This document shows positions 1 through 32,000 of a stretch of DNA of 32,000 bases, one piece after another; within the stretch, counting starts at the first letter, position 1, and each line of letters starts with the position of its first letter. A program made the position numbers and the translations under genes. The notes under the pieces were generated by a model that saw only the letters and a list, made by a program, of their open reading frames with translations, did not search any database and had not been told where the DNA came from. Location: positions 2,430,001 to 2,462,000 of the forward strand of contig NC_002937.3 of NCBI RefSeq assembly GCF_000195755.1. The letters are read 5' to 3'. This DNA comes from Nitratidesulfovibrio vulgaris str. Hildenborough. GTDB taxonomy: Bacteria; Desulfobacterota; Desulfovibrionia; Desulfovibrionales; Desulfovibrionaceae.

Positions 1-78
1 AACGGCATCATCGACGTCCTCGACATCAGCGGTATAGGTGTTCCGCTCCTCAACGGCGCACCCGTCGCCTTGTGGTGA
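1..78 (+). CDS. 3' end of an unidentified CDS entering from the left edge (...NGIIDVLDISGIGVPLLNGAPVALW*)
   Basis: Frame +1 is open from base 1 to TGA at 76-78. 21 of 25 codons end in G/C, like the recognisable genes here. A G/C hairpin follows at 92-110. Too short to assign a family. Confidence 0.3.
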   Translation, partial: NGIIDVLDISGIGVPLLNGAPVALW

Positions 79-91
79 CATGATTCGCTAT

Positions 92-110
92 CCCCCCACC
101 CGCAGGGGGG
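92..110 (+). terminator. GC hairpin (CCCCCC-7 nt-GGGGGG) after the edge CDS; possible terminator without U-tract
   Basis: Read directly: CCCCCC 92-97 pairs with GGGGGG 105-110. It is followed by AGAATCC, not a T-run. Confidence 0.2.
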
Positions 111-360
111 AGAATCCGGCGACGGCACACCGCCGGAGGGCATGAAACATCTGATCAAAACCGTAGTGCCAGTGGCTTGCCTCTACACCTCACGCCGGAC
201 ACCCGCCGTTCACGCGCAGGTCATGTCGCACAGGCCGCCACATCCGGCGTCGGCGTCCGGCGTCGCCCACAACGCCCGACAGCTGCATCGCCATCTGCAT
301 CGGCCTCTGGCATGAGCACCCGGCACAGCATCCGGGAATGGCCCGTCTCTCCGGCACCTG

Positions 361-1911
361 TCATCGGCGCGCAGTCGTCTCCGCATCAAGCAGCTGACGC
401 ATGGTCACGATACGCACCGACTTGTCGCGCGTACGCTGCCACTCCTTGAGTGCCGCCACTGTCTCGGCGAGAGGATGCCCGATGGCGACAGCCACGCCCT
501 GTTCATGGGCTACGCGCGCCGCCTTGTCGAGCTGGAACATGATGTTGCGCTTGTCGTGGATGACATCAAGGAACACGTTGCGCTTTCCGGCGGGCAACCC
601 TGCCTTGCGCGCCTCACGATAGAAGACCGACCCGGAATGCGTCACGCTGTCGAGCACGAAGAGCCCCTTGCCCTCCAGCGCGTCACATACGGCGCGTACG
701 CCACGGGTGTCCTGCGTGAAACGCGACCCCATATGGTTGTTGAGGCCCACGGCGTGGGGTACCCGGGCGAGGTTGTCCCGCAGCGTCGCCTCTATCTCGT
801 CACTGCCCATCCGTACATAGATGGCACCCGGCCCCGGCTTCACCGACGGATACTTGAGCGGTTCCATGGGCTGGTGGATCATCACCTCACGTCCGGCGCG
901 GTGTGCCGCCTCCGCAGCCTCACGCGCATGCGAGCTTCTGGGCCACACCGCGAAGGTGACGGGGTAGTCGAGCTTCAGCAGGTCACGCACCGCCCCCATG
1001 CTCTCGCCTATGTCATCGATGACGATGGCAAGCAACGCGCCTTCCACCGGGGTTCCGGGACGGGGCTCTTCCACCGACTCATACAACGAAAGGGTGATCT
1101 CATGCGTGAGCACCCCGCCCACGTAGACCTCAATGAGGTCATCGGCCTTCTTGCGCATCTGCGCACGCTCGGCCCATACGGAAAGAGCTTCGACGAACGC
1201 CTTGACGAAACGGTCGGGGGCGTCGCCGACACCCAGTGTCATCTGCTGGAAATGGTAGCTTTCGCCCTGTTCGTTGCGTGTCTCGACGCTCGCGATGCGC
1301 AGCCTCTCCCGCGCGATGCCGAGACGCACCAGCGTCTGCACCAGCGCGTAGTCGACCTGCTTCACCCCTTCTTCCAGCGGGGCGTCGAGGGATTCCTCGT
1401 AGGGCAAGGCCCCGGCGTTGACCGGGGCACGCACCGCGCCCTCACCGTCCACGGCGTCGGAAGTGGCGTTTCGGGGCACGGACGGCGCGGCCTTGTCCGC
1501 GTCCCCACCCGGTGTCGAGGCATCAGACTGCGCGTCGGCGTGTACGCCCTTACCGGTCGTCCTTGAGGCTTCACCCGACTGCACCTTCCCGGCTGTGGCG
1601 GAAGGCTGCGCTGGCGTCGGCCTCGCGGGAGAGGTTGCCGCGGGGGTCTTCTGACGTTCGGTCTTCGAGGGGGGTACGGGCCGTGTGGCATCAGCCCCGC
1701 CCTGCCACAGCCAGTACCCGGCCATGACCGTGAAGACGAGGCACAGCACCCCCATGATGACGATGACAAGTCGCGTCAGGGTCTTCTCTGTAGCTGCGGG
1801 GGTCTTGCTTCCCTTGCGGGTGCCAGACTTGGTGCCACTGCCGCGTGAACGGCCTGACGTGCCGTCTCCCTTGGCTGTGCTGCTTTTCTTCTGCGGGCGT
1901 TTGGCGGCCAT
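361..1911 (-). CDS. Divergent polysaccharide deacetylase family protein (YibQ-like) with basic N-terminus, one TM helix and a long Pro/Ala/Thr/Ser-rich linker
   Basis: 516-aa ORF. The C-terminal ~230 aa carry the YibQ-type pattern (LAIVIDDIG..., VMIHQPMEP, GLNNHMGSRFT, FVLDSVT, RNVFLD, AIGHP). The N-terminus is KKSS/GSG-rich, followed by the hydrophobic helix LVIVIMGVLCLVFTVMAGYWLW. The antisense ORF 475..1566 has no recognisable motifs. Confidence 0.85.
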   Translation of the reverse strand: MAAKRPQKKSSTAKGDGTSGRSRGSGTKSGTRKGSKTPAATEKTLTRLVIVIMGVLCLVFTVMAGYWLWQGGADATRPVPPSKTERQKTPAATSPARPTPAQPSATAGKVQSGEASRTTGKGVHADAQSDASTPGGDADKAAPSVPRNATSDAVDGEGAVRAPVNAGALPYEESLDAPLEEGVKQVDYALVQTLVRLGIARERLRIASVETRNEQGESYHFQQMTLGVGDAPDRFVKAFVEALSVWAERAQMRKKADDLIEVYVGGVLTHEITLSLYESVEEPRPGTPVEGALLAIVIDDIGESMGAVRDLLKLDYPVTFAVWPRSSHAREAAEAAHRAGREVMIHQPMEPLKYPSVKPGPGAIYVRMGSDEIEATLRDNLARVPHAVGLNNHMGSRFTQDTRGVRAVCDALEGKGLFVLDSVTHSGSVFYREARKAGLPAGKRNVFLDVIHDKRNIMFQLDKAARVAHEQGVAVAIGHPLAETVAALKEWQRTRDKSVRIVTMRQLLDAETTARR

Positions 1912-1991
1912 GGTATCCCATACGGAAGGAGGGCGCGGTCACCCGCGCCCCTCCGTATCTGCGTCTCGCACACCGTCTTCCGGTATGCCTT

Positions 1992-3278
1992 CTAGCGTAT
2001 TTCCTTCAAGGCGGGCAGCCGCTTCACGAACTGCAATGCCATGCGCAACTGGTTGTCGCGTTCAAGCAGGTCACGCACCTCGTCAGACTGGTCGTTCTTG
2101 CCCTGCTTGCCCCCGGCACCGTTCTCCAGATGACGCGAAAGATCCTTCTCCCGCAACATGTTGAAACGCTGCATGGGTTTGGCGTCGTCCTCACGCGGGG
2201 CTTCGAAGGGAATCTCAATGTCAGGGTCGATGCCCTCGGCCTGAATGGAACGGCCATTGGGCGTGTAGTACAGTGCAACCGTGAGCTTGAGTCCCGCGCC
2301 GTCGGAAAGCGGGATGACGTTCTGCACCGACCCCTTGCCGAAGCTGCGTTCACCCACCAGAAGCGCGCGCTTCTGGTCGCGCAGGGCCCCGGCGACGATC
2401 TCCGAAGCGGAGGCAGACCCGGCGTTGATGAGCACCACCATGGGCGCGGTCACGTCGGTGGACTGCGCCTTGGCGTTGTACTCACGCCCCGTGTCGTCGC
2501 CGCGCCCGCGGATGGAGACGATGCCCCCGTCACGCAGGAACACGTCGGACACGCTCACGGCCTGGTCAAGCAGACCGCCGGGGTTGTTGCGCAGGTCGAG
2601 CACCACGCCCTTGACGGGCCCGCGCTTGTTCGCCTCGCGCAGTGCTTCCAGCAGGTCGCTGGTCGTACGTTCGCTGAAGCGGGTGAGGCGCACCCACACG
2701 TACCCCTGCTCAAGCTGCTTCGACTTGACGCTGACGAGGGGGATGGCGTCGCGCACGATTTTCACCGTGCTGGGGGCCTTGGCTTCGCGATGCAGGATGA
2801 GCAGTTCCACTTCGCTGCCCTTGGGCCCGCGAATGCGCGATACGGCCTCCTGCGTGCTCATCTCCTGCGTGGGCTGCCCGTCGACGGCGAGAATGAGGTC
2901 GCCCGCCTTGAGTCCCGCCTTGAACGCAGGAGTGTCCTCGATGGGCGACACAACGGTGAGTTGCCCGTTCTCGCTGGATATCTCGATGCCGATGCCGAAG
3001 AACTCACCAGAGGTGGTCTCCTGCATCTCCTTGAATTCTTCCGGGGAGAGGAAGGTGGAGTGGGGGTCAAGCCCCTGCAACATGCCCTTCACCGCTCCGT
3101 TCATGAGGTCCTTGCGGGGCACGTCGCGCACGTAGTAGCGCTCGACGATGTCGAGCACCTGACTGAAGCGCTTCAGCGCGTCATACTTGGACTCTTCGGT
3201 GGTCGCGAAGACTGCTCCACCTGAAAAGGCGACCGCGGCACACAGGCCCAGCGATACCACCCATAACGTAACGCGCAT
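1992..3278 (-). CDS. ctpA: Carboxy-terminal processing protease (S41 peptidase with PDZ domain)
   Basis: 428 aa. Signal peptide MRVTLWVVSLGLCAAVAFSGG. PDZ region (GIGIEI...GQLTVVSPIEDTPAFKAGLKAGDLILAVDG). S41 core (LDLRNNPGGLL, VLINAGSASASEIVAGAL, SFGKGSVQ). GGAGG lies 9 nt upstream of the ATG. Confidence 0.9.
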   Translation of the reverse strand: MRVTLWVVSLGLCAAVAFSGGAVFATTEESKYDALKRFSQVLDIVERYYVRDVPRKDLMNGAVKGMLQGLDPHSTFLSPEEFKEMQETTSGEFFGIGIEISSENGQLTVVSPIEDTPAFKAGLKAGDLILAVDGQPTQEMSTQEAVSRIRGPKGSEVELLILHREAKAPSTVKIVRDAIPLVSVKSKQLEQGYVWVRLTRFSERTTSDLLEALREANKRGPVKGVVLDLRNNPGGLLDQAVSVSDVFLRDGGIVSIRGRGDDTGREYNAKAQSTDVTAPMVVLINAGSASASEIVAGALRDQKRALLVGERSFGKGSVQNVIPLSDGAGLKLTVALYYTPNGRSIQAEGIDPDIEIPFEAPREDDAKPMQRFNMLREKDLSRHLENGAGGKQGKNDQSDEVRDLLERDNQLRMALQFVKRLPALKEIR

Positions 3279-3310
3279 ACCGATGATCCTCCGAAAGCCA
3301 GATAACGTCG

Positions 3311-4462
3311 CTAGTTGGCCCTAGTTAACCACCCATCAGGGTTAATGGCTTTTTGATGAAAACGCAATTCGAAATAGACTCCGGGCCCGTCGGCACCGGG
3401 GTAGAAGCCCGCGGCGCCCACAGCCGCACCCGCCCCCACCTCCTGTCCCACCCGCAGGGGGCTGTCGGCAAGGAACGCGTAGAGCGTGTAATAGGCCTTG
3501 TCGTGCATGAGAATGACCACACGACCGAAGCCGCGCAACACGTCGTTATGCACCACCTTGCCCCACGCCACCGCACGCACGGGCGTGCCCTCGCGCAGGG
3601 CGATGCCCACGCCGCGCACCGGCGGGTTGGCCTCCGGCGCCCAGCGGCGGACCACCCGCCCTTCCGCAGGCCACGGCAGTCTGCCCTTCATCTTGGAGAT
3701 GTCGCGCCCCGCCATCTGCTCAAGGCGTACGTTGAACTCCTGTATGAGGGCCAGCACGTCGCGCAGTTCACCTTCGGCATCCTGCTTCTCGCGCCGCACG
3801 TCGGACAACTGCTGCCTGAACCGCAACTTGTCCTGCAAGAGGCTGTCCCTGTCCGCGCTGATGCGGGCCACCTGCGTCCGCACTTCGGCCATGAGGGTCT
3901 CGCGCTTCTCAAGCGAGGCGGAGATGGCCTCCTGCTGGTGACGCAACTCGGCACGATGCGTCTCTATGCTGCGGTATATCTCCTGCGTCCACGTATATTC
4001 GCGTTCTGCGGTCTGCCAGTCCTCGATGTCGCGCCCGCCGGTACCCTCCTGCCGCACGTGCAGGGGCCAGAGCATGGACATGAGCCGTGCGAGTTCGGCC
4101 TCTGACGCATCACGATCCTTCTGGAGGCGTTCCAGTGCCTGACGCACATCACCCACAGCCGACTCCAGCAGCGCGAGTTCAGCCTCCTGCTTCGCCACCT
4201 TGCTCTCCAGCAGGGCGATACGGTCTTCAGCGGCGGCAAGATTGGCGTTGAGCGAACGCTCTTGCGCAGAGAGTCTGGCGAGGCTGTCGCGACGGGCCTT
4301 CTCACGGGCACGCTCTTCACTGATGGCCTCGCGTAATTCCTTCTCACTGGACGGGGCGGCATGGGCAGGTGTGACGACAAGGCAGCACAGTGCCACAAGA
4401 AGCAACGCCAGCCATACCGGGGCCGAGGGGGCCGCATGGCCTACGGTCAGACCGTGCCCCAT
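3311..4462 (-). CDS. EnvC-like murein hydrolase activator: signal/TM, long coiled coil, degenerate LytM (M23) domain
   Basis: The C-terminal LytM fold is recognisable (GVGIALREGTPVRAVAWGKVV...FGRVVILMHDKAYYTLYAFL...GPGVYFELRF). The N-terminal ~250 aa are heptad-like and E/R/L/A-rich. I moved the start to the internal ATG at 4462 (MGHGLTV...LALLLVALCCLVV). The track start at 4564 would overlap the upstream gene, which ends at 4492. Confidence 0.8.
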   Translation of the reverse strand: MGHGLTVGHAAPSAPVWLALLLVALCCLVVTPAHAAPSSEKELREAISEERAREKARRDSLARLSAQERSLNANLAAAEDRIALLESKVAKQEAELALLESAVGDVRQALERLQKDRDASEAELARLMSMLWPLHVRQEGTGGRDIEDWQTAEREYTWTQEIYRSIETHRAELRHQQEAISASLEKRETLMAEVRTQVARISADRDSLLQDKLRFRQQLSDVRREKQDAEGELRDVLALIQEFNVRLEQMAGRDISKMKGRLPWPAEGRVVRRWAPEANPPVRGVGIALREGTPVRAVAWGKVVHNDVLRGFGRVVILMHDKAYYTLYAFLADSPLRVGQEVGAGAAVGAAGFYPGADGPGVYFELRFHQKAINPDGWLTRAN

Positions 4463-4491
4463 CAGGCCGCGCGTCCCTAGCACTCGCACCC

Positions 4492-5172
4492 CTAGCACGC
4501 GCACCCTTCCATGAAGGGACCGAGAGGGCACGCCGCGCAGTCGGGACGGGACTTGTGGCACCACCCTTTGGCCACCCGGACGATGAGGGCGTGGAATTCG
4601 TTGTAGAGCACCGGGTCGGGGTCGAGAACATCCATGAAGAAGTCACGCATCTCGTCGTAGTGGACATCCTCGGGCAGAAGGCCGTGCCGCGAGAGGATGC
4701 GACGCGTGTACGCATCGACCACGAAGGAGGGATGCCCGAAGGCATAGAGCAGGATGGAGTCGGCAGTCTCCGGGCCGATGCCCTTCACGGACAGCAGGCG
4801 CTCACGCAGGGCGTCACCGTCCTCCCCGGCAGACGCCGAAAGCGCGTCGAGGTCGCCCGCGCAGGCCTCGTCGAAGAAGAGCATGAGGTCACGCAGACGG
4901 GTCGTCTTCATGCGGAAATAGCCCGAAGGCCTGATGCAGGCCTCGACCAACTGGGGCGAAGCGGCGAGAAGCGCGCCCACATCCGAGAGAAGACCGGCAT
5001 CACGCAGGTTGGCGATGGCCTTCTCCACATTGCCCCACGCCGTATTCTGGGTGAGCACGGCCCCTATGGCCACCTCAAGGGGAGTCTCGCCGGGCCACCA
5101 GCCGCTTGGGCCGAGGCGGGCAGACATCGCCGCGTACATGTCAAGGAGAAGTCGTTGCCTGTCGCTTCGCAT
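4492..5172 (-). CDS. Endonuclease III-like HhH-GPD base-excision repair domain protein with C-terminal Cys cluster
   Basis: 226 aa with WWPGETPLEVAIGAVLTQNTAW, the helix-hairpin-helix LLSVKGIGPETADSILLYAF, and the C-terminal CHKSRPDCAACPLGPFMEGCAC (Fe-S-type Cys spacing). Confidence 0.8.
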   Translation of the reverse strand: MRSDRQRLLLDMYAAMSARLGPSGWWPGETPLEVAIGAVLTQNTAWGNVEKAIANLRDAGLLSDVGALLAASPQLVEACIRPSGYFRMKTTRLRDLMLFFDEACAGDLDALSASAGEDGDALRERLLSVKGIGPETADSILLYAFGHPSFVVDAYTRRILSRHGLLPEDVHYDEMRDFFMDVLDPDPVLYNEFHALIVRVAKGWCHKSRPDCAACPLGPFMEGCAC

Positions 5173-5384
5173 GACGGGACTCTAGCCGTTACGACAGCGC
5201 ATCGCAACAGACGGGACTGACAGGACTGACGACAAGAGCATACATGGCAAGGTGCTGGAGATGGGACCGGACAGCCCGACACTTCACGACGGGACTGCCG
5301 GACGGGTGAAGACCGAAAGACCGGCGGCAGGCATACCACGTATGCCGCAGGGCCGCCGCGAGGTGCAGGGGCGGCTACACGACT

Positions 5385-5414
5385 GGCGGGCGTGAAGTTC
5401 CCCCCACGCCCGCC
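5385..5414 (-). terminator. 10-bp GC hairpin just after the prmA stop; possible terminator (no U-tract)
   Basis: GGCGGGCGTG (5385-5394) pairs with CACGCCCGCC (5405-5414), 8 nt downstream of the prmA stop codon. No T-run follows on the minus strand. Confidence 0.25.
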
Positions 5415-5421
5415 ACGAACG

Positions 5422-6273
5422 CTATTCCCAGACCAGCGCGGCCCACTCGCCATCGATGATGCGTCGGGCCGGGCCGAGGCCCTGCGCCCTGTAGGCGGCC
5501 TCGACGCCGTCGGCCTGCACTTCGAGAAGCCCGGAGAGGACGAGGCAGCCCGCGTCACCCTTGAGGGCCGTGATGTCGGCGGCAAGTTCCTTCAGCGGCT
5601 GCGCGAGGATGTTGGCCAGCACCACGTCGAAGGTGCGCCCGCGCACGACTTCGGTGCTGCCCGCCATGACGTCGAACGCCTCTGCCACACCGTTGATGTG
5701 GCGGTTCTCATCGGCGTTCTCCACCGCGAGGGGGTCGATGTCGGTGCCTGTGCCGGAAAGTCCGAGCAATGCGCAGCCGATGCCGAGAATACCCGACCCC
5801 GTGCCGAGGTCGAGAAAGCTCATTCCGGCGCGGATGCGACCTTCCGCCGCCAGTTGCGACACCACGCCAAGGCAAAGGGCCGTGGTAGGATGGTGTCCGG
5901 TACCGAACGCCGTCTTGGGTTCGATGACGATGGGCATGCGCCCTTCGAGAGGGGCACTGTCGCGCAGCCACGGGGGAATGACCAGAAAGTGCGTGCCCAC
6001 GGGGACGGGTGTGAAGAACTCGCGCCACGAGGCAAGCCAGTCGGCGGCCTCGACGTCTTCACGGTCAAGCAGGGCGTCGGGCAGGAAGGCCCGCACGTCG
6101 GCCACGAGGGCTTCTATGAAAGGGGCGTTCTCGCAGTGGACGCGCAGACGCACCTCTCCGGTGGGCAGCGATTCCTCTTCCCACCCGAAGGCGACCTTCT
6201 GCGAAAGAAGGCCCGAGGTGAGCTCTGCGCTTTCCTCGGGCACGATGATGTCAAGTCTGTGTAGTTGCGGCAT
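5422..6273 (-). CDS. prmA: Ribosomal protein L11 methyltransferase
   Basis: 283 aa. PrmA layout: N-terminal domain, then FGTGHHPTT, then the SAM motif LDLGTGSGILGI, then VLANIL. The start lies 3 nt after the upstream permease stop. Confidence 0.9.
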   Translation of the reverse strand: MPQLHRLDIIVPEESAELTSGLLSQKVAFGWEEESLPTGEVRLRVHCENAPFIEALVADVRAFLPDALLDREDVEAADWLASWREFFTPVPVGTHFLVIPPWLRDSAPLEGRMPIVIEPKTAFGTGHHPTTALCLGVVSQLAAEGRIRAGMSFLDLGTGSGILGIGCALLGLSGTGTDIDPLAVENADENRHINGVAEAFDVMAGSTEVVRGRTFDVVLANILAQPLKELAADITALKGDAGCLVLSGLLEVQADGVEAAYRAQGLGPARRIIDGEWAALVWE

Positions 6274-6276
6274 GGC

Positions 6277-6969
6277 TCATGTTCGCGCCTGATACCGCGC
6301 CATCTGCTTTTCAAGCCGTCGACTCGTGGCCGTGAGCACCCAGCAGATGACGAAATACATCAGGGCGATGGTCAGAAAGATTTCAGTCGGCGCCGTGAGC
6401 GTGCGGTTGTTCACCTGCGTCGCGGTGCGGGTCAGTTCCGATACGCCGATGATGTACGCCAGCGAGGTGTCTTTGGTCAAACTGACGAACTGGTTCACGA
6501 ACGAGGGAATCATGTTGCGCAATGCCTGCGGCAGGATGACGAAGAGCATGGCCTGCGTCTTCGAAAGCCCCGTACCGCGTGCGGCCTCCATCTGTCCTGC
6601 GGGCAGGGCCAGCACGCCAGCGCGCACTATCTCCGCGATGTAGGCGCCGGTGAACACGATGAAGGCGATGAGGGCGCTCTCCGCCTCGGGCAGGGTGTGC
6701 CCAAGAGCGATGGGAGCGAGAAAATAGAACCAGAAGATGAGCATGAGCAGCGGAATGCCGCGTATGACCTCGACATACACGATGGCGGGGGCGCGCACCC
6801 ACCATTTTTCCGAAAGGCGCATAAGGCCGAAGGCCAGACCAAGCCAGAAGGCCCCGAAGATACCCCCTATAGCGAGGAGGATGCTCATGGCCATGCCACC
6901 GAGAGGCCCGTCGGGGTACGACCCGACGAGCAGATAGTTCATATTGTTCCAGACGACATCCCACTGCAT
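6277..6969 (-). CDS. Polar amino-acid ABC transporter permease (His/Glu/Gln/Arg/opine family)
   Basis: 230 aa, multi-TM. It has the EAA-type loop of this family (AGQMEAARGTGLSKTQAMLFVILPQALRNMIPSFVNQFVSLTKDTSLAYIIG). Confidence 0.9.
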   Translation of the reverse strand: MQWDVVWNNMNYLLVGSYPDGPLGGMAMSILLAIGGIFGAFWLGLAFGLMRLSEKWWVRAPAIVYVEVIRGIPLLMLIFWFYFLAPIALGHTLPEAESALIAFIVFTGAYIAEIVRAGVLALPAGQMEAARGTGLSKTQAMLFVILPQALRNMIPSFVNQFVSLTKDTSLAYIIGVSELTRTATQVNNRTLTAPTEIFLTIALMYFVICWVLTATSRRLEKQMARYQART

Positions 6970-6979
6970 GGTGCACCCC

Positions 6980-7693
6980 CTAGTATTTGATCGTCCGCAG
7001 GAAGTGCGTGTTGTACAGGTTGATGAGAAGCGAGACCATGAGCGATATGCACAGGTAGATGAGCGTGCTCACGGTGAACGCCTCGAAGCCGTGGAACGTG
7101 TACGACTCTATCTGGCGGGCCATGTAGGTGAGTTCCATGACACCGATGGTCATGCACAGCGAAGAGTTCTTGAACAGGTTGAGCGCCTGCGAGATGAGCG
7201 GCGGCACGATGATGCGAAAGGCCTGCGGCAGCACGACGTAGGACATGGCCTGCATGAACGACAGGCCGCATGCGCGTGAGGCTTCAAGCTGCGTGCGGGG
7301 AATGGAGAAGATACCGGAACGTATCTCTTCGGCGATGAACGCGGCGGTATAGACGGTGAGCGAGATGACCCCCGCCGCGAATTCGAAGTTCTGCTTGTAC
7401 AACCACTGGTTCACGGCGTCGGGCAATACGGCGTCGGAACCGAAGTACCAGAAGAATATCTGCACCAGAAGCGGCGTGTTACGGAAGAACTCCGTAAAGG
7501 CAACGCTGAACCACACGAAAGGCCGTACGCCGGAAAGGCGCATGACGGCGATAAGCGTACCCAGCAGCATGGCGAGCACGAGTGAAAGGCCTGAAAGCTG
7601 GCAGGTGGTGATGACCCCCTGCACTATCCAGTCGAGACGCTCACCCGAGAGAACGAGATTCCAGTCGAACGTGTACTGCAATGCGGTATCCAC
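6980..7693 (-). CDS. Polar amino-acid ABC transporter permease (second subunit)
   Basis: 237 aa, paralogous to the previous permease (RTQLEASRACGLSFMQAMSYVVLPQAFRIIVPPLISQALNLFKNSSLCMTIG). GTG start. Confidence 0.9.
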   Translation of the reverse strand: MDTALQYTFDWNLVLSGERLDWIVQGVITTCQLSGLSLVLAMLLGTLIAVMRLSGVRPFVWFSVAFTEFFRNTPLLVQIFFWYFGSDAVLPDAVNQWLYKQNFEFAAGVISLTVYTAAFIAEEIRSGIFSIPRTQLEASRACGLSFMQAMSYVVLPQAFRIIVPPLISQALNLFKNSSLCMTIGVMELTYMARQIESYTFHGFEAFTVSTLIYLCISLMVSLLINLYNTHFLRTIKY

Positions 7694-7742
7694 TTGAACC
7701 GGGGCGCGGTCGACCCGCGCCCCGGGAAAGGTCGGTCATGCC

Positions 7743-8555
7743 TCAGGGCCAGACTTCCATCTTCCACTTGAGGGGGATGAAGTACTTGGTGTCCTTGCCG
7801 AACCACTTGTCGTACGACTTCTGGTAGGCACCGGTTGTCCACATCTCCGCAAGGCTCTTGTTCACGAAGTCGCGGAACTTCGAATCGTTCTCGACCAGGC
7901 CGAGACCGTAAGGTTCAGAGGCGATGAAGTCGCCCACGATGTCCCACTTGTCAGGCTCGGGGTCGGAATTCTTGAGGCCCACGAGGATGGGTTCGTCGGT
8001 GGTGACGGCTTCGGCCTTGCCCTGCTTGAGGGCGAGGAACGCCTGCGGGTACTCGTCGAACGACACCACCACGCAGTCGGGCTGGGCGGCCTTCATGTTC
8101 TTCTCGGAGGTCGACCCCTTCACGGTGGCGACCTTCTTGCCCTTGAGGTCGGCCGCGGACTTGATGCCACCGCCCTTCTTCACCAGCAGGCGCTGACCTG
8201 CGTCGAAGTAGGTGATGGAGAAGTCGATCACGTCGTCACGCTCGAACTTGTGGGTCATGGTGGCAGCCACGAGGTCCACCGAACCCTGCGTGAGCATGGG
8301 GATGCGGGTGGCGCTGGTCACGGTCTTGACCTCCAGCTTCACCCCTGCCCTGTCGGCGATGAACTGGCAGATGTCGACGTCGAAGCCCACAAGCTGCTTG
8401 GACGTCTCATCGATGAAACCGAAGGGCACGACGGAGTCTTTCACGCCGCACACGAGCGTGCCGCGCTGCTTGATCTCGTCGAGCTTGCCGGCATGGGCCA
8501 CCGCTGCGGTGAGAACCAGACCGAGGGTCAGGGCCAAAAGCAACAGACGCTTCAT
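7743..8555 (-). CDS. Polar amino-acid ABC transporter periplasmic substrate-binding protein (family 3 SBP)
   Basis: 270 aa. Signal peptide MKRLLLLALTLGLVLTAAVAHA. Motifs GTLVCGVKDSVVPFGF, GFDVDICQ, DLVAATMT. GGGAG SD upstream. Confidence 0.9.
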   Translation of the reverse strand: MKRLLLLALTLGLVLTAAVAHAGKLDEIKQRGTLVCGVKDSVVPFGFIDETSKQLVGFDVDICQFIADRAGVKLEVKTVTSATRIPMLTQGSVDLVAATMTHKFERDDVIDFSITYFDAGQRLLVKKGGGIKSAADLKGKKVATVKGSTSEKNMKAAQPDCVVVSFDEYPQAFLALKQGKAEAVTTDEPILVGLKNSDPEPDKWDIVGDFIASEPYGLGLVENDSKFRDFVNKSLAEMWTTGAYQKSYDKWFGKDTKYFIPLKWKMEVWP

Positions 8556-8612
8556 GATGCTCCCTCTCTGCTACGGGTTGCGGGAGAAGCTCTCCCTGTG
8601 AATCCGCTCCGT

Positions 8613-9341
8613 CTACAGTATCTCGCGCAGGAACGCCTTGGTGCGCTCATGCTGCGGGTTCGAGAAGAAGATGTCCGGCGGGGCCTCTTCGACGACGTTG
8701 CCGCCGTCCATGAAGATGACCCTGTCGGCGACCTCGCGGGCGAAGCCCATCTCGTGCGTGACGCAGAGCATGGTCATGCCTTCGCGTGCGAGGTCTTTCA
8801 TGCAGTTGAGCACTTCGTTGATCATTTCCGGGTCGAGCGCGGAGGTGGGTTCGTCGAAGAGCATCACCTTGGGCTGCATGGCAAGCGCACGCGCGATGGC
8901 GACACGCTGCTGCTGCCCGCCCGAGAGTTCGACCGGATACTTGCCCGCCTGGTCGTGGATGCCAACCCGTTCGAGAAGTTCCATGGCGACGGCCTCGGCC
9001 TTGGCGCGAGGCATCTTGCGCACCTTGATGGGCGCGAGGGTGACGTTCTTGAGAACGGAAAGATGCGGGTAGAGATTGAACTGCTGAAAGACGATGCCCA
9101 CCTCGGTGCGCAGGTCGTTCACATCCACGTCCTTGTCATGGATGCTCTTGCCCTCGAGCAGTATCTGCCCCTTCTGGATGGGTTCGAGCCTGTTGAGACA
9201 GCGGATGAACGAACTCTTGCCGGAACCTGACGGGCCGCAGATGACGAGCACCTCGCCCTTCTCGACCTTCTGGGTGATGCCTCGCAGTACGTGGAATTCA
9301 CCATACCACTTGTGGACATCGTGGAACTCGATCATGGCCAT
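8613..9341 (-). CDS. Polar amino-acid ABC transporter ATP-binding protein
   Basis: Walker [10 protein letters not shown], signature [15 protein letters not shown], Walker [14 protein letters not shown] use the start at 9341 ([14 protein letters not shown]), the usual N-terminus for this family. The 49 codons upstream in the track ORF look non-coding. Confidence 0.9.
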
Positions 9342-9676
9342 ATGGTCACTTCCGTGGGCTTGGTCGATGCGGTGGCGGCGCGCAAGGGGCCGCGCTCCGA
9401 ACCGGGGGTATGCTTCCCCCGACGCAGGAGATGGCGTCGCAAGAAGCACGGGTGCACACGTATCGAGGCACTCGACCCTTGCCGCCATCGCCGGGAGTCA
9501 GGAGCATCTGACGTTTTTTCGTAATGACAACCAAGCTGTAGCGGAGCCTGCGACGCCGTGTCAATAGCGCGTTGTGACAAAAAAGTAATTCAAGGCCGAT
9601 CAATCGCATTTCAGCCGAAATATGCACCATGGCCGAAGCTGTCACACAACAACCCGGTTTACCATGTGAAAACGAC

Positions 9677-9721
9677 AAAAATACGAAGGTCGGAAGCAGC
9701 GGCTCGCTCGCTTCCGACCTT
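9677..9721 (-). terminator. Rho-independent terminator of the small ORF 9751..10071
   Basis: 12-bp stem: AAGGTCGGAAGC (9686-9697) pairs with GCTTCCGACCTT (9710-9721). On the minus strand it is followed by CG-TATTTTTG. It lies 30 nt after the stop codon. Confidence 0.6.
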
Positions 9722-9750
9722 GACTGATTTTACAAACAAGACAATTCGCC

Positions 9751-10071
9751 TCACACGCTCATATCGAGAAAGGTACCTTTCCCCGTCCACGGCATGAGCA
9801 CGCTCTTGTTGAAATTGTAGTCCTCCGCCATGGCGGCGGATGAACCTGAACCCGCGAGAACAGGGCCGTTCAGGCGGTCAAGGGTCGATGTCACCACCAT
9901 CGCCCCCATGGTCTGCCTGTCCATGGGCATCGAGTCCGGGGAAGCGGCGACCGCAGACATGCCACCTGCACCGCCGGCACCCTTGCCGGAAGCGAGAGGC
10001 ATCCATGAAGACTGCTGGTTACCGGCAACCGCCGCACTCCATCCTCCTCCCGAAGAGATAGCATCGAGCAT
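9751..10071 (-). CDS. Small (106 aa) Gly/Ala/Ser-rich hypothetical protein; tentative YjfB-like (putative motility protein) C-terminal pattern
   Basis: Strong SD (AAGGGAGGGGGCT-ATG) and its own terminator, flanked by ~260 and ~460 bp of non-coding DNA with lower G+C. The protein is low-complexity (GGGWSAAVAG, GKGAGGAGG, AGSGSSAA) and ends in GKGTFLDMSV. The family call is from memory only. Confidence 0.55.
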   Translation of the reverse strand: MLDAISSGGGWSAAVAGNQQSSWMPLASGKGAGGAGGMSAVAASPDSMPMDRQTMGAMVVTSTLDRLNGPVLAGSGSSAAMAEDYNFNKSVLMPWTGKGTFLDMSV

Positions 10072-10393
10072 AGCCCCCTCCCTTTTGCAATTTTGAAAAC
10101 ACGCATGACGCCCTATACGGGACTGTTCCGATTGTACGACGGGGGCACCCCTGCGGACATTATTTTCACTGACGCCCGCCCGCCTTCATCGCGCCCGCTA
10201 GGGGATGATACCGCTGCACCTGAATGCTTCTGGGTGCTTCTGCGGAAGGCGTTGGCAGATGGAGGCGGCATATCGCGCCGACCATCGGTGTCGGTGATGG
10301 CTTCGGGCAGATTCGGCCAGATCTGGAAGGTTGCGGAAGGATGGGTATAGGCCAACGACGGTGGTATAGGTATGAGAGGTAACCCAGTCCATG

Positions 10394-10446
10394 AAAAAGG
10401 CACTCGCCCACGGCGGGAGTGAATCCCGCCGTGGGCGAGTGCCTTT
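10394..10446 (-). terminator. Very long perfect hairpin (23-bp stem, 5-nt loop) with U-run on the minus strand; likely distal argD terminator
   Basis: AAAGGCACTCGCCCACGGCGGGA (10396-10418) pairs without mismatch with TCCCGCCGTGGGCGAGTGCCTTT (10424-10446). On the minus strand the stem runs into TTTTTCATGG. Confidence 0.55.
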
Positions 10447-10476
10447 CGCTGCCCGCCGCCCTTCAGGCGGCAGCAC

Positions 10477-10506
10477 AAACCGGGGCGACTCGCGTCGCCC
10501 CGGTTT
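10477..10506 (-). terminator. Proximal hairpin after the argD stop (13-bp stem AAACCGGGGCGAC / GTCGCCCCGGTTT)
   Basis: Begins 25 nt after the argD stop (10531). GC-rich stem with a 4-nt loop. The minus-strand 3' side ends in GGTTTGTG. The stem is symmetric, so it could act in both directions. Confidence 0.5.
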
Positions 10507-10530
10507 GACTATACCACGATATGATGTCGC

Positions 10531-11730
10531 CTAACGGCGTGCGAGGATGTCTTCGAGGGTGTCGGCAAAGGCGGTGAGGTCTGCCTCGTCGATGGTCAGG
10601 GCGGGCACGAGGCGCAATACCTTCTCCTGCGTGTTGTTGCAGACGAAGCCGCGTGCCACCAGTTCCTTCCACACCTCCTTGCCGGAGAAGGTCAGCACGA
10701 TGCCTATCATCAGGCCATAACCGCGCACTTCCTCGATGGTTCCCGGAAGCTTCGCGCCGATGGCCCGGAAACGCTCCATGGCCCTACCGCCCACGGCGGT
10801 TGCGCGTTCATCGAGACGGTCGCGCTTCATGATGTCAAGGGTGGCCGCCGCCACGGACGACACCAGAGCCCCTGCCCCGAAGGTCGTGGCATGGCTGCCC
10901 GCCACGAAGCCCTGCGCCACCTCGTCGGTGGTCATCATGGCCCCCATGGGCAGTCCATTGGCAAGGGCCTTGGCCGACGTCACGATGTCGGGTTCGACAC
11001 CATAATGCTGATGCGCCCAGAAGCGACCGGTGCGGCACAATCCGGTCTGGATTTCGTCCACCATGAGCAGCACGCCCTTCTCGCGGCAGAGGTCGGCCAC
11101 GGCACGGGCATAGTCCTGCGTCATGGGACGCACACCGCCCTCGCCCTGCACCATCTCGACCAGCACTCCCGCAGTGGCGGGGGTGATGGCGGCCCGCAAG
11201 GCGTCGATGTCGCCCCACTCCGCCTGCCTGAAGCCGGCGGGCATGGGTGCGAAACCGTCCTGAAAGCGCTCCTGCCCGGTGGCAGCCACCGTTGCCAGTG
11301 TGCGCCCGTGGAACGCGCCGGTGAGCGTGACCACTTCATGGGCGTCGACGCCACGCACGCGCTGCATGTAGCGACGTGCCAGCTTGATGGCCGCCTCGTT
11401 GGCCTCCGCGCCGGAGTTGCAGAAGAACGCCTTGGTGCAGTGCAGGGTGGAAAGGAGCTTCTCCGCAAGGTCGAGTTGCTCTTCCTGATAGAAGAGGTTG
11501 CTCACGTGCACCAGCTTGCGTGCCTGCCGCGCCATGACCTCGGCGAGTTCAGGGTGACAGTGGCCGAGACTCGTGACAGCGATACCTGAAAGCAGGTCTA
11601 TGTATTCACGCCCCTCATGGTCCCACATGCGCGAACCCTCGGCCCGCTGCACGGAGATGGGATATCTGCCATAGGTGCGGCAGAGGAGCGATTCTTCACG
11701 ATTCTTGAGTGCTTCGAACGAAGTGGTCAT
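10531..11730 (-). CDS. argD: Acetylornithine aminotransferase (class III PLP aminotransferase)
   Basis: Class-III pattern: LLSGIAVTSLGHCHP, FFCNSGAEANEAAIKLAR, LLMVDEIQTGLCRTGRFWA, DIVTSAKALANGLPMG. Start chosen at the second ATG of ..CAGGAGTCTATGATG (6-nt spacing to the SD); 11733 is equally possible. The upstream 60 codons of the track ORF are probably not translated. Confidence 0.9.
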   Translation of the reverse strand: MTTSFEALKNREESLLCRTYGRYPISVQRAEGSRMWDHEGREYIDLLSGIAVTSLGHCHPELAEVMARQARKLVHVSNLFYQEEQLDLAEKLLSTLHCTKAFFCNSGAEANEAAIKLARRYMQRVRGVDAHEVVTLTGAFHGRTLATVAATGQERFQDGFAPMPAGFRQAEWGDIDALRAAITPATAGVLVEMVQGEGGVRPMTQDYARAVADLCREKGVLLMVDEIQTGLCRTGRFWAHQHYGVEPDIVTSAKALANGLPMGAMMTTDEVAQGFVAGSHATTFGAGALVSSVAAATLDIMKRDRLDERATAVGGRAMERFRAIGAKLPGTIEEVRGYGLMIGIVLTFSGKEVWKELVARGFVCNNTQEKVLRLVPALTIDEADLTAFADTLEDILARR

Positions 11731-11934
11731 CATAGACTCCTGAACTATGAGGTTCATACGCGCCGCGCGGTCGGCACCATGGGATGCCATCCTCTCGCGT
11801 TGTGGCGCGGTCATCGGACGATGCGGAAAAGGCGACATGGCGCAGGCACGATGCACGGCGGGCAAACCCGCCATCCTGTCGTGTCCTCGGGGTCGCGTCC
11901 CTTCTGGACGGGCCACAGCCCGTCGCGGACGCGC

Positions 11935-12447
11935 CTAGATGCGGCCCGTGTGTCCGAAGCCGCCTGCACCGCGGTCTGTCTCTCCAAGGCTTGCGACCTC
12001 TTCGAGAGCCACGCGGCAGAAGGGCTGGAACACGAGCTGCGCCATGCGCTCGCCTCGTCGGAGTCGACGGGGTTCGCGCGAGGTATTGAGCAGCGAGACG
12101 ATGATCTCGCCACGATAGTCGGGGTCGATGACGCCCACGCCCTGACTGACGGTGAGCCCCATGCGCGCACCCAGGCCGCTGCGCGAATAGACGAAACCCG
12201 CCATGCCCTGCACGAGCGGTTCGACAGCCACCCCGGAAGGGACCATGAACCGTTCACCGGGAAGGAGCGTCACCTCGGCAGCGTCGAAACAGGCCCGCAG
12301 GTCGAGTCCGGCCGAACCGGGGGTGGCATAGGCGAGGCCGCTGCCGGATTCGGCGTCGGCGGTGTAGAGGGCGCGTGCGTCGCGCAGATAGAGCACCCGT
12401 ACTCCCGGCATGGAGGGGGAGAGCACATTTTGGCACGGACTTGTCAC
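11935..12447 (-). CDS. dut: Deoxyuridine 5'-triphosphate nucleotidohydrolase
   Basis: 170 aa with the dUTPase motifs ATPGSAGLDLRA, SRSGLG, GVIDPDYRGEI and the C-terminal RGAGGFGHTG. GTG start at 12447, preceded by AGGAG at 7-nt spacing. Confidence 0.9.
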   Translation of the reverse strand: MTSPCQNVLSPSMPGVRVLYLRDARALYTADAESGSGLAYATPGSAGLDLRACFDAAEVTLLPGERFMVPSGVAVEPLVQGMAGFVYSRSGLGARMGLTVSQGVGVIDPDYRGEIIVSLLNTSREPRRLRRGERMAQLVFQPFCRVALEEVASLGETDRGAGGFGHTGRI

Positions 12448-12629
12448 GGGGGTGCTCCTGTGTAAAGACTAGTTGAATCTGCGAAGCCTGCGCACGAAGA
12501 CCTGTTCCTATGCCAGACGGGGGTGCAAGTCAAAACCGCAGCGCGATTATCATTGCCCGCCGTCTGACGGTATCCGACAATTCCCGTAGCATCCCCTTTC
12601 CGCCATCATCGCCGACAGGAGGCGTGTCC

Positions 12630-15197
12630 ATGCAGCCACTCAAGGTGTTCAGCGTCGTCCCGAAGCTCCCCGAAGGTCTCGAAGGTCTGTGGGAACTCGC
12701 CTACAACCTCTGGTTCTCATGGAACGAGGAGATTGCGGCACTCTTCTCGCAAATCGACCAGCAACTCTGGATAGAGAGCTACCGCAACCCGGTGTGGTTT
12801 CTGAACCATGTCCCGCAGAGGGCCCTTGAGACGCTGGCACAGGACGCCCTCTACAAGTCCCGCCTGCGTGAGGCCGTGGCACGGCAGCGGCAGTATCTTT
12901 CGCGTCCCGCATACACCCTCAAGGGTGATGAAGGGGGCGAAGGCATCCGCGTCGTCTACTTCAGCCTCGAATACGGCATCTCGCTCTGCCTTCCCATCTA
13001 TTCGGGCGGACTCGGCATTCTCGCTGGCGACCACCTCAAGTCGGCCAGCGACCTCAACGTCCCCCTTGCCGCCATCGGCATCGCCTACCAGCAGGGCTAC
13101 TTCCGGCAGTACATGACGCCCGACGGCTGGCAGCAGGAACGCTACCCCAACTACGACTTCGAACAGATGCCCATGCGCCCCGCCCTCACCCCCGACGGGC
13201 AGCCCGCCGTGGTGCACCTCGACATCGGCGACCGCCCGCTCAAGGCCCGCATATGGCGCGTGGACGTGGGGCGTGTGCCACTTTACCTGCTCGACACCAA
13301 TATCGCCGAGAACCCGCCGGACTTCCGGCAAATCACCGAACGCCTGTACGGTGGCAACAACGAGATGCGCCTCTGGCAGGAGATGCTCATCGGCATCGGC
13401 GGCATCAAGGCGTTGCAGGTGCTCGGCATCTCGCCCAAGGTCATCCACATGAACGAAGGACACTCGGCCTTCGCCGGTCTTGAGCGCGTCCGCCTGTTCA
13501 TGAAGGAGCACGGACTCTCGTTCGAGGCCGCCGTCGAGGTCGCCGCCGCGGGTTCCATCTTCACCACCCACACCCCGGTGCCCGCAGGGAACGACCGTTT
13601 CGCCCCCGACCTCATGGCCCGCTATTTCGAACCGTACGCCAGCGACATGGGGCTCGCCTTCAAGGTGTTCATGGCACTGGGCCGCGAGGTGCCGCATGAC
13701 GACAGCGAACCGTTCTGCATGCCCGTGCTGGCCCTGCGCCTGTCACGGTTCAACAATGGCGTCTCCAAACTGCACGGGCGCGTGTCGCGCAACATGTGGA
13801 AGCGCGTGTGGAACCAGTTCCCCGTCGAGGATGTGCCCATAGGAGCCCTCACCAACGGTGTGCACGCCCCCACATGGGTGGCCCCGGACATCGGCCTGCT
13901 CTATGACAGGTACCTTGGCTCGAACTGGCGCGAAGACCCCGACAGCAGCCGCGCGTGGAGCCTTGTCGATACCATCTCCGATGCGGAACTCTGGCGCACC
14001 CATGAGCGGCTGCGCGCCCGCCTCGTCGACTTCGCCCGCATGAGACTGCACAGGCAGCTGGCGGCACAGGGGGCACGCAGGCAGGACATCCAGATGGCCG
14101 AAGAGGTGCTGAACCCCGAGGCCCTCACCATCGGCTTCGCGCGGCGGTTCGCCACCTACAAGCGCGCCAACCTGCTGTTGCAGGAACGTGACAGGCTCAT
14201 ACGCCTTGTCACCAGCACCGACCGTCCGGTGCAGTTCATATTCGCGGGCAAGGCCCATCCGCAGGACCAGGAAGGCAAACAACTCATGAAGGAGCTCATC
14301 GCGCTGTGCCGCAGCCGCGAATGCCGCATGAGCATGGTCTTTCTGGAAGACTACGACATGGAGGTGGCCTCGCACCTCGTCTCCGGCTGCGACATCTGGC
14401 TCAACAACCCGCGCCGCCCGCTCGAGGCCTGCGGCACCAGCGGCATGAAGGCCATGCTCAACGGCGTCATGCAGTTTTCGACACTCGATGGCTGGTGGGA
14501 CGAGGCATACAGACCCGACAACAGCCTCGGCTGGGCCATCGGCAAGGGAGAGGAATACGAAGACCCCGACTATCAGGACTTCGTCGAGGTGCAGACGCTC
14601 TACAACATCCTCGAGAACGACATCATCCCCGACTTCTACGACCGCGGGCACGGCGGCATTCCGCGCACATGGGTACGGCGCATGAAGGCTGCCCTGCGTG
14701 AACTGGCCCCGGCCTTCAACTCGCACCGCATGGTCATGGACTATGCCGGCACCGCCTATGCCCCGGCCCTGCACAACTTCAATGAACTGACGCAGCGCGA
14801 CTTCGCCCCGGCACGCGAACTCTCCGAATGGCGCATGGACATCATGACCAAGTGGAGCATGCTGCAGATACGCAACGTCCGCGCACAGCAGGCCGATACC
14901 CTGCACGTGGGCGACGCCCTCACCGTGGAAGCGGAGATACTCCTGAACGGCATCGACCCCGGGCACATCCGGGCCGAGATTTACGCCGGACATCTCAATC
15001 AGGACAACAGCTTCGCCCATCGTGAACTCAGCCCGATGCAGCACGTGGGACAGACCGACGACGGCTGGCAGGTCTTCCGGGGCACTACGGCCCCGGCCGA
15101 GGCGGGCCGCTACGGGTTCACCGTGCGTGTGTGCCCCACGCATCCCCGGCTGGCCGACCCGCACTCGCTGGGCCTCATCCGCTGGGCGGGGGTCTAG
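12630..15197 (+). CDS. glgP: Alpha-glucan phosphorylase (GT35 family, bacterial 'alpha-glucan phosphorylase' subgroup)
   Basis: 855 aa from the ATG at 12630 (ACAGGAGG SD 7 nt upstream). Motifs: YFSLEYG, GGLGILAGDHLKSASD, NEGHSAF, the PLP-lysine region EACGTSGMKAMLNGV, and the N-terminal WELAYNLWFSWN typical of this subgroup. Confidence 0.9.
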   Translation: MQPLKVFSVVPKLPEGLEGLWELAYNLWFSWNEEIAALFSQIDQQLWIESYRNPVWFLNHVPQRALETLAQDALYKSRLREAVARQRQYLSRPAYTLKGDEGGEGIRVVYFSLEYGISLCLPIYSGGLGILAGDHLKSASDLNVPLAAIGIAYQQGYFRQYMTPDGWQQERYPNYDFEQMPMRPALTPDGQPAVVHLDIGDRPLKARIWRVDVGRVPLYLLDTNIAENPPDFRQITERLYGGNNEMRLWQEMLIGIGGIKALQVLGISPKVIHMNEGHSAFAGLERVRLFMKEHGLSFEAAVEVAAAGSIFTTHTPVPAGNDRFAPDLMARYFEPYASDMGLAFKVFMALGREVPHDDSEPFCMPVLALRLSRFNNGVSKLHGRVSRNMWKRVWNQFPVEDVPIGALTNGVHAPTWVAPDIGLLYDRYLGSNWREDPDSSRAWSLVDTISDAELWRTHERLRARLVDFARMRLHRQLAAQGARRQDIQMAEEVLNPEALTIGFARRFATYKRANLLLQERDRLIRLVTSTDRPVQFIFAGKAHPQDQEGKQLMKELIALCRSRECRMSMVFLEDYDMEVASHLVSGCDIWLNNPRRPLEACGTSGMKAMLNGVMQFSTLDGWWDEAYRPDNSLGWAIGKGEEYEDPDYQDFVEVQTLYNILENDIIPDFYDRGHGGIPRTWVRRMKAALRELAPAFNSHRMVMDYAGTAYAPALHNFNELTQRDFAPARELSEWRMDIMTKWSMLQIRNVRAQQADTLHVGDALTVEAEILLNGIDPGHIRAEIYAGHLNQDNSFAHRELSPMQHVGQTDDGWQVFRGTTAPAEAGRYGFTVRVCPTHPRLADPHSLGLIRWAGV

Positions 15198-15237
15198 GGC
15201 GCGGCGACACCACGCCTCGCCCGTTCACACAAGACAC

Positions 15238-15268
15238 GAAGGCCGTCTCCGCCAAGGAGGCGGCCTTT
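15238..15268 (+). terminator. Putative terminator of the phosphorylase gene
   Basis: AAGGCCGTCTCC (15238-15249) pairs with GGAGGCGGCCTT (15255-15266), with one G.U pair. It is followed by TCC, so the U-tract is short. It lies 41 nt after the stop. Confidence 0.45.
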
Positions 15269-15445
15269 CCGCGCACGGACAGGCGCCCTGCGACACCGGA
15301 ACACACAGGCCGCCCAGAAACGATATGCTCCTCTACGCCTCCGGCAGAGGCATGACGAGACGCACCGACAGCATCCGACATAGCCCGTACATACCGACCG
15401 TGCGTCTCACTCTGACGCAACGCACTCGTACGCTACCCGCGCGCG

Positions 15446-15480
15446 CCACACTCGTGCACCACACTCGTGCACCACACTTG
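15446..15480. repeat. 13-nt tandem direct repeat CCACACTCGTGCA x2 plus a partial third copy
   Basis: Read directly: 15446-15458 and 15459-15471 are identical. 15472-15480 is CCACACTTG. A degenerate copy (CGCACTCGTACGC) sits at 15421-15433. Confidence 0.7.
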
Positions 15481-15525
15481 CCTATCGGCCCGCGATGACC
15501 TACTTCTGCGGGCCAACGACCCCAC

Positions 15526-16950
15526 GTGGAGGACAGCTTGACCACCATCACCACCGCCGCCATCATCGGTGCGGGCCTCGCAGGATGCGAGTGCGCCCTG
15601 CGCCTCGCCCGCGCGGGCGTTCGCGTCACTCTCTTCGAGATGAAGCCCGCCGCCTTCTCGCCTGCGCACTCCAACCCCGACCTCGGGGAACTTGTGTGCT
15701 CCAACTCGCTGCGTTCCGATGACATCGCCTCCGGCGTGGGGCTGCTGAAACAGGAGATGCGTGAACTCGGCAGCATCGTCATGGAAGCGGCCGACGCCAC
15801 CCGTGTTCCGGCAGGGAAGGCCCTTGCCGTCGACCGCGACCTCTTCGCGCGGCACATCACCGCCGTCATCGAGGCGGAACCCGGCATCACGCTGGAACGC
15901 CGCGAAGTGGCCTCGCTGGACGACCCTGCCCTTGCGTCCGCCGATGTGGTGGTCATCGCAGCCGGGCCTCTTGCCAGTGCGGGACTCAGCGACAGCCTCG
16001 CCGCCGTGGTCGGCGGGCAGTTGTACTTCTACGACGCCATCGCCCCCATCATCGCCGCGGAATCCATCGACCTTTCCATCGTCTTCAGCGGTTCGCGCTA
16101 CGGCGAACCCGGCGAAGAGGGCGACTACCTCAACTGCCCCATGAACCGCGACGAATACGACGCCTTCTACGAAGCGCTGCTGGCAGCCGAGAAGGTTCCC
16201 TCGCGCGATTTCGAGAAGGAGTTGCACTTCGAAGGGTGCATGCCCATCGAAGCACTGGCCGAACGCGGCCCCCGCACGCTGGTCTTCGGCCCCTTCAAGC
16301 CCGTGGGATTCACCGACCCGCGCACCGGAACCCGCCCCTACGCCATCATCCAGTTGCGTGCCGAGAACCGTAACAAGACGGCCTTCAACATCGTCGGCTG
16401 CCAGACCAAGCTCAAGTACGCCGAACAGGAACGGGTCTTCCGCATGATACCCGGTCTTGCCGGGGCCGAGTTCGTGCGCCACGGCAGCGTCCACCGCAAC
16501 ACCTACGTCAACGCCCCGCGTGTGCTGGCAGACGACCTCTCGCTACGTGCCGACAAGCGCGTCTTTCTCGCCGGGCAGATTACCGGTGTTGAGGGCTACG
16601 TCGAATCCGCAGCCTGCGGCATGTGGCTCGGAATGGTGCTGGCGGCGCGGATTCAGGGGCGCGAACTCCCCACCCCGCCGCCCCAGACGGCCCTCGGTGC
16701 CCTGCTCATGCACCTGCGCACCCCGGTGAAGAACTTCCAGCCCTCCAACGCCAACTTCGGCCTCATGCCCGAACTGGGCCTCAAGGTGAAGAAGCGCGAA
16801 CGCAAGCCGCTCTACAGCGCCCGCGCCCGTGAGCACTTCGTGCGCTGGCTTGCCGAGGCGGGTGTGACGCCCGTCATCGAACCGCTGTTGCCGACGGCGC
16901 CAGACACGACAGGCGCGGCAGGGGAAGAGACGACACAAGCCGAATCGTAA
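15526..16950 (+). CDS. trmFO: Methylenetetrahydrofolate--tRNA-(uracil-5-)-methyltransferase (Gid/TrmFO)
   Basis: 474 aa. FAD dinucleotide fold IIGAGLAGCECALRLA, LGELVCSNSLRS, AGPLAS, FFAGQITGVEGYVESAA-type segment (FLAGQITGVEGYVESAACG). GTG start. Confidence 0.9.
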   Translation: MEDSLTTITTAAIIGAGLAGCECALRLARAGVRVTLFEMKPAAFSPAHSNPDLGELVCSNSLRSDDIASGVGLLKQEMRELGSIVMEAADATRVPAGKALAVDRDLFARHITAVIEAEPGITLERREVASLDDPALASADVVVIAAGPLASAGLSDSLAAVVGGQLYFYDAIAPIIAAESIDLSIVFSGSRYGEPGEEGDYLNCPMNRDEYDAFYEALLAAEKVPSRDFEKELHFEGCMPIEALAERGPRTLVFGPFKPVGFTDPRTGTRPYAIIQLRAENRNKTAFNIVGCQTKLKYAEQERVFRMIPGLAGAEFVRHGSVHRNTYVNAPRVLADDLSLRADKRVFLAGQITGVEGYVESAACGMWLGMVLAARIQGRELPTPPPQTALGALLMHLRTPVKNFQPSNANFGLMPELGLKVKKRERKPLYSARAREHFVRWLAEAGVTPVIEPLLPTAPDTTGAAGEETTQAES

Positions 16951-17022
16951 ACCCACCGTCTTTACGCCAGTGCCTGTCTTCAGGTAGGGTCGTCTGAAGC
17001 CCCCATAGGGAGGAAGGCAGGC

Positions 17023-17391
17023 ATGGCATATGACGGAACGGACGTCCTACTGGTCGCAGCTTCGGCACTCGGTTTTCTCGCCGGCGCCTTTATCCATGGG
17101 TCCGCAGACCAGTTGATGCGACGGTACGTGCCCTACACGTTCGCACAGGAAGACACGCTCAGGTGGTCTGCCCACGAATTCGCCTTCGAAAAAAACGTGC
17201 CGCTACATATCCAGAAGAGGTATGTAGCGGCCGGTCTTTTGTGCGGGCTGGCGTCACTTGGGGCCACAACCGTCGCGTTCAGGGCGGGCAACCTCATGGG
17301 AATGGTGCTCTTCTCCCTTGCCAGCTGCGCCATCATCCACTCGTACATCCGCGACGTTCTCGCCTACAGGCGGAACAGGGAATCGCACTGA
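17023..17391 (+). CDS. Small hypothetical membrane protein (122 aa, ~3 hydrophobic segments)
   Basis: GGGAGGAAGG SD 6 nt before the ATG. Hydrophobic stretches VLLVAASALGFLAGAFI, AAGLLCGLASLGATTVAF, MGMVLFSLASCAIIH. G+C is lower than in the neighbours. No recognisable family. Confidence 0.5.
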   Translation: MAYDGTDVLLVAASALGFLAGAFIHGSADQLMRRYVPYTFAQEDTLRWSAHEFAFEKNVPLHIQKRYVAAGLLCGLASLGATTVAFRAGNLMGMVLFSLASCAIIHSYIRDVLAYRRNRESH

Positions 17392-17491
17392 ACGACGCGC
17401 CCACGTTCCGCAGACATCAGAAGGCCTGACCGACTCCAGCCATACAGGGCAGCGTCTTGAATGACCTGACAGGATTAGAAGAGCACACGCC

Positions 17492-19129
17492 CTACCCGGA
17501 ACAGCGTTGCAACACGTCGGCGAGGAGTGCCTCGTGCTCACGCTGGCGCACGGCATCGAAGTCCTCCGGCGTGTAGCGCATCTGCAACTTGTACAGGTTG
17601 GCCCACGCGCTGGAGAGATGCACGGCGTCCGCCTGCGCCGCACGCCCCGACCGCTTCATGTGCCGCACCCGCAGGTGCCCCTGATAGACGGGCAGGTCGC
17701 CCGCCACGGCATGGCGTATGTCATGTTCGAGGTCGTCGTACTGGCTGGGAGAGAAGCGCACGTCGAAGTGTCCGCAACGGTCGATGGCCTCCCGGCGGAA
17801 CAGGTGACAGCAGCCCGTCACCGACACGCAGGGCCGCATGTAGCCGAAGACCCCGAAATCCAGTTCCTGATGCTGGATGTCCGACACCGAGAAACGCCGT
17901 TCGTAGACCGGCACCGGGCCGCCCGGTTCACCCGAAGGCCCCCCGGGGTCGAGGTGCAGGTCGACACTCTGCAACATCATGGGCACGGCATGGTCAACCA
18001 CCCGGCACCCGTACACCCCGTGGCCGGGGTACGCCGTCATGGCGGCGCCGAAGAGACGCAGCCAGTCCGGGGGCACAACTGCGTCGTCGTCAAGGAAGAC
18101 AAGCCAGTCGCAGCTGCGGGTCTCCGGCAGGGTGAGCAGCCAGTTACGGGCAGCGGGCGCACCGACGTTGCACGGCAGCGTCACCACCAGCAGCCTGTCG
18201 CCAAGACGCGCTCGGTACTCTGCCAGCACCTCCTGCGTGCCGTCGGTGGAACCGTTGTCGAGCACGATGACCCGCGCATCGCCAAGGTCTGAACCGGCAA
18301 GCGCAGCCAGGGTCTGCGGCAGGCAGTCCGCCTTGTTCCAGCTGTAGAGAAGCACAGCCCCTCGCCCCGCCGGGAGGTCTCCGGGCCTGTCGCGCCCGCG
18401 TGCCACATCATCACAGCGCAGCAGCAGGTTGACCTGCCATGGCATGTCCGGGAGTGCCGCCTGCCATGCTGCGAGGGCAGCCCCGGCATCGCCCGCCCGG
18501 TACGAGGCCTCGCCCATGCGTATCCGCCACACGTCCAGCGGCAGCCCCCTGAAGGCACGGGCGTAGCCTGCGGCGGCGTCCGTCCACGCCTCGCGTGCGA
18601 AGGCAACATCGGCACGCATGGCCTCCAGCAACGGGGCAGGAATCCCCTCCGCACCGGCAAGCCAGCCCTCGAACCAGTCGAGGCAGCCCTCCGCAAGTCC
18701 CATCAATGCCGCCTGCCGCGTCCAGAAGAGGTTGCGGGGTTCAAGCCTGCGCATCCTTTCGAGGTGGCGGCAGATGGCCTTGGCATCACGCGAATGCAGC
18801 ACCTGCAACAGTGCCCCGGCATCGGCGGGCGGCGTGTCATGGTCTGCCAGATGCGCGGCAAGACGCGCCACCTGCGTCGGCAAGAAGGGGTAGGCACCAT
18901 GCAACACCAGCATCTGCCTTGCCGTGCGCCCCTCCAAGGGTGCCGACTCCCACGCTGCCCGCATCAGCCCGCCCCCGAGTCGCAAAAACCGAAACGCTGC
19001 GTCGGGGGGCGCACCGCCCGCCTTCTGCAACGCGACCTCCGCCACGGAAAGCAGATGCAGCCTGCCCACCCCGCCCTTGAGCAACGGCACGCGCAAGTCG
19101 TCGGGGAGTTCATTCCAGAAGCTGAACAT
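17492..19129 (-). CDS. Family-2 glycosyltransferase with ~260-aa helical (TPR-like?) N-terminal domain
   Basis: GT-A motifs in the C-terminal half (LLYSWNK, VIVLDNGSTDGT, NVGAPAARNWLL, VFLDDD, GCCHLFRREA). Start set at the ATG at 19129 (GGAG SD 6 nt upstream). The 31 extra codons in the track ORF lack an SD. Confidence 0.8.
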   Translation of the reverse strand: MFSFWNELPDDLRVPLLKGGVGRLHLLSVAEVALQKAGGAPPDAAFRFLRLGGGLMRAAWESAPLEGRTARQMLVLHGAYPFLPTQVARLAAHLADHDTPPADAGALLQVLHSRDAKAICRHLERMRRLEPRNLFWTRQAALMGLAEGCLDWFEGWLAGAEGIPAPLLEAMRADVAFAREAWTDAAAGYARAFRGLPLDVWRIRMGEASYRAGDAGAALAAWQAALPDMPWQVNLLLRCDDVARGRDRPGDLPAGRGAVLLYSWNKADCLPQTLAALAGSDLGDARVIVLDNGSTDGTQEVLAEYRARLGDRLLVVTLPCNVGAPAARNWLLTLPETRSCDWLVFLDDDAVVPPDWLRLFGAAMTAYPGHGVYGCRVVDHAVPMMLQSVDLHLDPGGPSGEPGGPVPVYERRFSVSDIQHQELDFGVFGYMRPCVSVTGCCHLFRREAIDRCGHFDVRFSPSQYDDLEHDIRHAVAGDLPVYQGHLRVRHMKRSGRAAQADAVHLSSAWANLYKLQMRYTPEDFDAVRQREHEALLADVLQRCSG

Positions 19130-19255
19130 AGGGTACTCCGTGGCGTTTCGGGCGTGGGCCGGGTTGACATCATGGGGCGAACACCCCCACACTGCGGGCA
19201 TCATCCTGCATGGACAGGACAACCTCTAGCCCGCACGCACGCAAGCCGCAACCGT

Positions 19256-20980
19256 ATGTCTTCATCGCCCTCTTCCGCCTCCATCGCCGCGCTGGTCGAC
19301 CTGTGCTGCACGCACGTTCCCCTGTGGGAATGCGGCGCACTGGGGGCGGACAACGCATGGCGGCTTGCCTCGACGGCACTTCAGACCGGCGACGCTGCCC
19401 TTTGCGGGGTGGGTGCGCAGCTGGCACGTTTCGCATGGGAGGCCGACCCTCTCGACCCGCGCCTGTCTCGGCTTGTGGCTGCGCTGGAAGAGGACGGACT
19501 GCTTGCCGCCCCTGCCGCTTCGCTGGCACAGGACGTCGCCCGCCGCTGCCGCGTACCAGGCGACCACGCCCTCCTGCATTCCGTCACGGACGGCAACGCG
19601 CTACGCGACATCGTACTGCCGCGTCTTGCCGACCCCGCACACGGTGCCTTCTGGCTTGGGCGCGGCGTGGCTTGGTGCATGTCGTCTCAGGCGGAGGATG
19701 CCGCAGCCACCCTCGACATGCTGCTGGCAGCCTTTCCCGGTTGCCACCCTGCGCTGTCGCACCGTCTGCGTACCGCCTACGCCGTCCTGCACGGAACACA
19801 CGGCGAAGCCCACACACTGCTGGAGACCTTCGCCCCGTCAGGCCGTGATGGTGTCGCCGTCGCAAACGGTGCCGAATACGGCGGTCACGACGCCACGCGA
19901 CACGGTACGCATACGCCGTTCATGAACTGGGCCATCGTTCGCCGTGCTGCCCTCCTTGCCGAAGAAGGCGACACGGCCGAAGCATCTGCCCTGCTTCGCC
20001 GTGTATGGACGGCCATGCCGTGGCACCCCAACCTCGTTCTGGCACTGCACGAACTTGAACGGCCCCACCCGGCCCCGCCCAAGGACACGCCGCCGCCTGC
20101 CATCCTGCTCTATTCGTGGAACAAGCGTGATGTCCTCGCCGCCACACTGGATTCGTTGCGCGCATCGGGAACGGGCGACGCCCCGGTCTTCGTGCTCGAC
20201 AACGGTTCCACCGACGGTACGGACACCATGCTCGACGCCATCGCCCGGCAGTGGGGCAGCCCGTTCACCAAGCTGCACCTGCCCGTGAACATCGGCGCGC
20301 CTGCCGCGCGCAACTGGCTGCTCTCGCTGGATGCGCTCAAGCGCCACGACCGGGTGGTCTTCCTCGACGACGACGTGCTGCTCGACCACGGCTGGCTCGA
20401 CGGGCTGCTCTCCGTCGCCGTGGCGCATCCCTCCGCCGCTGTCGTGGGGTGCCGCATCACCGACGCCGCCGCCCCCCACGCCGTGCAATGCGCCGACTTC
20501 TTCGCCCTTCCACCCGCATTGGGGCAGCGCAGCTTCGCAGACCTCGAAGAGCACCTGTTCATCCACGGCAACGCGGGCGCGAGCACAGACACCCTGCTCA
20601 CGGCCTACAGCCGTCCGTGCCTCTCCGTCTCCGGCTGCTGCCATCTTTTCGACCGCGCCGCCCTCGACGCGTGCGGACACTTCGACATACGCTTCTCGCC
20701 AAGCCAGTTCGACGACCTCGAACATGACCTGCGTACCGTCCTCTCCGGACGCGAAGTGTGGTATGCAGGCGGCGTGCGGGTGCGTCATGTCCAGCATTCG
20801 AGCCTGCGTCAGGCGGCGGACAGGGCACGTAGCGCACATATTTTCGGCAACAGGATCAAACTCGAACACCTCTACCCCGCACAGCGTGCAGCCGAGGCCC
20901 GCGAGACTTCGGCACTGGCCGCGCGCCGGGACCTGCTGCGCAAGGCCAGCCGCCTTGCCGGCACTGGAAGCCGACCATGA
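19256..20980 (+). CDS. Family-2 glycosyltransferase, full-length paralogue of 17492..19129 (helical N-domain + GT-A domain)
   Basis: The same motif series (ILLYSWNK, VFVLDNGSTDGT, NIGAPAARNWLL, VFLDDD, GCCHLFDRAA, FSPSQFDDLEHD). Start taken as the first ATG (19256) outside the antisense overlap with the neighbouring gene. No clear SD, so the start is uncertain. Confidence 0.75.
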   Translation: MSSSPSSASIAALVDLCCTHVPLWECGALGADNAWRLASTALQTGDAALCGVGAQLARFAWEADPLDPRLSRLVAALEEDGLLAAPAASLAQDVARRCRVPGDHALLHSVTDGNALRDIVLPRLADPAHGAFWLGRGVAWCMSSQAEDAAATLDMLLAAFPGCHPALSHRLRTAYAVLHGTHGEAHTLLETFAPSGRDGVAVANGAEYGGHDATRHGTHTPFMNWAIVRRAALLAEEGDTAEASALLRRVWTAMPWHPNLVLALHELERPHPAPPKDTPPPAILLYSWNKRDVLAATLDSLRASGTGDAPVFVLDNGSTDGTDTMLDAIARQWGSPFTKLHLPVNIGAPAARNWLLSLDALKRHDRVVFLDDDVLLDHGWLDGLLSVAVAHPSAAVVGCRITDAAAPHAVQCADFFALPPALGQRSFADLEEHLFIHGNAGASTDTLLTAYSRPCLSVSGCCHLFDRAALDACGHFDIRFSPSQFDDLEHDLRTVLSGREVWYAGGVRVRHVQHSSLRQAADRARSAHIFGNRIKLEHLYPAQRAAEARETSALAARRDLLRKASRLAGTGSRP

Positions 20981-22224
20981 AAGCCCCTCTCGTCTCCATC
21001 ATCATCCCCGTGTGGAACCTCTGGGAGTTGACGTGCGCCTGCCTCGACAGCATCCGGGCGCACACCCCCGGCAATGCCGTGGAGGTCATCGTCGTGGACA
21101 ACGGTTCCGACGACACCACGGCAACAGCACTCGCCCCCACGGGCGAGGGCCTCTTCGGTGCAAGATTCCGCCGCATACGGCTTGAGACCAACAGGGGCTT
21201 CGCCGTGGCGTGCAACCTTGGCGCCGCCAAAGCACAGGGCACCTACCTGCTGCTGCTCAACAACGACACGGTGCTCTCACCCGGCTGGCTGCCGCCACTC
21301 CTGCGCGAATTCGACGACGAACCCAGAACAGGTGCTGCGGGGCCGCTGCTGGTCTACCCTGACAGCGGCAGGGTTCAACACTGCGGCATCGCCTTCGCGC
21401 CCACCTTGCAGACGGAACACCTCTACGCGAACTTTCCCGCCACGCATCCCGCCGTCCGCGCCCGGCGCACCCTTCAGGCCATCACCGGCGCAGCGATGCT
21501 GCTGCCCACGGCCCTCTTCCGCCAATGCGGCGGCTTTCATGAAGGATACAAGAACGGCTGCGAAGACCTCGAACTCTGCTGCCGCATCCGGGAACAGGGG
21601 CTGCGTCTCGCCGTGGTGCCCGAAAGCCTCGTGGCACACCACGAAAGCCGTACTCCCGGGCGCAAGGAGCATGACGCGGCCAACGCCACCCTGCTCAACC
21701 GACGCTGTTCGGGCTGCTTCGGCCCCGACCTGCACCGGCATGCCCTGCGCGACGGTTTCGCCATCGCCCTCACGCCGTGGCTCGACACCTACCTTACCCT
21801 GCCGCCCGGCCGCGAAGCGGCACTCACGCGCGAGCATATCACCGACTTCGACCCCGGACGCTGCTGGGAAACCCTGCAAGGCGAACCGCTCTGGCATGGC
21901 GGGTACGAGATGCTGTGCTCCATCCTCGACGAGGCCGGACGCCACGCCGAAAGCGCAGGGGTACGGCTGCTTCAGGCGGGATTCTTCCCCACGCTGCCCG
22001 GGTTCAGGCAGTTGGCCCGGTCGGCGGCGCTGTCTGGCAATGACGAACTGGCGCGACAGGCCGCGGAGAAGATGCAACACATCGGCGGCATCCTCGAAGA
22101 CCCTGAACCGCTGGTGACACGCGCCCGTGGCCTTGTGCGCTGGGCACGCCGTGCAGGTGAGCCTGCCGTAGAGGCCCTTTACACGGGGTGGCTCACGGAC
22201 ATCGGCCTCTCGGCTGACGATTGA
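20977..22224 (+). CDS. Family-2 glycosyltransferase (N-terminal GT-A domain) with ~170-aa helical C-terminal extension
   Basis: VSIIIPVWN, VIVVDNGSDDTT, NRGFAVACNLGA, LLLLNNDT, CEDLELCCR. The ATG overlaps the upstream stop (ATGA at 20977-20980), which suggests translational coupling. Confidence 0.85.
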   Translation: MKAPLVSIIIPVWNLWELTCACLDSIRAHTPGNAVEVIVVDNGSDDTTATALAPTGEGLFGARFRRIRLETNRGFAVACNLGAAKAQGTYLLLLNNDTVLSPGWLPPLLREFDDEPRTGAAGPLLVYPDSGRVQHCGIAFAPTLQTEHLYANFPATHPAVRARRTLQAITGAAMLLPTALFRQCGGFHEGYKNGCEDLELCCRIREQGLRLAVVPESLVAHHESRTPGRKEHDAANATLLNRRCSGCFGPDLHRHALRDGFAIALTPWLDTYLTLPPGREAALTREHITDFDPGRCWETLQGEPLWHGGYEMLCSILDEAGRHAESAGVRLLQAGFFPTLPGFRQLARSAALSGNDELARQAAEKMQHIGGILEDPEPLVTRARGLVRWARRAGEPAVEALYTGWLTDIGLSADD

Positions 22225-22409
22225 TACGCCCGTCGGGGCCGACCGCAGGGCACAGCCCCACCGGCATGCGATGCCATGCCGGAGAGGGGCGGGACAGACC
22301 CCGGCGACGAGTCACGAACTGGTCACTTACGAGTCGCAACACCCCGTGCCCACGCCAGCCGCCCGCCACCGCTTGCGGCGTGGCTGCCGGACATGGCCCC
22401 ACAACAGGC

Positions 22410-22443
22410 AAGCCCCCGAAGGAACCATCCTCCGGGGGCTTTC
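22410..22443. terminator. Bidirectional terminator between the convergent glycosyltransferase and SpoU methyltransferase genes
   Basis: AAGCCCCCGAAGGA (22410-22423) pairs with TCCTCCGGGGGCTT (22428-22441), with one mismatch and a 4-nt loop. On the plus strand it is followed by TCAT (GGGGGCTTTCAT). Confidence 0.5.
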
Positions 22444-22484
22444 ATACGATGCGGGCACGGCGGGTGCGCCCGCGAACGTAGTGG

Positions 22485-23075
22485 CTACTTCTCAATCCAC
22501 TGTGCGAGTCGCGCCTCGAACTCTTCGTCCGTATAGGTGGACTTGGCGTACATGCCTGCCACCACGCGCTGCCGCGACGCTTCAGAAAGGAGAATGGCGG
22601 CGGCGACAGACACGTTGAAGCTCTGTATCATGCCGTACATGGGGATGTAGACTTCGCCATCGACGACATCCACGAGCTCCTGCGACACGCCGCTGTGCTC
22701 GTTCCCCATGATGATGGCGGTGGGCCGGGTGAGGTCGTAGTCCGCAACGGGCTTCGCCACCGGGCTGCAACTGGTGGCCAGCACCTGATGACCGCTGGCG
22801 CGCAGTGTGGACATCAGGCTGTCGCGGTCCTGATGGCGGACGGTATCCACCCACTTGCGGGCCGAGGCCGAGGTCTTGCCGCTGAGGGAGGGGAATGCCG
22901 TATCGGTGTAGTACAGGTGCACCTGTGCCACGCCGAAGGCATCACAGCTACGGTAGATGGCCGAAACGTTGTGGGGGTCGTGGATATTGGCAAGAACCAG
23001 CGTCAGGTCCTTCTGGCGCCACGAAAGCACCTTCCTGAGGCGGGCAAGGCGTTCCGGCGTGATGTCACGGGGCAT
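22485..23075 (-). CDS. SpoU/TrmH-family RNA 2'-O-ribose methyltransferase
   Basis: 196 aa. LVLANIHDPHNVSAIYRSCDAFG, IIMGNEHSGVS, IPMYGMIQSFNVSVAAAILL (SPOUT knot motifs). GAAGGAGG SD. Confidence 0.85.
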   Translation of the reverse strand: MPRDITPERLARLRKVLSWRQKDLTLVLANIHDPHNVSAIYRSCDAFGVAQVHLYYTDTAFPSLSGKTSASARKWVDTVRHQDRDSLMSTLRASGHQVLATSCSPVAKPVADYDLTRPTAIIMGNEHSGVSQELVDVVDGEVYIPMYGMIQSFNVSVAAAILLSEASRQRVVAGMYAKSTYTDEEFEARLAQWIEK

Positions 23076-23276
23076 GACGGGCCTCCTTCTTCATGGGGAC
23101 TACCGCCATCGTGGCGGCGAACATCCCTTACCCGCCATGCCATGCTTTGTCACCCCTTCCATGCATGGTAGGATATATCCGACACGATAGATGCCGATTC
23201 ACCTTGCATCGGTGTCGGTTTTGCGGCTACATTGGTCGACCATTATGTTATTTTAATCTCCCGCAGGAGGAACCAA

Positions 23277-24704
23277 ATGCGTTTTCTTCCCCTTGCGGCC
23301 ATCGCGACCTCGCTGATGGCCCTGACCCCCGGCATGGCACTTGCCGCCGGTGGTCATCTGGACCTCGACGGGGCCACTCTACCTGTATTGTGGACCATCC
23401 CCTTCGCGTGCATGCTGCTTTCCATCGCCGTCATGCCGCTCACCGTCCCCCATTTCTGGCATCACCATTTCGGCAAGGTTTCGGCATTCTGGGCACTGGC
23501 ATTCGCCGTCCCCTGTGCCGTGCAATTCGGCCTTTCCCTGACGGTATACCAGCTGCTGCACGCCTTCCTGCTGGAATACGTGCCCTTCATCATCCTGCTG
23601 TTCTCGCTGTTCACCGTGGCGGGCGGCGTGCGCCTCAAAGGTTCGCTGGTGGGTACGCCCGTGGTCAACACCGGCATCCTCGCCGTGGGTACGCTGCTGG
23701 CAAGCTGGATGGGAACCACCGGTGCCGCCATGCTGCTCATCCGGCCGCTGCTGCGTGCCAACAAACATCGCCGCTACCGGGTGCATTCCGTGGTGTTCTT
23801 CATCTTCCTCGTGGCGAACATCGGCGGTTCACTGACACCGCTGGGCGACCCGCCGCTCTTTCTCGGCTTCCTCAAGGGCGTGAGCTTCTTCTGGACGACC
23901 TCGCACCTCTTCATGAAGACCGTCATCCTCTCCCTCATCCTCATCGCGGTCTTCTATGTCCTCGATACGGTGCTCTTCAACCGTGAAGGGCGCCCCATGC
24001 CCGAGAAGGATACCGCAGGCACCGGAGAGAGACTCGGACTCGACGGCATGGTCAACCTGCCGCTTCTCGGCGGTGTGGTGGCGCTGGTGCTCATGTCCGG
24101 TCTGTGGAAGCCCGGTGTGATGTTCAACGTCTACGGAGTCGAACTCGAACTCCAGAACATCGCCCGCGACCTCGGACTCCTGCTTGTGGCAGCCCTCTCG
24201 CTCAAGCTCACCAGCACGGAATGCCGCCGCCTGAACGACTTCACATGGGCCCCCATCGAAGAGGTGGCCAAGCTGTTCCTCGGCATCTTCGTGAGCATGA
24301 TTCCCGCCATCGCCATCCTCAAGGCGGGGGACAAGGGAGCGCTGGCATCTGTCATCAACATGGTCACCGCCAACGGTGAACCGGTCAACGCCATGTACTT
24401 CTGGCTCACCGGTCTGCTTTCCAGCTTCCTCGACAACGCCCCCACCTACCTCGTGTTCTTCAACACGGCGGGTGGCGACGCCATGCACCTGATGAACGAC
24501 ATCCCCGAGACCCTCGCCGCCATCTCGGCGGGCGCGGTGTTCATGGGGGCGTGCACCTACATCGGCAACGCACCAAACTTCATGGTGCGTTCCATCGCAG
24601 AGGAACAGGGCGTGCCCATGCCCAGCTTCTTCGGCTACATCCTGTGGTCGTGCGCCTTCCTTGTGCCCTGCTTCGTTCTTCTCACATGGCTGTTCTTCAT
24701 CTAG
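23277..24704 (+). CDS. Polytopic ion-transporter-superfamily permease (ArsB/NhaD / putative Na+/H+ antiporter type)
   Basis: 475 aa from the ATG at 23277 (GCAGGAGGA SD). About 11-12 hydrophobic segments. LFLVANIGGSLTPLGDPPLFLGF and FLDNAPTYLVF are typical of this permease superfamily. Substrate unknown. Confidence 0.7.
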   Translation: MRFLPLAAIATSLMALTPGMALAAGGHLDLDGATLPVLWTIPFACMLLSIAVMPLTVPHFWHHHFGKVSAFWALAFAVPCAVQFGLSLTVYQLLHAFLLEYVPFIILLFSLFTVAGGVRLKGSLVGTPVVNTGILAVGTLLASWMGTTGAAMLLIRPLLRANKHRRYRVHSVVFFIFLVANIGGSLTPLGDPPLFLGFLKGVSFFWTTSHLFMKTVILSLILIAVFYVLDTVLFNREGRPMPEKDTAGTGERLGLDGMVNLPLLGGVVALVLMSGLWKPGVMFNVYGVELELQNIARDLGLLLVAALSLKLTSTECRRLNDFTWAPIEEVAKLFLGIFVSMIPAIAILKAGDKGALASVINMVTANGEPVNAMYFWLTGLLSSFLDNAPTYLVFFNTAGGDAMHLMNDIPETLAAISAGAVFMGACTYIGNAPNFMVRSIAEEQGVPMPSFFGYILWSCAFLVPCFVLLTWLFFI

Positions 24705-24840
24705 CGACCCGTCCGGAGGGGCACAGCAGAGGCGCATGACGCGCCACAGAGCCCTAGCAGCGGTGCCTCACACCAAGGAAGACGGCAGGGGCAAGACTCG
24801 AAGAGCCCCGACCATGTGATGGACGTCGGGATATGACGCA

Positions 24841-24875
24841 GAAAAGCCCCCCGTGTGGAACGCACGGGGGGCTTG
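24841..24875 (-). terminator. Rho-independent terminator downstream of the HDOD gene (could also serve the convergent permease gene)
   Basis: AAGCCCCCCGTG (24845-24856) pairs with CACGGGGGGCTT (24864-24875). On the minus strand the stem runs into CTTTTCTG. Confidence 0.55.
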
Positions 24876-24999
24876 AAGTTGTGGGACCAGAGACCGGGCG
24901 GGAGACAGATACCATGCGGGAACAGGAAAGGCCGCATCCCAAGAACATGACCAATGGCCACGTCACGACAGCGGGAAGCGCACCCGCCTCGCGGTGTCG

Positions 25000-26109
25000 C
25001 TAGTCGCCCTGCAGCAGGCGGCTGAGGGCCTGACTCTGCTCGACCAGACCATTGGTCATGGCTGCGATGTCGTGCCCCGAAAGTCCGAGGGTATCGACGG
25101 CATCAAGGTCGAGGGGGGCGATGCGCGCATCCAGTGCCCCGCCGATACCCATCCCCTTGACCACCGCGTCGGCTATATGCACTTCGAGTGCCCCATCGAC
25201 CGGCGGATTGTCACCCACGGTAGCCAGAGGGGCATGGTGGGAACGCACCACGTCGATGAGGAACGCAGGGAGATTCCACGTCTTCAGCACGGTGGCGCCG
25301 AGTTCGGCATGGGTCGTGCCAAGTTCGAGGCGCTCGGCCTCTTCGCAGGAACAACCGGTGGACTGGATGCGCCGCACGATGCGTTCCGCCCTGTCGGGCG
25401 CGGCCGAACACAGGGCAAGCCAGCCCATGTCATGCAGCAACCCCGCCACGAAGAACCGTTCCGGGTCGCTACGCCCAAGGCGCTGCGCCAAAAGACGCGC
25501 CGCGATGCCACATCCGACAGAATGCAGCCAGAAGCCCTGGATGTCGACCACGAGAGGCGGGCGTTCCCGGTAGAGGCCCAGCACGAACGTGCCGAGGGCC
25601 AATGCGGAGACACGGCGTATGCCTGAAGCCGCCACGGCACGGGACACCGTCTCGATGGGGGTGGAGAAGCCGAAATGAGGGCTGTTGACCAGCTTGAGAA
25701 GCGACGCGGTGAGACGCGGGTCCTTGCTCACGATGGCGGCTATCCGCTCATACGAGACATGCGGCTGCCCCAGCGCGTTCTGAAGTTCCATGAAAAGTTG
25801 CGGAAGCGCAGGAATGCGCAGATGATCCACATCAAGTGGCACGGGCGGGGCATCTGGGTCATCGGCGACATCGGGAAGCCCCGCGGTATCGAGGGCAGCC
25901 ACTTGCGTGAACAGTGGCGGGCCGCCCGGGGGGGGCAGATTGTCGCGCTGCCGCACCATCATGTCTTCCACGGCATGGCGGGCAAGCAGGTTGAGCAGTG
26001 GATGCCGCACGCCCACGAGCGAAAAACGGGCAGCCACGGCCTCCTGTGCCTGTTCCTGCAGCAACCTTTGAGCCGTGCCCGAATCGGGGTCAGCCTGACG
26101 CAGGTTCAT
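25000..26109 (-). CDS. Stand-alone HDOD-domain signalling protein with ~110-aa N-terminal extension
   Basis: 369 aa. HDOD pattern LPALPQLFMELQNAL...IAAIVSKDPRLTASLLKLVNSPHFGF...TVSRAV...G, then LLHDMG and HAELGATVL. GAAGGAGG SD 7 nt before the ATG. Confidence 0.85.
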   Translation of the reverse strand: MNLRQADPDSGTAQRLLQEQAQEAVAARFSLVGVRHPLLNLLARHAVEDMMVRQRDNLPPPGGPPLFTQVAALDTAGLPDVADDPDAPPVPLDVDHLRIPALPQLFMELQNALGQPHVSYERIAAIVSKDPRLTASLLKLVNSPHFGFSTPIETVSRAVAASGIRRVSALALGTFVLGLYRERPPLVVDIQGFWLHSVGCGIAARLLAQRLGRSDPERFFVAGLLHDMGWLALCSAAPDRAERIVRRIQSTGCSCEEAERLELGTTHAELGATVLKTWNLPAFLIDVVRSHHAPLATVGDNPPVDGALEVHIADAVVKGMGIGGALDARIAPLDLDAVDTLGLSGHDIAAMTNGLVEQSQALSRLLQGD

Positions 26110-26128
26110 GCGGTGCCTCCTTCATGAC

Positions 26129-26158
26129 ATTGTAACGGCATTATGCCAAATGCGTAAA
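26129..26158 (-). promoter_or_regulatory. Possible sigma70-type promoter of the HDOD gene (TTTACG-N18-TACAAT) enclosing an 11-bp palindrome
   Basis: On the minus strand TTTACG is at 26158-26153 and TACAAT at 26134-26129. GGCATTATGCC (26137-26147) lies in the spacer. Sequence match only. Confidence 0.3.
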
Positions 26159-26386
26159 GGCGGCAAGCACATTGAGGTGCAGGAGGCGGGATGCGCGGCG
26201 CAGGCAACCCTGTACATCCGAAGCTGGCAGCACCCGGTGCTGTCAGACAAGGCTACAGGACAGGCACGTCGGATTTGAACACCGCTTCCACGGTCACGCC
26301 GCCGCCCATGAATAAGGCAATCGGTACATGGGTTGGCACACGGCAAACTCGAGTACGAGAAATGCCTAGAATAACAGCACGGTTCG

Positions 26387-26511
26387 AAAAAACGGCAGAA
26401 CCCCGACGAGGGGAGCGCCGGGGTTCTTACGGAATGAAGCGACTGAATCTTCAATCCACATGCGAGGGATCACGCGGATTGCACACCGAAAAGAGCGGTT
26501 AACCGTTCTTT
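26387..26511 (-). ncRNA. Candidate sigma54-dependent small RNA (~125 nt), unnamed
   Basis: Bounded by the predicted TSS (~26511, 12 nt after the -12 GC) and an intrinsic terminator. The terminator is AGAACCCCG (26427-26419) paired with CGGGGTTCT (26405-26397), then GCCG and TTTTTT (26392-26387). There is no SD-preceded ORF inside. Three predicted stem-loops. Confidence 0.45.
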
Positions 26512-26521
26512 CAGCCTTATA

Positions 26522-26537
26522 AGCAAGGGGTGTGCCA
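26522..26537 (-). promoter_or_regulatory. sigma54 (RpoN) -24/-12 promoter, exact consensus
   Basis: The minus strand reads TGGCAC(26537-26532)-ACCCC-TTGCT(26526-22), i.e. GG-N10-GC with full TGGCAC and TTGCW elements. It lies 118 bp from the start codon of a divergent sigma54 activator gene. Confidence 0.7.
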
Positions 26538-26601
26538 AGAAGCACCGCACACGCAGACGGCCTCAGCACTGCCTTTACGGAGAACGCACCACATCTTGAC
26601 A

Positions 26602-26631
26602 TTGACGACATGTCGTCATTAGCGATATATC
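26602..26631 (+). promoter_or_regulatory. Possible sigma70-type promoter of the EBP gene (TTGACG-N18-TATATC), overlapping the palindromes
   Basis: TTGACG 26602-26607, TATATC 26626-26631. The GGAG SD is at 26648-26651 and the ATG at 26656. Sequence match only. Confidence 0.3.
26603..26618. promoter_or_regulatory. Perfect 16-bp palindrome TGACGACATGTCGTCA; candidate enhancer (UAS) for the adjacent EBP
   Basis: Read directly. The centre is ~100 bp upstream of the predicted sigma54 TSS and ~45 bp upstream of the EBP start codon. A second perfect palindrome, CGATATATCG, lies at 26623-26632. Confidence 0.45.
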
Positions 26632-26655
26632 GTTACGAAATTTCGCGGAGAAACC

Positions 26656-28311
26656 ATGCTCCAACCCGGAAAATTCACACGCATCGCCCCGCATGTACTG
26701 CGCGAGTTCGACATCTCGCCCTTCTTCGACCTGTTGCTCAGCATGGCGCAAGAGCGCACCGTCGAAGGGCTGCTGCAACTCAGCACACGCGTCTACCGTG
26801 GCACGCATGTGGCCTGTGGCGGCGTATGGTTCACCGAGAAGGCCTCCGGCGACGACGGCGCGGGATGGGTGATGCGCCTCATGACCCTTGCGGGACGTAC
26901 ACACAGGCATCCTCGCACATGGACGCACACGGCAGGCGACTACTCGCTCATCCCCCCGCAGGAACCGCTTCTGGGGGCCGTGGCGTTGAGCGGCGAACCT
27001 CTGGTCGTCGCGTCCCCCGATGAATGGACGCGCCCGGAATGGGCCGTCGACGAAGGGTTCGCCGCCTATTCGGCCTTTCCCATGATGTGCAAGGGTGAAC
27101 TCGTGGGACTGCTCGCCCTCTTCTACGAGCGCCCCATGACGGACAGGCTGGGCGACCTGCTGTCCCTTCACTACAAGATGCACAAGATATATGCCGACTC
27201 GCTGGCAGCCGCCATCACCAATGCACGCGCCTTCGAGGAGATTCTGCACCTGCGCCGTGAACTCGAACGCGAGAACGAACGGTTGCGCCGTCAGGTCGAG
27301 CATGGAAGCGCAGACGGCAACCTGCCCATCGTGGGCGACTGCCCCGCATGGCTTCGCGTTCTGGCGCAGGTGGACATGGTGGCACCTACCGACGCCACAG
27401 TGCTGGTGCAGGGCGAATCGGGCACAGGCAAGGAGCTTGTGGCTGAAGCCATCCACCGACGCAGTCAGCGTTCCACAGCCCCACTTGTGCGCGTCAACTG
27501 TTCCGCCATCCCCCGCGAACTGTTCGAGAGCGAGTTCTTCGGCCACGTCAAAGGGGCCTTCACCGGGGCTGTGCGCGACCGCATAGGCCGTTTCCAGATG
27601 GCCGACGGTGGCACGCTGTTCCTCGACGAAGTGGGCGAGATTCCGCTTGAACTCCAGGGCAAACTCCTGCGCGTCCTGCAGGAGGGCACCTTCGAACGCG
27701 TCGGTGAAGACAGGACCCGCAGCGTCGACGTACGCATCATCGCCGCCACCAACCGTGACCTCCGGCAGGAGGTGGACGCCGGAAGGTTCAGGCAGGACCT
27801 GTTCTTTCGCCTTAGCGTCTTTCCGGTGGAATTGCCGCCCCTGCGCGACCGCCAGGGAGACATTCCGCTGCTGGCGCGCCACTTCATCGCCCAGTCCAGC
27901 CGCCGTCTCGGCCTGCCCACCCCCCGCCTCACCCCGGCAGCGCTGGCACGCCTTTCAGCCTATCCGTGGCCCGGAAACGTGCGCGAGATGCAGAACGTCA
28001 TCGAACGCGCCGTCATCATGGCAGAAGAGGGAGCGCTCGGCATGGATGCACTCCCCGCCCCCGAAGGGCTGCGGCACGACGACAGGGTGTCTGTCGCCGC
28101 CCCGGCACCCGGCGCGACGACCATCGTCACCGAAGAGGAGTGGCGCACCATGCAGCGCGACAATATCAGGCGCGCCCTGCAAGCCGCCGAAGGACGCGTG
28201 CATGGCGTGGGGGGGGCCGCTGAACTGCTTGGCATACCGCCGACCACGCTGCGTTCGCGAATGCAGGCGCTGGGGCTGTCTCCGAAACAGGGGCACGGCC
28301 CGAAAGGCTAG
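26656..28311 (+). CDS. sigma54-dependent transcriptional activator (bEBP): N-terminal GAF sensor, AAA+ sigma54-interaction domain, C-terminal Fis-type HTH
   Basis: 551 aa. GAF-like region up to ~aa 190. Walker A GESGTGKE, the sigma54-contact loop [23 protein letters not shown]-type ([10 protein letters not shown]), and the [30 protein letters not shown]. Confidence 0.9.
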
Positions 28312-28414
28312 CCGGACAGCCTTCTGCCGCCCTGCACGAAGGTTGTATAGATTGAACTGCCGGACTGGACAGAAGCCCCCGCCTCGACCACTATGGATAC
28401 GAGGAGAAGCAGCC

Positions 28415-29221
28415 ATGTCCGACACCCCGCCCATCATGCAGCCCGATGACACGCCAGACGAAACGTCCGGCGCGACGCACGACATCCCGGCAGATGAAGC
28501 CTTCGTCGTCGCCATCATCGCCGAAGACGCCGAAACGACGACCATCGTCATCGAACCCGCCAGCGCACAACGCCTGAAGGCGTTCCAGCCGGGGCAATTC
28601 GCCACGTTGCGCATCCTCGATGATGACGGCTGGAGTGTGCCCCACCCGTTCACGCTCTCCGGCGCACCGCATCAGGGGGTGCGACTGACCGTGCGCCACA
28701 GGGGCCATTTCACTTCGCAAGGAATTCCTCGACTCAGACCCGGCGACGCCATCAAATGCGCGGGGCCGTATGGCGTGTTCTGCCGCGACATCGCCGCCAA
28801 GGAAGACATCGTCCTCATCGCGGGGGGGATGGGCATCACTCCGTTCCTCAGCGTGTTGCGCCATTTCGCCCGTACGGGTGCGGACAACCGCATCACCCTC
28901 TTCTGGGCCAACCGCAACTTCGCCGGGGCCTTCGCCGCAGACGAACTTGCCGGCCTCACCCGCGCCCTGAACCTTCGCGTCGTCCATGTCCTCAGCCGCG
29001 AGACGAACCCAGACCTCAACAGCGACCCGGCGTTCCCTGCCGTGGCCTTCGAAAAAGGTCACATCGACAGTGACGTGGTGCAACGACACGTACCCCACGC
29101 CGCAACGGCGTCGTTCTACCTGTGTGCCCCGGCGGAGATGCGCCGTGCCGTGCTGGCGGAGTTGCAAGCCTGCGGTGTGGACATGTCGTGCGTGGAGTCG
29201 GAGGACTACACCTTCGCGTGA
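28415..29221 (+). CDS. FNR-like oxidoreductase (FAD-binding FR-type domain + NAD(P)-binding domain), no extra cofactor domain
   Basis: 268 aa from the ATG at 28415 (GAGGAG SD). FQPGQFATLRI, HPFTLS (RxYS-type flavin motif), LIAGGMGITPF (NAD(P) motif). The N-terminal ~30 aa are acidic. The long track ORF 27608..29221 overlaps the EBP gene upstream of this ATG and is discounted. Confidence 0.8.
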   Translation: MSDTPPIMQPDDTPDETSGATHDIPADEAFVVAIIAEDAETTTIVIEPASAQRLKAFQPGQFATLRILDDDGWSVPHPFTLSGAPHQGVRLTVRHRGHFTSQGIPRLRPGDAIKCAGPYGVFCRDIAAKEDIVLIAGGMGITPFLSVLRHFARTGADNRITLFWANRNFAGAFAADELAGLTRALNLRVVHVLSRETNPDLNSDPAFPAVAFEKGHIDSDVVQRHVPHAATASFYLCAPAEMRRAVLAELQACGVDMSCVESEDYTFA

Positions 29222-29444
29222 GACCTCGGCCCTGCACTACGTGCCACACGCGCCGCATACGGAACGCACAGGCGGGAGGTGAAGACGACACCGCCCCCCC
29301 GGAATCTCCGGGCGATGCGCATGGCAAGGGGCATGGTCGCCGCCTGTCTCATGCCATGTCAGCAGGCAGGCGCAGGCTTGTCGGGAAAGGCACGGACGTA
29401 CAGGGAGCTGACTCCATACCCGGCCCCCATGTTCAGGCCCTTTG

Positions 29445-30104
29445 TCAGATGCGAACAGGCACCCGCACCTCATCCACCACAGCGCGCAATGCACGGGTAG
29501 CCGCAAGCGGGTCGGCTGCGCCGCATATGGCCGAGACCACGGCGATGCCCTCGGCCCCGGCATGCAGCACTTCAGCGGCATTGACCGGGCCGATGCCACC
29601 TATCCCCACAAGGACGTGACGTGTCATGCGCCGCAGGCCGCACAGCCCCGCAACGCCCCACGGGGGCGCGGCATCGGGCTTCGTCGCCGTGGCGAAGACG
29701 GGGCTTACGCCAAGATAGTCCACCGGGGCATGTTCCGCTGCCTTCGCCTGCGCCGGGGTCTCCACTGAAAGGCCCACGATGGCATCCGGCCCCATCAGCG
29801 CCCGCACGTCACCAACGTGCATGTCTGACTGCCCCACATGCACCCCGTCGGCGCCGGCAGCCAAAGCCACATCGACCCTGTCGTTGATGAGCAAGGGGAT
29901 GCCGCGGGGACGCAGCAACGCCACCAGCGCACGGGCACGGTCGACGAAAGCCCGCGTGGGCGTGGCCTTCTCGCGCAGTTGCACGATGCCGACCCCGCCG
30001 GAGATGGCCGCGGTCACGACCTCATGCAGGCGGGCGTCGGTCAGCCCGGCGTCGGTCACGAGGTACAGCCCGTAGTCCACCGCGGCCTTGCGCACCCGTG
30101 TCAT
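29445..30104 (-). CDS. thiE: Thiamine-phosphate synthase
   Basis: 219 aa: LYLVTD, VQLREK, LLINDRVDVALAAGADGVHVGQSD, YLGVSPVFATATK, VGIGGI. The ATG overlaps the thiM stop (ATGA at 30101-30104). The track ORF extension to 30935 is a different frame of thiM. Confidence 0.9.
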   Translation of the reverse strand: MTRVRKAAVDYGLYLVTDAGLTDARLHEVVTAAISGGVGIVQLREKATPTRAFVDRARALVALLRPRGIPLLINDRVDVALAAGADGVHVGQSDMHVGDVRALMGPDAIVGLSVETPAQAKAAEHAPVDYLGVSPVFATATKPDAAPPWGVAGLCGLRRMTRHVLVGIGGIGPVNAAEVLHAGAEGIAVVSAICGAADPLAATRALRAVVDEVRVPVRI

Positions 30105-30904
30105 GCGCGCACCACTTCGACCTCGTCGCGCACCGTGACGAGGTCGAGGGAGTGAAGGACGTCGAGAAACGCCACCTGGAACGAACCCGGCCCCTGCGAC
30201 CGGCGCGCGGCCAGTGCCCCGGCGGCAGACATGGCCGCCATACCCGTGACGGCCCCTTCCAGCACGTCGGCGGCGACAGCCACATGTGCCGCCACCAGCA
30301 CGGTCGCCGTACAGCCCATGCCCGTCACGCGTGGCATCAGCGGACTGCCACCACGCACAAGCCACAGCGCATCGCCATCGGTCACCACGTCCTCGGCACC
30401 ACTGACCACGACCACGGCACCATAGCGACGTGCCAGTGCCCGCCCCCCGTCGACGGCCTCGTGCGCGGTGCGTGCACTGTCCACGCCTCGGGTGTCTCCG
30501 GCGGCCCCTGCCAGCGCGAGAATCTCCGACCCGTTGCCCCGCACCACGGCCGGACGCACCTTCTCCAGTATCTCCAGTGCCGTGGTCGTGCGCAGACTGC
30601 TGGCCCCCGCACCCACAGGGTCGAGTACCACAGGCAACCTGCGTTCGCGCGCGGCCATGCCCGCCAGCATCATGCTTTCCACCCACGGCTTCGTGAGCGT
30701 GCCGATGTTCAGGACGAGGGCCGAGGCGATGCCCGCCATCTCGGCCATCTCTTCGGGGGCATGGGCCATGATGGGCGACGCACCGGCGGCCAGCAGCGCA
30801 TTGGCCGTGGTGTTCATGACCACGAAGTTGGTGATGCTGTGGATGATGGGCGCACGTTGCCGCACTGCCGCGACGTTCTTCCACACCGTACCTGTCGAAA
30901 ACAT
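30101..30904 (-). CDS. thiM: Hydroxyethylthiazole kinase
   Basis: 267 aa: IHSITNFVVMNTTANALLAAGASPIMA, LVLNIGTL, VVLDPVGAGAS, VRGNGSEI, MPRVTGMGCT. GAGGAGG SD 6 nt before the ATG. Confidence 0.9.
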   Translation of the reverse strand: MFSTGTVWKNVAAVRQRAPIIHSITNFVVMNTTANALLAAGASPIMAHAPEEMAEMAGIASALVLNIGTLTKPWVESMMLAGMAARERRLPVVLDPVGAGASSLRTTTALEILEKVRPAVVRGNGSEILALAGAAGDTRGVDSARTAHEAVDGGRALARRYGAVVVVSGAEDVVTDGDALWLVRGGSPLMPRVTGMGCTATVLVAAHVAVAADVLEGAVTGMAAMSAAGALAARRSQGPGSFQVAFLDVLHSLDLVTVRDEVEVVRA

Positions 30905-31233
30905 GGGGTCCCTCCTCAGATGACAATGGCATCATAAAGGATAGCCATGTCGGTTTCCTGCGTCCATATCCTGCGAGGCAGGTCTTGTAGCCCTGTATCA
31001 GACAGACGTCCTGCCGGGCGCCGTCTGCGACAATGGGCGCGGCAACAACAGTCCCTCGTCATGCCCCGTAAGGTGTCGGGCTTCGAACCGCCGAGGCATG
31101 ACGCGGCCCTGCGGCTTCCGGTGAACCAGCGACACGACCAGCCTACGGCAAAGGGCCGGGATGAACCCGGCCCTGATCATGCTACGATACCCTTCCGCCC
31201 CGGCAAACCGGGGACGATGCACCGGACGGCATG

Positions 31234-32000
31234 CTAACGCGCAAGCTCTTCGGTGAGGCACGCGCCGAGGCGCGCGATGCCCTCGACGATGTCGTCCTGA
31301 CTGGCGTTGGAGAAGTTGAGGCGGAAGCCGGTGTCGGTGCCGTCCACATAGAACGGACAACCGGGCACGAAGGCCACCTTGCGCTCGATGGCCTTGTGGA
31401 ACAGATGCTCAGAGGTCACGCCTTCGGGCAGACCGCACCACAGGAACATGCCGCCCTCGGGTTCCGTCACGGTGACGCATTCGGGGAAATGCTTGCGGAT
31501 GGCGTCCATCATGCACTGGCGCTGCGCCCCGTAGCGTTTGCGAATCGAGGCGATGTGCTCGTCCACGTCGTTGTCCACGAGGAAGCGATGCAGCAGACGC
31601 TGCGTGAACATGGGGGTATGCAGGTCGCTTGCCTGCTTGGCGGTGACCATGTGCCGCATGAGTTCGGCAGGGGCACAGGCCCACCCGATGCGCAGCCCCG
31701 GCGAGACCACCTTGGAGAACGAACCGAGCAGCACCGAAGGCGACTCGGCCCACTTGCGGATGGGCGCCACCGGCGTACCCATGAAGCGCAGTTCGCCATA
31801 GGGATTGTCCTCGACGAGCATACAGCCCGTCTCGGCCATGATGGCGGCCACTTCGCGGCGGGTCGGCTCATCGTAGGTGATGCCGGAAGGGTTCTGGAAG
31901 CTTGGCACGGCATAGAACAGCCGGGCACCCTTGGCCTCACGGCGCAGGGCCTCGACATCGACGCCGAGGGGCGTGAGGTCTACGGTACGGAATTGCGCGC
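31234..32000 (-). CDS. Class I/II PLP-dependent aminotransferase, C-terminal ~255 codons (5' end lies beyond the right edge)
   Basis: The frame stays open upstream of the track start (..LRREAKGARLFYAVPSFQNPSG). Motifs YxxPxFQNPxG, the PLP-lysine region GSFSKVVSPGLRIGW, and FVPG. Stop TAG at 31234-31236. Confidence 0.85.
   Translation of the reverse strand, partial: AQFRTVDLTPLGVDVEALRREAKGARLFYAVPSFQNPSGITYDEPTRREVAAIMAETGCMLVEDNPYGELRFMGTPVAPIRKWAESPSVLLGSFSKVVSPGLRIGWACAPAELMRHMVTAKQASDLHTPMFTQRLLHRFLVDNDVDEHIASIRKRYGAQRQCMMDAIRKHFPECVTVTEPEGGMFLWCGLPEGVTSEHLFHKAIERKVAFVPGCPFYVDGTDTGFRLNFSNASQDDIVEGIARLGACLTEELAR

What the first reader, a model, noticed from the sequence alone, without database searches (positions are those of the whole stretch)
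26387..26537. Orphan consensus sigma54 promoter plus intrinsic terminator predict a ~125-nt EBP-dependent small RNA divergent from its activator gene
On the minus strand 26537-26522 reads TGGCAC-ACCCC-TTGCT, an exact -24/-12 element (GG-N10-GC). No protein gene follows it. The next minus-strand CDS (HDOD, ATG 26109) is ~400 nt away and has its own strong SD and a plausible own TTTACG-N18-TACAAT promoter. About 85-125 nt downstream of the predicted TSS (~26511) lies a textbook intrinsic terminator: AGAACCCCG / 13-nt loop / CGGGGTTCT, then GCCG and TTTTTT (26431-26387). The RNA in between folds by eye into three hairpins: 5' AGAACGG-TTAA-CCGCTCT, a stem of 8 bp or more (CAATCCGC/GTGGATTG), and the terminator. 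The promoter lies 118 bp from the start codon of a GAF-type sigma54 activator, with a perfect palindrome at enhancer distance. The downstream FNR-like gene has no convincing sigma54 promoter, so this is the only credible sigma54 target in the window. An alternative reading is that the terminator is an attenuator in a long sigma54-driven leader of the HDOD gene. I cannot tell from here whether this element has already been catalogued in published sigma54-regulon surveys.
Basis: partly seen in the sequence, partly recalled or inferred. Interest (0 to 1): 0.75.

Follow-up and report, generated by a model that had tools for sequence, protein, structure and literature searches.

The report
Catalogued sigma54-dependent small RNA, Desulfovibrio
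The promoter and terminator mark a real, structured ~125-nt small RNA gene switched on by the neighbouring activator protein, but this exact locus was already listed in the 2015 sigma-54 regulon survey of Desulfovibrio vulgaris Hildenborough; its function is still unknown.

Summary
The window is the D. vulgaris Hildenborough chromosome (window coordinate + 2,430,000). Kazakov et al. 2015 (PMC4641369) list this 19-mer promoter (CTTGGCACACCCCTTGCTT, position 2456539) as 'ncRNA upstream of DVU2357'. They name DVU2359, the GAF-type activator at 26656-28311, as its regulator and give three binding sites that match the window exactly.

New here:
- I found 13 distinct orthologous loci across Desulfovibrionaceae (Nitratidesulfovibrio, Oleidesulfovibrio, Halodesulfovibrio and D. 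subterraneus; several are unnamed assemblies).
- All 13 keep the GG-N10-GC promoter. Most keep enhancer sites at fixed positions (-110/-97/-80).
- All keep a three-hairpin RNA with strong covariation: 94.6% of cells paired, 25 of 31 pairs with compensatory changes.
- Three single-stranded elements are conserved: two C-rich loops (UCCCUC, CCCCU) and an invariant 15-nt linker (UUCAGUCGCUUCAUU).
- Four lineages lack the downstream HDOD gene but keep the RNA, so it is not merely an HDOD leader.
- It matches no Rfam family, has no conserved ORF and occurs once per locus.

Most likely it is a trans-acting regulatory RNA and the only predicted output of a one-component sensor-activator. Its targets and signal are unknown. 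Expression and sigma54/DVU2359 dependence could not be checked here.

The parts
26633..26648 (.). Enhancer (UAS) site 1 for the activator DVU2359: CCGCGAAATTTCGTAA. It ends 8 nt from the activator's ATG and covers its GGAG ribosome-binding site.
   Evidence: Exact match to the site listed at -539 from DVU2357 in Kazakov 2015 Additional file 4. An equivalent site lies near -110 from the promoter in 10 of the 13 orthologs.
26620..26635 (.). Enhancer site 2: TAACGATATATCGCTA.
   Evidence: Exact match to the published site at -526. Conserved near -97 from the promoter in 12 of the 13 orthologs; in L084 the sites lie at -121/-108 instead.
26603..26618 (.). Enhancer site 3: TGACGACATGTCGTCA, a perfect 16-nt palindrome.
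   Evidence: Exact match to the published site at -509. Conserved near -80 in 12 of the 13 orthologs. It is the only 0-mismatch ACGA-N4-TCGT in the window.
26521..26539 (-). Sigma54 (-24/-12) promoter CTTGGCACACCCCTTGCTT; GG at 26536-26535 and GC at 26524-26523.
   Evidence: Only exact TGGCAC-N5-TTGC in the window (0.09 expected). Identical to the 19-mer listed at genome position 2456539 as 'ncRNA upstream of DVU2357'. GG-N10-GC is kept in all 13 orthologs.
26387..26511 (-). Predicted small RNA, about 125 nt. The start at 26511 is inferred as 12 nt after the -12 GC. The 3' end is taken as the end of the T-run.
   Evidence: Covariance model hit at 26384-26512, 157 bits, one copy in the window. 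Folds with z = -4.2 to -4.8. No Rfam match. No conserved ORF.
26490..26511 (-). Hairpin 1 (AAAGAACGG-UUAA-CCGCUCUUU). Variable in sequence and absent in the L092/L099/L001 lineage.
   Evidence: 7 of 8 pairs show changes on both sides; 93% of cells paired. Absent in three orthologs.
26452..26481 (-). Hairpin 2: an 11-bp stem presenting the conserved loop AUCCCUCG (26463-26470). UCCCUC is invariant.
   Evidence: 8 of 11 pairs show changes on both sides. The loop is invariant in alignment A1 and sits at the apex in four independent single-sequence folds.
26433..26447 (-). Invariant single-stranded linker UUCAGUCGCUUCAUU; candidate seed or protein-binding site.
   Evidence: Identical in all 13 orthologs although the activator protein is only 54-78% identical. 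Unpaired in every fold.
26397..26427 (-). Terminator hairpin: a 12-bp stem with the conserved C-rich loop CUCCCCU (26409-26415).
   Evidence: Terminator scan. 10 of 12 pairs show changes on both sides and 99.4% of cells are paired. The helix is also recovered on the unfitted MAFFT alignment.
26387..26396 (-). 3' tail GCCGUUUUUU.
   Evidence: The U-run is imperfect in several orthologs, for example GCCGUUAUGG in L081.
26656..28311 (+). Cognate activator DVU2359: a one-component enhancer-binding protein (GAF sensor, sigma54-AAA+ domain with GAFTGA, HTH_8), transcribed divergently.
   Evidence: Pfam and NCBIfam scans. GAFTGA present, and the DNA-binding domain is identical to the published DVU2359 sequence. 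It always flanks the RNA.
25000..26109 (-). HDOD-domain gene DVU2357, 278 nt downstream of the RNA's 3' end. A frequent neighbour but not an obligatory one; possible read-through target.
   Evidence: Pfam HDOD, E = 6e-67. It has its own sigma70-like TTTACG-N18-TACAAT at 26158-26129. Present downstream in 9 lineages and absent in 4.

Best explanation
This is the gene for a free-standing small regulatory RNA of about 125 nt. It is the one previously listed as 'ncRNA upstream of DVU2357' in D. vulgaris Hildenborough.

Proposed mechanism:
1. The one-component activator DVU2359 senses an unknown cytoplasmic signal through its GAF domain.
2. It binds three tandem ACGA-N4-TCGT palindromes held at about -110/-97/-80 from the promoter.
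3. It uses ATP to open the sigma54 promoter at 26537-26523.
4. Transcription starts near 26511 and stops at the hairpin and U-run at 26427-26387.

The RNA has three hairpins and displays three conserved unpaired elements: the loop UCCCUC, the terminator loop CCCCU and an invariant 15-nt linker UUCAGUCGCUUCAUU.

The most likely action is in trans, by base-pairing with mRNAs. The C-rich loops could occlude G-rich ribosome-binding sites, and the linker could act as a longer seed or as a chaperone-binding platform.

Shown here: the sequence features, the identity with the catalogued locus, the co-conservation of enhancer, promoter and RNA, the structure covariation, and independence from the HDOD gene.

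Inferred: the start site, sigma54 and DVU2359 dependence in vivo, trans action, base-pairing through these motifs, and the signal.
For: Identity with the published entry:
- The promoter 19-mer and its coordinate match (2456539 = window 26539 + 2,430,000). The three binding sites have identical offsets from the HDOD start. The DVU2359 DNA-binding domain is identical.

Promoter:
- It is the only exact match in the window, against 0.09 expected.

Conservation:
- There are 13 distinct orthologs. GG-N10-GC is kept in all of them. Enhancer sites lie at -110/-97/-80 (+-3) in 10 of them, and the two proximal sites in 12.
- The covariance model finds exactly one copy beside each Desulfovibrionaceae DVU2359 ortholog (51-157 bits).
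- It finds none in the 78 fetched loci with more distant homologs (L003-L080), nor in L100 and L101.

Structure:
- 94.6% of cells are paired and 25 of 31 pairs have double changes. 0 of 500 shuffles reach any measure, and slid controls give 41-53% paired.
- The same three hairpins appear in independent folds of four divergent members.
- The terminator helix covaries on an unfitted alignment.

Independence from HDOD:
- L083, L084, L093 and L002 have a convergent transporter or aminotransferase gene downstream instead of HDOD.

Not coding:
- Frames differ and stop codons occur among orthologs.
Against: - No expression data could be read. Price et al. 2011, the source of the 5' RNA-seq and tiling data, is not in the held library.
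- The DVU2359 assignment in Kazakov 2015 is itself comparative-genomic, with no binding assay for this protein.
- No target was found. Translation-initiation regions of ten genes in the window pair with the three motifs no better than background. The rest of the genome was not available.
- The U-tract is weak in several orthologs, so termination may be leaky.
- The HDOD gene lies on the same strand only about 55-70 nt beyond the hairpin in G20 and D. subterraneus, so read-through is plausible.
- The covariation counts come from an alignment fitted to the model's structure, which favours that structure.
Confidence: 0.8

Rival explanations
1. The element is a sigma54-driven 5' leader or attenuator of the HDOD gene DVU2357. 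The hairpin would be a conditional terminator, and the biologically relevant product would be HDOD mRNA.
For: - The RNA and HDOD lie on the same strand and are adjacent in 9 of 13 lineages.
- In G20 and D. subterraneus the HDOD start is only about 55-70 nt past the hairpin.
- U-tracts are imperfect in several orthologs.
- Kazakov's site table gives positions relative to DVU2357.
Against: - The RNA, promoter and enhancer are fully retained in four lineages where a convergent gene follows instead of HDOD.
- In this window 278 nt and a sigma70-like promoter separate the RNA from the HDOD ATG.
- The strongest conservation is in unpaired loops and the linker, not in any alternative anti-terminator pairing.
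Confidence: 0.1
2. The RNA acts by binding or sequestering a protein rather than by base-pairing with mRNAs. The invariant 15-nt linker and the C-rich loops would be protein recognition sites.
For: - The linker is invariant over 15 nt across genera, which is stricter than many base-pairing seeds.
- No local target was found.
Against: - GGA occurs only twice in the window RNA (positions 56-58 and 59-61 of the strand shown), both in the 3' arm of hairpin 2, and neither in a loop or in the linker. It is therefore not Csr/Rsm-like.
- No partner protein is indicated by the gene context beyond the activator, the HDOD protein and an oxidoreductase.
- No Rfam protein-binding RNA family matched.
Confidence: 0.15
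3. The transcript encodes a small protein.
For: Mechanical ORFs overlap it (26366-26611 and 26122-26454 on the minus strand). There is an AUG inside hairpin 2.
Against: - The 81-aa ORF starts upstream of the predicted transcription start.
- No start codon or reading frame is conserved, and orthologs carry stop codons and non-triplet indels.
- The substitution pattern is compensatory in stems.
- The ORFs have no Pfam hit.
Confidence: 0.02

Closest known systems
'ncRNA upstream of DVU2357' in the DVU2359 regulon, from Kazakov et al. 2015, BMC Genomics 16:919 (PMC4641369)
   Same: It is the same locus. The promoter 19-mer and its genome coordinate are identical. So are the three binding sites, their offsets and the regulator's DNA-binding domain.
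   Different: - The paper gives only the promoter, the regulator and the sites, for two genomes (Hildenborough and Miyazaki F).
- It gives no RNA boundaries, terminator, structure, conserved motifs or wider distribution.
- It reports no binding assay for DVU2359.
Other sigma54-dependent ncRNAs of D. vulgaris Hildenborough: downstream of DVU0653, downstream of DVU0679 (Dv_sRNA2), and upstream of DVU3282 (DVU1419 regulon)
   Same: These are sRNA genes with a sigma54 promoter, placed next to or under the control of a dedicated enhancer-binding protein in the same organism.
   Different: Their activators are two-component response regulators, whereas DVU2359 is a one-component GAF sensor. Sequence homology to those RNAs could not be tested, because their loci lie outside the window.
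Qrr sRNAs with LuxO (Vibrio)
   Same: A sigma54 promoter, an enhancer-binding protein encoded next to the sRNA gene, a multi-hairpin RNA with a conserved unpaired region, and a Rho-independent terminator. This comparison rests on general knowledge; see also PMC10162802.
   Different: - LuxO is a phosphorylated response regulator, not a GAF one-component protein.
- No Rfam family, Qrr included, matched this RNA.
- The phylum differs.
- Qrr targets are known; here they are unknown.
GlmY/GlmZ with GlrR (Enterobacteriaceae), and the sigma54-dependent sRNAs CrcZ/CbrB and Pxr (Myxococcus)
   Same: The general design is an sRNA as the main or only output of a sigma54 activator (general knowledge; PMC3045617 and PMC5568312 are listed).
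   Different: There is no sequence or structure similarity detectable by Rfam models. Their activators are response regulators.
sRNAs with C-rich loops that target ribosome-binding sites (for example RsaE/RoxS in Firmicutes)
   Same: Two apical loops carry C-runs (UCCCUC and CCCCU) that could pair with G-rich Shine-Dalgarno sequences. This is a resemblance drawn from general knowledge.
   Different: There is no homology. Pairing with any ribosome-binding site is untested, and neighbouring genes gave no signal.

Membership tests
Sigma54-dependent promoter | GG at -24 and GC at -12 separated by exactly 10 nt, within a TGGCAC-N5-TTGC-like consensus | tested here: met
   TGGCACACCCCTTGC at 26537-26523. 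It is the only exact match in the window, against 0.09 expected.
Sigma54-dependent promoter | Conservation of the -24/-12 elements at orthologous loci | tested here: met
   GG-N10-GC is kept in all 13 orthologs while the spacer varies.
Sigma54-dependent promoter | An enhancer-binding protein with an intact GAFTGA loop, and upstream activator sites about 80-150 bp away | tested here: met
   GAFTGA is present in the adjacent activator. Three palindromic sites lie at -109/-96/-79 from the promoter.
Sigma54-dependent promoter | Transcription start about 12 nt after the GC, and loss of the transcript in rpoN or activator mutants | not testable with these tools
   No transcriptome data are available. 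Price et al. 2011 is not held.
Catalogued 'ncRNA upstream of DVU2357' (Kazakov 2015) | Identical promoter sequence, coordinate, regulator and binding sites | tested here: met
   All four published strings and the DNA-binding domain are found exactly, with matching offsets.
Trans-acting base-pairing sRNA | A discrete short transcript with its own promoter and an intrinsic terminator | tested here: inconclusive
   The promoter and the hairpin with U6 are present in this window. The U-tract is imperfect in several orthologs. The transcript itself was not observed.
Trans-acting base-pairing sRNA | A conserved, accessible single-stranded seed | tested here: met
   The invariant linker UUCAGUCGCUUCAUU and the loops UCCCUC and CCCCU are unpaired in all folds.
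Trans-acting base-pairing sRNA | Complementarity to identified target mRNAs | tested here: inconclusive
   Only ten translation-initiation regions in the window could be scored, and none beats background. There is no second site complementary to the linker in the window.
Trans-acting base-pairing sRNA | Dependence on an RNA chaperone (Hfq or ProQ) | not testable with these tools
   This needs co-immunoprecipitation or stability assays.
Any Rfam 15 family (including Qrr, GlmY/GlmZ and other sigma54-dependent sRNAs) | A score at or above the family's gathering threshold | tested here: not met
   There are no hits at gathering thresholds in the whole window. The best sub-threshold hit is FsrA at 25 bits against a threshold of 80, and it is driven by the terminator hairpin.
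Csr/Rsm-type protein-sequestering sRNA | Multiple GGA motifs exposed in loops or single-stranded regions | tested here: not met
   GGA occurs only twice in the 125-nt sequence (positions 56-58 and 59-61), both in the 3' arm of hairpin 2. The loops are C-rich.
Cis-acting 5' leader or attenuator of the HDOD gene | The regulated gene always lies downstream on the same strand | tested here: not met
   HDOD is absent downstream in L083, L084, L093 and L002, while the RNA is retained.
NorR-type NO-sensing activator (for DVU2359) | Full-length match above the NCBIfam NorR cut-off, including the iron-binding GAF domain | tested here: not met
   384 bits against a cut-off of 476, with only residues 176-539 aligned, which are the AAA+ and HTH parts. 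The N-terminal domain has only weak GAF similarity (E = 0.007 to a histidine-kinase GAF domain).

The most novel reading that the evidence does not exclude
The RNA may be the founding member of an undescribed sRNA family restricted to Desulfovibrionaceae and absent from Rfam. It would be the sole output of a one-component cytoplasmic sensor-activator: ligand, then GAF activator, then sigma54, then sRNA, with no kinase involved. It would regulate a set of mRNAs through two ribosome-binding-site-mimicking C-rich loops and an invariant 15-nt seed. On this reading the rigidly fixed enhancer geometry and the frequently linked HDOD and oxidoreductase genes point to a redox or small-molecule stress circuit in sulfate reducers.
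Probability: 0.4. Interest if true: 0.45.

Novelty: already known. Interest (0 to 1): 0.3.

Why it matters
The finding itself repeats an entry in a published regulon catalogue, so it adds little as a discovery.

The remaining value is practical. The RNA has no name, no Rfam model, no published boundaries or structure, and no known target or signal. This analysis supplies:
- its boundaries;
- a three-hairpin structure supported by covariation;
- a 13-member alignment;
- candidate seed motifs;
- evidence that the RNA, not the HDOD gene, is the conserved partner of the activator.

That makes it a well-defined candidate for genetics in a model sulfate reducer. It is also an example of a one-component (non-phosphorelay) sigma54 activator that appears to be dedicated to a riboregulator.

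Tried and rejected
- Rfam at gathering and at permissive thresholds gave nothing meaningful. The FsrA, rnk-leader and miRNA hits are terminator or hairpin look-alikes far below threshold.
It returned mostly distant paralogs (Acidobacteriota, Planctomycetota and others) and not the source genome. Only L001 and L002 were useful.
- The metagenome pattern scan gave 6 hits. Four were real and all lay beside the activator. Two (L097, L098) were chance matches with no promoter or hairpins.
- RNAalifold on plain MAFFT alignments misaligned hairpin 2 because of 1-nt register shifts. I replaced this with a covariance-model alignment.
- Full-length RNAduplex target scoring was uninformative, because it ignores intramolecular structure.
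- Seed-only scoring against ten translation-initiation regions in the window showed nothing above background.
- I tested a small-ORF reading and a conserved antisense ORF between the RNA and HDOD, and rejected both.
- The NorR assignment for the activator was rejected.
- A possible link to a 2026 preprint on a nitrite-responsive RNA locus was checked. That paper cites Desulfovibrio only in its reference list.
- A G20 ncRNA prediction paper does not cover this element.
- My first coordinate for the oxidoreductase start (28416) was off by one; the correct start is 28415.

Full report
**1. The observation**

On the minus strand, 26537-26523 reads TGGCACACCCCTTGC. This is the only exact TGGCAC-N5-TTGC in the 32-kb window, where 0.09 matches are expected from dinucleotide shuffles. 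With one mismatch allowed the count is no more than chance.

A terminator-like hairpin lies at 26427-26397. It has 12 pairs, 8 of them G-C, and a 7-nt loop, and it is followed by GCCGTTTTTT.

The RNA between the predicted start (26511, which is 12 nt after the -12 GC) and the T-run folds into three hairpins. The z-score is -4.2 to -4.8 against shuffles.

The divergent gene at 26656-28311 encodes a GAF + sigma54-AAA+ + HTH_8 protein with an intact GAFTGA motif. The next minus-strand gene (25000-26109) encodes an HDOD protein and has a sigma70-like TTTACG-N18-TACAAT of its own.

The gene after the activator (28415-29221) is a ferredoxin-NADP-reductase-like FAD/NAD oxidoreductase, not an Fnr/CRP regulator.

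**2. What the window is, and prior knowledge**

Homologs of the activator pointed to Desulfovibrionaceae.

The sigma54 regulome paper for D. vulgaris Hildenborough (Kazakov et al. 2015, PMC4641369) lists DVU2359 in its Table 1. It is described as a single-component regulator whose target is an 'ncRNA upstream of DVU2357'.

- Additional file 6 gives the promoter as CTTGGCACACCCCTTGCTT at absolute position 2456539.
- Additional file 4 gives three DVU2359 sites: CCGCGAAATTTCGTAA, TAACGATATATCGCTA and TGACGACATGTCGTCA. They lie at -539, -526 and -509 from DVU2357.
- Additional file 2 gives the DNA-binding domain of DVU2359.

All of these strings occur exactly in the window. The promoter is at 26539-26521. 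The sites are at 26648-26633, 26635-26620 and 26618-26603, with the same offsets from the HDOD start codon. The protein segment is identical.

The window is therefore this chromosome with an offset of 2,430,000, and the finding is the published entry.

The published assignment is comparative-genomic and covers Hildenborough and Miyazaki F only. DVU2359 appears only in Table 1 and in the Methods, and no binding assay is reported for it. No other paper in the held library mentions DVU2357 to DVU2359. The paper with the 5' RNA-seq and tiling data (Price et al. 2011) is not held.

**3. Comparative anatomy (new here)**

I collected 13 distinct orthologous loci from contigs that encode activator homologs of 54-78% identity, from two genome hits and from a metagenome pattern scan. 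They comprise:
- Hildenborough;
- L081, L083, L084 and L090;
- the Nitratidesulfovibrio loci L086 and L091;
- Oleidesulfovibrio alaskensis, L088;
- D. subterraneus L092 and the related L099;
- Halodesulfovibrio, L001 and L002;
- L093.

All 13 keep GG-N10-GC.

The ACGA-N4-TCGT sites sit at nearly fixed positions relative to the promoter. They lie at about -110/-97/-80 in 10 loci, and the two proximal sites are present in 12.

A covariance model was built from four members, with the three helices given as its structure. It finds exactly one copy next to each of these activators, at 51-157 bits. It finds nothing in the other 78 fetched loci that carry more distant homologs. With filters off, it also finds nothing in L100, L101, L004, L033 or the rest of the window.

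On the resulting alignment:
- 94.6% of cells form standard pairs.
- 25 of 31 pairs show changes on both sides.
- 0 of 500 shuffles reach any of the five measures.
- Sliding the partners by 1-3 columns drops pairing to 41-53%.

That alignment is fitted to the model, which favours the structure. Two independent checks agree with it. Single-sequence folds of four divergent members give the same hairpins. The terminator helix also covaries on an unfitted MAFFT alignment.

Hairpin 1 is missing in the L092/L099/L001 lineage, so the core is hairpin 2, the linker and the terminator.

The most conserved positions are unpaired: UCCCUC in the loop of hairpin 2, CCCCU in the terminator loop, and the 15-nt linker UUCAGUCGCUUCAUU. 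The linker is identical in all members.

**4. Rival readings**

*Leader of the HDOD gene.* HDOD follows on the same strand in nine lineages. In G20 and D. subterraneus it starts only about 55-70 nt past the hairpin. Several U-tracts are poor. Read-through is therefore plausible.

However, in L083 and L084 a convergent CitMHS_2 transporter gene follows the RNA. In L093 and L002 a convergent aminotransferase gene follows it. The enhancer, promoter and RNA are intact in all four. The conserved unit is the activator plus the RNA.

*Small protein.* No start codon or frame is conserved, and stop codons occur.

*Csr-like sponge.* The RNA contains only two GGA triplets, both in a stem.

*Known RNA family.* No Rfam family matches.

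*Chance.* The co-conservation rules this out.

**5. Mechanism**

Best-supported reading: an unknown signal acts on the GAF domain of DVU2359. The activator binds the three palindromes and opens the sigma54 promoter. A ~125-nt RNA is made and acts in trans.

The two C-rich loops are complementary to G-rich Shine-Dalgarno-like sequences (GAGGG, GAGGGG). The linker could be a long seed or a chaperone-binding site. These steps are inference.

The translation-initiation regions of ten genes in the window, including the activator, HDOD and the oxidoreductase, pair no better than background. The rest of the genome could not be searched.

The activator is not NorR. It scores 384 bits against a cut-off of 476, with only the AAA+ and HTH parts aligned. 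Its N-terminal domain has only weak GAF similarity. The signal remains unknown.

Enhancer site 1 ends 8 nt from the activator's ATG and covers its GGAG. This suggests autoregulation, again by inference.

**6. Comparison and verdict**

In design this resembles Qrr/LuxO, GlmY/GlmZ with GlrR, and the three other sigma54-dependent ncRNAs of this organism. The difference is that the activator is a one-component GAF protein rather than a response regulator.

As a locus it is already known. As an RNA it is uncharacterised and absent from Rfam.

- Interest: 0.3.
- Confidence that it is an independent, structured, activator-linked sRNA gene: about 0.8.
- Confidence that it works by base-pairing through the conserved motifs: about 0.5.

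Noticed in passing
window 26603-26648, with the orthologs: The three activator sites keep almost identical positions relative to the promoter (about -110/-97/-80, spacing 13 and 17 bp) across genera whose activator proteins are only 54-78% identical. This implies a rigid enhancer-promoter geometry.
   Followed up: partly
window 26633-26656: Enhancer site 1 ends 8 nt before the activator's ATG and overlaps its GGAG ribosome-binding site on the + strand. Binding may therefore also autoregulate DVU2359.
   Followed up: no
L092:2742-2859, L099:2219-2331, L001:3665-3786: The D. subterraneus / Halodesulfovibrio sp. version of the RNA lacks hairpin 1 and the UCGGUG spacer. Its 5' part reads AAUUCAAAGGAUUU instead.
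   Followed up: partly
window 28415-29221 and orthologous loci (L081, L086, L090, L091, L092): A ferredoxin-NADP-reductase-like FAD/NAD oxidoreductase follows the activator on the same strand in most lineages, after a gap of about 100 nt with no predicted terminator. It may be co-transcribed and related to the unknown signal.
   Followed up: no
window 24841-24874: A GC-rich hairpin scores as terminator-like on both strands. It lies between the convergent CitMHS_2 transporter gene (ends 24704) and the HDOD gene (ends 25000) and is probably a shared bidirectional terminator.
   Followed up: no
L090:2654-2676: A second, 87% GC hairpin resembling the terminator stem lies about 45 nt downstream of the RNA in this ortholog (E = 0.008). 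It could be a back-up terminator.
   Followed up: no
L101:365-3537: Two paralogous GAF-type sigma54 activators lie in tandem in a Deltaproteobacteria MAG. The covariance model finds no copy of the RNA there.
   Followed up: partly
window 29445-30935 (minus strand): The 496-aa mechanical ORF is an artefact of an open upstream frame. Only its C-terminal ~210 residues match ThiE (TMP-TENI). Orthologous loci have separate ThiE (~218 aa) and ThiM-like (~267 aa; window 30101-30904) genes.
   Followed up: partly
It did not return the source genome or its close relatives. Orthologs had to be recovered through exact-protein look-ups instead.
   Followed up: yes
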